DNA of 64,000 bases from Octopus vulgaris (Eukaryota): contig OX597818.1 of the NCBI GenBank assembly GCA_951406725.2, forward strand, positions 16,678,001 to 16,742,000, written 5' to 3'. Of the stretch, positions 1 to 64,000 are shown piece after piece. The notes beneath the pieces were generated by a model. It saw only the letters and a program-made list of their open reading frames with translations, was not told the DNA's origin and did no database searches. The position numbers were made by a program, and so were the translations under genes. How positions within the stretch are numbered: the first letter of the stretch is position 1; every line of letters starts with the position of its first letter.

Positions 1-705
1 TTTACATTTATTTCTAGAAAATATGTCAAACTTTAGTGACCTCTAATGAGGGCCTTTGTAAGAATTGTATCTGAAAGGAATTTTTGCAATATAGGTGAGT
101 TTCAATGCTCTCACTAGAAACCAATACAGATTGTAAACTTCACTTTGCTATGAATTTAATTAACGTTTATGAAAATTATCGTGGTTATCATATTAAGTAA
201 ATACGCACTTACACTATATATTAGTGTTTTAGTGGTTGTGGCAGCGATACAAAATAAATTCCTGGACATGTGTGGTGCTAATATTTTATAGTTTACTGTC
301 TCAAACTTCAGAATGGCTATCAATTAAGTGGGTGGTTAAGTTAGCATCCAGTTTTACTGAGAGCTGGTTCAGTTTTATTCTGGTTGTGTAAAGACAGACA
401 AATGTTTGTAAACACATCTGGTGAGAATGTGATTTAAGCTGGAAAAGACAAAAGAGGCAGAACACACATATGCACGCTCACACATTCTCATTCACTTTTT
501 ATGGCATGTGTAAAGAAGTTCGTTTTCCTTAACCATCATGGTTAAGGAACATGGACTATGGATACAGAAAGCCTGGCAGAAAATGGCTTTAAAAAAAAAA
601 AAATAACACCCGTTTGATGTGCCGTGTAGACCTGAGCAAATTTAGTTGTAAAAGTAGATGTGTATTAAAGGTATTAGGGAATATATATATATATATATAT
701 ATATA

Positions 706-1069
706 CTAGCACTATGACCCGGCAACGCCAGGTCATAGTGCTAGTGCTTGCATATACAGCTGCGTGCGTGCGCACATACACGCGAGTACTGTCCAAATCT
801 CCAACCAATCACATACAGCTAGCTGGCATTCAATTGGCGTATCAAGTTTCGGGCATTTGGATTGGGTTTTGGATAGAAAATTCACAAAAAAGTCACTTCT
901 ATTGATTTTTTAATGGCTTTGTGGGGTGACTGGGGAAATGTAAAGATGTGCACGACCACCCTTGGACGGTTTTGAATGACCATAGAAAGTGCAAACCCTC
1001 TAACTGAAAAATTGTTGATTTGTATAAAGGACACACACACAGACATTTTGCTGTTTATATATATAGAGA
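706..1069 (-). mobile_element. Non-autonomous Helitron-like element
   Basis: On the minus strand it starts A|TC followed by (TA)n and (TG)n, and ends with a GC-rich hairpin then CTAG|T. This gives canonical TC...CTAG termini in an AT target, inside a (TA)n tract. Confidence 0.75.
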
Positions 1070-1134
1070 TATATAATGTATGTATGTAATTTTAGACATG
1101 TAATATTTATGGATTTGTGTGTGTGTGAAAGAGG

Positions 1135-1174
<40 letters not shown>

Positions 1175-1633
1175 TTAAATCATTTGGGAGTGTCACATGT
1201 GATAGATCTGCATCCAGTCCATTTGGAAATGATCAGTCATCTACTTAATCACATCAAACTAGAGCTAATAACCCTTCGAAATCACTTGGAGAATTTAGGT
1301 AATATTTATTAGTATTAGCTTCCAGAACTAACTTTCACTATCAACTTCACTATGAATGACTCATATTTATATCTCTTCACTTGTTTTAAGTCCATTTTCC
1401 CCCCCATGTATTTGGCAAATACATCCCTGATGTATTGTTTTGCAGTCCTTTTTGTTGTTAACTCTTATCAGTTTTCAAGTAAGGGATCTCTTATTTCTGA
1501 TTTCTATAGTTCGTTCTAAGTTTAGAGGAACAATACTAATATCCTGTACAACTGATAAGGTTGTGGTTTCTCTCAGTTCAATGTATGATTGCTGTCATAG
1601 CCATCCAGCAATGGCATTCTTTGCAAGAATACC

Positions 1634-1830
1634 AGGCATGCAATGCATACTCTAGATATATAAATGCATGCCTAAAATATATGAATGCATGCAATGTTAA
1701 AGATAGACAGCTGAGTGCAATATATCTTAAGATACATGAGCGCATGCAAATGTATGCACAAGGCATGCAAATTTATGCAATGTATGTGTAAGGCATGCAA
1801 TGTATGTCTAAGGCATACAAATTCATGCAC
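1634..1830. repeat. Degenerate ~20-bp tandem repeat (AGGCATGCAA core)
   Basis: Repeated aggcatgcaa(a)tgtatg units, clearest at 1741-1830. Confidence 0.6.
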
Positions 1831-4132
1831 ATAAGTCCGATTTTAATATCTTCCATTTGTATGTGAGCGAGCTGAAACGAGGGTAGATATGTATGTACAT
1901 TCTATTTTAATTTTGTGGTTTTGGTATTTTTATTTTATTTTTAATTATATTCTCATGATTAAGTACCAGGAGTTGTGAGGTACATTATTCTAAGGTTTAG
2001 AAGGAGATTTTTCTAATAAGCAACCATATAGAAGTTCCTTTATATTGGTGAAATTGTACTTGGACACTTTCAGACAATATTTTAGAGAGAAATATGTTGG
2101 TTACTGAAGGTTGTTGCACATTCTCCAAATTGCTTTCTTCCAAATACCAATGTGTGAGAACGTTAGATTTTTCAGAGAACTCAAATGTTATGGAAGGATT
2201 TTCTTTTTGTAGACAAATCAGTTTTTCTCTGTTCATCAAACTCCCCAGATTCATTCTCAAGGCAGCTGTTTGTCTCCAAAATTACATTAAGCTAATCTGA
2301 TAAGAGACAAATCTCTTCTTCCACCCTGCTCCATAGAATTGCAGCCTGTCACAAGAACAGTATGATAACTAATCTTCAGCTAGAGTATGAAAAGCTAGCT
2401 TAGATGGTTAAAGTTTCATACTAATAATAAAGTATAAAATAGTGTAATGGATATGAACTTGAGATTCATTAGCTGGTAACATGATACTTTGCCCATTTAT
2501 CCAATTACTGATTCATGGGTGCAATCTAAAGGTTGTGAGTAGTCTTACCTCTTGTATGCTATATGAGAAGATCCACAATTTTTAGTTATAAAGTGTGTGA
2601 GGTTTTTCACTCCCCACCCTCCTATGTTGTTTAGGTAAGTAGTTGTAGAGTAATATATATGCTTTTATTTTCAATTTCACTCTCCAGTGGTGGTAAAAGC
2701 AAGGTCATTGACCTAAATTAGCACTTATCCTTTTACAATGTTTACCATTGCTTACATTGGTGAGTCATTCCATCCTGTGATGTCCATTTACAACTAGTTG
2801 AAAGGGGTTATAAAGGAAGGTGCATGGCTGAGTGGTTTGGCTGCTGTGCTCATCTCATGATAAGGTGTGGGTTTGATTGCTTGCTCAAGGATACAATGGA
2901 CTTCCATTGTATCCTCGAGCAAGGCACTTCATTTCACGTTGTTCTAGTCAACTTTACTGAAAATAAGCTGCATCTACTATAGAGTGGTACCTTGCAGATT
3001 ATTAGCCTCAAATCTTGTAAATGCTGAAATGTCAACAGCTTTTGATGGTTGTAACAATTGGTTATGTTATCAGACATGTTTCTCCTCATTCAACCCATTT
3101 TATTAACCATGTTTTTGATGAAGAACATTGACTTAATTTCAATTAATTTTGAAAATTAATAAGTTGGTAAAATAACTTCATTATTTAGTGGTGTTTGAAT
3201 CATAAATTGACATGGAATTTTGATGGAGGATTTTAATTTAGATCACTTTAAGATAGGATGTTTATCATAGAAGCAGGGGTGGGCTTGGACAAGAGATTTA
3301 ATTGCTGTGTTGAAGGTTGAGTGACTCTATAGAAGCACTCTTGTAACTTGTCTGCTTGTAAGTTCTGGTTGTTGCTACAGCAAAGATTATCATGGAGAAC
3401 TTGGTTGGGTTGTGTGACAGATACAGGTACCCTCTGTATTTTGAACCTGGTGTTGTTTAAACATCTCCCTCCCACACATAGCCTCAATTCCTTTTTATTT
3501 TTTGTTTGCACTTTTTTCCTTTCCACGTAAGTAAATTGGCAGTGTCCCAGCATGACCACAGACCTTGAGTTGAAGCTAGTAAAAATAAAATTATTGTAAT
3601 TTTTTTAAAATTTAAAAAGTATTATTTTTAGCAAGTTGCTTTTCCAAATAAGCAAAGTAGTAAGAAATGCAATAATATAAAGATTTTGGGGTTGTTTGAA
3701 TAGAGTGCTGTATTTGATAAATTACCTTCAGCAATAACTTGAGACATTTATGTTCTTCAATGACCATCAGGGAATAAAATTTTATAATTGAGAATGTGAA
3801 GAAAGTATAAAGAATCTCCTATAATTGCGTTTGGCATTAATGGAAGGTGGTGGGAGTGAATATAGACAAAAAAAAAGTCTTGATTTTTAATCCAATGTCA
3901 GCTCTGAATGAGCAGAACAATGATCAAGGACATTCAAGCCATGACTTTTCCTTTATCCCACCATGGTAGAATGGTTTGGAAGGCTGCTATTTTTAGCAAG
4001 CCAAGCAACTATGTAGAGGCTTCCTCATTTGTTTATGGTGCAAGAAACAGAAGTGAGTGCAGTACTGTACATGGTGTGTGTGTGTGTGTCTTTTGTGTAG
4101 CTAGAATAAACTCTTCTCTTTAGTTATTTTTA

Positions 4133-4530
4133 TCTTTACTTGTTTCAGTCATTTGACTATGGCCATGCTGGGACATCACCATGAAAAATTTTTAGTTAAA
4201 TGAATTGACTCCAGTACTTATTTTGCTTTAAGCCTGGCACTTATTCATGGTCTCTTTTACCGAACTGGTAAATTATGCAGGCATAAACACACCAATGCTG
4301 GTTGCCAAATGATGATTGGGGATAAATAAACACACACACAACTGGTTTTTTTTAGTTTCTTATTTCTTTATTGCCCAGAAGGAGCTAAACATAGAGGAGA
4401 TAAACAAGGACAGAAAAAAGGATTAAGTTGATTACATTGACCCCAGTGCGTAACTGGTACTATACCTGAGGCTATAGAAGACACTTGCCCAAGGTGCTAC
4501 ACAGTGGGACTGAACCTGGAACATGTCAGT
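4133..4530 (-). mobile_element. tRNA-derived SINE family A, decayed, with an embedded Meta-like SINE tail (~4355-4460)
   Basis: Reverse complement of the family A tail (ttttacttgtttcagtcatttgact...) and of the head (agaagacacttgcccaagg...gggactgaacc). Confidence 0.7.
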
Positions 4531-6869
4531 CTATATGTCAGTACTGAGGGTCCACCTAATCACAACTGTACACTTCACTGTATTTTCTGTAAGATCTTTA
4601 TACCCATGTATCTGAATACAAAAGACAGCAATGCAAGTCTTGTTAATTATCATTGCTGTTGTCAAAGTACAGTGATGGGATTTGATCCTCTGGTTGGTTG
4701 ATAACCTTATCAATTCTGTTAACCTTTCTGTCAATAAACATGCATACATTAACACACATATATACATGTGTACCTAAATGTTAATACTTATACATATCAA
4801 TATTCTTTCTAAACCATTTAATCAGCTGTCCTATTCATAGTCTCTTCTGATCAACAGTTGGCCATAGGATTGAGGTAGGTTTGTAGTAATGTTTGAACAA
4901 ACTATGAACATTCTTTTCATTCATAATCTTCCAGAAATCAAACAACAATGATCTACTACAGTGTAAATACTTTGACAATGATTACACAACTCTATGTCAA
5001 CACTACTGGTAAGAGTGGAGGGGGACATGGGGTTGTAGTTAGGGGTGTGTGATGGTTGCTATCTGAATGTATGTATCTGCTGCTTGGAGATCTAACATAC
5101 ACACACGCAAACATACACAGATCTTTGTTTTGATCTGATTATTTCATTTGTTCAATCAACTGAACTCTTTACTTATTGAATTAACATGTATGTGATGGCA
5201 TGTTAACATGTATATATCTTTTACTTGTTTCAGTCATTAGACTGCAGCCATGCTGGAGCATCGCCTTGAATTTTTTAGTAGAATGAATTGACCTCAGCAT
5301 TTCTTTTTTTTAAAGCCTGGTATTTAGTCTATCGATCTCTGACCAAAGGCTGATCAAAGTTTTGTGAATGGTATTAGTAGACAGAAATTGTCTGACACCA
5401 TATGTAGTGTGAGTGTGTGCAAATGTTCACATTCTGTCGATTTGTTTGTCCCTGTCTGAGTGAAATATGCTGTTTGCATTTCTTGATATTACAACCAGTT
5501 GCTCTCCACTTTCAAAGACCACAGAAACTTAAAAACTCTCTTACCTATAAAACAGGTTCAATTTGCCAGCAGATAGGGCATCCAGCCATATAATTCTTCT
5601 TCAAATAAGATCCTAAATGCTACTATGGAAAAATGTCTGTTAAATGAACAAATTTTTTATACATATGCATGTGCATACACTCAACATACACAGTTCAATC
5701 TTGCAAGAACAGAAAGAAAGTATTAGAAAAAGCCCCCCCTCTCCTGACAGGAAAATACCCCTGGCTATTGATAACATATTTCCTGCACCTGTTATTACTG
5801 TCTAGCCATGTTTTCTCCACCCATCAGTTTTTTGGTGGGGAAGTTTACCTCACTTCCCAGCCCACCATCTTCATATTATCTCAAGCTTCTACCCTTCCTT
5901 CCTTCACTGTATCCGGGGTGGGTGGGTTCATGCTGGGTGTCTACTAAGCACCATTTCATGATTTCACATATGGTAATTTTACCTTTAAAGCCTAGACTTG
6001 AAACTCTAAACTGGACTGCAAATTTTTGAATCGTCAACTCTAGGTTGACCCTTACTGAGCAGGCTTACGATCAAAAGCATTCCAACCATGACCAGGACTA
6101 CAGTAGATGTGCCCTTCTTGTTCAACACTGAAGAAAGTGATTTGAGGGAATTTGTCTATATCTTGCACATTGAATGTTCATATAGAAGCTTCCCCAAGAA
6201 ATTACTGCCTTGTATGTTTCAATATTCACTAGCTGTCTGCTATGTGAAATATGATGGGATGATGGGAAGACAAATAAGTGATATTAAAAGGGGGATGCTT
6301 TGCGTAACCCTCTTGTCATTGTACACTTAAATAGCTTCCTATATTGGCTGTGGTAGTGACCATGGGAGAATAAATATACTTGTTCACTTTTGAGTGGTTC
6401 TAAGAATGGATGCTTTGGACAGATTAAAGGAAGAGTCATCTATCCCTTTGGATTACTTTAAAAAAATTTTTTTGCAATGCATTTTTTTCTCTTGTAAGAC
6501 AGCCCCATCTGCTCCACCCTATAATGTTAAATTGTTTTTTATTGATCAGGTGACTATATGCATACATATGTTCCACGTGTGTGTGTGTGAAGATACATAG
6601 CATGGTTTAGACTTGTACTCACTGTCACAACATCATGATTTCGATTCCAAGACTGTGCAGTGAAATGTTCTTGAGCAAAACACTTCATTTCATATTGCTG
6701 TGCGATTGCTTTGATATGTGACATGTACCACATCATGCGCCTCTACTGGCAATGCTGGTTTGGTGGAGAGAGTGAGATAATGTGATTGTCTGTACTGGTT
6801 GTTCAGTAAGAACTTGCGTAACCTTCATGTCATTTTTGACAGAAGAATTAACTCTATATATGCTATAGC

Positions 6870-7805
6870 TTGTTTTAGTCACTTGACTGCAGCCATGTTG
6901 GAGCACCACCTCAAAGGGTTTTTAGTTGAAGAAATTGACCCCAGGACTTATTCTCTGTAAGCTTTGTACTAATCAGCCTCTTTTGCCGAACTGCTAAGTG
7001 ATGCTTGGGGAACAAACACAGACACACATAAATAAATAAATAAATAAATAAATATATATATATATTTATATATATGTATACTTATAAACACAGTAGGCTT
7101 CTTTAAGTTTCTATCTACCAACTCCACTCACAAGGGTTTGTCAGTCCGAAGCTATAGTGGCAGACATTTGCCCAAGGCGATATCTTTTATCTTTTACTTG
7201 TTTCAGTCATTGACTGTGGCCATGCTGGAACACCATCCTGCAGCATTCTAGTTGAACAAATCAACCTCAATGCTTATTTTTTAAAGCCTGGTACTTATTC
7301 TGTTGGTCTGTTATGCTGCACTGCTAAGTCACAAGGTTGTATACATACCAACACCAGTTGTCAATCAGTAGTGGGGAACAAACATATACAGACACACATA
7401 CACACACAATTTTTTTTTTATGTAGGTACGCATAAGTGTGTTATTGTCTTGGAGATTTTTATGGTAGTTGAATAGACATTAGCGTCTATTTCTAATTCAG
7501 TACGTGGCGAGGAACTTAGCTGACCTGTGATTATAATTATGTGTATAATTATATAATTCACCTAAAAAGTGTTTTTTAACTTACTGACTGCTTGGTAAAA
7601 TTATTAACTAATTTTACCCTATATTATTATTAAAATTGTATATATATATATAACGATATGACGGACTTCTTTCAGTTTCTGTATACCAAATCGTCTCACA
7701 AGGCTTTGGTTGGCCTGAGGCTATAATAGAAGACACTTGCCCAAAATGCTATGCAGTGGGACAGAACCCAGTTGAGAAGCAAACTTCTTACTACACAGCC
7801 ATGCC
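6870..7805 (-). mobile_element. Two adjacent SINE family A copies (6870-7180 and 7190-7805, the second interrupted)
   Basis: Homologous by eye to the full-length copy at 13555-13950, in reverse orientation. Confidence 0.75.
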
Positions 7806-8617
7806 TGTGTGTAAAGTTTGTTCACCAATACCTTGAGTACGGTTTCAGGTATGGCTTGTGTAAGTTAAGAAAGTTTACTTCATGACCATGTTGTTGAGAA
7901 AGATACATCTAAATCATTCATGTGATTCTTGACTGCAATAAAATCTCAAAAACGTGCACCACTAACAATGAGTTCATCCACAAGAATGGTTAGAAACAAT
8001 TAAGTAGTAACTTGATTGTTTCAGTTAGTGAATTGGCAGAATGCTTTGCAGTATTTGCGCTGACAGTGCTTTGGGTTCAAGTCCTACCAAGGTCAACATT
8101 GTTTTGCATCTTTTCTGGGTTGATAACTAAAAACATACCAACCCAGGGTAGTAGATTGGCTGAACTGTAATGACATTGGACAGGTTGTCTTGTAATAAGT
8201 TCTTCCTGCTTTTTGAGTTCTGATTTTGAATGTTGCTGTGGCCTACTTGAGTGCTAAAATTAATCCTTTACGTAGTTCATCTCACTTACTTGGCACCTTT
8301 GGTGCATTTAGCAGAGTATACTCTATTGTAAGCATTCAAGCTAAACTGTTTGAAGATACCTTCCTTCCTCTTTCCCACTTGTCCTCAAGTCTTTTGTGAG
8401 GTGTTATAAGTGCATGCAAGGGACTCTTTAATTAAAACAAACAAAATATCTGATATGATATTGGAGAAGTGGTGTGTTTTTGATACATTTCAAAGAAAGG
8501 CTGCTCCCTATATGCACACATACTTGCATTTGTATGTATACAATACATACATCTATTTTATGTTTGTCTTTATATGTATGTATATATGTATCTATATATG
8601 CATTATGTACAAATGTG

Positions 8618-8661
<44 letters not shown>

Positions 8662-8710
8662 TATGTATGTTTCTCTGAAACTGGTTGCTGCATGTGTGTG
8701 TATGTATATA

Positions 8711-8751
<41 letters not shown>

Positions 8752-8782
8752 ATTATAATTAATTTTATTGTATCGCATTTAT

Positions 8783-8830
<48 letters not shown>

Positions 8831-8955
8831 CACTGACTCAACATTTCTTATTAAATTCTGTCTCAGATAATATTTCAGTGTTATGACACACACGTGTGTA
8901 TTATTTATAACTACACATTGTCTTGTGTGTCTAAGTTAAATAGGATAACAATGTC

Positions 8956-9294
8956 AGACAAAGGTTTGGTCCAGCTAGCCTTTTTTTGATCGACTGCACA
9001 CATCAGCTAGTGTACACATATGCCTGTCAGATTATACTTTCTATAACAAAGGTGAAGTGAGCACTTTTATTTTTTATACCACAAAATAATCAAAGGATAT
9101 ATATATATATATATATATGTGTGTGTATATATATATATATATATATACATACATATATATAATATAAAAATATAAAAGTGCTCATTTCACCTTTGTTGTT
9201 ATAGAATAGGGTAGAATCTGATATGTATGTGGGTATACCAGCTGGTGTGTGTGTGCAGTCAACTAAAAAGGCTAACTTGATCAAGCTTTTGTCT
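8956..9294. repeat. Foldback: ~125-bp inverted arms around a (TA)n/(TG)n spacer
   Basis: 8956-9078 is a diverged reverse complement of 9163-9294 (e.g. aacaaaggtgaagtgagcacttttat / ataaaagtgctcatttcacctttgtt). Confidence 0.8.
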
Positions 9295-9749
9295 CCCGTG
9301 TTGGCATGGTTGGATGGTTTGTCACAATCTTGAGTAAGCTCTTATTTGATAGTATTGCTCTTCTAGACAGCTAGGGACTATATCATATTATCTTGAATTT
9401 TTTTTTCAAGTGTTTGGTTTTCTTCCTGATACCAAATGCTTTAGTGTGTACTGAGTGTTTTTTCTCACAACACCAACATTTAAGAGCTCCTCATGTCCTA
9501 AGACAAATTAAAGAGTCTTCTCAACCCTACATTCTCTCTGTTAATCAATTACTTTACAGAGTGTACTGGGTGCATTTACAAGTGCTACTTTGGCATGTGA
9601 TCTACAACCTAATGGGTTATTTTTTTAGTTTACTTTTCAATTTTCTAAAACGCCTTAACTGTTAGCTAAAATTTTTTTTACAATAAATTCTTTTGTACAT
9701 ACTTAGCATTGTAAATGTATTTTTTCAAAATTGTTACTATTTTAATAAC

Positions 9750-10107
9750 AACAGGAGCACTCAGATTGCACAAAACCTCCACCAGGGCAACACCATTGTC
9801 CTCTCAATGATTAGTCAGAAATGATTTTTAAAATGAGAATATCTGAAATAAACTTGAATGCTCTTATAAGTGAGAATATTAAAAATGAACCTGACCGCTC
9901 TCAAAAATTAAGTGAAAAACAGGAAAAATAATCCAGAATCCTTGTCCGGTACTGGATCGATCCCAAAATCTAATCAGTTTGTGCCAGTCATGAGGCCAAA
10001 CATCTCTGAAAGTATCATCAGAATCCATCCAGCGGTTCTTGAGATATCTTATCCATGGACAAACATGACTGAAAACAGAACCTCTGCCTTTGCTAAGTCG
10101 GAAGTAA
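9750..10107 (-). mobile_element. Helentron-associated (DINE-1/HINE-like) non-autonomous element
   Basis: Subterminal motif aacctcc(a/g)cc near 9775, and a terminal palindrome acctctgcc-tttgctaa-gtcggaagt at 10080-10105; A/T-rich flanks, no TSD. Confidence 0.5.
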
Positions 10108-10187
10108 TAAAACTATGTTTCATTTATGTCTTAGTGATTAATAATGAGAAACCAAGCATAAACAAGATAATAATTAAAATAAGTGTA

Positions 10188-11120
10188 GGCACAGACGTGG
10201 CTGTTTGGTAAGTAGCTTGCTTTTGTTCTGCTATCTCAGGGGAGGGGCTATTAACAGTTTCGTGGAGAATGATATGGATAGTCGGGTCCTGAGGGACCTG
10301 ACTTGTATTGACAGCTCAGAGTGGCCTTCACAGGTAGCTGCTCTGGTGCTGGAAAGAAAATACTGTGATCTGATAATTGACTCATGTAAAAACAAGAATT
10401 ATAGAATTCATTTTTGGAGTCCCGGATTGCGGTTGCAGAAATGCCTGCAAGTTGCAAGAAAATTACTCGGGGAAGGATTGTAAAGGTTTATCGCCACCAA
10501 TTTGTGTATAAATTGTGTTTTATAATTGTATGGACTTTTTAGTCCAAATATATTGTATTTTAGATTGTAAGAGGGTTAATACCTCTGTATATGCGTTTTT
10601 AAAGAACAATGTTTTAGAGAAGCAGAGGGTCGGCGGGCGCTTTCTGTCTGCTCCCATCTTTATCATTTTTGGATCATAATCATTCACCTCATCAATGTCT
10701 ATGTCTTGCCCTCAAAGCTACCTTATCTATATGCTGCCTACATGGCAAATTTAATGAATAAAAGTAGCTTGCTTACCGACCACATGGTTCTGGGTTCAGT
10801 CCCACTGCATAGCACTTTGGGCAAGTGTCTTCTACTATAGCCTCAGGCTGACCAAAGCCTCGTGAGTGGATTTGGTAGACAGAAACTGAAAGAAGCCCAT
10901 TGTAATATATGTATGTGTCTTTATTTGTCTCCCCAACATTTCTTGACAACCGATGCTGGTGTGTTTACATTCCTGTAACTTAGCAGTTCGGCAAAAGAGG
11001 CCAATAGAATAAGTACTAGGCTTACAAAGAATAAGTCCTGGGCTCGATTTGCTCAGCTAAAGGCGGTGCTCCAGCATGGCCACAGTCAAATGACTGAAAC
11101 AAATGAGAAAAGGAAAAGAT
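10188..11120 (+). mobile_element. SINE family A (CORE-like) interrupted by a 539-bp insertion
   Basis: Head ggcacagacgtggctgtttggtaagtagcttgctt resumes at 10762; B-box-like ggttcagtccc; tail ...cagtcaaatgactgaaacaa. Confidence 0.85.
10223..10761 (+). mobile_element. 5'-truncated retroposed insert (LINE 3' end or mRNA retrocopy) with 13-bp TSD
   Basis: Flanked by aagtagcttgctt at 10210-10222 and 10762-10774. It holds an open frame to TAA at 10483, an AT-rich 3' UTR-like stretch and a terminal AATAAA. Confidence 0.75.
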
Positions 11121-11440
11121 CACACAAGTTTGGCAGCCATGAGTTTTGCAACATAAAGAAACTAAAAACTAACCTGAAGTGCTCACCCTTGGAGTTGTAG
11201 ATCACATGCCAAAGTAGCACCCATTTACCACTGCACTAGCAAACCATAAAAAATTTTTCACTACTCTATTAGGCCCTACTTACTGTGTGTTCTCTTCACT
11301 GAGAATCCAGCTGGGTTGACAGCTCATGTTTGTTGACCATATGGTCATTGCAAATGAGGAGATATCTTGGTGGAGATGGAAACTGACTGGGACACTGTTC
11401 GATGGGTTACCTGGGAGGACCCAGGGAATATACTGACAAA

Positions 11441-11770
11441 TGGCAGTTTAGTGGTAAGAGTGTTGATCACAATCATGAGGTAGTGAGTTTGATTCTCAGA
11501 CCAGGCTGTGTGTTGTGTTCTTGAGCAAAACACTTTATTTCTTGTTGCTCCAGTTCATTCACCTGTAGAAATGAGTTGCATCGTCAATGGTGCCAATCTG
11601 TATTGGTCTTTGCTTTTCCCTTGGATAACATTGGTGGCATAGAGAGGGGAGGTTGGTAAGCTTGTATGGTGGCTGCTGGTCTTCCATAAACAACCTTGCT
11701 TAGACTTGTACCTGGGAGGGGAACTTTCTTGGTGCAATCCCATGGTAATTCATGACCAAAGGGGGTCCTT
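11441..11770 (+). mobile_element. tRNA-derived SINE family B (CORE-like)
   Basis: tRNA-like head (gagtttgattc B box) followed by gtgttgtgttcttgagcaaaacactttattt; homologous to 43100-43428. Confidence 0.75.
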
Positions 11771-12068
11771 CCTTCTTCGATGAATGCAACAAGTGCTGCA
11801 ATGGTGCATGCCTCCACTCCTGACCTCAGCTGACTCTATGTCGGCTCCATTTTTTTTTGAAGAGTGTAAAGCTGAGAGAGAGTGATGACAGAAAAACCAG
11901 GTCAAGAGAGTGGTAACAAAATGAGCAAGAGAAACAAACTATTTGGGAGGCAGAGAAAATCTGCCTTTTATCATAAGAGATAAGGATATGTGATGGATAC
12001 CAGTACTGAGTAAAAAGAAGTCAAGACTACAATAAGATGTTGTCCCCAACTGTCTAGTAGAGCAGTAA

Positions 12069-12928
12069 TCTATATCAATAAAAGGCAGGAAGTGTGTGTG
12101 TGTGTAAATTTGCTAACATGAGTTAAGTCCCCTGTCTGGCAGTGGCGTAAAAGAAAAACAAAGGGTAAATTTTTAGATTAATACCCGCACGATTTTCACT
12201 AAGAAAAAAAACTTGGATTTTTTGCGTGAAACCAAGTACCCTGACCTCCTAATATGCTGCAAATCCCTTATTTTGGTTCGGAAAAAAGGGGTGTAGGGTT
12301 AGGTGGGTTCCTCTCCTCCATCCCAGAATCATTGAAATTTTTTTTTTTTGTTGAATGGATTCCTGTGACCTTAATATACTACAAAACCCTTTTTGGGGTC
12401 CGAAAAATGGGGTCGGGTGAAGTGGAAGCCCCAGAAATTTCACCCCTTACCCCCATTGATCTTTTCACTCATTGTGTTCGGTTAAATCCTATTTGGGGTG
12501 AAAAATCAATAAATTGATTCCTTATGGGGTTTTCCATTCAATCAGGATGAAAAATCTATTAACCAATTCTTTATAGGATTTCCCTACTAAAATTGGCTAT
12601 ATCCCATTTTCAACCATAATTTTTACCAATTTTGACATATTTTGTTCAAACTTGATGCTGGCAATTACTTAGGACTCATGGGATCTTTGAGTACTTTAAG
12701 TTCTCCAAAAAACAAAAAAATGGATGAGTGGAAAAAATCGATAAACCAATTCCTTATGGGATTTTCCAATCAAATTGTCTGCAACCCATTTTCAGCCAAA
12801 TGTTTAACAATTTCAATGGATTTTGCTCAAATTTGATGTCGATGTTACTTAGTTTGGTTTGAAATAAAGCACTTGATTAGCTTAATAATCCTAACTCAAT
12901 CCTGGGCAATGTCAGGCTATACTGCTAA
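12069..12928 (+). mobile_element. Helitron-like non-autonomous element with internal repeats
   Basis: Starts A|TCTATATCAATAAAA then (GT)n; ends with a degenerate hairpin cctgggcaatgtcagg and CTAA|T. Internal diverged repeats aaaaatc.ataa.cca.attc.ttat.gg.ttt.cc occur near 12500, 12550 and 12732. Confidence 0.55.
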
Positions 12929-13554
12929 TATTAAATAAGAATTTACTCAAATTGTGGTGGTGGTGGGGAATGGTATAATGATAAGTAAGAATGATGGTAA
13001 CATGTACTGGATGCAGAGCCAATGTAATTTCTCTTAGACTGGTGTCTTAATGGGAGAGAGTGTCACGAACAAAGTGAGGAGTAAATGAAGGAAGATGCAG
13101 TGCTACTCTTTGTTAGAAAAGCAAAATTATACAATGAACAGGAGAGACGGGGAGAGAGAGAGAGTGGATGTTAGATGAGATGGTGTCAAAAAGGAGAGAC
13201 TTAACAGGAATGTTATGGACTAGGATCTCTAAATATAGATCACCATACTTCATGCTTAGGCAAATCTTCTGCAGCATTGCATGGTCCTTTGTTATCTTAA
13301 TGCAGCTTAACATCTTGAAATCTGTTTTTTTACCACTTTGTCCCATGTCTTCCTAAGTGTTCCTTTTCCCTTTTCCACAGGTTTTATCAAATCGAAGGAC
13401 TCAGTATTCCTTTATACAATTGTTATTCTCCATACATCTCATACCTATACAAGCACACTCTGTTCTCTTACAATATCTGATTCTCTCTTGTATCCATATT
13501 TTCCTCTCTGTTCCTTTTGTGCTCTGTTTTTTATGCTCACTAACATTACACATA

Positions 13555-13717
13555 GGCGCAGGAGTGGCTGTATGGTAAGTAGATTGCTTATCAACCACAT
13601 GGTTTCAGGTTCAGTCCCACTGCGTGGCACCTTGAGCAAGTATCTTCTGCTATAGCCTTGGGCTGACAAAAGCCTTGTGAGTGTATTTGGTAGATGGAAA
13701 CTGAAAGAAGCCTGTCG

Positions 13718-13750
<33 letters not shown>

Positions 13751-13950
13751 TTATGTATCTGTGTTTGTCCCTCCAACATCGCTTGACAACCGATGCCCGT
13801 AACTTAGCGGTTCAGCCAAAGAGACTGATAGAATAAGTACTAGGCTTGCAAAGAATAAGTCCTAGGGTCGATTTAATTCGACTAAAGGCGGTGCTCCAGC
13901 ATGGCTGCAGTCAAATGACTGAAACAAGTAAAAGAATAAAAGAAAAGAAA
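13555..13950 (+). mobile_element. Full-length tRNA-derived SINE family A (CORE-like)
   Basis: A-box-like tggctgtatggt, B-box-like ggttcagtccc, ccttgagcaagtatcttct core, central (TA)(TG) microsatellite and an A-rich tail. Confidence 0.85.
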
Positions 13951-13959
13951 ATCCATTGA

Positions 13960-14430
13960 GCATGCTTGCTTCCTTTCGGTTTAGTCTTCACAAATTTACT
14001 GAATCCAAGACCCAGTTTTCATCAACATGCAGCATCACACTTTCTACAGAAGCATTGTACAGCCTACTGAGTACTCTGGTGGAGAAACCATTTGTTACCA
14101 GTGAAGTTAATAGCTTCTTGAATATTTTCCATCCTGTTCTTACTCTGACTACTAATCTCTGAGAACACTGACCTCCACAGCTAATTTGGTCTTCTTGGTA
14201 ACAGAAGTTACCAACTTCATTTACAGAGCTTTCCAGGTATTTGAGCAAGTTTTTATGATGTGTGCTCTTACTGTTTACTGCTGCTGTGTATCAGATACAT
14301 ACAGTTCTATCTTTATTCACCTTACTGTCATCTCACTACACCTCTTGTACTTCCATGAGAGTACACTGGGCATACTGTATGGTATTTCTATCTACTTCCT
14401 TTCTGCATACTGAGTCAGACCTAATATATA
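13960..14430 (-). pseudogene. Decayed RTE-clade LINE reverse-transcriptase C-terminal fragment
   Basis: ORF 13988-14248: ...NFCY..ISCGGQC....RVRTGWKIFKKL...LSRLYNASVESVMLHVDENW resembles the RTE post-RT pattern F.YLG...R...AW..F..L...K..LY...V..V.LYG.E.W. Confidence 0.65.
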
Positions 14431-14435
14431 TATAT

Positions 14436-15042
14436 TAGAGACCGAGACCTATGGAAGTATGCTGTGCGTGAGAAGACCCGGCAAGACTAGTGAAGCCATA
14501 ATCCGTGGCCCCTACCTGGGACATAGTCAGTCCACCTGTGCATACCTTCCTTCTTGTGACACTTGTGAAGACCTGTTGAGGCAAGTGAGAATCGAATCAA
14601 ATCAAATCAAATCGAACCAAATCAAAATAGATGAACATCAATGGAATTTGTATCCTTGTGGTACCAGTGCCGGCGGCACATAAGAAAACCATCCGAACGT
14701 GACCGTAGCCAGTACCGCAACGACTGGCCTCCGTGCTGAGGGCACGTAACAAACACCATCCGAGCGTGGCCGTCCGCCAGCCTCGTCTGGCACCTGTGTC
14801 GGTGACACATAAGAAAACACCATCCGAGCATGGCCGTCTGCCAGCCTCGTCTGGCACCTGTGTCGGTGGCACATAAAATCACCCACTACACTCTCGGAGT
14901 GGTTGGCATTAGGAAGGGCATCCAGCTGTAGAAACACTGCCAGATCTGACTGGCCTGGTGCAGCCTTCGGGCTTGCCAGACCCCAGTTGAACCGTCCAAC
15001 CCATGCTAGCATGGAAAGTGGACGTTAAACGATGATGATGAT
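14436..15042 (+). mobile_element. 3' end of an RTE-like LINE (ORF end plus 3' UTR), young and CpG-rich
   Basis: ORF tail ..DRDLWKYAVREKTRQD*; 3' UTR with tandem ~64-bp units at 14670-14880; terminal catggaaagtggacgttaaac(gat)n. Confidence 0.65.
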
Positions 15043-15047
15043 ATAAT

Positions 15048-15333
15048 AATTGCAGCGTGGAAGGTGTTTATAAGCCATTTAAGAAACACACAATTTAATT
15101 TGTCAAAATATTTTCATCGCTTTGAAACCGCGACAGCACAAAGTTTTGTCAGTGAACAGGTCGCAGTCTCAAAGCGACAAAAATATTTTGACAAATTAAA
15201 TTTAAATGTTGAAGTGAATCTAACGGTTTTGTGTGTTTCTTAAATGGCTTATAAACACCTTCCATGCTGCAATTGTTTTCTTTCCAGCACACGATCTCAG
15301 ATCAAGTCACTTGCTATGCAAGTACATCTCCGT
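15048..15333. repeat. Foldback of a Penelope-like pLTR-type repeat
   Basis: 15048-15134 is an inverted, internally deleted copy of 15160-15274. It contains a hammerhead-like motif and is flanked by TA-rich DNA. Confidence 0.7.
15145..15195 (+). ncRNA. Minimal type I hammerhead-like motif with G3/C8 core swap (degenerate copy)
   Basis: TTTGTCA-GTGAACA-G-GTCGC-loop-GCGAC-aAAA-ATATTT-TGACAAA: stems I and II pair and stem III is palindromic. G12 is A in this arm but G in the inverted arm. Confidence 0.5.
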
Positions 15334-15418
15334 AATATATATATATATATATATATATATAATGTGTGTCTGTTAGTTTATGTATACACATACACAAAGT
15401 ATAAACTGTCTAAAATGT

Positions 15419-15453
<35 letters not shown>

Positions 15454-18400
15454 TTGTATATCTGACATTTTAAACAAACATTTTGAAAATATCTTCACTG
15501 ATTTATTTTACTCTTGTTTTATTTTTTGCTGTGTCTTACCATGTCTTTTCATTCCAAATAATTTTATCAATATAGAATGTTCTAAACCTTGGAAAGCTAG
15601 TCTTCTAACCAATTATCTTTTAAGCTGCTCTTTCCCCTGTGGTTAGAAAAGTATTAAAAATTGTCTTTATTTATTGTTTGAATTAAAAATAAACAAAACA
15701 CAAGTAAACAAAAACAAACAAAAAAGAATGCAATAAACCAGCTTCAAATTATTTTTGTTTTATGAATGAATTCTTGGTCAGTCTAACCTTTTCTATAGTA
15801 TTCAGATAAAGCAGAGTATAATTTTGGAACTGACTATCTTCATTGATGAAGAGCAGGCTACACTGAGTGGTTTGTAGTTCAGCTAATCAATAAATTGATT
15901 TTTCTTTTCCCCCATTTATGCTAGTGTCTACTAACAGAATTGTTTTAATGTTTCTCTGCTGAGCAGTTCTTGGAGGAAGATTTATATAAATATTGCTGTT
16001 TCCATAAGGACCCTTGATTTTAAAATAGGGTCAGTTATTTTTAGTTGATATTTTGTTTTTTTAGTAGTTAAAAAAAAAAAAAAAACTTTTTGAAATAAAA
16101 GAATAAAAAAAAGTTTCTTGATAGTTTGACTAAGTGTGGTGGTGGTGGTGGTGATGATGGTATTTGTTATAATCATAGGGGACTGAATGTTTCTGTTTCT
16201 TTATTGTCCTATTTAGGAATAAAAATTGCTACTTTTCAGCCAACAAATTGTGTTTGGCCTTCTGGTATGAGGAAATGATGATGCTGTTTGTAGTCTATGG
16301 TGATAATAATAAGTGACAATGGTGTTGGTGAGGGATGATCATGCAGTTTTAAGATGATATTCAGTTTAATGTTGAAATAGGTAAAAATAAAAAGAAAAAA
16401 GGCATGCACACACACATACACAGACACATGTAAATTTTGAAACTAATGTGAAAAACATGCACATGGCTGGAAGTAAATAATGAGAACAGTTAGTTTTGTA
16501 TGTCAGAGTTATGTATATGCTGGTGATGAAGACATTTCCAGGTTTGTGTGGAAAGTGTTACTTGTATATCATATAACATTTGTGTAACATTTGTAGAATT
16601 AATTTTGTCAACTTAATAGCTGGTGGTAGCACTAAATGCTAATAGTTGCAGTTCTTTTTTGAAATGTCCCTCATTTTATACTTTATCCCAGTTTCTCTTC
16701 TGCTGTTACAATATGTTGAATAGGAACAGTTGGAATATCAGCTTTATTTTTATTTATTTATTTTTTACTGGTTCACTAAGTCATCTTTAATAAAGAGCAT
16801 AATGTTAGTTGACAATTTGCTTAATGTACATTCAGAAGGCTTCAGTGGTTTGTATTCCACCTTTTGCTTATACTTGCTTAGTTGATTTCAGATATACTTG
16901 AGACCATTGTTGCTTGTTGGCAATAAAGTTAAACTGTAGATGTTTGGACAAGTGATCATATCAAGATCTGCAGTGGGGACCTTGATTTCTATAGAGGGTT
17001 GGATTAATAACAATGTAAAGTAAAAAATGTCCAAATTTGTGAAAACCCATACTGCTCATCATTATCCATCATCTGGTTGACTGACTTGCCTGGACCAGTA
17101 CAATTCTTCCATTACAGATGTTCCAATCAAGTGATGCAGCATGAACGTCTGGCTTGGGTCTTAGTCACATTGGTCTTTCAGTAGCTGGAATATCTCATCC
17201 GTGCATACCACGACTACAGACAATAGCAGTAGTTCAGTAACTGAACTGGTTGATCCTGACTGTTCAGTTTGCTGTCTATTCTTCCACTCAGCATCTAGTG
17301 ATATTCACTATTGATTCAATAAAATTCATTTGCCAAAATAGTTCACATCTACTGAACTGCATTCCATGATTTCGACATATCTTGGGAACCAAAACTAGCA
17401 AAGTATTAGGGTCCTTGCCAGTTTGTTAATGTGTAACCACCACCTGTGTGACACTGTCTCTTTAAAAAAAAAAAAAGCACAATTTGCAAAGGCCCATTCC
17501 CTTTAGCTGTAAAAAGGTACCATAGAAGTTGTATTTAAGTGGAAAATGTTTTGTTCATTGCAGTTCTCACTACTACACTTCTATTATAAAAGATAAGCAC
17601 TATGTCAAGATGCCATGCCTTACATATATTATATGAAGGCAGGTTTCACTGTTACTCTAATAATTTGATGGAGTATGTGCCTCCTAGATTCTATTTTGCA
17701 AAGATATTACAATGTATAGATGATGAAGCTAACTATAGTAAGCAAAGATTCACTCTATAAGTCTGTTGTTACTGTCTTGTGATCCTGGTGACTGAAAATC
17801 AATAAAAACTACTAGAGTTTAGTTTTAGTCTATAGTTATCACTCACTGATTCCAGGATTCTATTGTGAGCATTTCATTGTGTATATGAGCACTTTATTCT
17901 ACATGCTAAACGGTTGGCGCTTTGGTCTCTTATTAGCTGCTCTGAAACTGGAGGTACTTAGCTTTGGTTTTGCTAAGCAGATAAATCTACTTCTTGGATG
18001 CTAGAGTATCACATATGTTTTCCCAGATGGCCTGGTGACTTCTCCATTTCGTAAATGAACTGAAGCATGTAGAATTAAGAATTAACTGTTGAAATACATG
18101 ATTAAATACCTGCAGTAGATTTGAAGTTAAGGTTCAAATCTAAGTAGTTCATTTCATTTGAACATTTACTTGGATGAAATTTACCATATCTGTATTCTTG
18201 CAGACCTGACTGCTGTGGTCTGTGCATTCTAAAACTTTTTTCTTTTTCAATTCTATAATTTTTTATGTTGCATTAATCTCTAAAGCCCTGTAACAAACAC
18301 GTGAAACCCACCCACCCCACTTCACTATTTTGATACTTTATTACATAAATCTCTTTTTTTCTCTTCATACTTTAGGTGTAAACTTAGGTCTGTCAGTATA

Positions 18401-18915
18401 TGTTCTTTTCAGTCAAAATGTGATAGTGAGGAAGAGGAGCAAGCTTGTGAAGATTTACTTCAGTTCCAAATTTGTTGATTAACATTGTAGATATAAAATT
18501 GAGTACTGTTGTACTTGAATTTGAATCTGGTTTAGAACTGATCGAGGTAATGGTGAGGGAAGCTAAGTAAGTACAACTACAGTAATTTGAAATGGGGAAA
18601 TTGCCAGGTTTTATATTTCTCTGAAACTGTTGGTTGCCCCATGTCAAGTTGACAAAAATAGCTGTGTCATTTGGTCTCTCTCTCTGTGTCTCAGCTCACT
18701 TTACATTTTAATCAGCCCTTCACTCTCCGTTAACCTCTACTTTTTACCTTCCCCTCTGGTGCCTCTCCTATTTCTTCACTCAGAAGGAAGGTCTTATTGT
18801 GTATGCATGTGCAAGTTTGTGTATTTATGCGGTGCTGAGAGTGTTTACGTTATGAGTGAAGTCATTCGTTGTTAAATAAATTAACAGTGAAATAGAGAAT
18901 TATGAATGTTTAGAT

Positions 18916-19338
18916 TAGTGGTTCATAAACCACTGATCTAAATATTCATTTCTAAATCGGTGGTATGCTGCAACACACTGGTGTCTCACAATGTATAGTT
19001 AGATGCACCACAAAAATAATAAAATTATATTAAAAGAATATGAAAGCTACAAACTAAATATGAATATAAAATTTTAATACAAAATATAAATGTTGCAACT
19101 AAACTAAATTCAGACTAGGAGAATGGGGAAGTAATACGTATCATCTTGTTCTTTTACAGCTATTTGAATAAAAATGTACTAATTAGTTTTCAGTAGTTTC
19201 AAATTATTTATATTTAAATTGATAAAATATATAAATACATTTTCACTATATCTTTTGGCTTAGCGAACAAATTGCACCAACATATTTTTATTTATTTTTA
19301 AGTGCCACATAAGTAAAAAAAATGTTTTGGAACTACTG
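18916..19338. mobile_element. hAT (Charlie/Buster-like) MITE
   Basis: TIR-like tagtggttc / gaactactg; perfect 8-bp TSD gtttagat at 18908-18915 and 19339-19346. Confidence 0.8.
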
Positions 19339-20357
19339 GTTTAGATAAAACAGAAACGTGAAAATGATTTTACTTCATTTATACGATCTGTCGCTGTCTC
19401 TTGCATGGGCAGGCAGGCTGTCTCCTGAAAAGTCACACAAACTGCTTCCTGTACAGTCATACAAACTGCTTCCTGCACGTCTCCTGCATGTTGTGCAACT
19501 GTATATTTATCTGCACTAAATTAGTCTTCGGAATACTATTTTATAACATAAAAGAGAATATATCTGTTCATCCATGTTAGATTGTTCCATGTACATATTC
19601 AAATAGCGTCCAGCTTAGGCTGAAGCTGTGTGTGTAGTATTTCTATTTGACTGCAGTAAGTTTCCAGAACACTCTTTTAAGATATTAGTCACCCCACATA
19701 AAAAAAAACAAAACAAAAACCTACCCATTTGATCCATATTAGATTGGGTGGTCCTGATGATTTTACTGCAACTGAACAACTCAGATGTGAAGCAGAAGTG
19801 GAGCTTGTTTTCAGATGAGCAGATTGAAACGTGTCGAGTTTAATTAGAACAGATGTCCACATCTAGATGATTGATTGTTGAGCTTTGATGTAAATCATCA
19901 TGCTGGATATTTTGTATATTTAAACGTTCAATGGCTGCAACAAAAGAGTTGACCAGGGAAGCTCAAAGATAACAATAAAGCAATTTAGTGCCATTGTCTT
20001 ACAATAAATGTTTCCCAAGTCCCAAGAGGATATTAAGAATTATTATTTCCTTCCTGCTGATGTGAGATGTGCTGAAAACCATTGCAGTTACACATGTCTG
20101 GGATATCTAACCCCTTTGCTTACTAGTTCAATGAATAGTTTGTTCAGTTGATTAACCAACTGGATGCTCATACATTGAAATCAGCTGTGGGGTTCATCAT
20201 ATGTACCACACTTTGTTAATTAATTATTTTGAACCTTTGTTAATTGATTATTTTGAAATAATTAGTTTCCAAAATCTCAAAGTTGTTGAGGAACAGGAGA
20301 AAATATACTCAATACAAAGTGTAGAATGCAACTATATTTATTCAACTATTTATTAAA

Positions 20358-20585
20358 GGCGGCGAGCTGGCAGAGTCGTCAGCACGCCGGGCGAAATGCG
20401 TAGCCGTATTTCGTCTGCCGTTACGTTCTGTGTTCAAATTCCGCCGAGGTCGACTTCGCCTTTCATCCTTTCGGGGTCGATAAATTAAGTACCAGTTACG
20501 CACTGGGGTCGATATAATCGACTTAATCCGTTTGTCTGTCCTTGTTTGTCCCCTCTGTGTTTAGCCCCTTGTGGGTAGTAAAGAT
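20358..20585 (+). mobile_element. tRNA-derived SINE with Meta-domain-like core (young, CpG-rich)
   Basis: A box tggcagagtcgt, B box gttcaaattcc, central gcctttcatcctttcggggtcgataaattaagtaccag; flanking direct repeat tatatttattcaact at 20333-20347 and 20589-20603. Confidence 0.85.
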
Positions 20586-21745
20586 ATATATATTTATTCA
20601 ACTGTTTAAACATGGTTGCCCTTGCATACAAGCTTGTCCCTTGCAACGCTCTACAGCTGCTGAGAATCCCTGATCTTGTGGGCTCGTAAGTGCTGGTACC
20701 ATGTAAAAAGCACCTGTACCAGTGCTGCGTAAAAGCACCCAGTACACTCTGTAAAGTGGTTGGTGCTAGGAAGAGCATCTAGCCATAGAAACCATGCCAA
20801 AACAGACATGGAGCCTGATGATGATGATTATGTGCGTGCGTGCATGAGGATCACTATCATACAAGTGATGTTCATTTTCAGTCTTCTGTGAAAAACATGT
20901 CTAGCCAAGGGGAAATGTTACCTTGCTTGTAAACAGATGTGGCTTAGCAACAGGAAGGGCATCTGGGTATAGAAAATCTACCCCCACAAATTCTGCCTCA
21001 CCCATGCAGTCATAAAAATGTGAACACTTTAAAATGATGATTCACACTACAACATGGAGTATCGGAATTACTCTATCAGCTCTGACAGAAATCAATGATT
21101 ATAAATCAGTAATTACTGCCTGAGCCAATCCAAAAATCATGAAACTCAGAGTTGCAGCTTAAGGATCAGTGAAAACACACACACACACACTTCACTTCTC
21201 CAACAGCTAGTATTATTAACCTGTTATAATGTTAGAGCCAACAGTGCTGAGAAGCAGACATCTTATCCATTTGACCTTTCTGACTTTTCAGCTGCCAAAA
21301 CTAATTACAAAGATCCTAATCAAATTGTTCCCATTTTATTGTTTTCAACCTAAACCTCTTTGTTCACACACATGCATGCTCTCTCTTTTCCCAATTCTCT
21401 CTCCCCCTCTCTCTTGGTTGCAGGCTAGCAACAGTTTCTCTCAAATCCACTCCTCCCTCATTTCTAGCACCTGTGTGTCCTTCCCCCCTCCTACAGTTAC
21501 AGCTGCTCTTGTAGCAGGTGAGAAAGGCTGAGAATTAACCTGTCAACTATGATAGTATTTCAAACAGCTTATCCCTGGTCTCTTGTGACACATCTCAGCA
21601 GCCTAATCCACTCTCCCCAAACAGGCAGGAGATACAATATAATCAGACTTCCATCAAAAATAAACTGGTGTTTGTTTCTTATTTGTTACAAATCCTATAC
21701 GTTCATTTTTGTGGTGCTTTATATATTGTTTTTAAGTGTCTTTAT

Positions 21746-21776
<31 letters not shown>

Positions 21777-22229
21777 TTGGACATGCAGGTATCTGTAAAT
21801 GGAGAGATTGAGTCATAAATATGATCAGTTGTACAAGCACTTAAACATATTCAACATCATCATCACTTAACGACTGTTTTCCATGCTGGCATGGGTTTGA
21901 TGGCTTGACAGGAACTGGCAGGCCAAGGGCCTCACCAGGTTCCATAGTCTGTTTTGGCTTGGCTTCTATGGCTGGATGCTCTTCCTAAAGCCAAACAGAG
22001 TGTTATTGGGTGCTTTTTATGTGGCACCATCACCAGTGCTTTTTACATGGTACCAGCACTCACACCGATGCTTTTTACGTGACACCTTGGTTTTAGGATC
22101 TCAGTTCTGCTGTGGAGGGCAGTTCATTCCATCATTCATTTTACATGCATTTTCTCATGCTAGTATGGATTAGTTGAATGCATATTATTGTTTTTACAGC
22201 CAGAGATATCCTTCCTGTTGTCAACTCAT

Positions 22230-22556
22230 ACCTGGGACAAGAACGCAAAACATCCGGACAACTAGGTGATACAAAACTGGGACAACAAAACATCCAGATA
22301 GACAATACAAAGAAAACAAGGATGGATCATTCGAAGTTTTCTTTCCTCAGTCAAGCACCAGATTATCCTTGCAATTTCGACTGATTATACTTGAGATTGC
22401 TCCAATCTGGCCAATCCCTAGGAAAAACTAAGCTAAAAGTATTTGATTCCTTGGAAGAAAGCAGCGAATGTATACAAAAACAAGGACAGAAAAAAATGGA
22501 CGTTACACAAATAAAATAAAAATAATAACAGGACATAACAACAGGTCTCTTTTGAC
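22230..22556. repeat. Unclassified interspersed repeat, possibly Penelope pLTR-like
   Basis: Internal duplication ctgggacaa..caaaacatcc twice; abuts a (CA)n tract; composition differs from the flanks. Confidence 0.3.
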
Positions 22557-23704
22557 TAACACACACACACACACACAGACACACATTCTCCTGTTAGTCT
22601 CAAAGTATAAGGGTCTCATGGTCAATAGCTGTTAGATTACTCACACACAATTGTTTCCAGTGGTGAAGGCTTTTGTAGGACCAGCCATACTCTTTGGAAA
22701 TGGTGATAACAGATATATACATACAATAATTTTATCGGAGCACTAACTCTGGGGTTTACCATACATGCATGCATTCATACATGCGTGTGTGCACTGGAGC
22801 ACACATAAGAAAATATGCAAATAAATATATATATATATACACACACACATGAATTTGTATGGGTATGAAAATGCAATGCAAATGTATACATAGTATATCC
22901 TCAGGTTGATATGGTGTCTATATATTTGCAGTCTCAGTTTATAAACAAGGTATATAATGAAGTAACACACACACACACCTAGAGAAAAGTCAGTGTGGCC
23001 AGTTACAATAATACTTGAAACTGATTGGGTAGGAGAGTTTGAGGTGAGTCATAGCATTGCTCTTTTGACTGACTTTACTATGTAAATGTTATACATGTTT
23101 CTCTGCCTGATTCTCCCTCTCCCTCTCTCAATTCTTCCCCTTCTCTTCTCCACACCTCCTGCCTAGCTTTTGTTTCATATGCTTTGTTGTTCCAATCTAG
23201 CTGAATGCTAGACATCATCACAATCACCATAACCATCAGCTTCATCAAATACATTGACCACCTCCATTAAATCCCTCTGAGATCCTACAGGCTGCTAGAG
23301 CTATCAATAATGGATTTTATTTTCTCTCATATTAGCTACCATGTAGTATGAGGTTTTCTTTCCTTTTTTTGTAAAATTTTTATAAGGGATAAGGTGTGGC
23401 TAAAGATTTCTGTGATGTTCATGTCTCTCCTAAAGGTATTGGTAATACAAGTCTAATGATTTCCTCTGAGAATTTAGACCAGATGAAAACTTAACCCTAC
23501 TATAAATAATAGCTAATTCTCCCTCAAATCACAGACTAACATTAAAAAATATATATTCAGAGAATAACATCTTTGATTATAGGTCTGCTTGATCAAGGCT
23601 GGCTAAGGACTAAACAACAGCAAGAACAACAATTGGATGATGAAAATAATGAGGAGAGTAATTTTAAATTTCAGTTGTCTGAGCTGGTTACCTAAACGTT
23701 TTAT

Positions 23705-24455
23705 CACAATGAAGGGTAAAGATCCAGAAACCATGGTCTACTGGTTTTCCAGGCTGGAGGGGAGTGATTCACCCCCTTACTCTCAATATATCGGACACAG
23801 GTTTTGTGTTGTTAACCAGCTGGAAAAAACGTTTTCCTGGGGTTAAAATGTAGTAACATACTTCTTTATAGGACAACCATGTTATAGTGGGACCTCCCCC
23901 CTAAAAAAAAAAAAACCCCAACAAAATGTTACCATCTAATATTGCCACTACTTATATCTCATTTAGAGATTTTAGAACTAGCCATTTTGCTCATTATAAA
24001 CAACAAAATGGTAGTAACATAGTTCTGTATTGAATAGCCATGTTGAAGTAGCAACCAACATTACTTTTCAGTATTATCACTACTTACATCTCTTATAGAG
24101 ATTTTAGAACTGGCTACTTTGCTTGTTGCCAAATCAGCAGCTGAATATCACTTGTATTTCTATATATTGCGAGCTAGGATGAATGACTGCCATGTCTAGC
24201 AAACAGGTGTCCAGTACTGATAAAGGGAAATACCCTGAAATCAGACTGCTATACTGGTTTATCACCACTAGATGGTAGGGGTTCGCTCCCCTGCTCACAA
24301 TATGTCGGACATAGGTTGTGTCTTTAACCAGTTGGAGATGTCCTCCTGGGGTTAAAAAAATAGTAGTAACATAGTTCTGTATGTAACAGCCATGTTGAAG
24401 TGGCAACTAGCATTACTTTTACTACTTATATCTCTTATAGAGATTTTAGAACTAT
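23705..24455 (+). repeat. Tandem hammerhead-bearing repeat (units ~23705-23985, partial 24008-24115, 24190-24455)
   Basis: Repeated blocks tagtaacata...gccatgttgaagt...tctcttatagagattttagaact; homologous to 62896-63175. Confidence 0.8.
24211..24257 (+). ncRNA. Type I hammerhead-ribozyme-like motif (G8->A variant)
   Basis: CCAGTA-CTGATAA-AGGG-aaata-CCCT-GAAA-tcagactgcTA-TACTGG. The sister unit at 23709-23744 keeps ATGA and GAAAC-CATG-GTC-TACTGG. Confidence 0.65.
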
Positions 24456-24539
24456 CTACTTTACTTATATATACACAATAGTAGATGCATAAATACACAT
24501 ATAGAGACTAATGTATAAACTTACACATATATACCATAA

Positions 24540-27500
24540 GGACGATTCTATGTAAACCAGGAATTTTGAAACCCACCATCTCAGATTTTCACCAAATTTT
24601 GACCAGTTCCTATCAGTAAAAACAGAAGCAGTGCAAAATTTCAGGCTCCAGCTCCCAATGGTTCAAAAGTTATGACAATTTGAAATTCAGCTCAAATCAC
24701 CAGTTTTTAAGCCTGCAATGCCCTTCTTGAATTTCAATGTTGCAACAAATAATGTAATAACTTTTAATCCACTTGGACTATTTTTCTGAAAATTTGTACC
24801 TGACCATTTTTTTGGGGTGCTGAATCTCAATGTGAAAAGAAGAATGTATTTCTCATGGCAAAGTGCTTGTTTTCTTGAATCAAAATGAAAACGCTTCACC
24901 ATTTTCCCCCAACGCTGCTGTGTACTCAAAGCCAAATTCCCAGAAGTGCTCAAAATCTTACACCTTCAAAATGTTTTGCACATAAACTAGATATAATCTT
25001 TTACTTGTGTGTGAAGAATCTCAGTGGTACTCTCAAAACATCAAATGTTATTATCATTCATCTAAGAAGCATAATTTTTGAATTTTTCTCAAAATCAATT
25101 GTTGTGTCAGAAAATTGATTGCGTTTGACTAGTCAGTTAAAAAGAATCAATGCATCCAGCAGTGGTGGCAGATCACGATCCAAGAGGTAATAATGCAACC
25201 AATATCATTTTCAGGCTTAATATCACTTACATGTAACATTTCTAAGTCATATTAATCTTGTTGTGACTGAGATTTTGTAACCTCCAGTCCACACCAAATT
25301 TTCATAAATTCTAGGAATGTTTATACCATGATGAAACTCTGCACACAATATCATGTACTTTGTATCAGTAAAGTTTGCATGCCATCTTTTTCAACATTTT
25401 GCTTTGTATGGTGTTGTTCTTCCAGAAATATTGTTATCAGTTACTTCTGAGCAGCCAATATTTTCCAAAATATGTTGGTGCAATTTTGAAAAGAGCTCGA
25501 ATTTTCACTATATTTTGGTCTATCCACCTTCAGCAAAATTGCTGCCAAGAGAAAACTACACCAGATATGAAGCGCTCATTTTTGTTTTGAAACAACAGTA
25601 AATTTCAGTCGCATATATCAGACAAATTTTCAGACCAGCAGTTTCATGAGGAAAGAAAATTAGGGGGTCTGTTTCATTCAATAACTTCTCATCACTTGGC
25701 TATTTCAATTCAGCGCCCTGAAAGTTGGTGTAAAATCTTGAGCCTAGTATTGCAGCAACACTCACTTTCAAGCAGTATGAAAGCATTTTTTGGCAAGCAC
25801 TAGATCTTGAAATCATGTACAATCAATGGAAATTCAAAACTTACTAGAAGTTCTGAAGTGTACTATATTCTCAAACACTTGTAAGTATGAATTGCACACA
25901 ATGGATAGAATTATTTCTCAAAAAAATCAACATACATCCAAATAGAGCCATGTAAAGTCAAACTCTAAAAAGTAGGCACATTCATAAGCAAAAATGTGTG
26001 TTTACCAGTTTGAAAAAGAGCAAATTTTAAAATTTGGGTTAACAATATAGCAGCAAAGGAATTGGGAAAATTTCCCTTTTTTGAAAAATAAAATCTTCTG
26101 GTCCTTTTGGGAAAATTTGCTTAAATTTTTGATAAAAGGACACATTTCTGTCAAAGTATGCCTTCATGTGAGTCACGAGCATGTCTCTTGCTTTCTAGAA
26201 TATGGGCAGAAAAATAGTGTGTCAAACTTGAAGGATTAAATGATTGTGCTCCCATATCTCAATTCAAACTGAATTGACAGAAGGTTCGACAATCCTTTTA
26301 CAAACAACAAAATGCCAAACATTCACATGGAAAGTATATCCTTGATCATTTCAGTACCATTTTTTGTCGCATGCTACTGTAGAGCAGTCTGCTGACAATT
26401 GAGGAGGCTCAGTTCTAGCAACCACATATGTCAGTGGTACCCAGCATAAATCATCTCTTGTTGGCCAGCTGAATGAATGATTTGGAATGTGCAGATGAAT
26501 AAATTCACAACATTTGCCTCCCAATCTATTTGCACAGCCATGCCAACCCAGTGTCGTTCATCATATATGCAGAGAAGGTATTGAGAGAATTTGATATCAC
26601 CTGTATTAAGTTTGCGCTGAATGCATTTGCCCTGAAAGTCAAACTCGTGCAATACTCTCATCTGACAAGTGTTTCATCTTGATTGTGTGGGTCTGAAGTT
26701 GGAGCAAACTGGTGATAACTTCTGCTGCCTGGAATAGTTTTGGCTAAAGTGAATCTTTCAGCCAGTTCATTTCGGGTGGAGTCCATTGCTGCTGAAGGAA
26801 TGCACACAAATGTGATTCCTTGAATTGAACTTTCACCAAATTCAAACGTCTGTTTTGCAGACAGAATTTGAGAAGCATTTGGTTGCTGCAGGCTGGCTCT
26901 TGCTGTCAATCTTATTGCAGTCCCTCCTATTCTGCCACAAGGTGACTTACCATGACTGGTGGGAAAAAAGTTCCACGCACAACTGATTGAGAAATCTGTA
27001 GAGTGATAATAAAGATTGAGAAAATGTGTATGATTCTTATACTGAGCAGCACAACCATCTGAAAAATAATGAATGACTTCAGTTGAAGGATTCAGCGTTT
27101 CCTTTCTTTGATCTCTTGTCTCCTTCAGAACCTTGTGAACACAACCAACACCATGATCAAGATCATCAGAAATGAGGCAAATGGAAGAATTGTCAAGCAC
27201 AGTTTGATAGCAAAAATAGACAACTACAGGATAGAGTGAGCACTGGGGCTTATTCCAGTGGTGTCCCTGGATTTCATCTTGCACAACAAATGAATAATTT
27301 TTAGCGAAGTCTCCCAAAACTTTGGCCTCATTTGGCCCTATCATTTCTTTGAGGTGTTTCAAGTAAGTTGACTGGGCACAAGTAATGAATGAGTGCAAGG
27401 CAATTTTGTCAATTTTTTTCAGTCAGAAGGTTAACAAATTCTTGGAAAGACAGAGACACAGTGACAAGTTCAGTTCTGCCAGTTGTTGTCCATTGCTTAA

Positions 27501-28284
27501 ATTGAATCTCATGCCCTGATGATCAAAACACAGACGAGCTGAAGAAAAGTCATTAAAATCACAAACATGGCTTCCCTTTTCATTACAAGGAAACATTATG
27601 CTGACCAAGATGAATGCTTACACATGATGAACTGACAATAACACAACTCCAACCAACACCTGAATCAGCTGTACTGATATGACCATTGTGAGAAAAGAAT
27701 TTGAAGAAAACAGGAAATGACAATTTCCTCTGACTGTTATGTTTCCTGTGATTGTGGTTACAAAATATCAAATAAATGGCTCAACTTTGTGGTTTGTAAC
27801 TTTTGCTGTCTTGAGAGTACCATTGAGTTTTTTCACACATGAGTCCAGTTTGTGCAAAAAGTTATAAAGCTGTAGGATTTGGGCACTTCTGAGAATTTAG
27901 ATTTGAGTACATAGCAGTGTCGGGGGGAAATGGTGAATTCTTTCCATTTTGATTGAAGAAAACAAGTACTTTGCCATATGAAATACACTTTTTTCTCTTC
28001 AGATTGAGATTCAACACCCCAAAAAATGCTCAGGTACAAATTTTCAGAAAAATAGTCCATGTGGATTGAAGGTTATTATATTATTTGTTGCAGCATTGAA
28101 ATTCAAGATGGCCGCTACAGGCCTAAAAACTGGTGATTTGGGCCAAATTTCAAATCACAAGTTTTGAACCATTGGGAGTTGGGGGTCTGAAATTTTGCAC
28201 TTTTTCTGTTCTTACTGATAAGAACAACTGGTCAAAATTTGGTGAAAAATAAGATGCCTGTCCCACATTTATATGGAATTACCC
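24540..28284 (-). mobile_element. Sola2-like DNA transposon (internally deleted, ~3.7 kb)
   Basis: ~0.5-kb TIRs (24540-~25060 and ~27780-28284), termini GGACGATTCTAT / GGGTAATTCCAT, 4-bp TSD ATAA, and a transposase remnant inside. Confidence 0.8.
26390..27420 (-). pseudogene. Sola2-like DDD transposase, C-terminal half, frameshifted
   Basis: Motifs DFAKNYSFVVQDEIQGHHW, YFSDGCAAQYKN and WNFFPTSHGKSPCGRIGG (expected third D is G), then IPGSRSYHQF; frameshifted YLLCIYDERHWVG and SFSWPTRDDLCWVP. Confidence 0.75.
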
Positions 28285-29148
28285 ATAACTTGCATATGTA
28301 TACACACACACAGTAATGTGTACACATTTACAAACACAATATCTCACACAGGGATTGTTTCACATATGTACTCATATATATTTAGAGACAATAGGTGGGA
28401 GCTGGGTATGCATGGTATAGAAAATGCATGATAATGCTAAAAAGGATTTAAAAATTAAACTCTGAATTCTTCATACAAGGCAAGGCTCTTGCTATCAAAA
28501 GTGGCTATAAGAGAAATCCAGCCCAAACTGATATGGAGGCAGTAATAGAAACTAACAAAATTAAGCTTGATCTCCATGTAAATACATTTATATCAAGCCT
28601 AATTGTATTTATCTCATAACTACTTCCATATTTGCTTACATACACATGCAATAATATACACAGGTACTTGTACATATCTACTCAGTAGTGTACACACACA
28701 TATTCAGTAATGTACATATACACACTCACACTGTTATTTTCACATGTACATTTCTGTACACTCACATATATATACACATATGTTATGTATACATAAGTAC
28801 ACCAGTACAATGTGTGTATGTGCTACTGACTGATAATACAATCTTTTCGCCATCCTCGCCACCTAGAACACTTGAAAATATCTTATGTTCATCCCATTCA
28901 TTGACAGAAACACTTGAGCTCATGTTTTAAACATTGACATTCACAAACCTTCATTGCTATTATTATTCCCTATATTGACATTGATTAGATATGGTCTCTA
29001 ATATTATGTCTCATCATACATCCCATTCTGTTAAGAAGCAACCTGCTTAGGACAGATCTTTCTTCCTCCTTTTCAGGTTTTCTATTGATTATCAACCTTT
29101 GCCTAACTCTTCAACATTTCTCTACTCTAACGAATATTGTAATGTATG

Positions 29149-29181
<33 letters not shown>

Positions 29182-30188
29182 AGACAGAGTATATGTATGG
29201 ATTAATGGATGGATGGGCAGACTTTTTTTTTATATATTATTTCAATCTTTCCTGCAAAGAAGGGACTGGTATCTTAACAAAAAGACGAAGTTCTATTGTT
29301 GGAACTAGGATAACAAAAAAACAATAAATGTTACTCTTTTGCTTACAGATTGTATTGTAAAATGGTTGTTAGCTGGTTACTTTATCTGAAAACTCTTTCT
29401 GAAATTGTTATTGAAATATTGACAAAGTTCCCCACTAATTATTGCCATGAATGTGAATTTTTAATCATGGGTAGATAAGTTGCAGGTTTTGGAGCAGTTG
29501 TCCATATTCTCCTTCTCATTGATTTTGGAAGAACTATTCACTTCTGCTGTACCTCTATGACTTGTACATAACTTTTGTCTTTCAAGCTTGAAATATCTGA
29601 TGTTGGTCCTAGAAGTTTTGTAAGAACGTTTCTTTGATATGCTTCATATTGATAATGCATCTAAGTATTCATAAACAGCAGCATTGTCTCTATTTATCCC
29701 AGAACAGTTTTTTTTGTTGGGTGGCAGTGTCTTATCAACAACCTCATGCTGTGTTGAGAGATAATACCTTGATGACACTTTTGGGCAGCTGCTGATCACA
29801 TGTAATCTTTTATAGAAATGTGACATAATCCATATTTTCAGTTGCATTGCAGGGGTGTAAGGGCTTCACTCTTACTTTTGTTTGTTAGGTATTTTGTAGT
29901 TATCTCCTGCTCTTGTAATACAAAAGTATAGCTTTTGAAATGTGACTAGAGAAACTACACTTCGTGGTAATATTAGCATTCCCCTTAAATTTATGGAAAG
30001 CATAGCCATGCATTACCTTTTTGAGGTATGCAGTATTTATCATTTATGTCTTTGATGAGGCATGCTAGTCCAGTGTCTGGAACAAAATTAAGAAGAAATT
30101 TTGATGGAGGGTTTTAAATTCAATCACTTAAAAACAGGAAATTTGTATCTTAGGACTAATGGTGGTCTGAGGTATGTTGGTATCAAAA

Positions 30189-30419
30189 GGCGGCAAGCTG
30201 GCAGAAACGTTAGCATGCCAGGCGAAATGCTTAGCAGTATTTCGTCTGGCGCAACGTTGTGAGTTCAAATTCCGCCGAGGTTGTCTTTGCCTGTCATCCT
30301 TTCGGGGTCGATAAATTTAGTACCAGTTACGCACTGGGGTCGATGTAATCGACTTAATACCTATGTCTGTCCTTGTTTGTCCCCTCTATGTTTAGCCCCT
30401 TGTGGGTAATAAAGAAATA
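30189..30419 (+). mobile_element. Meta-like SINE inserted in the end of a TTAA/piggyBac-type MITE
   Basis: Same family as 20358; TSD ggtatcaaaagg at 30179-30190 and 30420-30431. The host resumes as ...aaaagggttaa. Confidence 0.85.
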
Positions 30420-30591
30420 GGTATCAAAAGGGTTAAGATTACATTTGTCTGGAATATTGATTCACTAACATTACAATTCAATTAATAGCCCATTTCATTG
30501 ATCAAACAGAACAGTTATTGTCAAAACTGGCAAAAAGCTATTCTCTTTTACTTGTTTCAGCCATGCAGCTGTGGTCATGCTTTTACGTTTA

Positions 30592-32212
30592 TAGTGGTAC
30601 CATTTGATTTAAGAACGCTAGTATACTAATACTAAAATGGCATTTCTTATATATTCAACTTGTAAATTGTGAATTAAGATGTATATCAAAATAAAGAAAA
30701 TTTCACGAGCTTTAATATGGTATACAACTTTACAGCATAAAATTAATCAACATATTAATTTTAAATTAAAAATAAACTTTATTTTGCATAATTTACGTTG
30801 CCACTTCATTTAAGGATTTGCAAAATTCAATTTTTTTTTTTTTGCCTTATTGACTAATATAAAGGTAGGATAATTTGCAGACTGTTACAATTTTTAAGTT
30901 ACTTAATAGTTGTGGTGGGTAAGAAACAAAACTTGACATCAGAAACCAGAGAGAAGGTTTGTTCAGCTTAATAGGCTGAAATGTGTTCATATAAAGCTAT
31001 TTCAAATGATGTTGGATGCTCTAAAACGGCTGTCTACAATGCTGTCCATTTTTGTAAAGAAACTGATTATATAGATCACTCTCTTCCTGGGCAACCAAGA
31101 AAAACAATGCCAAGAATGGATAGATACATTTATAGACTGACCCTAAAAAATGCAAAATGACTGCTGTTGACATTTTAAAAGAAATTCAGCAAAAATATGG
31201 ACTTACCATTGGAGTATCCACCATAAAAAATTGTCTCAAAGAATTTGAGCTTCTAGGAAAAGTCTCTCACAAAAGCCATACTTTTCTTTAAAAAATCGAT
31301 ATGCCCAAATACAGTTCACAAAAGAGCATTTGAATTGGAGTCCAGCAGATTGGTCGAATGTGTTGTGGTCAGACGAGTCAAAGTTCAACTTGTTTGGCAA
31401 TGATGGCAGGAAGCATGTAAGAAGGTGTATAGGCAAAGAATATCATCAAAAATACATCCAACCTACAATTAAGCACGGTGGTGGAAGTGTGATGGTGTTG
31501 GGGGTGCATGTTTGGAAAAGGCGTTGGTCCTATAATCTGAATCAAGGGCATTATGGATAGTAAGTCCTATCTAGAAATATTGGATAAGACTATGCTTCCA
31601 TATGCCCAAAAGCATTTGGGCTGACCTTGGACTTTCCAGCATGACAATGACCCAAAGCACACCTTGCACCTACTGAGAAATTACATTAGGTCTAAGAGGG
31701 TTCTGTTGATGCAGTGGCTGGTACAGTTGCCCGACCTAAATCCCATCAAAATTCTTTGGCAAAGGTTGGGTAGAGCTGTGCAAAGTAATAAATCAAAGAA
31801 TAAGGATTTTTTTTTTAAAACATTATTAACCAAAATTGGATAAAAAAATCTCAGGAACAGTGATAAAGGATCTGAACAATTCTGTTTCACAGATGCAAAG
31901 CTGTATTGAGTAATTTTGGATAACCAACCAAATACTGATTGTGTGAGCTTATTATTGCTTTTTCGTTGATCTTAATAAACTTTTTAAAGCAAAAAAATAA
32001 AATTTTACAAATCATTCTTAAATTAAATGGCGCTATAAATTACGATAATTAAGATTTATTTTTAATTTAAAATTAATATGTTGCATAATCACATTAAAGC
32101 TTGGGAAATTTTATTTTGATATACATCTTAATTGACAATTTACAACTTGAGTATAGAAAAATTGACATTTTAACATATAATACTAGCGTTCTTAAATTAG
32201 ATGGCACCACTG
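30592..32212 (+). mobile_element. Tc1-family (DD34E) transposon, near full length, decayed
   Basis: TA TSDs; ~250-bp TIRs starting (C/T)AGTGGT.CCAT.T.ATTTAAGAACGCTAG. Confidence 0.9.
30912..31938 (+). pseudogene. Tc1-like transposase with stops and frameshifts
   Basis: WSNVLWSDESKFNLFG, KHGGGSVMV, FQHDNDPKH...QW..QLPDLNPIKILW. There are 34 residues from the second D to the expected E position, which is K here. Confidence 0.9.
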
Positions 32213-32249
32213 TATGTTTGTATGTGTCAAAAAAAGAAAAAAGTGTGTG

Positions 32250-32620
32250 TGATCATGGCACTCCATTGGTTTCTACGATGAGGGTTCCAGTTGATCTAAT
32301 CAATGGAACTGCCTGCTCGTGAAATTAACATGCAAGTGGCTGAGCACTCCACAGATACGTGTACCCTTAATGTAGTTCTCGGGGAGATTCAGCATGATGC
32401 AGCATGATGCAGGCTAAACCTTTGAAATGCAGGTACAACAGAAAGTTGCGGTGAAAGAATACAGCAGAGTTCACCACCACCCCCTGCCGGAGCCTCAAGT
32501 AGCATTTGAATTGGAGTGATGTTTTAGGTCTTTTTGCTCAATAAACACTCACAATGCCTGGTCTGGGAATTGAAACTGCGATCCTATGACTATGAGTTCG
32601 CTGCCCTAACCACTGAGCTA
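32250..32620 (-). mobile_element. tRNA-derived SINE family C
   Basis: Minus-strand head tagctcagtggttagggcagcg...gtttcaattccc; related fragments near 38890-39060 and 51905-52040. Confidence 0.65.
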
Positions 32621-32934
32621 TCAAGGAAGCAAAATAAAACTACATAACGCTAGATCTTTGGATATATTATTTAGCAGTGGGGTTGTTGGTGGCGTTTTCA
32701 AAGCCAAAAATATCCATTGTAATATGTGTCTACTTAATTTATCACTTCAACTCATCACTGCTGTTTGTGTCATTTGTCACTGAGTGTGTGTAAAGGGTGG
32801 TGGGGAGGCAATTAAATTGTCTTCTGACTACCTATTTCTCATTGTTTCTGTTTCCCCATTGTAGACTGATCTTATCTGAAAACATTGGAAGCATACCATT
32901 GTTAATGTCTGCCACTAGACAAGAGTAATGGGTA

Positions 32935-33142
32935 TTGTATTTTCCGGCACATGAGCAGATGTACTACGTAGTGTAAACATTTAAACAGTGTTTACTATCT
33001 TTCCAGATCTTGCTGCATTTTACATGGAATTTTTGGTCCTCTAAAGCACTTTTAGTATATAAGTTGACCTTTTTTTTTTTTTTTTTTCTTGTAGTTGTAA
33101 ATTTTGGACCGAAAAATTTGACTTGTATGCCAGAAAATACAC
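32935..33142. mobile_element. Tc1/mariner-type MITE
   Basis: TIR-like tgtattttccggca / tgccagaaaataca with TA on both sides. Confidence 0.6.
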
Positions 33143-33573
33143 TAATAATGTCTATTTGAGTCAGATTTTATACCCAAACTTGATGATGTTCCCTAGTGTC
33201 TGCATCAATGTGAGATTTTGTACAATGATTCAGTAGGAATTTTTATATCTGTTGTAAACATACGTTTTTATTTTGTTGTTGATACTGCAAATGTATTTTA
33301 TAGTGTTTATCACATCAATGTTTTCAATTGAACTTTTACTTCATAAAAATTTAATGTTCTGTTTATATTCAGTGTTAATATTCCTTTGCCTCTTTGTCAG
33401 TTTAGATTTTATTTTCATTGTTTTTTTATTAATATCATATTACTGGAAAATTTAAAATAAAATAAATGAAGGAAAATGATTGAACTGAACCAATGACATG
33501 AATTTAGATTGACTTTGTGTATTGTACTGAATACCATGTTCAAAAATTGAAATTTCTTTTTTGTCTCTTTTAA

Positions 33574-34733
33574 CCCTTTCGTTACCAAACCGCCCAAAGC
33601 CGCCCGAAAGAAAAATTTTGGCTAATGTGACCAAACCGCCCAAACCCGCCCATATTTACCTATTCATATTTAAATGAGAATATCAGATCAAATCTCTTTA
33701 GTACATTCGTGAAAACACGTATTATACTTCGTAAACAGTTCAACTACAGTTTTGTACAACAATCAAAGTGTAATTTTAATTCCGTGAATTTTGGGAGATT
33801 TTTTTCCGAAATTTGTTCCTATTGTGTTTTTAAAATTTGTAATTCTGACAAAAAATGGATACGAATTTCATTATATCAAGCAGCGAGTCAGAATTCGAAG
33901 GATTTTCTACTGAAGACCTTCATAAATCTAACTCTATGACTGAAAAAAAAAAGCACGCGGTATTTGATAATGAATCTGATGTTTCATTTTCCGAAAGTGA
34001 AAACAGTGATTCCGAGAGCTCCGACAGCAATAAAGAAAATGAATTGGCACCTGAATGGAGTGAAAATTTAAAAACTGTTTCTTTCGGTGATTTTTCTGAA
34101 GAAACTGGACCAAGCCACAGACTTTCCCAGGAGAGTAAAGCCTTAGACTATTTCTTTTTACTTTTTCGAATGAGCCTATTTGAAATCATTACGGCGGAAA
34201 CGAACCATTACGCTAAATGTAAACAAAGCGAAAGAAAGGATAGTTAGTGGTTTCCCACAACCTTAAATGAAATTAAGACTATTTTGCCATAAATATTATT
34301 ATGGGTATCAGAAAGTTACCCAGAATAACAAATTCTGTCGTAAAATTTTGTTGTATACCCAATTGAATATTAGCTAATAACCCATTTTCTATAACGATCA
34401 TCATCATCATCATCATCGTTTAACGTCCGCTTTCCATGCTAGCATGGGTTGGATGTTTGAACAAAACGATGTTTGAACAAAATTTTAATAATTGTATATT
34501 TTGTTGAATTTACCTGTATTTACCTTTAATTAGAGTCACTTTGTGACAAAAATTATAGTATAGAATTGGTTGAGAATATTTCATTAAATTATCTTCCAAA
34601 AATCAGATTAATATATTGATAAATAAAAAAGTTATAGTTGTTTAATGAAACCAGACTAAATTTATGATTATGTTAGAAATTAATTGAAACACATAAGGGG
34701 TGTATTTTGGTCAGAAATATAGTAACGAAAGGG
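33574..34733 (+). mobile_element. Internally deleted piggyBac derivative
   Basis: TTAA|CCCTTTCGTTAC ... GTAACGAAAGGG|TTTAA. It carries the transposase N-terminus and a short RTE-tail insertion at ~34396-34460. Confidence 0.85.
33855..34330 (+). pseudogene. piggyBac (PGBD4-like) transposase N-terminal fragment
   Basis: Acidic/Ser-rich N-terminus, then ALDYFFLLF...IITAETNHYAK, a stop, WFPTTLNEIK and frameshifted INIIMGIRKLP; the catalytic core is absent. Confidence 0.75.
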
Positions 34734-36802
34734 TTTAATTATAAAAAGGGACAAAAATGTCTTGTGGCAACAATTAGCAAATCTCAAAGGGGGAGATAAT
34801 TTTGATTTATTACAAATCATTTCTTGAAGTTAAATTCATTTTGTAAGAAGCAAGAGGCAGCTAGATCTGTTGCCATGTTAACATCACCTCCTTTTCCCTA
34901 AGTACCTTTAGCTGAGATGAAATTGTTGCAATTTGAAGATACACTCTTCAAAGGATGCATTCTTTCTTGCCACAAGTCTTGCAAACACAGTCCTTTTCTC
35001 TATGATTAAGTGATTAAAAAATAAAATTGTGGGCTTGTTTTGATTATTGTATAGTGTAAATAAGCCTGAAAGAGTTGATTCTGACTGCTGTTATTTCACT
35101 GGAGATGTTTATATCATTAATCTTAATCCTTTTTCTCTAAGGACTGGGCCTTTCTCTAGATTTTGTTACTTGTTGTTCACCTGATCAACTTAGACTGAGC
35201 ACACCTATGATCAAATGCATTCCAGCCATGACCACTCTGTCTTTCTCCAGAGCTGTAGTTCTTACCTTTTGAAACCCCTACCTCCTTTTGTAGGTGGTCA
35301 CTGCTTTTGTACCCCAACTCTGTCTCTCATTTTCTTTTGAAAATTAAAAAAAATTTATAATGGAAAATTGAAAATTTGAATTGTTAGGTGTTCAACACTA
35401 AAAAAAGATACAGTATACTATTCTCAATATAAAATATTTTATATTTAGAACCTAGTTTTAAAATGTATAAATAGCTTCTAAAGTAATAAAAAAAAAATCC
35501 ATCAATTTATGAAAATTTTTGTTTGCTGTGCTATGGATTCACTGATTGAAGCTAGCATAACTCCTCCCAGATAAACATTGATATGGGCACAAGAACATGA
35601 ACACACAACATTTTGCAGTTCTTATTTACTGGAGTACATACTTAGCAACTGCATAGAATTAGTTGAAGTCTTAGTTATGTACAAAATATAGTGCTACTGT
35701 TAATCCAGATGTATGTGCTTGTGATGAAGTGTGTGAGCTTGCATGTGTGTGAGAGGTAGCATATATGTGTGTGTGTTGTTTAAATTGATGAGAGAGATCT
35801 CAATGTAACCATTGATCTGACTTAAAGCAACAGTTAATATTTTTTTGTCATGAATATGTGAACGATAATGTTTTGATTTGCCTATATTTTACTGGTTCCA
35901 GCTAAAAGGCATTTATTTGTGAGGTTGGCATAAGCTGCTTTATATCTACATCATAACTTCCTGTTACACAGCTCTTTCTTTTGTTGGTTTCTACTGTAGA
36001 CCAGTTCTGCTTCACACAGGGAAAGCTGATCAATCTTCACAATAGACTCAGTTGAAAACTGAATCCATTCTACACATCACAATAGCTGTTTAATATATAA
36101 TCAAAGGTTTCTAATACAAAACCACAAATCTTTAGGAACTCATAATTGACAGAAACAACCCTTGCACTTGACTTATACTTGCTTTATTAACTTCAAAAAT
36201 AAGAAAGACATAATGGACTTTAGATGGATTTGAACCCAGAATATAATGAGACATGTTTTATAACTTATCACCAGGCTTTTGCTAATTGATGTTTTTGCTG
36301 CTTCTTCCAATGAAAAATTTATTTTGTAGACAGCAGCTGTTTGGGTTGGGCTAATTTTATTTTTTTTAGAGTTAAACATATGTTCTTGTGAGATTATCTT
36401 CCTCCTACTAACTAGATAACAGAGAAAGAGCCAAGGATAGAGAGATAGACAGCACAAATAAAAGTTTGATATACTTTTACTAACTAGTCAACATAAAAAG
36501 ATATAAATGTTTTATTACAATTAAGACCTATTTATTACCAGTTCCTCAGTTTTTCTCTGCCAATGTCAGTTATGTTTGACTAATCACTTGTTTGCTGTTG
36601 TTCCACTGTTGTTTTTGTCCCTTTATTTAGTGTTACATTGTGGATTCTTCTTTTATTCCCTTGCTGCTAACATGATCGGTTCATCTTCAGTTTGTATTTC
36701 TGTTAAATACATTATGTTAAGCTCTTGGATAAAGTCTTCAAATGAAGAATTCTGAGTTAATTTAAATTCAGAAATTTCTTTTTCTCTCTGCATATATGTA
36801 TA

Positions 36803-36838
<36 letters not shown>

Positions 36839-36861
36839 ATGCATGCATGCACGCACACACA

Positions 36862-37715
36862 CAGTGTGGTGAATAAATTATCATCTAAATTACACATAAG
36901 TGAGAATAACACTATCTGATTTGAACAGATATATTTACCAAAATTACATAAAAATATCTTAAAATACTAAAGTTAAATTTATTCAATAAAATCACCACTG
37001 GCTTCAACCACTGGCTTTCAGACAGCTTGGGAATCTCTTGCAACTCTTCTGAATGGTCTCCTTGTTTAAGTTGGTGAATGCTGCCATAATCCTTCCCTTC
37101 AGTTCATCTTTGGTGTTACCAGGAGTTTTGTTGGTCTCTCGCTCAACTGTGCCCCACACATAATAATCAAGGGAGTTGCAGTCTGGGGAGTTAGGTGACC
37201 AGATATTAGTGGTGATATGTTCGCAGAAATTGTCTGACAGCCATGACTGGGTTCTCCTGCTTGTGTGGCATGGTGCAGAGTCCTGTTGTCAGACATAGGG
37301 TCTTCCAGCAGCCACCCTCTTGACCCAGGGCAACACTACCACCTCCAGGCACTTGATGTAGGCTTCCATGTTGAGTCTGAGGCAGTGTGGAAAGATAAAG
37401 GGAGGCATAACATGGCCATCACTAGTGATCTCTTCAAATACCATGATATTGACTGGCTGTTTCATTTTTTATCACTCTGAGTACATTTTCTCTGATTGTA
37501 CTCTACAAACACTCTGAAATGTTTCTGTTGGAGCTTCTGGTATGAATGCCAAGCAGTACAGCATGTCATTTCCTAAGTTCTGGCAGAGTCATTTACAACA
37601 CGGTGCTGTTTTTCTCACAACTACTATACTGTGTAGTTGACAAAATCAAAAACAAACAAAACGCATGCACAAAATTAAAAATATAAAATGGCTACAGTTT
37701 ACCCATTGCACCCTG
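36862..37715 (-). mobile_element. DD37D (maT-type) mariner-like element, internally deleted
   Basis: QQDSAPCHT...WSPNSPDCNSLDYYVWG with 37 residues between the Ds (codons 37280-82 and 37166-68); terminus TA|CAGGGTGC. Confidence 0.85.
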
Positions 37716-38047
37716 TATACAGTTGTCAACAATAGTGAGTGAAGGTGCTGGGTATCATTTACATTGCTAGAAACAAGAGTCAAAGACTGTTACAGCAACA
37801 AAAAATAGCATAGGTCTAGGTTCTGACAGGGGAGATAACTACCCCATGGCATGCGAGATCACTATACTAGCTAGTTTTGCTTAGTTCATCCCCTGTAAGT
37901 GCATAGACCTGTGTCTTTTTCCTTTTTGGGTGGGTGGGTGGCTATAAAGGTCATTGACTCTTGTTTCTAGCTATGTGTCAGTATTAGTGACATTTGAAAT
38001 TTTCGTTTTTGGTTTTATATTGCGTCTAGCCATCTTTGTTATATATA

Positions 38048-38078
<31 letters not shown>

Positions 38079-38190
38079 GCATATGTATATATGAATATAC
38101 AGCATTGAGGATGAATGAAGCCAGCTCAACCTGCCCTGGGTGAATGCTGTGTCAAGTCAAGTCAAATATATATACATATGCATATATATG

Positions 38191-38222
<32 letters not shown>

Positions 38223-38793
38223 TATATATACATACTCACATATACATATATACTTAACTGGATGACTGCTCATGAAAGACTTAACATCCAGTTAAGTAGA
38301 ACATCTACTGAATGAGGGATCTAGGCTTGTTCTGTGGATGAGACAGAAAGGGATACATAATTTCTCACATCAAACAAGATTCAGTTCTAATTATTTTTGA
38401 CACTTTGGGTGATGGCTGGCCTTTCTAGTTGGTGCTAAAATATTGAGGTGTTTACTTTCGACAATATTGCCCTTTAGTGATGGATGAACTCTCCAAGTGC
38501 ATACTTCTTGTTTTTCTTTTGTGGCAATGATGGCCTTTAAACAATGGATGGAAAATTCAGAGTTTCCTCATTTTTAATGCCAATAGCGGCCTTTCAGTTG
38601 TTGCTACAAAATAGGCTATTCAGATTTGTTAGTAGTGGCCTTTCAAATACTGTCAAATATGTTCAGGTGTTTGCAATTTGGGCTTTTACAGCTTTGGTAG
38701 TTATTGTGAATAAATTTTCGAAAGGTTCCTATAATTCCTGGATGAGATTTAAAACCTTTAAGTCTATATTATCTCCATGACAATGTCTCCCCC

Positions 38794-38834
<41 letters not shown>

Positions 38835-39171
38835 ATATACATTTGTGTGTGTGTGTAATATGTAATATCTTCACTACGTGCACACTTTCAACAATGAGGA
38901 TTCTCTTGTTCGATGAACTGAACTATCTTCTTCTGAATTAACATAAGTGTCTGAGTAAGACACATATACCTTTTCATGCAATTCTCAGGCAGAATCAGTG
39001 TGATAGAATCTATGACAAGGCTGCACCTCTGGATTACAGATGTAATCCATCTTATCAGCTTATAATACAGTTTCTACCTACCCAATATCACTCATTAAGT
39101 ATGGGTCATTCTGAGGTTATAAGAAATACAGTTGCCTAAGATGCTGTGCAGTGGGATCAAATCTGGGACCG

Positions 39172-39522
39172 TGTTGAGTCTGAGGTCATGTGGGAAGATG
39201 GAGGCATAACGTCCCCATCACTAGTGATCACTCCAAACACCATGATGTTGACTGGATGTTTCATTTTTATCACTCTTGGTACATGTTCTCAGATTGATGT
39301 CCAAACACTCTGAAATGTTTGTATTGTAGCTTCTGGTTTGAATGCCAAGCAGTACAGCATGTTGTTTCCAAATTTCTGGCTGAGTGAATTGTGTGATGGT
39401 GCTGTCTTTCTCACAGATGGTACCCGACTGACCCAACTATACTGTGTAGTCACCAAAATCAAAAAAAATGTGTATGTGCAAAATTTGAAATATAAAAATG
39501 ACAATTTACCCATCGCACCCTG
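39172..39522 (-). mobile_element. Second, truncated copy of the DD37D derivative (5' part)
   Basis: Homologous to ~37368-37715, with the same terminus and the same deletion junction. Confidence 0.8.
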
Positions 39523-40093
39523 TATCTAGTCAGCAATTGTTTAAATCCTGCGGCAGTAACTTGTTGTCCTTGGATCAGTAACAAGTAAAGTAGTGAGGTT
39601 GATTCAATTAACTGTGGGCCAAATGTATAGTTTTGTATTCCTAATATGAAAATTAATTTTTGATTTTCTTCTGATATTGGTCAGTTGTAGAAACTCTGGA
39701 AATGTAGATTGGACCAGCTATGAGGCAGGTTTTGAATGGTGACTTCAAAGGATTCACCATAGTCAGTTGTAAGTATGGAGGCTGTTAGATGTGAGGGTTT
39801 CAGAAATTTTATGCTTGTCATCAGGTAACTGATTGTTAATCTGGGAAGACATATTTTTATATGACATAAATGTGTGTGCATGCACACGCACACTCTCACA
39901 CACACACTCTCACACACACACTCTCACACACACACTCTTCTTTCAGCTTCTGTCTATTAAAATCCACTCACAAAGTTTTAGTCAACTCAAAGCTTGTAGA
40001 AGATACTTATTCCGAGTGTCATGCTGTGCTGTGGGACTGAACCTGAAACTATGTGGTTGAGAATCAAATCACTCAGCCACAGTCATGTTTACA

Positions 40094-40134
<41 letters not shown>

Positions 40135-40634
40135 TTCACATCATTTAGGTAGCTATTCATTTACACCACATGTCTAATGTTGAAACCAGTTAATGCTTTG
40201 TCTGAAAAGTGAAATTGTATTGTAATCTCTCTCTAATGACAACTGGAAAGTGTTATATGTATCACTTTTTAAGCTTGAATCTTTCTTTTTTCCCTTCTTT
40301 CTTCCCATCATATACTTTTTTTATTTGCCTTCTATTTTCTTCCTTTTATTCCTATTATTCTCACTGGTCATCTCCCCTTCTGTTCTTTTTTTTTTTTGCT
40401 ATGTTGCTTCCATCTTTTTTAGAAGAAAAAACATTAACACAATTTTTTTAAATATCTCTGAAGAGCTTTTTAAAATATTCGTAATAAATTACACACACAC
40501 ACTCATCGTTTTTTTTCTTTTAACATACACTTTTCTATGCTTGCACACATGCACAAATGTATGATTCAGAGATCCAAGTGTAGTTAGTTAATAAGCTTTG
40601 GACATGTATTCTGTTAGTATAAATGACAAGAGGT

Positions 40635-40688
40635 AGACAATAGCCTTGTGAGTGGATTTGGTAGACAGAAACTGAAAGAGGCCCGTCC

Positions 40689-40769
<81 letters not shown>

Positions 40770-40960
40770 TTGTGTTTGTCCCCCCAACATCGCTTGACAA
40801 TTGATGCTGCTGTGTTTACGTCCCCGTAACTTAGTGGTTCGACAAAAGAGACTGATAAAATAAGTACTAGGCTTACAAAGAATAAGTCCTGGGGTTGATT
40901 TGCTCAACTAAAGGCGGTGCTCCAGCATGGCCACAGTCAAATGACTGAAACAAGTAAATA
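40635..40960 (+). mobile_element. SINE family A, 5'-truncated
   Basis: gccttgtgagtggatttggtagacagaaactgaaag ... ccacagtcaaatgactgaaacaagtaa. Confidence 0.8.
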
Positions 40961-41432
40961 AATTTTTTTTAAATGATAAAATAAGGTTTTTTCAACATTG
41001 TAAGTTACACAGTTCGTCCCATATGGAAATCACAGAAAACTTCAATAAGCTGACAGCCACCATTCAACTCACTGTTCAGCAACTAAAGTTGCTAAAAATG
41101 CGAATAAAAATCCAAGAAAGTAAGGAATAGAACAGATAAAATATGGACTACAATTATTTCATAGCTAAGACAATGATTGTTATGTAAGTTGCATCATACA
41201 TAGAACTAGCTTAGCTAATCTTCAGGTGCTATTACCTATATGTTGTTTACATTGTTGCATGAAGTTGAACAAATGAATCATCATGGCAAGTTGAAAAAAA
41301 GAAACAAAAAAAAAATGACCAATGAAAGCATTAGAAGGTAGGTTGCCATAAAAGGAAATAAGGAGGGTGTCATAAATGTGTATTTTTATATATATGTGTG
41401 TGTGTGTTTATGTAATGGTTTGGATTAATGAG

Positions 41433-41740
41433 TATATGTTAATTAGTGTGTTAATGTGTTGAGTAAAGCACTAGCACAGTTTGGGCTACCTGGTGTCAGT
41501 TGGGATCGAAACGATCATTGTACAAAATAAAGGCTAATACCAAATCCATCTTCTGGGTACTTAATCAATTATATATACATTATATCAAATTATTATATAT
41601 ATATATATTAACCAGAAGATGGATTTGGTATTAGTCTTTATTTTGTACAATGATCGTTTTGACTCCAACTGTGGATGACACCAGGTAGCCCATCTGTGCC
41701 AGTGCTTTACTCTACACACTAACACATTAATCAATATATA
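41433..41740. repeat. Foldback: ~125-bp inverted arms around a TA-rich spacer
   Basis: 41433-41556 pairs with 41612-41740 (ttgtacaaaataaaggctaataccaaatccatcttctgg and its reverse complement). Confidence 0.85.
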
Positions 41741-41948
41741 CAATGGACATCTTTCAGTTTCTGTCTACCAAATTCACTCCCAATACTTTCGTTGGGCTGA
41801 GGCTATAGTAAAAGACACTTGCCCAAGGTAACACATGGTGGGACTGAACCTGAAACCATGTAATGCAAATTTCTCAACCATGCACCAACACCTGTGCTGG
41901 TATATGTATGTGCATATACATATGGATGACGTTAAACGATGATGATGA

Positions 41949-41984
<36 letters not shown>

Positions 41985-41988
<4 letters not shown>

Positions 41989-42183
41989 ATCCAAACATGA
42001 AAGCACAAAAAAACACAACAACACGAGGACGTGGAACAAATATAGTATTATTGGATGCTCAGGAAAGAAGGAGGGTTTAACGTTTCAAGCGGAACTCTTC
42101 GTCGAAAACATAGGAGAAGGAAAGATCCAGAGAAGGGAAGACAGAGGAAAAAAAATCGCCAACGGTACACACGCAGTCACATT
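41985..42183 (-). repeat. Penelope-like pLTR fragment with a degenerate minimal hammerhead (42075-42110)
   Basis: Minus strand gttt-TCGACGA-A-GAG-ttccg-CTT-GAAA-CG-TT-aaac; sits between (TA)n tracts. Confidence 0.5.
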
Positions 42184-42391
42184 ATATATAATCTCCAAAT
42201 TTAGAGAATGTAGTCGATAGAATCCAGGCTTCGTGCATTTCCTAGCTAGCAGAACCTTGAAATTTTTACATCAATAAACCACTATTGTTCCTGAAAGTTT
42301 TTTATACCTTCTATGGACTGCTCGAAGTTTACTAACTTCCTACACCTTGATCCTTGGATCTTACCTTTACATATGTATGTAAACAAATATG

Positions 42392-42545
42392 CAACGGGCT
42401 TCTTTCAGTTTCTGTCTACCAAATCCACTCACACGGCTTTGGTCAGCCCGAGGCTAGAGTAGAAGACACTTGCCCAAGGTGCCACGCAGTGGGAATGAAC
42501 CCGGAACCATGTGGTTGGTAAGCAAGCTACTTACCACACAGTCAC
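42392..42545 (-). mobile_element. SINE family A head (similar heads at 41745-41895 and 39935-40085)
   Basis: Reverse complement of the family A 5' half. Confidence 0.8.
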
Positions 42546-43099
42546 ACATGCATATATACTCCACATACACATACTTATATGCACAAATATAAATTCATAT
42601 AAATACAAAAATAGAGCTCAGCAAAAATGCAACACCTAATGACCTTATGAGAGGAAGACAAATAAACCAAAGTAATATTCCAGTTCTATACCAAAATAGC
42701 ACTACATTAATTTCTTGATTAATGAAATTAGTTTTAGTGGTCTTTCCAATTTGCAGTGTTGTTACTCAGACTGCTAATCCTTTAAACCCTCTCTCTATAT
42801 ATATCACAGTTATGCCCTTTTGCTAACATTTGGATTACATTTCTTATAACCATCTAGAGTGGAGTCTGTTCAGTTATTTTATTGATGATGGTGGTGGTTT
42901 TGATTGTGATACTATTAATGGAGCCATTGTAATTGTGTGTATGGGATGAGTGGCTAATTGCACTGACAAGTCACCATGTTAATTACGGTAAATTATTATT
43001 TGTTGTGTGTGTGTATGTGCCTAAATTGTGCATATCGATTTAGATTTATATATGCATATCCAAATATGTGCCTGTATATGTGTGTAACATGTATATGTG

Positions 43100-43428
43100 T
43101 ATAACATGGTTCAGTGTCTAGTGTCAAGCTCACAACTATGAGGTAGTGAGTTTAATTCCTGAACTAGGCCATGTGTTGTGTTCTTGAGCAAGACACTTAT
43201 TTCACATTGCTCCTGTTCACTCAGCTGTAGAAGTTAGTTGCGGCATCACTGGTGTCAAGCTGTATCGGCCTTTTCTTTCTCTTGGAGAACATTGTTGACA
43301 TGGAGAGGGGAAGCTGGTATGCATGGGTGACTGCTGGTCTTCCATAAACAACCCTGCCTAGACTTGTGCCTTGGAGGGTAGCTTTCTAGGTGCAATCCCA
43401 TGGTCATTCATGACCAAAAGTGGTCTTT
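43100..43428 (+). mobile_element. SINE family B
   Basis: Homologous to 11441-11770. Confidence 0.75.
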
Positions 43429-43745
43429 ATGTGTGTAATAAGTAAACACACACACACACTTGCTTGCTCCTGTCAAACCTTCCAGCCTAAGCCAGCATGA
43501 AAATCAAACAATAAATGATGAGGACACCACCATCATCATCATCATAGTTTTAATGTTCATTTTTCCAGCCCTTCATGAGTCAGATGGAGTTTGAGGCAGA
43601 TTTTCTGCAGCTAAATATCCTTCTTGTCACCAAGTACTATTTCCTTGTGGTCAGACATGTTCTCACAGAACACTGGAAATGAACAACACTGCTTCTATGA
43701 CCGATATTTAGACATTAGGACTATAGTTTCAGTTTAAGCAGCAAG

Positions 43746-43974
43746 TTAACCCTTTACCTGTCTTTTGTATTACCTGTGATACAGAAGTCCTGTTTCTTTG
43801 GTGTCTGTGCATCATATGTGACATACATTTCATGTTTTCAATCACCAGAGTAACTTGGGATTTATGAAAGGAAAGCTTTATATTACTCAGAACATATGAA
43901 ACTGGGGCTAACTAAAAGTCTGTAAGCAAGTTTGGAATAACTTATGAAAATGTTTTGGATGGTCAAAGGGTTAA
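43746..43974. mobile_element. TTAA-flanked piggyBac-type MITE
   Basis: TTAA|CCCTTT.ACC ... GGTCAAAGGG|TTAA. Confidence 0.6.
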
Positions 43975-44043
43975 AAAAAAACTTTTCCACCACCACCACT
44001 ATTTCTGTGGCTTTTGCTTAGAAGATCTAGTTGTTCTCATACC

Positions 44044-44275
44044 TATTTCTTTACTACCCACAAGGGGCCAAACACAGAGAGGACGAACAAGGACAGACAA
44101 ATGGATTAAGTCGATTATATCGACCCCAGTGCGTAACTGGTACTTATTTAATTGACCCTGAAAGGATGAAAGGCAAAGTTAACCTCGGCGGAATTTGAAC
44201 TCAGAACATAGCGGCTGACAAAATACTGCTAAGCATTTCGCCCGGCATGCTAACGTTTCTGCCAGTTCGACGCCC
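44044..44275 (-). mobile_element. Meta-like SINE
   Basis: Reverse copy of the 20358 family; 14-bp TSD gttgttctcatacc at 44030-44043 and 44278-44291. Confidence 0.85.
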
Positions 44276-45774
44276 TTGTTGTTCTCATACCATCTCCATG
44301 CAAACACTCACTTGTGTCTCTCTTGTCATTCATACTGTGTTCTGTCATTCCTTCCAGAAAAAAAAAAAATCAATTTATGTTTTCTATGAAATCTTATCAA
44401 TTACTGCTAGTGTGTATTTCAAAACATTCCTATAGTTGAAAATTAAACAATGCGGTGGGTGCCTTACTAAAATTCAACTACTTCCTATCACATGAATGTT
44501 ACTTCCTGTCAATTGTCTGAATGTGAGGAAAGTGTCAGTAATATCATATATTAGTAATTTAATACTGTCTGAGACTAATAAGTTGTAAAAAAAGAACGAA
44601 AAAAAGAGTGGGTTGCTTTACAGTTCTTCTTGTATTGTCTCCCCCTAAAAGCCCCAGGGATTCTGTTAAGAGAAAGGTTGCTTACAGCTGTGTTTTATGC
44701 TGTTAAGTGGATGTGAACCTGTATCTCCTAGACATAACATTTATCCTCCAGTTGGGAAGGCTGAGTGAGGCTTGTGGAATTTAGGTGTTCTACTTTATAG
44801 ACAGACATACCAGAAACATCTGCCTTGAGTTTGAACTCATGACCTATGTGCTGGCAGTCCAGTAATTTATATTCTCTCATCCATTTTCTTCCCTGCTTCT
44901 CTTTTTGCAGCATGATTTCAGCACAAATTCTTGCATTTCAAATGCTGCACAAGTTCTGTAGATTCTTGCTATTTGTGAGTGTTGGACTCTCTTTTAAAAG
45001 ATAAGAATGCATCAACTGACTGACAAGTTGTGTTTATCGCAAATTTTACTCCTAGAAAAACAAATTTACTGTTGATTTAAGTTGTGCTGTTGTCCTCTTC
45101 TTCCTTATTCTCTACCACTATCACCACCATCAACTTCACCACTACCATCACTTTATATGATTTATGCCATTTTTTAACAAATATTTTTTAACAGTCACTT
45201 TGAAGTTTTAAACTTGTAACTTTCCATAGAATTGGTTTAGCTCTGACTGACAAAAGAGTAAACAAAACAAACAAAAATGAAAAATAAATAACATTAAAAA
45301 CTAAAAATAAGTAAATAAAATAATTTTCATCTGAGAAATGTTAAGTATACAACCACCACTACCATCATCACCAACATACTACAACTATGACATCAACCAC
45401 TACCACAACAATGACTACTGCTACCGCTTTTACCATCCTCTCCCAAAAAGCACCAAGGCTACTTACAATAACTACAAGCCATATCCACAAGTTGGAACTA
45501 ATCCAAGTTGCATTTGATAAATTAATGTCACTTAGGTGGAATGAAAACCATTTGAGGATTTAATTTTTATATATTCGTATTTTTAAGATACTTCATTCAG
45601 TATATTGTTGTTGTTGTTGTTGCTATTAATATTTTTTATTAATTGTTGTTGTTAGTGTATTTTAAAAATTTTATTGCTTTTTCTTGATATTTGCTTGTTG
45701 ATTTGTACTTAAGAGAATCTTGATCTTTCATTTTTTTAAACATTTTTTCTAAAGTCAGCCATCATATTTAGTTA

Positions 45775-45816
45775 GCAACAGCAGCATTAATAACAACAAC
45801 AACAATGGTAATAATA

Positions 45817-45858
<42 letters not shown>

Positions 45859-45909
45859 GCGATGGTAATAATAAGAGTAATGGTAATAATAACAATAATA
45901 ATAATAGCA

Positions 45910-45946
<37 letters not shown>

Positions 45947-45990
45947 TGATAATGATGACAACACAACAATAATAATAACAATGATAATGT
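45775..45990. repeat. Degenerate (AAT)n/(AAC)n trinucleotide tract
   Basis: Directly visible; it is the source of the poly-L and poly-Y ORFs. Confidence 0.9.
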
Positions 45991-48194
45991 TTTCAAATTT
46001 TGACACAAGGCTAGTAATTTTGGAGGAGGGATAAATTGATTGTATCAATTCTAGTGTTTAACTAGTTCTCATTTTATTGACTTTTGAAAGGATGGAAGGT
46101 AAAGTTGACCTTGGCTGCATTTGAACTCAGAATGTAAAGCCAGAAGAAATGCTGCTAAGTGTTTTTTTTTCTCCAGCAATTTTTTTGGGAGGAATAAATC
46201 AGTTACATCGACCCCGGTATTCAACTGAAAGAATGGAAGATAAAGTCAACCTTGATGAAATTTGAAGTCTATATGTAAAAACATGAAATGCTAACAAAGC
46301 CATTAGGGACCCTGAAATGACTAACCTGTTTATCATAGGTGTGGCTATATGGACACAGGTTTTGCTTTTCAACCACATGGTTCTTCAGCAAATGTCTTCT
46401 GCTATAGCTGTAGGCTGATCAAAGCCTTCTGTATAGATTTGGTATACAGAAATAAGCCTCTGTGTGTGTGTCTGTCCGTCCGTCCATCCTTTATTGGCAT
46501 CATGGGATAGCTGTGATTCTGTGAGGACATGTCTTGCATGGAGAAATATTGCTTCACTTGGAAACAGGTGAGGGTTGGCAACAGGGAAGGCCATCTGGCC
46601 ATGGAAAATTTGCATCAATAAACTCTGTCCAACTTAGGCTAGCATGGAAAAGTGGACAGTAAAATGAATGTGTGTGTGTATTTTCCAACAAAATGATTTT
46701 TTTTAAAGGTATTTTAATATTTTATCCAGTGGAGCTACTTGAAGGGATGTATGGATGTAAAGATCTTTAATGGCAAACAGTAGCTATGATATATATATAA
46801 ATTCTATGCATGATGTGGAATAACAGTTTATGAAGAAATTCAGCAGTGTGTAAATGCTACAAATAGCTATAACTTACTATTCCTTCTGTGATCAAAATGA
46901 GTCACCAATCTCTGACTGATGATGCTTGAAGTAAAGCTGAACTAGTCATAATTTTTTTTTCTTTTTTTTTTTTTATGACCATGGAAAAACTGATAGTTTA
47001 ACTATATCTACTTCTTCACAGCAAGGGACCTACTTACTAGAATCAAATAAGTTCACTTTTCATCTCTCTTTTGATATATCTCATTCAATCCCTGTGTGAA
47101 GCTCATATTTCACTTCCTTAAGCTGTCAATTGGTAAGCTGTAGCTATATTTGTTCATTGTGGCAGTTGCCAGCTCAAATTTCACTTCCCTTTATTTCTGT
47201 TGTCTGTCAGTCTCAGGTGAAGTCAAAAAGTAACTAGTTCTACTGAATCAGTTATGCAGAGGAGGTAGGCTCAATTTCAGTTGGTAGTTTTGATATCACT
47301 TCATTTTGCTCTGTTTACCTGCCAGTCATCTTATTAGATGAACTCAGGTTCTTGTAGGTTCAGTCTCAACCGAGAGCTTTTTGTTTGTAGTTCTATAACT
47401 GGTAACCTAAGGTTTTGGTTCCAAGATGTAATCATTTCATTTGGAAAGCATGAATATCACAGTTTCATTTCTACTTCTCTAATAAACCTTGGGTCAGGTA
47501 TCCAATTTCTGCCAACAAATCAATATTTGTTAGGAGCTGCAATAACATTTCCTTCATTTATTCCATTTTCTGTGAGTGAAGTGAAGTAAAGCAAGGTATC
47601 TGATGTGGGGTTCAGTCCCACCTCTCAACAGCATTTCTACATTTCTAAATAATTTTCTTATGCCTTTCAGTTTTTTTTTTTTTTTTTTTTTTTGCTTGTA
47701 AGATTTACTACAATAACAGAAGTTCAGTACCATTTGGATGCAGTTCAATTTTCTCACCCATCAATCATCTGTCAGTGGGATTTAGGAGTATAGTGATAGA
47801 ATTAGGTTCAAATTCAGTTGGCAACTAACATTTCCTTTCCATTCTTTGTCAGGGGAAATGTTATGAAGAACAACCTGTCATCCTTTATTGAGACCATTTT
47901 CAGAAGTTTAAGGATTCAGATTAGTTTTACTTCGAACCTGCCTTGTATAAGAAAAGTCATCAAACAGTTGATATTAGTTTCTCTGATATATATATATATA
48001 TATATTCCTTTATTCTTTTACTTGTTTCAGTCATTTGACTGTGGCCATGCTGGAGCATTGCTTTAAAGGGTATTAGTTGAAGAAATCGACCCCAGGACTT
48101 ATTCTTTGTAAGCCTAGTACTTATTCTATTGGTCTCTTTTGCTGAACTAAGTTACAGAGAACAAATCATATTTCTAACATGACTTGTAGCAACA

Positions 48195-48196
<2 letters not shown>

Positions 48197-48252
<56 letters not shown>
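48197..48252. repeat. (GT)n microsatellite
   Basis: Directly visible; one of many (TA)n, (GT)n and (CA)n tracts in the window. Confidence 0.95.
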
Positions 48253-48255
<3 letters not shown>

Positions 48256-51200
48256 AATATCTTTTAGTCAAGAAGGCAGTGAGTTAACAGAATTGTTAGC
48301 ATTTCATCCATCCTCACATTCTGAGTTCAAATTCTACCAAGGTTGACTTTTCCTTTCATTCTATCAAGGTCAATAAAATAAGTACCAGTTGAACACTGGG
48401 GATCATTGTAATCAACTTTGCCCCTCTCTTGAAATTGTTGGCCATTTGCCAAATTTGAAATCAATATCTTCTAGTCAAGAGGGAAGGCAGGCTCATGGTT
48501 GTTTACAACAGAATCTCTGAGAGTGGTGAAAGGGAATGAGGAAAGTATCCTCCAACTGGAGACCTGCCTTAAATGCTTGCAACAGACATGATTCCACTAT
48601 GAGTGCCCAGATTATTAGTTGGTGGTGTTAAACCAGGCAGTGGATTGTCTACCACCTGGGGAGGTGATGGTGGGATTTGAACTCAGAATGCAAAGAGCTG
48701 AAACAAATACCTTGTGGTAGACACCTGGTCCAATGTTCTTACAATTTCACTAATCCATTGCCATGTATTATATCAACCCCAAAAAAACTGAAGGATGAAG
48801 TTGACCTTCTTAGTAGGATTTGAACACAGCTCAGTCAGGACAAAATACTGTCAGGCATTCTATTTTACACTCGAATGACTGTCAGTTAGCTGGCTTGGTT
48901 GAGTTCTTTAATTGATGGATCATACCTTGTGACCAGCTTTCTGTACCACCTCCCATAGATTGTAGTACTGCATAACTGAATAGGATTCGTTTGACTTTTA
49001 GTTTCTGAGATTACATGCTGCTATGGCTTGTAATTTGTTGCACTAATTATACAATTAGTAGATATATTTAGTTACAAAAAATCTAAATGTTTGATTATTT
49101 TGATTATGTTTGTGTTGAATAATTAATTGTGTTGAATAATTAACTCTTTTGATATGAACATGATTTAGACTGCCCAACCTTTTATGACGTAATCTTACTG
49201 TTTTAAAGTGTCTAAGTTATAATCTCTCAAAATTTTATGAAAGTTTGTTCCAGACCCCAGTTTAATAATGAGAAAATTATTTTACCAAATTCTTCATTAT
49301 CTTCAAAATTAATTGAAACAAAAGCAGCAACTATTTTTGATTTGATTTTGATTTTCCAGTTTCAGCTAATGAGCTGTGGCCATGCTGGGGCACAGAAATA
49401 TGGTATCAAAATGATTAAAGAGACATATATTATGTAGACGGATGCATGAACGTTCAAGTATCAATGAGCCTTTAGTTGAAAATCTGGGAGGTTTTGGCAA
49501 GGAATAGTTAAATAAGAAAATACCCAGAATTAAAGTAATTTTGCAACTCTGCGCTATTTAAAGTCTACATGAGCAGTAATAGTTTCGTTTGGTTTGTGTA
49601 CATAATTTTTGCTAAGGTTAGTGTTGACTAGCTGTATTAGAAAACAAAATTATCTGAAGATTGTCTGTGTGTGTTAATATAGTCCTTTGTTAGCTATTTC
49701 AGCTGACTGTCTGTCACTCAAGCTTTAGATATTTTCTATTTCCTTCTTTCTGACAGATTTTGTTGATAATCTGTTAAGTCTTAATCTTCAGCTGCTAAAG
49801 TTGGACCACCAATTACCCTAGTCTTATTGGCCTCCATCCCACTATAAACTCAAACTATTATTGTAGAAAAATAGTATTCAAATTATCAATGAAAATATGT
49901 TTTTATATTTCGTACCTCCCATTGACCCTTCATTCTTTCTACATCCAATAATTTCGCTACCACACAGCTTATATTTTTTAATAACTAGCTTTAACAAAAG
50001 AACAAAGGTTTTTCAATGCAAATGTGTTTAATAACTGTGAAATAAGCAGCTGCAGTTTGGCCTCTGTGCTTAGTTAGATTATTATTATATGCTATAGCAG
50101 TAAGCCACTAGTTGTTTTTTTTTCCTTGTTTATTTTTTTACTGAATGTTCGAACCTACTTTGTCACCCTCTCTTCTCTCTACATATATTTTAATTTTGAT
50201 TTTAAGCTATATGTTTGTTTTTCTTTTTTTGTTTTATTTTTCTTTATGCCATATCATATTTCATTTCTCTTGAGGAAAATTTCGAAACATTGATAAACTT
50301 TCAAGAATTCTTTGTTGGCCTATTGTTTTCTTTCCATCTGTCCCCCCTCCTCTCTGTCCACATCTGTTCTCTGTCTATATCATACATTTACATACAGACC
50401 ACACACACACACACACACACCAGGCTACTCAACAATGACTACAACAGTGTTTTCAAATATTAGTATTTGTTATTATGTTTTAGTAACAATCACTTCACTT
50501 ATACTGAGATCTCTTAGTACACTAAATACAGTAATGAATCCTTACTTCACCTCCATGTTAAACAACAAACATATGGAATATATATTTTTTCTTTTTTAGT
50601 GTGTTTTTTCAAATTTATTTATCTTTTATCTACTTGTGTCTATTTCATTTCTTTCATCTATTGGATTCTATGCATGTGTGTGTATATGTGTAATATTTTC
50701 ACACACATCATTATTATTTGTATTTGTTTGCCATGATAAAATACGCCCAGTTCTAGCTATTAAAAAAAACAACAAAAAGACCTGTTTCAGGAAATATGTA
50801 TGTGTGTGTGTGTGTGTGTGTGTGAGTAAATATGCTGATTCAGCTAAGCTGAGTTAGTCGCTAACATTGCAAACAAATTTGTAACTGAAAATAAGCACAT
50901 CAACAGTTTGCCACTGTTGATTTTTATTGTCTTCATCACCAGTTTAAATTATCTTTGTCATTATTTACAGAATCAGCAACTGGTCATTTTGGGTCCTCCT
51001 ATCTTAGAGCAGTTAAGATTTTTCAAGAATACATTTCTTCATTATTTTTACACCAGTTTCCCTGTTCTAGAATAAAGAAGGGAAGCTTTTCTTGATTTAA
51101 TCTACTGGAAAGTGCTACAGTGTATTTAAACTTATTGCAGCTTTTAATAAAATTAATCTCATGGTCCTGCTCCTCCTGTAGTTGAAGCTATTCTGAATTT

Positions 51201-54200
51201 TAAACACTGTTGTTATTCTCAAAACAAAATGTCTATCAGTTCCTATCAGAATTTTTTTGCTAAATCTATCAGTTTGAATGAAATACCGATAGTATTTTCT
51301 GTAAATTTACAATGATTTTCAATTTACAGTGAAGTAGACTTTCAGTAACTTTGTCAGTAAAGATTTTCATGGTAAATGATGTTGTTAAACTACTTCAGTC
51401 ACCACCAATAATAATAATCCTTTCTACTATAGACACAAGGCCTGAAATTTTGGATGATGGGGTTAGTCAATTACATCAACTCCATTGCTCAACTGGTACT
51501 TACTTCATTAACCCTGAAAAGATGAAAGCAAAGTTGACCATGGTGGAATTTGAACTCAGAAGAGCTTGAAGAAATGCTACTAAGCATTTTGTCTGATGTG
51601 CTTATGATTTTGCCAATTCATTAAGCCAGTGATGGCACTTCAACGTATTGCTTGATCTACTAGAAATATCAACTAAATTCCTCTCAAATCATGGCTTACT
51701 GTCTTGAGCAGGATGTTGGGCAGTAGAGTTATATTGGATGCAGACATGGCTGAGTGGTTATTTGCTTCTAAAATCTTGAGGTCCCAGGTTCAGTTCTGCT
51801 GTGTGGCATTTTGGGCAAGTGTCTTTACTATTATAGCCTTGGATTGCCCCAAACCTTTTAAGTGAAATTGGATTGACAGAAACTGTGTACAAGCTCATCA
51901 GATAGACTTCTCCTGTAATTCAAAAGTACAGTTTTGTCACACACTGCTATGTTGATCTTCCATGAGAATTATATTGAAATCAAGTATCTACAGGATACTC
52001 AACCGCTTTGCATGCTAATTCAATGAGTAGTTTGTTCAGGTCAGGTGCTCATATGCTGAAACTGACTGGAGAATCCAGGCACAGGCATGTCTATGAAGTT
52101 AAGAAGTTTGCTTCCCAACCACATGGTTTCAAGCTGTGTCCCACTGTCAGCAGACACTTTGAGCAAGTGTCTACTACTATAGCCCCAAAACAAGCCAAAT
52201 TCTTGTGAGTGGGTTTGGCAGACAGAAACGGAAAGAAGCTTGTTGTGCTTGTGTGTGTGTCTCTCATTTTGTCTTGACATCATGTGACTGTTGTAGATAC
52301 ATGTATCACTTTCATTTCCAATCTTTCACAGAAACATATCTGGTTTTGGTTATGACGAAATGTTACTTGGCTTAGGAAAAGGTGAAGATTGCCAACTGAG
52401 AGGGCATCTGGCCAGAGAAAATCTGCCTCAATAAACTTTGTCTGACCCATGTATATATGAAAACATGGATGTTCAAGTGATGATATAATATATGGAAAAA
52501 ATAAAGGCAGGATGGTCATGGCTGGGACACCTTTGATCAATGAGCCTGCACAGTGAAGGCTGATCTGGGAACTAAACAATTATTACTTCATAGAAGTGCT
52601 TTAGGGCTGCTGTGTGTCTTCTGTGGCTGTATGTTTGTGTTTGTATGGGTGTGAAAGTTGATTTAAATCCAATCAGTAACAGTTTTAGTGATTAGCCTCT
52701 AGCATACCACTAGTTCTTCCACATTTTTTGTCAGTTGATTTTCTTTTTTTTTTTGTCTTACCCCCAAACACCTGTTCCTTATTACTGCTATTACAATCTT
52801 ACCACTATTTTTTCTACTGTTACCACCACTACTACTGCCATCTCTACTATTATTACTGTCCCATCCTTCTCCCAACCACCATCAAACATATGTTCGTTGC
52901 TAAAGCAATAATATCTCATGTTTATTAAATTCCACACCGATACACACCTAATAATATATTAAGGTATTCACTTCCTTTCTTTATTTCTTTTCCTCCACCT
53001 TCTTGTTCACTTCAATTTCCTGAGCGATGACTATTCTTATTGTTAGTGTGGTAGACAGAAGACCTCATTTTTATTCAGGGATTGGTGAAATGCTTTGATT
53101 ATCCAGTGATACTAATTCATAACAATGAGAGAGATGGTAAAAGCAGTGCAATTTTTTTGTATTGGTACATCCTAAAGAAAAGTACATTGAATTGATCCCA
53201 TTGCATGCGCAGTGCTCATTTTCTGCACTATGGAGAATTAAAGAGCAAAAGTTACTCCTACTTTTTATCTCTTTGGCAAAATGTGGAAGAAGAAACTAAA
53301 ATACTGTGAAGAATTACATCTGCCATTCCAAAATCCTTACTTCCTCCTAACGGTTACAGGCCTCTAAATTATAAGGGAGAGATAAAGTTAAATGAATTGA
53401 CACCAGTACATAACTAATATTTATTGATTTTGATGAGTGCCATTGCATAAAACTCTTGACCATAGAAGCAGTTAGTAATTCCTGCCAGTTGTTAAGATGT
53501 AATACTTATTCTGCTGATTTTGGATGGATAAAGATCAAAATTGACCCTAATGAGATTTGGACTTGAAATGTAGAAGAATGAATCGAAACACTGCTTCAGT
53601 AGTTGAATTTTAGTGCACCCTACTCATAATAGCCTTAACCTTAAAAACCTAACCTTAAACTTAATCCATATCAGATCATTTCACAGCATAGACTATGTTT
53701 ACTGTAGTATACCACATGCTAAAGTAGCACTACTTTTTTTTTTTAATAATGGCAGTAAAAAAAAAATAACTAAAGGTAATAATTGATTGCAATTAAATTT
53801 TTGTGGACAACACCTTTACAGAGGTAGGGTAAGTGGGGAGGAAAACCTGTATCTGATGAGTGTCTACAAGTGACTCTTATGTTCTAGCAAATCTCACTTC
53901 AAGTTGTGTCTATTTGAGATATTTTCTTCTGATAGCCCTCTCCCACACTCTCTCTCCTACCTAACACTAATAATGCATTTGTAAATTAAAAGAACACATC
54001 AAAGAAATGTGAGAGTATGAGAATGATGTAAATTAAAGTAACAATCACTGTGGATTACTCAGGTTAGTTTAGAACACCTAGTTGTTGTTTAGTCCCAGGT
54101 CAACACTGATTGAGTAGGATTGTGATCAAAGCATTCCACCCTTGACTATTATGTCTTTTTTTCCTAAGATCATATTGTGCAATTTGCTATTTTTAAAGAC

Positions 54201-54612
54201 AGTGTAAGAAATGATTTAAAAGAAATTTGGCTGCTATTTGTGACCAGTCAAACAACTAGGTTGAGGCTCCCCTATTGAGATTCCTACGTTGGTTTGGTAG
54301 AGGCTCCCACATTGGCCTACTGTAACTGCATGCTGTGTGTATTCATGTATAATTAGAATTTCCACTTTAACACACCCATAAAGTAGGATAAACAAAACTA
54401 CGTGGTTTGTTTTTAGTGTTGTTTTTTTTTTATTAATATGCGGTGTAGATATGAATCACCCTGCTGTGGGTTATATTACTATTTAATTTGGGACAAACTA
54501 TAGAGTTAACAAAATTAGGGGTAATTAGCTGAAATTTCATATTCTACATTATGGTGGAAAAATATAATGTAAAATTAATGATGATGACAATTTTCATGTA
54601 TAAAACTTCTAT

Positions 54613-54959
54613 CAGCGGTTCTCAATCATTTTTTTATCGATGGACTCCTTTGATTATTATTTATTCTGATGGGCCCCCATAGCCATTTGATATCTAAAAA
54701 CTAATTTTAAAGAAACTTCTTTCAAAATTCCTTTTTTTTTAACCCATTAACTTGTGTAGGTTGAACTATGTAAAATGTTAGAGAAAGAAACCTAAGCTGT
54801 TTCTTGCAGTGCATACCAATACATATATCTAAAGCAAAATCTCTTCAGGGGCTCTTTAAATACTATTGTGGATCTCCAATTTACTATTTTGTTGCATGAA
54901 CCTCCCAAAATCTTATACAGACCCTCAGGGGCCATATGGACCCCAGTCAAGAACCAGTG
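54613..54959. mobile_element. hAT Charlie-like MITE
   Basis: TIR-like cagcggttctcaa / tcaagaaccagtg; the TSD is not clean. Confidence 0.6.
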
Positions 54960-54968
54960 TTCTATATC

Positions 54969-55196
54969 TGTTTCTTTATTGCCCACAAGGGGCCAAACAT
55001 AGAGGGGACAAACAAGGACAGACAAGCAGATTAAGTCGATTACATCGACCCCAGTACGTAACTGGTACTTAATTTATCGACCCTGAAAGGATGAAAGGCA
55101 AAGTTGACCTCAGCGGAATTTGAACTCAGAATGTAGCAACAGACGAAATACGGCTATGCATTTCGCCTGGTGTGCTAACGCTTCTGCCAGCTCGCC
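54969..55196 (-). mobile_element. Meta-like SINE
   Basis: Reverse copy of the 20358 family. Confidence 0.85.
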
Positions 55197-55242
55197 AATT
55201 CACTTAATCTGCCTTTGTTCAAGCTTGATCCAATCTGATGCC

Positions 55243-55459
55243 TTAATCCTTTAGCATTTAAACTGGTCACATCAGACCCAAATATTCGACCTGTTTTATG
55301 TTCAAACTGGCCAGATCCAGCCTTTCACACTTACCCTACAATGCCATTCTAAAAATAAACTATTACATAATTGGAATCCCAAACTATGAGATAATGCATG
55401 AAACAATGTGAATAAATAAGCATTGTTTGACCAGAGATATCTGAATACTAAAGGATTAA
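55243..55459 (+). mobile_element. TTAA-flanked piggyBac-type MITE
   Basis: TTAA|TCCTTTAGCATT ... AATACTAAAGGA|TTAA. Confidence 0.7.
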
Positions 55460-56071
55460 TATTTGGTAAGGATTTAAAGCAAAATACCCAAATTTAGCAT
55501 CATCTTCCCAAAATAAATAATTAAAAAAGAAACCTTCCACTTGTATTAAGATGGGGAAATTGATTAAAGTGACACAAGAAAAATATAACTAACTTATTTT
55601 GTAAAAAGAAAATAACTTTTTTTGTTTTTTACAGTGTTGCCCAATTTTTCTTTGATTCCATCAGATTTAACCTTTTTAAAATTTATTGATTTATCTACTA
55701 CTTACTCATAGAGGGAAGAAGTACTCTTGGTTCAAGGCCTGCAACAGAATGATCAAGTGATAATATTAAAGTGAACAATAAATTGAGTCTATCTACCCAA
55801 GAACTCAATAAATTCCGAAAGAAATCTCACCAGACCCTGTGACAATTCTTATCAATTCACAGATTCTTGTATATTTGATTCTTTATATAGGAATGGTGAA
55901 GTTAATCAAGTTTGCATCCATTTAGTGGTGTTATTCTTAAACCTTTTAGACCTGACATCAAATGGTGTTTCTAATTCTAAGCAGTCTTTTTTTTTTCTTA
56001 TGGTGTTGTGTGTGATAGTTTCTTTTATTAAATGCAATTATAATCAATAACACTAGCAGACACTTTAACTC

Positions 56072-56282
56072 TTAACCCTTTAGCATTCACATTTCTCAGT
56101 CAAATGTAATGTTTATTTATTCATATTAATTTGAATTGGTCATACATGACCTTGTAGCTTTGGGATTTTGATGATGTGATTAATTTTTAAAGTAATATTG
56201 TAGGGTGAGAGGCCGGATGTGGCCAGTTTGAAGATAAAACAGATTATTTTAGCTGGATATGGCCAGCTCAAATTCTAAAGGG
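56072..56282 (-). mobile_element. Same MITE family in the opposite orientation
   Basis: TTAA|CCCTTTAGCATT; interior (tgtagggtgagaggccggatgtggccagtttgaa) is the reverse complement of 55300-55345. Confidence 0.7.
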
Positions 56283-57125
56283 ACTCTTATGAGCCATTCT
56301 TCCTTTTACTGCTGGTTCGAAATTTTGGAACATGAATGTACTGGGTCATCTGATCATTGTTATTTAGTGCCAGGTCATTGATCCAGGAGATCTGTGATCA
56401 AAGATGTCCTAGATACACTAGATTTTAAAAGTTGTTGGAATGTCCATGGCTAGAACTGCATTAGCCTCTCTTTATTTTTTAAAGTGTAATTTGAGATTTG
56501 TTTTTTATTTCTAGCAGCTCAAGTAACTTCATAGAGCTTCCTCTGTCAGTTAATGGAACTTTTGGTTACTCTTCTGTAATCTACAATGATATATACTCAT
56601 CAATACTGATTAGATTAACAAATAATTATTGATTTGTGGGAAATAAAACTTATTGATATTTATAATGAATATGGTAGCAGTTTTCATTTAGTATATAATA
56701 TCTTGACAATATAATCTGTGTAATAAATATTGAAATTTGTAGAATCAAAATGTGTTCTAATTAATTTGAGAAAAGATACATGAAAAAAATGAAATGAAGT
56801 GTATAAAATAGTATTTTCTGAAAATACTCAACCATTTAGCAATTCATGTCAGATGAGAACACTATATAATGACTAGGTTTACAAGCATCATGGGCCAAGT
56901 AGACTATTTGCTAAAAGGCCACAAGTTCAAATCCATTACTGGCATTTTAGTGTTTTTTCTGGACAGAACACTTCATTTTGCATTAACCTTAGTTCACCTA
57001 GCTATCAGATGTAGGTACCAGATTACCTGGGAATCTTACTGCTGATAATTCAGTATCCTGTCTAAATGGAAATTTTTCTCATTCACTTCAAGCAATAAAA
57101 ATTGGAGGAAAGCAACACTCTATAA

Positions 57126-57126
<1 letters not shown>

Positions 57127-57170
<44 letters not shown>

Positions 57171-57205
57171 TGGTAGTGGTAGTAGTAGTGGTAGTAGTAG
57201 TAGTA
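57127..57205. repeat. (AGT)n microsatellite
   Basis: Directly visible; another (AGT)n lies at 58867-58901 and a (CT)n at 59081-59120. Confidence 0.95.
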
Positions 57206-57599
57206 AGCCCTTCAGGTCTGAGAAGGCATTTTTACATCATATCTCAAACACTTTGACAGTTAAATTACAAATGTTGACTGTATATGTGGAGTGACTTCCT
57301 ACAAAGTTATTCTAAATGTAAATTTCCTATTGTCCATGAGTTAAATCATTCACAGTCAACAGCTGCTAAGTTGCAGCAGTATTACAACCACCACCACCAT
57401 CGTCATCACATCACAGAATTATTTTAATTCTAAGCCCTGGTGTCTGTGTGACGAAGTGAAGACAATAGAATCATCAAGTGACTAAATAAAAATAGATTTT
57501 GCACCATTTCATCTACAGATTTCTCTCACTCTCTCTGTCTCTCGTGAAATAAATTTCAGTTTACTGCATGGGGCTTCAAAAAGATTAACTAATTACTCT

Positions 57600-57805
57600 A
57601 AACTAAGTCACCAGGTCAACAAGAAAAGGTCAAATACATAATACTGAAGGTCAGTAAGCGGAGCTTGTTTGAGAATAATTATTATTAAGGCAGACTGACT
57701 CATTAATTGATTGGACTGACCTACCCACTTTACTGGCTAGTTTAATGAAGGTAAAAAAGAAAAAAAAAAGCTTCACGTAACGTTTTCTTTAATTTCTAGG
57801 TCACA
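57600..57805. promoter_or_regulatory. Candidate enhancer: cluster of AGGTCA nuclear-receptor half-sites
   Basis: AGGTCA at 57613, 57627, 57648 and 57798, TGACCT at 57717, plus TAAT motifs, in sequence not recognised as a repeat. Confidence 0.35.
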
Positions 57806-58867
57806 CGCACACATAAATACTGTGTATGTGTGTATTTGTGTGTGTGTGTATGTTTACACACACACAAAATATAAGATAACTGCTACTGGGTCTTAATGGC
57901 ATTAATTGATTGTGTCACACTAATGTCTTCACCAATATCACTTCCTAGAGATATTAGTTTGAACAAAAGGTGTCATTTTATTGCAGAGTGTCTTCTTGAC
58001 AATAGCAAACTTGGTTCTCTGTGTGTATGTGTGTCTTTATGCTTTGGGTGCATATTAAATCTAATGTTGTCTTCCAAGTAACTAATGCATGTGCATTGTA
58101 ATGTTGACAGTTAGAGTTGGTGGTGTTATTGCAATACAAAAACAATAAGGTAAAAAGAGGGGGTGGGGAAAGGATGGATTTTGTTAATTTCTGAAATTTA
58201 ATCCTCAATTGTGAGGCAAAAGATAGCTATGACCCCCACCACCACTAAACACACACACACTTATGTTTGTTGAATTTAAAGTTATGTACTTGGTTGTGGA
58301 ATTCTGCTCTTAAATGGAATAAACTATTAGTGATTAGGTGTTTTTATAACATTTTGAAGATTTTTGTGATATGATCATAGTGGAATGAAGGAGAATATGT
58401 TGGAATGAAATAGTTTTCTAATAGGAAGGACATTTAGTTTTGGATAAAATATTAATAATTTTAGACTAGAATGTAATATTTCGAATGCAGTATGGCCATG
58501 AAAACAACAGACAGATTGGGTATTTTACCCTTATAATAATAGTAATTGTGGGAGGGTTAGGGGCTAGTTGAATACATTGACCCCAGTGCTTATCTGGTAC
58601 CTATTTTATCAACCCTAAAAAGATGAAAGGCAAAGCTGGCCTTAGTGGAATTTGAACTCAACATAAAAATGGAAGAAATGCTGCTTAGCACTTTGTCTGG
58701 CATGCTAATAGTTCTGCCAGCTTGCTACCTTGAAAATGATAATTTCAAATTTTGGCACAAGGCCAGCAATTTCGGGGAAGGGATTAAGTTGATTACATCA
58801 GCCCCACTGTTCAACCGGTACTTATTTTATTGATCTCAAAAGGATGAAAGGTGAAGTTGACCTCTAC

Positions 58868-58902
<35 letters not shown>

Positions 58903-59077
58903 ATGGTAATGTTAATTATCAAAATTAAGTTCAAGTATTAAAATTTTATTATTATTATTATAATCATTAAGAAATTGATGTTGAATTACAGTACAAACAC
59001 AAGCATATATACGCATGGATGAAAACACAAACTTGTATGCATGTGTATGCATTTTCACCACACATGCAGGCAATCCC

Positions 59078-59125
<48 letters not shown>

Positions 59126-60739
59126 GCCAATACATTCACTACTTGTCTCATTTCCTCAAACACCTTTCATCCCTCCCTCTTTCTTCTTTCTCCATGTTTT
59201 CTTCCTCCTTTTTAGTCTGCCTCTTTCTCTTCTCCACCTCTCTCCAACCCTGCTCCTCATTCTCAATATATTTACTGTTAAATCAATACTACACCTTATC
59301 ATCTGCCCATATAGTCAATTACTGTCCTCATTTTACATGTTCTGTTTGTCTGCTTGTCTGCTCCCACCCCCATTCCCTTCATGCCTTGATGCGATCATTT
59401 AACCAGGGCCTGCCATATTTATTCATAATACCTTTACTGCTTCAAACAGAAATACTTTGTTGCTGTCTCATCTTTTTCTATTTTACCCCCTCCTCCGTCA
59501 CTCATTCTTCCATCGAGCAATGACCTCCCCTTTCAACATTCTATACATGCTTATTGATCTTTCATTGATCCTGATGGCATCAGTATAAGAGGCCATCTAC
59601 CCACCTTACGTGTCAGTTCATTCTCAAGCCGGCTGTTGATTCCCCCTTCTCCTCTACTCCACGACTGCTGTGAAACACTACTAAGGCTTTGGTCATAACT
59701 GCATATTATTATTTTGTTGTTGTTAATATTTAGTAGTGCAGTGGATGGGCTAATTGCTTTGTAGTATTTTCTTATGATCCTTTATGGTCAGAGCTCAATT
59801 CTTGCTGGGGCATGAGGGTTCAACTCTGTATTTCAACCTTCTGGGCTTTATAGAATAAAATACCAATCAAGTACTTGAGCTCAGTTTAGGTGATGTATTT
59901 CCCTAGAGTGTGTGTGTGTGTTTGTGTCTCCTCGTCTTGACATCACGTGAAAGTTGTAGATGAGTGTCCCTCTCATACCAGTGGTGTCGTTAATTTCCAG
60001 TCTTTTGTGCAAATATGTCTACCCACGAGGGAAATAATATTTTGCTTGGAAACAAGTGAAGGTTGGAGTCAAGAAGGGCATCTTCCTACAGCCTGCCTAT
60101 GCATGACACTGTACCAGTGTCAAAAGTCTGTACAAGAAGACAAGGCCAGAGTTGAATGCTTCATGGTAATTTTGTTTAGCACTTCCAATTTTATCAGTAG
60201 CACCATTAATTTATTGATTTACTTTGTGTTGATATAAATTAGATGGGTTTGCAAGACTTTGAACTTTCACATAACCTTCTTCTTGAGATTTTGGGACATG
60301 ATACCGTTTCAATAAAATTTGAATGGACTATTTAAAATAGCTATAAACAGCGGAGTTTCAGATCAGGATGCCCACATAAGTTGGATTTTCTCCATTTTGA
60401 TCGGGATTTTTCCAATTTGTTTTTCACCAGAGCTTTGGAAATGATTGTGCTATGCTTTTTTATGAAAAATTTTTTGAGAAAATTTATTTTTTCACACCAT
60501 TCCACTTCCCCAGACTAATTTTGGCCAGTTGTTCTTGCACTACTCTTAAAAACGATGGGAAGAAGTTTTTGCTAAAAAAAAGAAATTTTTGAAAATATTT
60601 TCAGCCAAAGAGGTGTGTGATTTAAGGGAGATTTAGCTGTTGTTTTTTTACATATTCTATGACCCCTGGTACCTTTCTCAGAACTGCATGTAGGTTTCCA
60701 GAATGTTTTTATAAAAATAACATGATATACAATTGGTTG

Positions 60740-61068
60740 ACTTTAGTTTAATAAAAAAAAAGAAAAAAGAAAAGGGAAAATAAGTAAATCCTGTTTGAAC
60801 ATTTTGTTTAAAAGGTGTAATTATAGGGCGAAAGCAAAAAGGGAAGTCGTGGTTTTGCCTTGGAGCAAGGCTAGAGGTTGTGTAATAAGTTAATGGTAAA
60901 GGAATACATGGTTTCATCTCGCAGTGAGAGCAAGATGGCCGGCTCATTTGCATTGTAAATATATTCATTTCACATTCATCCTTCATATGTTTCAGCATGT
61001 CTTTATGTTCCTGCATGTCTTTATATGTCCCCTCTGTAATTAGGCCTTGTGCTTGTAATAAAGAATTA
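60740..61068 (+). mobile_element. 3' UTR of a 5'-truncated L1/Tx1-like element (upstream member of a tandem)
   Basis: Diverged direct repeat of ~62547-62895, ending tgtcccctctg...aggccttgtgcttgtAATAAAgaat. Confidence 0.7.
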
Positions 61069-62908
61069 AGCTAGCAAGCCACACCCACTTGTTGTTTTGA
61101 AGAACTCTAGCCAAATTTTTGAGCAAAGCCACCATTGTTGGGTGGTAGTGAATAATTGAGAAAAACGAAAGTTATGCAGAAGCTACTGGAAGTTGAGTTC
61201 CCCTAGACCCAAGTGTGCTGAAACAAGAGATGGTAGCATGCAAAAGTGAGCTGATAGAAAAATATAGTAGTATGGTGGAGAAAGAAGGGTCAAATATAAA
61301 ACTGACCCTAACAGCGGACGAAAAAGCAAAAATAGAAAAGGAGACAGTAATATTCAGAACATTTTCAAATAAAAACAAAAGAATTGAAAAAGCACCACAG
61401 GAAGAAATAGAAGAAATTTTGGAAAGACAGATAGGAGACAGCATAGCATTCTTTATGAGAGGAAAGAGTTATGCGTTTATAGTGGTAACCTTTGTATCAG
61501 AAGAGGAGGTGGCAAAATCCTCCAACAGGATGATACAGGGAGAGAAATGGACATTGATGCCAAACTGTTTGGAAAAACAAATTGTGAGAATTAAGGTGGG
61601 AAGAATCCCACCATCGATAGATCTAAAGTAGATAATAGCAGTGATTTTTTTTTATTCGGGGATAAGGAAGGAAAGTGAAGAGGTGAAGATGGGCATGATA
61701 AGCTGAACCCAACAAGTGAAGTGGTGAGGTTACAGATTAGAGATGATTTGTGCAGTGAGCCAGAAATATTACAATGAAATACCTGTAACTTTGGAGCTAC
61801 CAAATGAAGAAAAGCTGGAGATAATGTTTGAGGGGAGACCCCCAAAGTGTTACAAATGTGGTGAAAGAGGGCACTTGAGAAAGAAATGCCCTAGAGCAGC
61901 AGGGGAAATTGTAGAGGAGAGTATTCAGGAGAATATAATGGTGGAGAAACAGCAGAAACAGATAACAGAACAAGAAAGGAATTTTGTAGAGGTGAAAGCA
62001 AGAAAAAGAGAGAGGCGGAAGTCACCAACGATAGTAGAACTGGAGTGCAAAGCGATGGAAGAGGTAATCCAACATATGACGAGAAATGGGGAAGATTCAC
62101 CAGTAGGATCACCAGGAAAGAACTTACAAGTACAAAAACATTCAGACCCACAGACACTCAAACACACAGACATCCAACCGCACAGAAATATAGAGAAACA
62201 GATACAAGATGTCTTAGAACCACAGAAACCTAAAAGCATAGACACACAGATGAAACATGCAGAATTACAGTTAAACAAACACACAGACACAATCACAGGA
62301 CAGCCAAGAATTACAGAAATACAGAGAAAAAAAACACAAACATGCAAGTGACAAACAGAAGGTTTATAGTGAAAAATAGGACACGCAAAAGTTAAAAGAA
62401 TTTCAAAATTGAAAGACATCATGAAAGAGTGAATCCACTGGGGCAGGAGGTGGATGTTGAACCTCGTGCCTCAGTGGTGAATTATGGAAAAGGAGAATTG
62501 GTAAGTTGTTATTTCTCTTTAAAGACTATAAAAACTGAGAAAAACCTTTAGTTAAACTTTTTATTGGAGACAAAAAAAAAAAAGGAAAAGCAAGTAAATT
62601 TTGTAACTATTGAATGAACAAGTGTTTAAAATTTTTTTTTAAATGTAAGGTGGAAAGGAAAAGGGAAGTCTCAGTTTTGCCTCTGAGCAGGGCTGGAAAT
62701 TGTTATTTAAAATGTAGGTTTAAAAAGGAGGGAAAAAAAGGATTACGGTTTCATCTCAGAGCGGGACCGAGATGACTGTCTCATTTTCATTGTAATTTAA
62801 TTCATTTTACATTCATTCTTTCAGGTATTTTTTGTTCCCACATGTCTGTGTATATCCCCTCTGTGTTTAGGCCTTGTGCCTGTAATAAAGAATGCAGCTA
62901 GCAAGCCA
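61069..62908 (+). mobile_element. ORF1-only (HAL1-like) L1/Tx1-related non-autonomous retroelement, ~1.8 kb
   Basis: 13-bp flanking direct repeat agctagcaagcca (61069-81 and 62896-908). Short 5' UTR, gag-like ORF, no EN/RT ORF, 3' UTR ending in AATAAA. Confidence 0.7.
61152..62351 (+). pseudogene. Gag-like ORF1 (N-terminal SYAEA motif, RRM-like region, CCHC zinc knuckle)
   Basis: ORFs 61215-61631 and 61743-62351 share one frame, joined across stops at 61194, 61629, 61704 and 61725; knuckle CYKCGERGHLRKKC. Confidence 0.8.
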
Positions 62909-63175
62909 AGCTACACCAGACTGATAAAGAGCAATGACTCTGAAACTAGCCTCTGGTTGCTGGTTTTGCTGGGTGGAGGTGCTTATCTACCCTGCTTGAA
63001 AACATAAGGATACATTATGCTTGTGTCACATGGCCAACTGGAAACGGTATTTACTGGGGCTAAATAGCAGTAGCATTCTTCCCTTTCCTGGAATTGCCAC
63101 ATTAAGTTGGCAACAAACCATCAATTTATCATGCTGCTTCTGCATAAGTCTCTCTTAGAGATTTAGAACTGCAAT
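62896..63175 (+). repeat. Hammerhead-bearing repeat unit (same family as 23705-24455)
   Basis: Shared blocks ctagcaa..ccag(t)actgataaag, ccaactggaaa..ctggggctaaatagcagtagcat, gccacattaagttggcaac and ctcttagagatttagaact. Confidence 0.7.
62916..62956 (+). ncRNA. Type I hammerhead-ribozyme-like motif (degenerate)
   Basis: CCAGA-CTGATAA-AGAG-caatga-CTCT-GAAA-CTAG-CC-TCTGG; G8->A and U16.1->C relative to the canonical core. Confidence 0.6.
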
Positions 63176-64000
63176 ATTTCTAATTTTACATATATATATA
63201 TATATATTAGGATAATGTAATATGTATGTATTTGGTAACAGCAAAATCTAAAAATCTAATATATATTTCTGAGATGGCTGTTGATAGATTACAATTACAC
63301 AGTAATGACTGTAATAGAAAATTGAAATTAAAATGTGCAATCTTTTATTTCCATTCAGAGAAAAAGAAAAGGAATTTGAAATGAATTTCTAAAATTGTAT
63401 GTGGTGGGTGTGCATGGTTGTGGTGGAGAACAAGGCTAGAATTGTACAAATATACAGGATGAAGGGAAATTGAGAAGGATGCTGAGTCCTAGGAATTTGT
63501 TGTTAAGTGACTTGGATGGATGTCACTCGATGAATGCAAGGCCATTAAAGCCTCTGAAGTGTAATATATTTTAAAGCGAACAGGAAACAAGGGAAGTATA
63601 TGGGAATGGGTGAGGTGAAATATTATACGCATATACACACGCACACACACAGTGAGAGAGAAAAAGAGAATAATTGTTGATTTTTAAATGGGACATGATG
63701 AGGGAAAGAGAGAGAGTGGTGGTGGTGGTGGTGTTGGGGGTGGAAATAGTCAGATTAATAATTACATTGAGAATAAAAATAAAATACTTAGAATAAGTGG
63801 TTGAGTTAGAGATTTTTAAAGGGTTACAACTGTGATAGAAAAGATGTATGAGAATGTTGAAAGTGTAGCTATTCATGCCCTTATTGAAATATATTTGTGT
63901 GTGTGGGTACGGTTTGTTTAGACCCAGGTCAACAACTATAATGGAGAAAACTGGTGATCAAAGGCTATCTTGTCTTTTTATATATCAGGCATTGTATCAT

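Follow-up and report, generated by a model that had tools for sequence, protein, structure and literature searches.

Decayed copies of a likely non-LTR retrozyme in a 64-kb window of the Octopus vulgaris genome

A repeat carrying remnants of type I hammerhead ribozymes is present in the window analysed here, a stretch of 64,000 nucleotides of Octopus vulgaris DNA (contig OX597818.1). Its copies are best explained, at a probability that we put at roughly 0.68, as decayed copies of a non-LTR retrozyme with a likely monomer of 342 nt, the active ancestor of which would have been a rod-shaped RNA circle and would likely have been copied by a Penelope-like element (PLE). The repeat is likely a previously undescribed cephalopod non-LTR retrozyme family, of a known type. 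The window has a GC content of 32-42% and is rich in microsatellites and repeats; a profile search of it with nhmmer recovered four pieces of the repeat (A, A', B and C) and no fifth copy, and no relatives were found in phages, plasmids or prokaryotic genomes; the family is known here from four pieces in one window. The pieces and their ribozyme regions are listed below, with positions counted from the first letter of the window.

23709..23991, forward strand: copy A, truncated at its 5' side within the hammerhead core and reaching the common 3' end
23709..23744, forward strand: hammerhead remnant A, with A6-U7-G8-A9, GAAA, a palindromic stem III and a GUC triplet
24002..24124, forward strand: copy A', the final third of the unit, running directly into the spacer
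24125..24195, forward strand: spacer of 71 nt, the predicted left arm of the rod, likely belonging to the monomer
24196..24466, forward strand: copy B, with extended stem I, hammerhead and body; its right end adjoins TATATATA
24211..24257, forward strand: hammerhead B, with A in place of G8, a U.C mismatch at 15.2/16.2 and a CUA triplet
62896..63185, forward strand: copy C, with a long extended stem I, hammerhead and body, and no spacer
62915..62957, forward strand: hammerhead C, with A in place of G8, C in place of U16.1 (GCC triplet) and a CTAG palindromic loop

The earlier note on this DNA had described three hammerhead-like stretches, and all three lie where it had placed them; the piece A' and the 71-nt spacer are additional to these. 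The bodies of the pieces are homologous: in each of the six pairings, among them C with B, C with A and A with B, the score was above those of all 2000 shuffles. Copy A' differs from B at 10.7% of positions with a single gap, A from B at 19-21%, and B and C are 24.7% apart. While the 5' ends of the copies are variable, the 3' stop falls at about the same position in A, B and C, and A' continues through this common 3' end into the spacer and then into B. Both free right ends (B and C) adjoin (TA)n, the run beside C being no more than about 10 nt away, against a background of 2.4% of window positions in a comparison made post hoc. The family combines 5'-truncated partial tandems, a common 3' end and microsatellite targets. 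No flanking direct repeat or target duplication was seen at the boundaries of A to B among repeats of at least 11 nt. The period of about 280 bp proposed in the earlier note was not borne out, as the distance from ribozyme to ribozyme is about 511 nt and the unit ends are spaced 132 and 342 nt apart; the 280 bp correspond to a truncated unit, and the locus, which had been taken for a tandem repeat, is not called by Tandem Repeats Finder. Copy A also carries an insertion of about 40 nt near 23895-23935, made of runs of C and A, in which the word CAACAAAATG occurs and reappears at the A-A' junction (24001-24013); this is possibly a template-switch scar. Immediately 5' of A, at 23682-23705, there are inverted matches to the A body (16 nt at 81% and 12 nt at 92%), which could be due to chance or be the scar of an inverted insertion.

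Hammerheads B and C were read as CCAGTA-CTGATAA-AGGG/CCCT-GAAA...TACTGG and CCAGA-CTGATAA-AGAG/CTCT-GAAA...TCTGG, respectively, and their stems are as first claimed. The claim of three CTGATRA...GAAA cores holds for these two and fails for A, in which positions 3-5 are A-C-A instead of C3-U4-G5 and the 5' strand of stem I is missing, only the 3' strand being kept. Stem II of A had been given as GGGT/ATCC, which is off register; in register it reads AGGG/TCCA, with an A.A mismatch first and one G.U pair, pointing to decay and not to covariation. In B and C, helix I has 6 bp with an internal loop and an extension, helix II has 4 bp, and the 10.1-11.1 base pair is A-U in place of the usual G-C. 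Helix III, of 1-2 bp with a small palindromic loop, is intact in A, where GAAAC-CATG-GTC was confirmed as a perfect 8-nt palindrome with a stem III of two pairs; C has one mismatch, and B one mismatch and a larger loop.

Covariation of the stems, judged from three partial rows only, amounts to less than had been claimed. There is one clean double change, from G-C to A-U in stem II of C, and beyond it one stem I pair was lost from both strands and stem III has two distinct palindromes. In the MAFFT alignment stems I and III of C were set out of register, and apparent covariation taken from it would therefore be inflated.

A relaxed type I descriptor (CTGANRA, stem II of at least 4 bp, GAAA, stem I of 5 bp), the relaxation of which was chosen after the sequences had been seen, matched exactly B and C when both strands of the window were scanned; the mean was 0.005 matches in 200 shuffles, and none of the 200 reached two. 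The canonical type I core (CUGANGA, GAAA, NUH) gave no match in the window. The comparison with Rfam that had been suggested gave no hammerhead match either, over the whole window at E 1 or, at E 10, in three sub-regions and on 101-nt pieces, and its output for the window consisted of microsatellite-driven miRNA matches and noise only.

No copy has an intact hammerhead. Because the core is broken in each of them, A lacking positions 3-5 and B and C carrying C3.A8, every copy in the window is predicted from its sequence to be catalytically dead. A hammerhead with C3.A8 and no compensation is expected to be inactive. G8 has been proposed as the source of the general acid (PMC6155905), and the natural A8 variant described in Schistosoma is accompanied by U3 (PMC4209133); a literature search for activity data on G8A yielded nothing relevant. 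For B, the predicted hammerhead fold (-3.6 kcal/mol) also competes with an alternative that sequesters the core (-14.8 kcal/mol).

The run A'-spacer-B spans 1.36 monomers and contains one intact junction, and the monomer is likely the 342 nt at 24125-24466, spacer included, with 39% GC. The spacer pairs with two of the bodies: with that of B, random pieces did as well in 7 of 1000 cases, and with that of A in 3 of 500; in a second run the figure was 2 of 400 for each of them. Pairing with A' was weak (47 of 500 random pieces as good) and with the C body absent (180 of 500). The spacer occurs once in the window; the flanks 3' of B and C, considered as decayed spacer, scored no better than 25 and 30 of 150 random pieces, respectively, and did not pair with their own bodies. 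The 342-nt monomer is predicted to form a rod of five stacked helices and 79 pairs, with the ribozyme region at its tip. As a circle its predicted minimum free energy has a z of about -3.8, with 64% of bases paired and none of 100 shuffles better, compared to a z of -2.4 with the spacer removed; among 40 random 342-nt tiles the one that reached -3.8 was this locus itself. The rod has no plus-strand bias (z of -4.5 for the minus and -4.0 for the plus strand), and its arms hold three G.U against six A.C. Short ORFs overlapping the repeat had no Pfam match, and the unit is non-coding, head-to-tail and within 150-450 bp.

The earlier note had proposed a retrozyme-like family with Penelope pseudo-LTRs as the alternative, and the former is supported by the helix sizes, the GC content of 39-42%, the self-paired 342-nt monomer and the lack of a neighbouring RT/GIY-YIG ORF. 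Metazoan canonical hammerheads are described as having a helix I of 6 bp, a helix II of 4 bp and a helix III of 1-2 bp with a palindromic loop, whereas the minimal hammerheads of PLEs have a long helix II, a short helix I, an extra base after A9 and G10.1-C11.1 (PMC4209133). The motif in the octopus is of the canonical and not of the minimal form seen in PLEs. Non-LTR retrozymes have units of 150-450 bp with less than 50% GC, and those of the mussel Mytilus galloprovincialis are self-paired and of 350-390 bp (PMC7229834, Cervera and de la Pena 2020). As far as that account describes the metazoan elements, the octopus repeat resembles them in its mollusc host, unit size, GC content, non-coding nature, canonical type I architecture and predicted highly self-paired circle, and departs from them in having no intact ribozyme, 1.36 tandem units plus stray copies, and A10.1-U11.1 (PMC7229834).

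The strongest competitor to this reading, which we nonetheless regard as unlikely, is that an autonomous PLE left the pieces as pseudo-LTR ends truncated at their 5' side, and that the spacer arose as an inverted DNA fragment during insertion and did not evolve as an arm of an RNA. In its favour, it is a hallmark of PLEs to form partial tandems that end at a common 3' position, to lie next to inverted copies and to target (TA)n; the rod has no strand asymmetry and the spacer was seen once; type I topology, a weak palindromic helix III and 5'-truncated partial tandems sharing 3' ends are likewise found in the PLE pseudo-LTR hammerheads described by Cervera and de la Pena in 2014 (PMC4209133). 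Unlike those, however, the octopus copies have a helix II of 4 bp instead of 7-8, a helix I of 6 bp plus extension, no extra base between 9 and 10.1, no G10.1-C11.1 and no nearby RT-GIY-YIG ORF (PMC4209133). No RT or GIY-YIG Pfam domain was found in the 58 window ORFs scanned (8 of 28 ORFs of at least 100 aa and 50 of 71 of at least 62 aa around both loci), a scan that short or heavily broken remnants would escape; a zinc knuckle was the sole Pfam match above the cut-off in these ORFs, and no host gene was identified. Moreover, spacer and body agree at 81%, and there are 9 gaps between them in 92 nt, far above the single gap of A' with B; had the spacer arisen at the same time by simple inverted duplication, so many gaps would hardly be expected. 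Three motifs of the family had no exact match in the Naiad/Chlamys supplement, and octopus Naiad ends, compared by eye, were unlike the unit. On helix sizes, GC content, ORF context and monomer folding, the retrozyme thus fits better than the pseudo-LTR.

PLE-derived vertebrate retrozymes offer a further comparison, many families of which are monomers or short arrays, as is the case here (10.64898/2026.07.22.740005). In that report eight of nine Xenopus retrozyme elements tested had no cleavage (Li, Clavereau, Pollet 2026), and the octopus repeat is unlike the active vertebrate class, as two consecutive complete ribozymes are absent and no parent PLE was identified (10.64898/2026.07.22.740005). 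The absence of two complete consecutive ribozymes means that the octopus copies count as fossils and not as an active retrozyme; this, the absence of a complete core and of an Rfam match, the A-U at 10.1-11.1, the rod without strand bias, the lack of a target duplication flanking A to B, and the single spacer with no pairing to the C body and little to A' speak against the fossil-retrozyme reading. Within the literature searched no cephalopod retrozyme was found, and octopus elements may still stand in supplementary listings; ribozymes are not mentioned in the text or supplement of PMC13282606, and the available portions of PMC7761336 and PMC10886601 added none.

If the copies are the remains of a retrozyme, we infer an active ancestor, since every copy here lacks a complete core and no hammerhead was reported by Rfam. 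By analogy with known retrozymes, such an ancestor would have been transcribed through tandem units, and its type I hammerhead would have cut its own tandem transcript after an NUH triplet, a step favoured by dimers that pair through the palindromic stem III. The ends would then have been joined by a host ligase to give the predicted rod-shaped circle; cleavage, ligation and circles are modelled on coral, mussel and axolotl retrozymes, as described in PMC7229834. Reverse transcription would begin from one fixed point of the circle and could exceed one turn. A', spacer and B could in this way represent a single insertion for which a circular or tandem template was read beyond one full turn, and A and C separate, shorter insertions; that A' is nearer to B than A is would be predicted by one insertion event. 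Copying back into the genome by a PLE is likely, because right ends lie at (TA)n, a preference listed for octopus Naiad PLEs (PMC8557442 supplement), because PLEs account for 6.83% of O. vulgaris genomic sequence (PMC13282606 supplement), and because one PLE has been shown to initiate internally, at fixed sites, in vitro (PMC11167929).

Another question is raised by the CTGATAA that, as the earlier note had observed, is common to B and C. It is improbable, more so than the pseudo-LTR origin, that CUGAUAA was the family's own core and that it spread with A8 as a non-cutting passenger or through A-to-I editing restoring activity. Both whole-core copies carry A8 while being 24.7% apart, and simulated decay (with transition and GC bias, and with one core lesion in one copy and two in the other) yielded a shared lesion with a probability of only about 0.08. 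This value is low and indecisive, and a family variant, though possible, is not needed to account for the common CTGATAA; copy A has G8, B and C bear other lesions, so that decay is evident, and C3 is kept here, whereas A8 is paired with U3 in the natural Schistosoma variant (PMC4209133). Since three copies cannot fix the tree, parsimony is uninformative on A8. The octopus is an animal with heavy RNA editing. In a more specific and rather far-fetched version, the genomic CUGAUAA would be silent, A-to-I editing in the rod would make A8 an inosine, restore the pair with C3 and trigger cleavage, and the G8 of A would be a fixed edited copy. Engineered editing-dependent hammerheads and the NHH rule have been described (PMC3923133, the accessible text of which is silent on position 8). 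If true, an editing-gated core would be a natural editing-switched ribozyme, of greater consequence than the fossil family.

Copy C lies beside a second mobile element, and the following features were mapped at this locus, together with a SINE-like family that is related to it by its 3' tail.

60756..61068, forward strand: R1, a second, diverged and older copy of the ORF1 element 3' UTR (18.7% mismatch, 13 gaps)
61069..61081, forward strand: left copy of a 13-nt duplicate, an exact match to the outer 5' arm of stem I in hammerhead C; likely a target-site duplication
61082..62895, forward strand: broken ORF1-only non-LTR element with a CCHC zinc knuckle; homology at 61155-62485 and 3' UTR at 62572-62895
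62896..62908, forward strand: right copy of the 13-nt duplicate, in which CTAGCAA pairs 7/7 with 62966-62972
20355-20588, 30186-30419, 44044-44277, 54964-55196 and 4361-4461: SINE-like family of about 235 bp, 86-89% identical

The ORF1 element has four stops in 365 codons and at least one frameshift, is homologous to P0001 over 61155-62485, and carries a zinc knuckle of PF00098 (E 9.7e-6). The long ORF near copy C had an Octopus bimaculoides protein as its sole database match; 251 proteins were related to ORF1 at E 0.001, and no RT or endonuclease domain was found in the 16 relatives scanned. Its look-alikes, which serve as a lead only, are ZCCHC3-like and DUF4283, presumably pointing to an L1/Tx1-type ORF1. 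The 3' tail of the element is common to the SINE family, the last 50 nt of which resemble it, suggesting that both might have had a common LINE partner.

The order at the locus is R1, duplication, ORF1 element, duplication and ribozyme C. Because CTAGCAA extends the outer stem I of C by 7/7 pairing and recurs at the matching place in B (24196, chance about 6e-4), the 13-mer is part of the ribozyme unit; no third copy was found 5' of R1 at up to two mismatches. The ORF1 CCHC knuckle, the non-LTR 3' tail and the long duplication are Tx1-type traits. In crocodilians, Tx1-Mar and SINEU-3 form tandem insertions that sandwich a target-site duplication (Kojima 2015, PMC4494074). The octopus locus is similar to these in that tandem insertions enclose a long duplication inside another repeat, and dissimilar in that the target is a ribozyme repeat, the element is ORF1-only without RT, and one locus is concerned (PMC4494074). 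We offer only tentatively, from one locus, the proposal that the ORF1-only element targets the retrozyme repeat; the lack of a third 13-mer 5' of R1 counts against it, as does a divergence with which LTR-like ends would also be compatible. If genome-wide, such targeting would be a more significant lead than the fossil family.

It was also considered whether the hammerhead unit itself belongs to an element that encodes ORF1 and has LTR-like ends in R1 and R2, which is very unlikely. R1 and R2 do flank the ORF, each ending in CCA, and their 18.7% mismatch is compatible with the four ORF stops if decay was neutral (at 10% divergence, P is about 0.4). Against this, the sequence 3' of R1 has no significant homology to the ribozyme (211 of 2000 shuffles scored equally well, so that it was also rejected as a decayed ribozyme), no R sequence occurs at A, A' or B, the R tail is common to a SINE ending at AATAAAGAA, which is a non-LTR trait, and R1 and R2 differ by 13 gaps in about 310 nt, the ORF keeping one frame over about 1,100 nt. 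Least probable of all is a chance likeness to hammerheads within an unrelated structured repeat, to which the missing canonical core and Rfam match would lend themselves, but which is at odds with two relaxed matches where 0.005 were expected, with A independently providing G8, a paired stem III and GUC at the homologous place, and with a palindromic stem III in two different versions.

Two further candidates were set aside: a Helitron 3' end, considered for a terminal hairpin before CTRR, was ruled out as homology continues beyond CTRR, and a tRNA-derived head was unsupported (ARAGORN, 0 genes).

Several other elements occur in the window. At 24586-28248, beginning 120 nt 3' of copy B, an element is bounded by inverted ends that are 82% identical over about 465 bp and contains a 254-aa minus-strand ORF (26658-27422) with no Pfam match, which by its motifs we take to resemble a DNA transposase. 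Inverted ends of about 250 bp (74%) at 30590-32214 enclose a 103-aa ORF (31249-31560), also with no Pfam match and presumably akin to a piece of a Tc1/mariner transposase. ORF pieces at 33849-34247 and 13988-14290 are assumed to resemble piggyBac transposase and RTE-type LINE remnants; corresponding Pfam matches were not found for them. Long fold-back palindromes at 8956-9294, 15045-15277 and 41432-41741, two of them with microsatellite centres, are probably MITE-like and account for several of the spurious Rfam miRNA matches.

The likely fossil retrozyme described here can be of use for octopus repeat annotation, and will be unsurprising to specialists, because mussels and many other invertebrates carry such elements. 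It would extend non-LTR retrozymes to a likely cephalopod host, with A', spacer and B as putative fossil evidence that a circular template was copied for more than one turn, and the family may serve as a query for finding active members.

Follow-up and report, generated by a model that had tools for sequence, protein, structure and literature searches.

Tandem ORF1-only LINE units at a likely polymerase II start site within a hammerhead retrozyme repeat of Octopus vulgaris

In a 64,000-nucleotide stretch of the Octopus vulgaris genome (contig OX597818.1; hereafter the window), we found two tandem ORF1-only LINE units at what is likely the polymerase II (Pol II) start site of a retrozyme-type hammerhead monomer, a site to which the APE-RT of their lineage is likely anchored; we give this reading a probability of about 0.7. 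The decayed unit at 61069-62895 has ORF1 only, belongs to an L1/Tx1-group LINE lineage and follows the tail of another unit; the window copy itself is a fossil. The features are listed in Table 1.

Table 1. Coordinates of the LINE units, duplications and hammerhead monomers in the window
Feature	Position	Strand	Remarks
Partial tandem of related monomer family D, uninserted	23709..24460	+	hammerhead core from ~24217
3' tail of 5'-truncated ORF1-only unit	60691..61068	+	hexamer 61057-61062, no poly(A) run
13-mer, first copy	61069..61081	+	target-site duplication between tandem units
Short T-rich 5' UTR of ORF1-only unit	61082..61165	+	3' limit approximate
Decayed ORF1 (gag-like) with in-frame stops	61166..62351	+	start approximate
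3' UTR/tail of second unit	62352..62895	+	no ORF2; hexamer 62884-62889
13-mer, second copy	62896..62908	+	target-site duplication; 5' strand of extended helix I
Retrozyme-type monomer A	62896..63186	+	full period 339 nt; adjoins (TA)n run
Type I hammerhead, family A	62915..62977	+	G8 and U16.1 altered in window copy
Hammerhead helix I	62915-62920 with 62952-62957	+	part of family A hammerhead
Hammerhead core	62921-62927	+
Hammerhead helix II	62928-62941	+
Hammerhead helix III, palindromic	62946-62949	+

The initial annotation had described two related tails, each followed by the same 13-mer, and both pairs are present. An alignment of the two tails over 313 bases gives 79% identity, rising to 82% in the final 163, and the second tail ends six bases after its poly(A) hexamer without a poly(A) run. 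No hammerhead monomer was found upstream of the first tail, which aligns with tandem units of two other loci, L040 (from 60691) and L020 (from 60774). Its tail, 13-mer and head junction recurs in loci L020, L036, L040, L059 and L085, which supports the tandem pile-up considered in the initial annotation, and the same head comes after a monomer and 13-mer in loci L003 and L191-L195. The decayed ORF1 retains open pieces at 61197-61631 and 61728-62351 and a CCHC zinc knuckle at ~61845-61892 (zf-CCHC E 1e-5). ORF1 with a LINE-type 3' tail and no ORF2 is also the composition described for HAL1 (half-L1) elements, ORF1-only non-autonomous L1 derivatives (PMC5753468); the octopus unit differs in being target-anchored, tandem and embedded in a retrozyme.

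The repeat downstream of the units contains a hammerhead of family A. Genome-wide, the core pattern of this family matched 311 times and its control 0 times, and a hammerhead descriptor fitted 59 copies of six families and 0 of 2950 shuffles, so the arrangement is not due to chance. Across the six families, differing helix I sequences pair at 4-6 of 6 positions, helix III is a palindrome of 1-2 bp, and F2 hammerheads exchange C3-G8 for U3-A8, a covariation. The predicted cut falls 51-63 nt past the start of the duplication in all families, and after 62951 in the window, where the core spans 62921-62951. The 13-mer pairs with ~62965-62977 in the minimum free energy (MFE) fold, which agrees with its annotated role in extended helix I. 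The MFE fold of the window copy is no more stable than shuffles (z -0.41), and those of single monomers gave z values of 0.54 to -1.20 in five of seven cases and of -2.1 and -4.3 in two young families; the call of a true type I hammerhead thus rests on the descriptor and on cross-family pairing. Rfam scans of the window and of 20 loci matched only U1, U2 and microsatellite look-alikes, with no hit to a hammerhead family. The window hammerhead is probably inactive, since it departs from its family at the conserved core positions G8 (62926) and U16.1 (62950).

At the sequence level, the monomers resemble metazoan non-LTR retrozymes, which are described as tandem monomers of 170-400 nt with a type I hammerhead (PMC7229834): they are tandem, with periods of 339 nt in family A (locus L082) and 351 nt in family B (locus L058). 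The window monomer matches the tandem monomer of locus L082 at 82% over positions 1-284 and stops short of its own promoter motif.

The 13-mer is the target-site duplication at a fixed site in this ~340-nt monomer, as emerged when filled and empty repeats were compared. Tail searches yielded 158 candidates in the genome, and in the best 40 (84-90% identity, window copy included), classed by eye, the tail was followed by a hammerhead monomer in 26 (14 family A, 6 B and 6 C), by the head of another unit in 13 and by other sequence in 1; random flanks, which would have spoken against a targeted element, were thus not seen in 39 of the 40. Among 30 family A cores, 23 followed the monomer's own upstream sequence and were empty, 4 followed a tail and 3 other sequence, these counts, like those for tails, being drawn from best-scoring or first-listed copies and not from random samples. 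In empty monomers, the 13-mer sits directly behind the monomer's own upstream sequence, and a U1/U2-like motif precedes it by 56-59 bp. Exact 5' junctions of monomer, 13-mer and head occurred five times in the genome and never in the control, with further cases in L003/L004 and L045. Empty sites, filled sites and 5' junctions alike thus uphold the proposal that the element inserts repeatedly, directly 5' of the hammerhead, into a retrozyme-type repeat. The unit at 24192-24460, which had been taken for the same repeat without the retroelement, is indeed uninserted but belongs to a different family (72% identity over 250 aligned bases); it is not an empty allele of the window monomer, and genuine empty alleles occur at other genomic loci.

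Intact full-length relatives, which the initial annotation had suggested seeking, do exist. L129 and L138, for example, encode an ORF2 with APE, RT and a C-terminal zinc finger (zf-RVT), and a CCHC knuckle occurs in ORF1 of the window unit and of the autonomous relatives. Their closest solved structure is human L1 ORF2p (E 3e-66, vs 4e-23 for R2). Two homologue searches and a cluster look-up returned no labelled Tx1 reference; the nearest named homologue was from Argonauta hians (63%), and an atlas look-up of the APE-RT gave generic APE-RT clusters only. We provisionally assign the lineage to the L1/Tx1 group, the affinity seen being to the L1 group. As a separate observation, contigs from three putative RNA runs and one probable DNA run aligned to L129 with no starts, ends or splice joints, and are neutral either way.

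These relatives are not confined to one target. Among 20 autonomous stretches, a hammerhead monomer flanked the element at both junctions in 11, and U2 +1 was the site in 3, 2 of these with both junctions; the U2 duplication spans ~U2 -2..+14. Behind this duplication, L122 and L124 keep a short hammerhead-monomer leader, as expected if the element RNA began at the monomer site. One copy (L217) adjoins U1 +1, for which a 5' junction was searched and not found. Intact relatives also occupy the corresponding position in other monomer families and sites ~30 bp behind TATA boxes, and target-specific relatives form tandem arrays with a 5.3-kb period. Insertion where the U1 and U2 genes begin and behind TATA boxes suggests that the family likely aims at Pol II starts and not at the ribozyme.

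The distance to promoter elements points the same way. The same six-base core lies 57-61 bp upstream of +1 in 28/28 U2 and 20/20 U1 loci. A matrix trained only on U1/U2 loci peaked at -56..-60 from the duplication in 13/38 untailed A anchors, and scored best at that spacing in 5/6 E1, 6/7 F2, 1/2 E2, 1/1 D and, with a weak score, 1/3 B anchors, while the null gave 11/3000 at score >=6; family C, with no empty site, was left out. The 25/38 untailed A anchors with no motif in the right place comprise 5'-truncated or inverted copies, four copies with an 8-base deletion (motif at -50) and several chance 13-mer matches. In the window, the family D tandem carries a U1/U2-like motif 59 bp upstream of the leader at 24192. 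With a PSE-like motif at U1/U2 spacing, the insertion site in monomers is likely set by the promoter and not by the ribozyme; transcription likely begins at the fixed site, driven by an snRNA-type promoter with 62896-62908 as its predicted +1..+13. Newt satellite 2, a hammerhead repeat with an snRNA-type promoter, offers a precedent (Coats et al. 1994 as cited in PMC2220036).

TATA boxes were counted from 20 pairs, of which 7 were dropped (6 with no or spurious 9-10 nt repeats and 1 tandem junction). A TATA-like hexamer lay 27-34 bp upstream in 7 of the 13 remaining target sites (duplication >=15 nt), or in 4-5/8 when distinct sites are counted, where the slot background is 0.031. Paralogous heads of a different LINE account for two of the TATA sites, and 6/13 duplication-defined F3-type sites had no TATA box at -30.

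On balance, we lean towards a LINE that is tethered to the Pol II initiation complex and inserts near +1 at snRNA-type and TATA promoters, capturing them; retrozymes would provide a landing pad that multiplies itself and would also re-copy the LINE within oversized ribozyme-cut monomers. The APE-RT would cut the monomer site because it is anchored to Pol II start sites, through TBP, SNAPc or open DNA at the start site as candidate tethers, and an autonomous copy would supply it in trans to ORF1-only units. Nicks at ~-3..+1 and +13..+17 would produce the 13-19 bp duplication and place the element in sense orientation. The captured promoter would then transcribe the element, and new copies landing at the same start site would build tandem arrays. 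Where monomers are tandem, RNA between two hammerheads would include the element, and the retrozyme pathway, probably with a Penelope-like RT, could copy element and monomer together as an oversized monomer, with 5' truncation and inversion.

Several observations bear on the partner and on this joint transport. The decayed ORF1 shares 23-33% identity with its counterpart in intact APE-RT copies (E 1e-5 to 1e-11), ORF1-only units branch separately from autonomous ORF1s, and the window tail weakly resembles those of autonomous families (z 5.3 for F1, 2.0-2.4 for F2/F3). One APE-RT copy (L218) adjoins an A-like monomer; our search found no intact APE-RT copy whose ORF1 and tail were those of the window unit. 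We set aside L045, which has an APE-RT piece behind an A-type ORF1, as a candidate autonomous A-type element, since that piece is broken, is missing both of its ends and may be a separate insertion. Among 17 tail-plus-hammerhead copies with a visible 5' boundary, monomer and duplication lay directly upstream in only 1, an inverted piece was present in 5, and 11 had neither. In the inverted pair L003/L004, the two copies match at 95% across element and monomer, vs 78-83% in comparisons with other copies. Truncated copies mostly without an upstream monomer or with inverted pieces suggest that element and monomer likely also move as one unit, and the window copy most likely arose by such composite re-copying, although later deletion in old copies could also account for the absent upstream monomers.

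We weighed four other explanations. Classic Tx1 sequence specificity, in which each subfamily's endonuclease reads a short target and promoter spacing is a by-product of the repeats that are tolerated, seems to us unlikely. Tx1 target choice has been credited mainly to the endonuclease (PMC4494074), and the F1 sites in U2 and in monomers E1 and E2 have ~7 bases in common at the cut, so sequence preference may contribute. Yet near-identical window-type tails come before three unrelated leaders, F2-type tails adjoin both a monomer and U1 +1, F3-type tails adjoin at least 8 different sequences, and what stays constant across these unrelated targets, with misses, is the distance to the promoter (PSE -56..-60, TATA -27..-34). 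Targeting of the ribozyme had been put forward in the initial annotation. Recognition of the base of helix I, through a cruciform or RNA-DNA pairing, with read-through RNA gaining a ribozyme-cut 3' end, appears very unlikely. It would fit the position of the duplication in extended helix I, the regular distance to the cut and the absence of a poly(A) run at element junctions, but the U1, U2 and TATA insertions share the junction form where there is no hammerhead, so that promoter distance is the common feature and ribozyme targeting is unsupported as a cause. Moreover, a helix III of 1-2 bp is reported to need a second hammerhead (PMC4209133), and genomic monomer copies retain ~220 nt past the cut site.

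The annotation's alternative, a new class of gag-plus-ribozyme elements with the hammerhead unit as a built-in 3' module, is improbable. Since most monomers carry no insertion, it is wrong in its original form; part of it survives as a second step, with element and monomer apparently re-copied together. In its favour, truncated ORF1-only copies mostly stop where a monomer usually has its 3' end and have no monomer upstream, inverted duplications take in the monomer, and a Chlamys element with a gag-like ORF and a 3' hammerhead has been described (PMC8557442). The empty sites largely refute this reading, however, and full-length copies lying between two monomer halves with a duplication, as well as the lineage's presence at sites with no hammerhead, also stand against it. 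A gag-only element with the two repeats as genuine LTRs is scarcely credible: a gag-like ORF does lie between direct repeats, and the repeat has a terminal CA, but their identity falls far from that of near-identical LTRs, heads directly behind monomer and 13-mer with no upstream tail refute it, and relatives encode APE-RT and not protease or integrase.

Promoter-anchored insertion by a LINE, the reading we prefer, has partial parallels in known systems. Target-specific Tx1-clade LINEs (Tx1L in Tx1D, Tx1-Mar in Mariner-N4_AMi, Keno in U2; PMC4494074, PMC4640811) share an APE-RT ORF2, a zinc-knuckle ORF1, a fixed site in a repeat or snRNA gene, a ~15-bp duplication and tandem copies that sandwich it. 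In contrast, the octopus lineage uses many unrelated sequences linked by promoter spacing, and hits U2 at +1, whereas Keno and Utopia share a site before U2 nt 39 (PMC4640811). The sections consulted on Tx1 targets do not name hammerhead repeats among them, and a figure legend gives unspecified 'satellites'. Ty3 inserts 1-4 bp upstream of tRNA starts via TFIIIB, ORF1p of Dictyostelium TRE5-A binds TFIIIB including TBP, and NLTR-A (L1 clade) inserts 2-6 bp upstream (PMC5911963). All three keep a fixed distance to promoter elements whatever the local sequence, and TRE5-A and NLTR-A are L1-group APE-RT elements; they act at Pol III genes, while the octopus anchors are Pol II promoters (PSE, TATA) with a putative tether. 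The sense orientation of the octopus insertions implies that the promoter is captured.

Penelope-like elements and Terminons are described with hammerheads in terminal repeats and partial tandems (PMC8557442, PMC6431247, PMC4209133), and inverted 5'-truncated copies and a (TA)n neighbourhood are further likenesses. The octopus monomers differ in having no attached Penelope RT or GIY-YIG in the loci examined and in carrying L1-group ORF1 as cargo; we considered a Terminon reading and rejected it. No RT-GIY-YIG ORF flanked by the repeat occurred in 30 family A loci, and 10 examined of 148 GIY-YIG loci had no monomer-core match and held other hammerhead variants; matches of GIY-YIG loci to the end of probe C are probably to the flank of the probe. 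The literature searched held no report of LINEs inserting in or riding with retrozymes and no description of this arrangement; Repbase, Kojima and Fujiwara 2004 and supplements lie outside it and could hold such a Tx1 family. The lineage thus appears to be a variant of target-specific LINEs in an apparently new arrangement.

At Pol III genes, integration anchored to a promoter with base precision is already known (Ty3, TRE5-A, NLTR-A). Tx1-type specificity is usually ascribed to an endonuclease that reads sequence. Young, intact copies that switch among U1, U2, hammerhead repeats and TATA boxes make the question of sequence or tether testable in an animal LINE. On the side of retrozymes, the data point to an snRNA-type motif in several families as an answer to what promoter they use, and bear on whether they can carry cargo. 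If the explanation is true, insertions of this lineage would mark transcription start sites.

The two tails (3' ends of the ORF1-only LINE unit), the two 13-mers and the hammerhead-like motif described in the initial annotation were all found in the window. The tails are 79% identical to each other, and the stretch between the 13-mers contains a decayed ORF encoding a CCHC knuckle and lacks ORF2. Region 24190-24455, which had been taken for the same hammerhead repeat, proved to be a related monomer of a separate family (72% identity).

Coordinates of features in the window and of related loci (L numbers, genomic stretches of the same genome; C numbers, contigs)
Feature	Location	Observation
Partial tandem containing the 24192-24460 monomer unit	23709-24460	
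Sequence directly 5' of the truncated first unit	60330-60690	matches neither monomer nor element
13-mers	61069-61081, 62896-62908	
Long inverted repeat, hairpin-like	41507-41661	~155 nt; probably a MITE
SINE-like repeats	4351-4522, 20355-20593, 30186-30429, 44034-44277, 54964-55196, 58566-58881	
Arrays of 5-9 intact head-to-tail APE-RT elements	G000:C9:59207233-59249922, G000:C5:29182013-29203578, G000:C2:73044843-73067161	5.3-kb period
U1/U2 gene clusters	G000:C18:48.97-49.21 Mb, G000:C23:43.30-43.32 Mb	at least one LINE at +1 in each
Heads (unit 5' ends) with splice-donor-like motif	among L121-L140; L002, L018, L019, L027, L036, L037	
Hammerhead with U3-A8 in place of C3-G8	L128-L134, e.g. 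L129:6844-6940	young family

Several abundant SINE-like families make up the bulk of the window's dispersed repeats, and miRNA-model matches to the inverted repeat were weak and under cut-offs.

The unit downstream of the tail does have a hammerhead fold: a descriptor fitted type I hammerheads in 59 copies from six families and passed 0/2950 shuffles, in agreement with the canonical metazoan form as described in PMC4209133. Helix I sequences are wholly different among the six families with pairing retained, and helix III is a short palindrome. The family F2 core carries a compensated U3-A8 pair, and families E1 and E2 have U3-G8. Monomers recur with a period of 339 nt (family A) or 351 nt (family B), with tandem and inverted 5' pieces, and resemble the non-LTR retrozymes described in PMC7229834. 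Because G8 and U16.1 are altered, the window's own hammerhead is probably inactive. An Rfam scan of the window and 20 loci reported no hammerhead family, and single-sequence monomer folds were mostly unexceptional. The family-A core pattern matched the genome 311 times (control, 0); among the first 30 cores listed, the 13-mer was preceded by the monomer's own sequence in 23, by a tail in 4 and by something else in 3.

We then classed by eye what follows the tail in the best 40 of 158 candidate genome copies. A hammerhead monomer came directly after it in 26 (14 of family A, including the window copy, 6 of B and 6 of C), another ORF1 unit's head in 13 and other sequence in 1, bearing out the proposal that the tail docks repeatedly at a hammerhead repeat. 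In 10-kb views of 20 of the 40 loci, the ORF1-only units often stood two or three in tandem with a monomer at the end, and inverted pieces were common. Monomer|13-mer|head junctions had 5 exact genome matches (control, 0) and also occurred in L003/L004 and L045, while a strict pattern gave six exact tail|13-mer|hammerhead junctions. Heads also occur without a tail upstream, which excludes the reading of the window's repeats as LTRs. The 13-mer is a target-site duplication, and the element inserted repeatedly at a fixed monomer site, as had been proposed (probability about 0.9).

Direct insertion into a standing monomer would be expected to leave monomer and duplication 5' even of truncated copies. 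The 5' boundary was visible in 17 tail-plus-hammerhead copies, the window copy included; monomer and duplication lay upstream in 1, an inverted monomer or unit in 5 and neither in 11. L027 carries an additional truncated unit directly 3' of monomer and duplication. In the inverted pair L003/L004, identity reaches 95% with the monomer included, compared with 78-83% to other copies. The missing upstream monomers could reflect later deletion in old copies; as judged from these boundaries, it is fairly likely that element and monomer were transported together by the retrozyme pathway. Penelope-like elements form partial tandems with inverted 5' copies according to PMC8557442, and PMC7229834 presents them as proposed mobilisers of retrozymes. 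Intact Penelope-like ORFs occur in the O. vulgaris genome, and the 10 of 148 GIY-YIG loci examined showed no link to these hammerhead monomers. L273 and ~20 of the GIY-YIG loci represent a Penelope-like family that is young and intact; its open frame of 781 residues encodes RT and GIY-YIG, and an atypical, minimal hammerhead variant lies downstream. The putative ribozyme-defined 3' end is not needed by the proposed mechanism.

Starting from the broken APE-RT piece of L045, we found 150 RT relatives. Many have an open frame 1130-1150 residues long and lie in arrays with a 5.3-kb period. They carry APE, RT and zf-RVT domains, their nearest solved structure is L1 ORF2p, and the nearest named homologue of one related RT is from Argonauta hians. 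The ORF1 of these autonomous relatives is homologous to the window ORF1 (23-33% identity); the ORF1-only units form a separate branch, a likeness to HAL1 as described in PMC5753468. Target-specific Tx1 elements as described in PMC4494074 are the probable nearest kin; the octopus RT shows L1-group affinity, and none of the homologues retrieved was a labelled Tx1 reference.

Among 20 APE-RT stretches, 11 had both junctions within a hammerhead monomer, the duplication measuring ~15-17 nt, 3 were U2 +1 insertions, 2 were parts of F2 arrays (one terminating in a monomer) and 4 belonged to F3 arrays, F2 and F3 here being groups of autonomous elements. In 40 further 3' junction regions, the adjoining sequence was a monomer in 12, a partial monomer in 1, U1 +1 in 1 and the head of another copy in 3; it was one of three multicopy sites in 13 and a single site in 9, and the remaining region showed no junction. 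The U2 site differs from that of Keno, which inserts before nucleotide 39 (as given in PMC4640811). Every junction in the three intact arrays carries a locus-specific duplication; such arrays could arise from repeated insertion or unequal crossing over. The splice-donor-like motif lies 45-70 nt 3' of the duplication in many element heads and suggests a 5' UTR intron; the window-type head is without it. Contigs from presumed RNA runs, compared with L129, showed neither a spliced joint nor transcript starts or ends and were uninformative on transcription.

Omitting a filled U2 locus and a pseudogene, 28/28 U2 and 20/20 U1 loci share a six-base core 57-61 bp 5' of +1, at the expected position of the proximal sequence element (~60 bp upstream, as described in PMC4494074). 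A promoter matrix trained solely on the U1/U2 loci had its top score at -56..-60 relative to the duplication in 13/38 untailed A anchors, 5/6 E1, 6/7 F2, 1/2 E2 and 1/3 B (where the score was weak), as well as in family D of the window, against a null of 11/3000. Most misses were copies that had been truncated, inverted or hit by a deletion, or were chance matches to the 13-mer. The monomer families are partly related, so the motif's presence in several is not fully independent. Newt satellite 2, as cited in PMC2220036, is a precedent for an snRNA-type promoter inside a hammerhead repeat. U2-inserted elements in L122 and L124 retain a short monomer leader after the U2 duplication, consistent with RNA starting at the monomer's site.

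F3-type copies had a TATA-like hexamer at -27..-34 in 7/13 target sites with a duplication of at least 15 nt; after collapsing to distinct sites, with L135 and L137 added by eye, the count was 4-5/8 versus a slot background of 0.031. Two of the TATA-bearing F3 sites are paralogues, both being the 5' end of a different LINE. The probable common denominator of monomer, U1/U2 and F3 target sites is a promoter, and the spacing makes it likely that the elements are anchored at Pol II start sites and capture the promoter. The closest working analogues of promoter anchoring among those in PMC5911963 are Ty3, TRE5-A and NLTR-A, whose targets are Pol III genes. In the open-access main texts searched, we found no LINE described as using hammerhead repeats for insertion, nor one anchored to Pol II start sites. 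In L262 and L263 the F3 target is the TATA-driven 5' end of a different LINE family, which encodes APE-RT and apparently has a 5' intron, and site X (L264) resembles a head belonging to a further ORF1-type element; at these sites, elements would parasitise the promoters of other elements.
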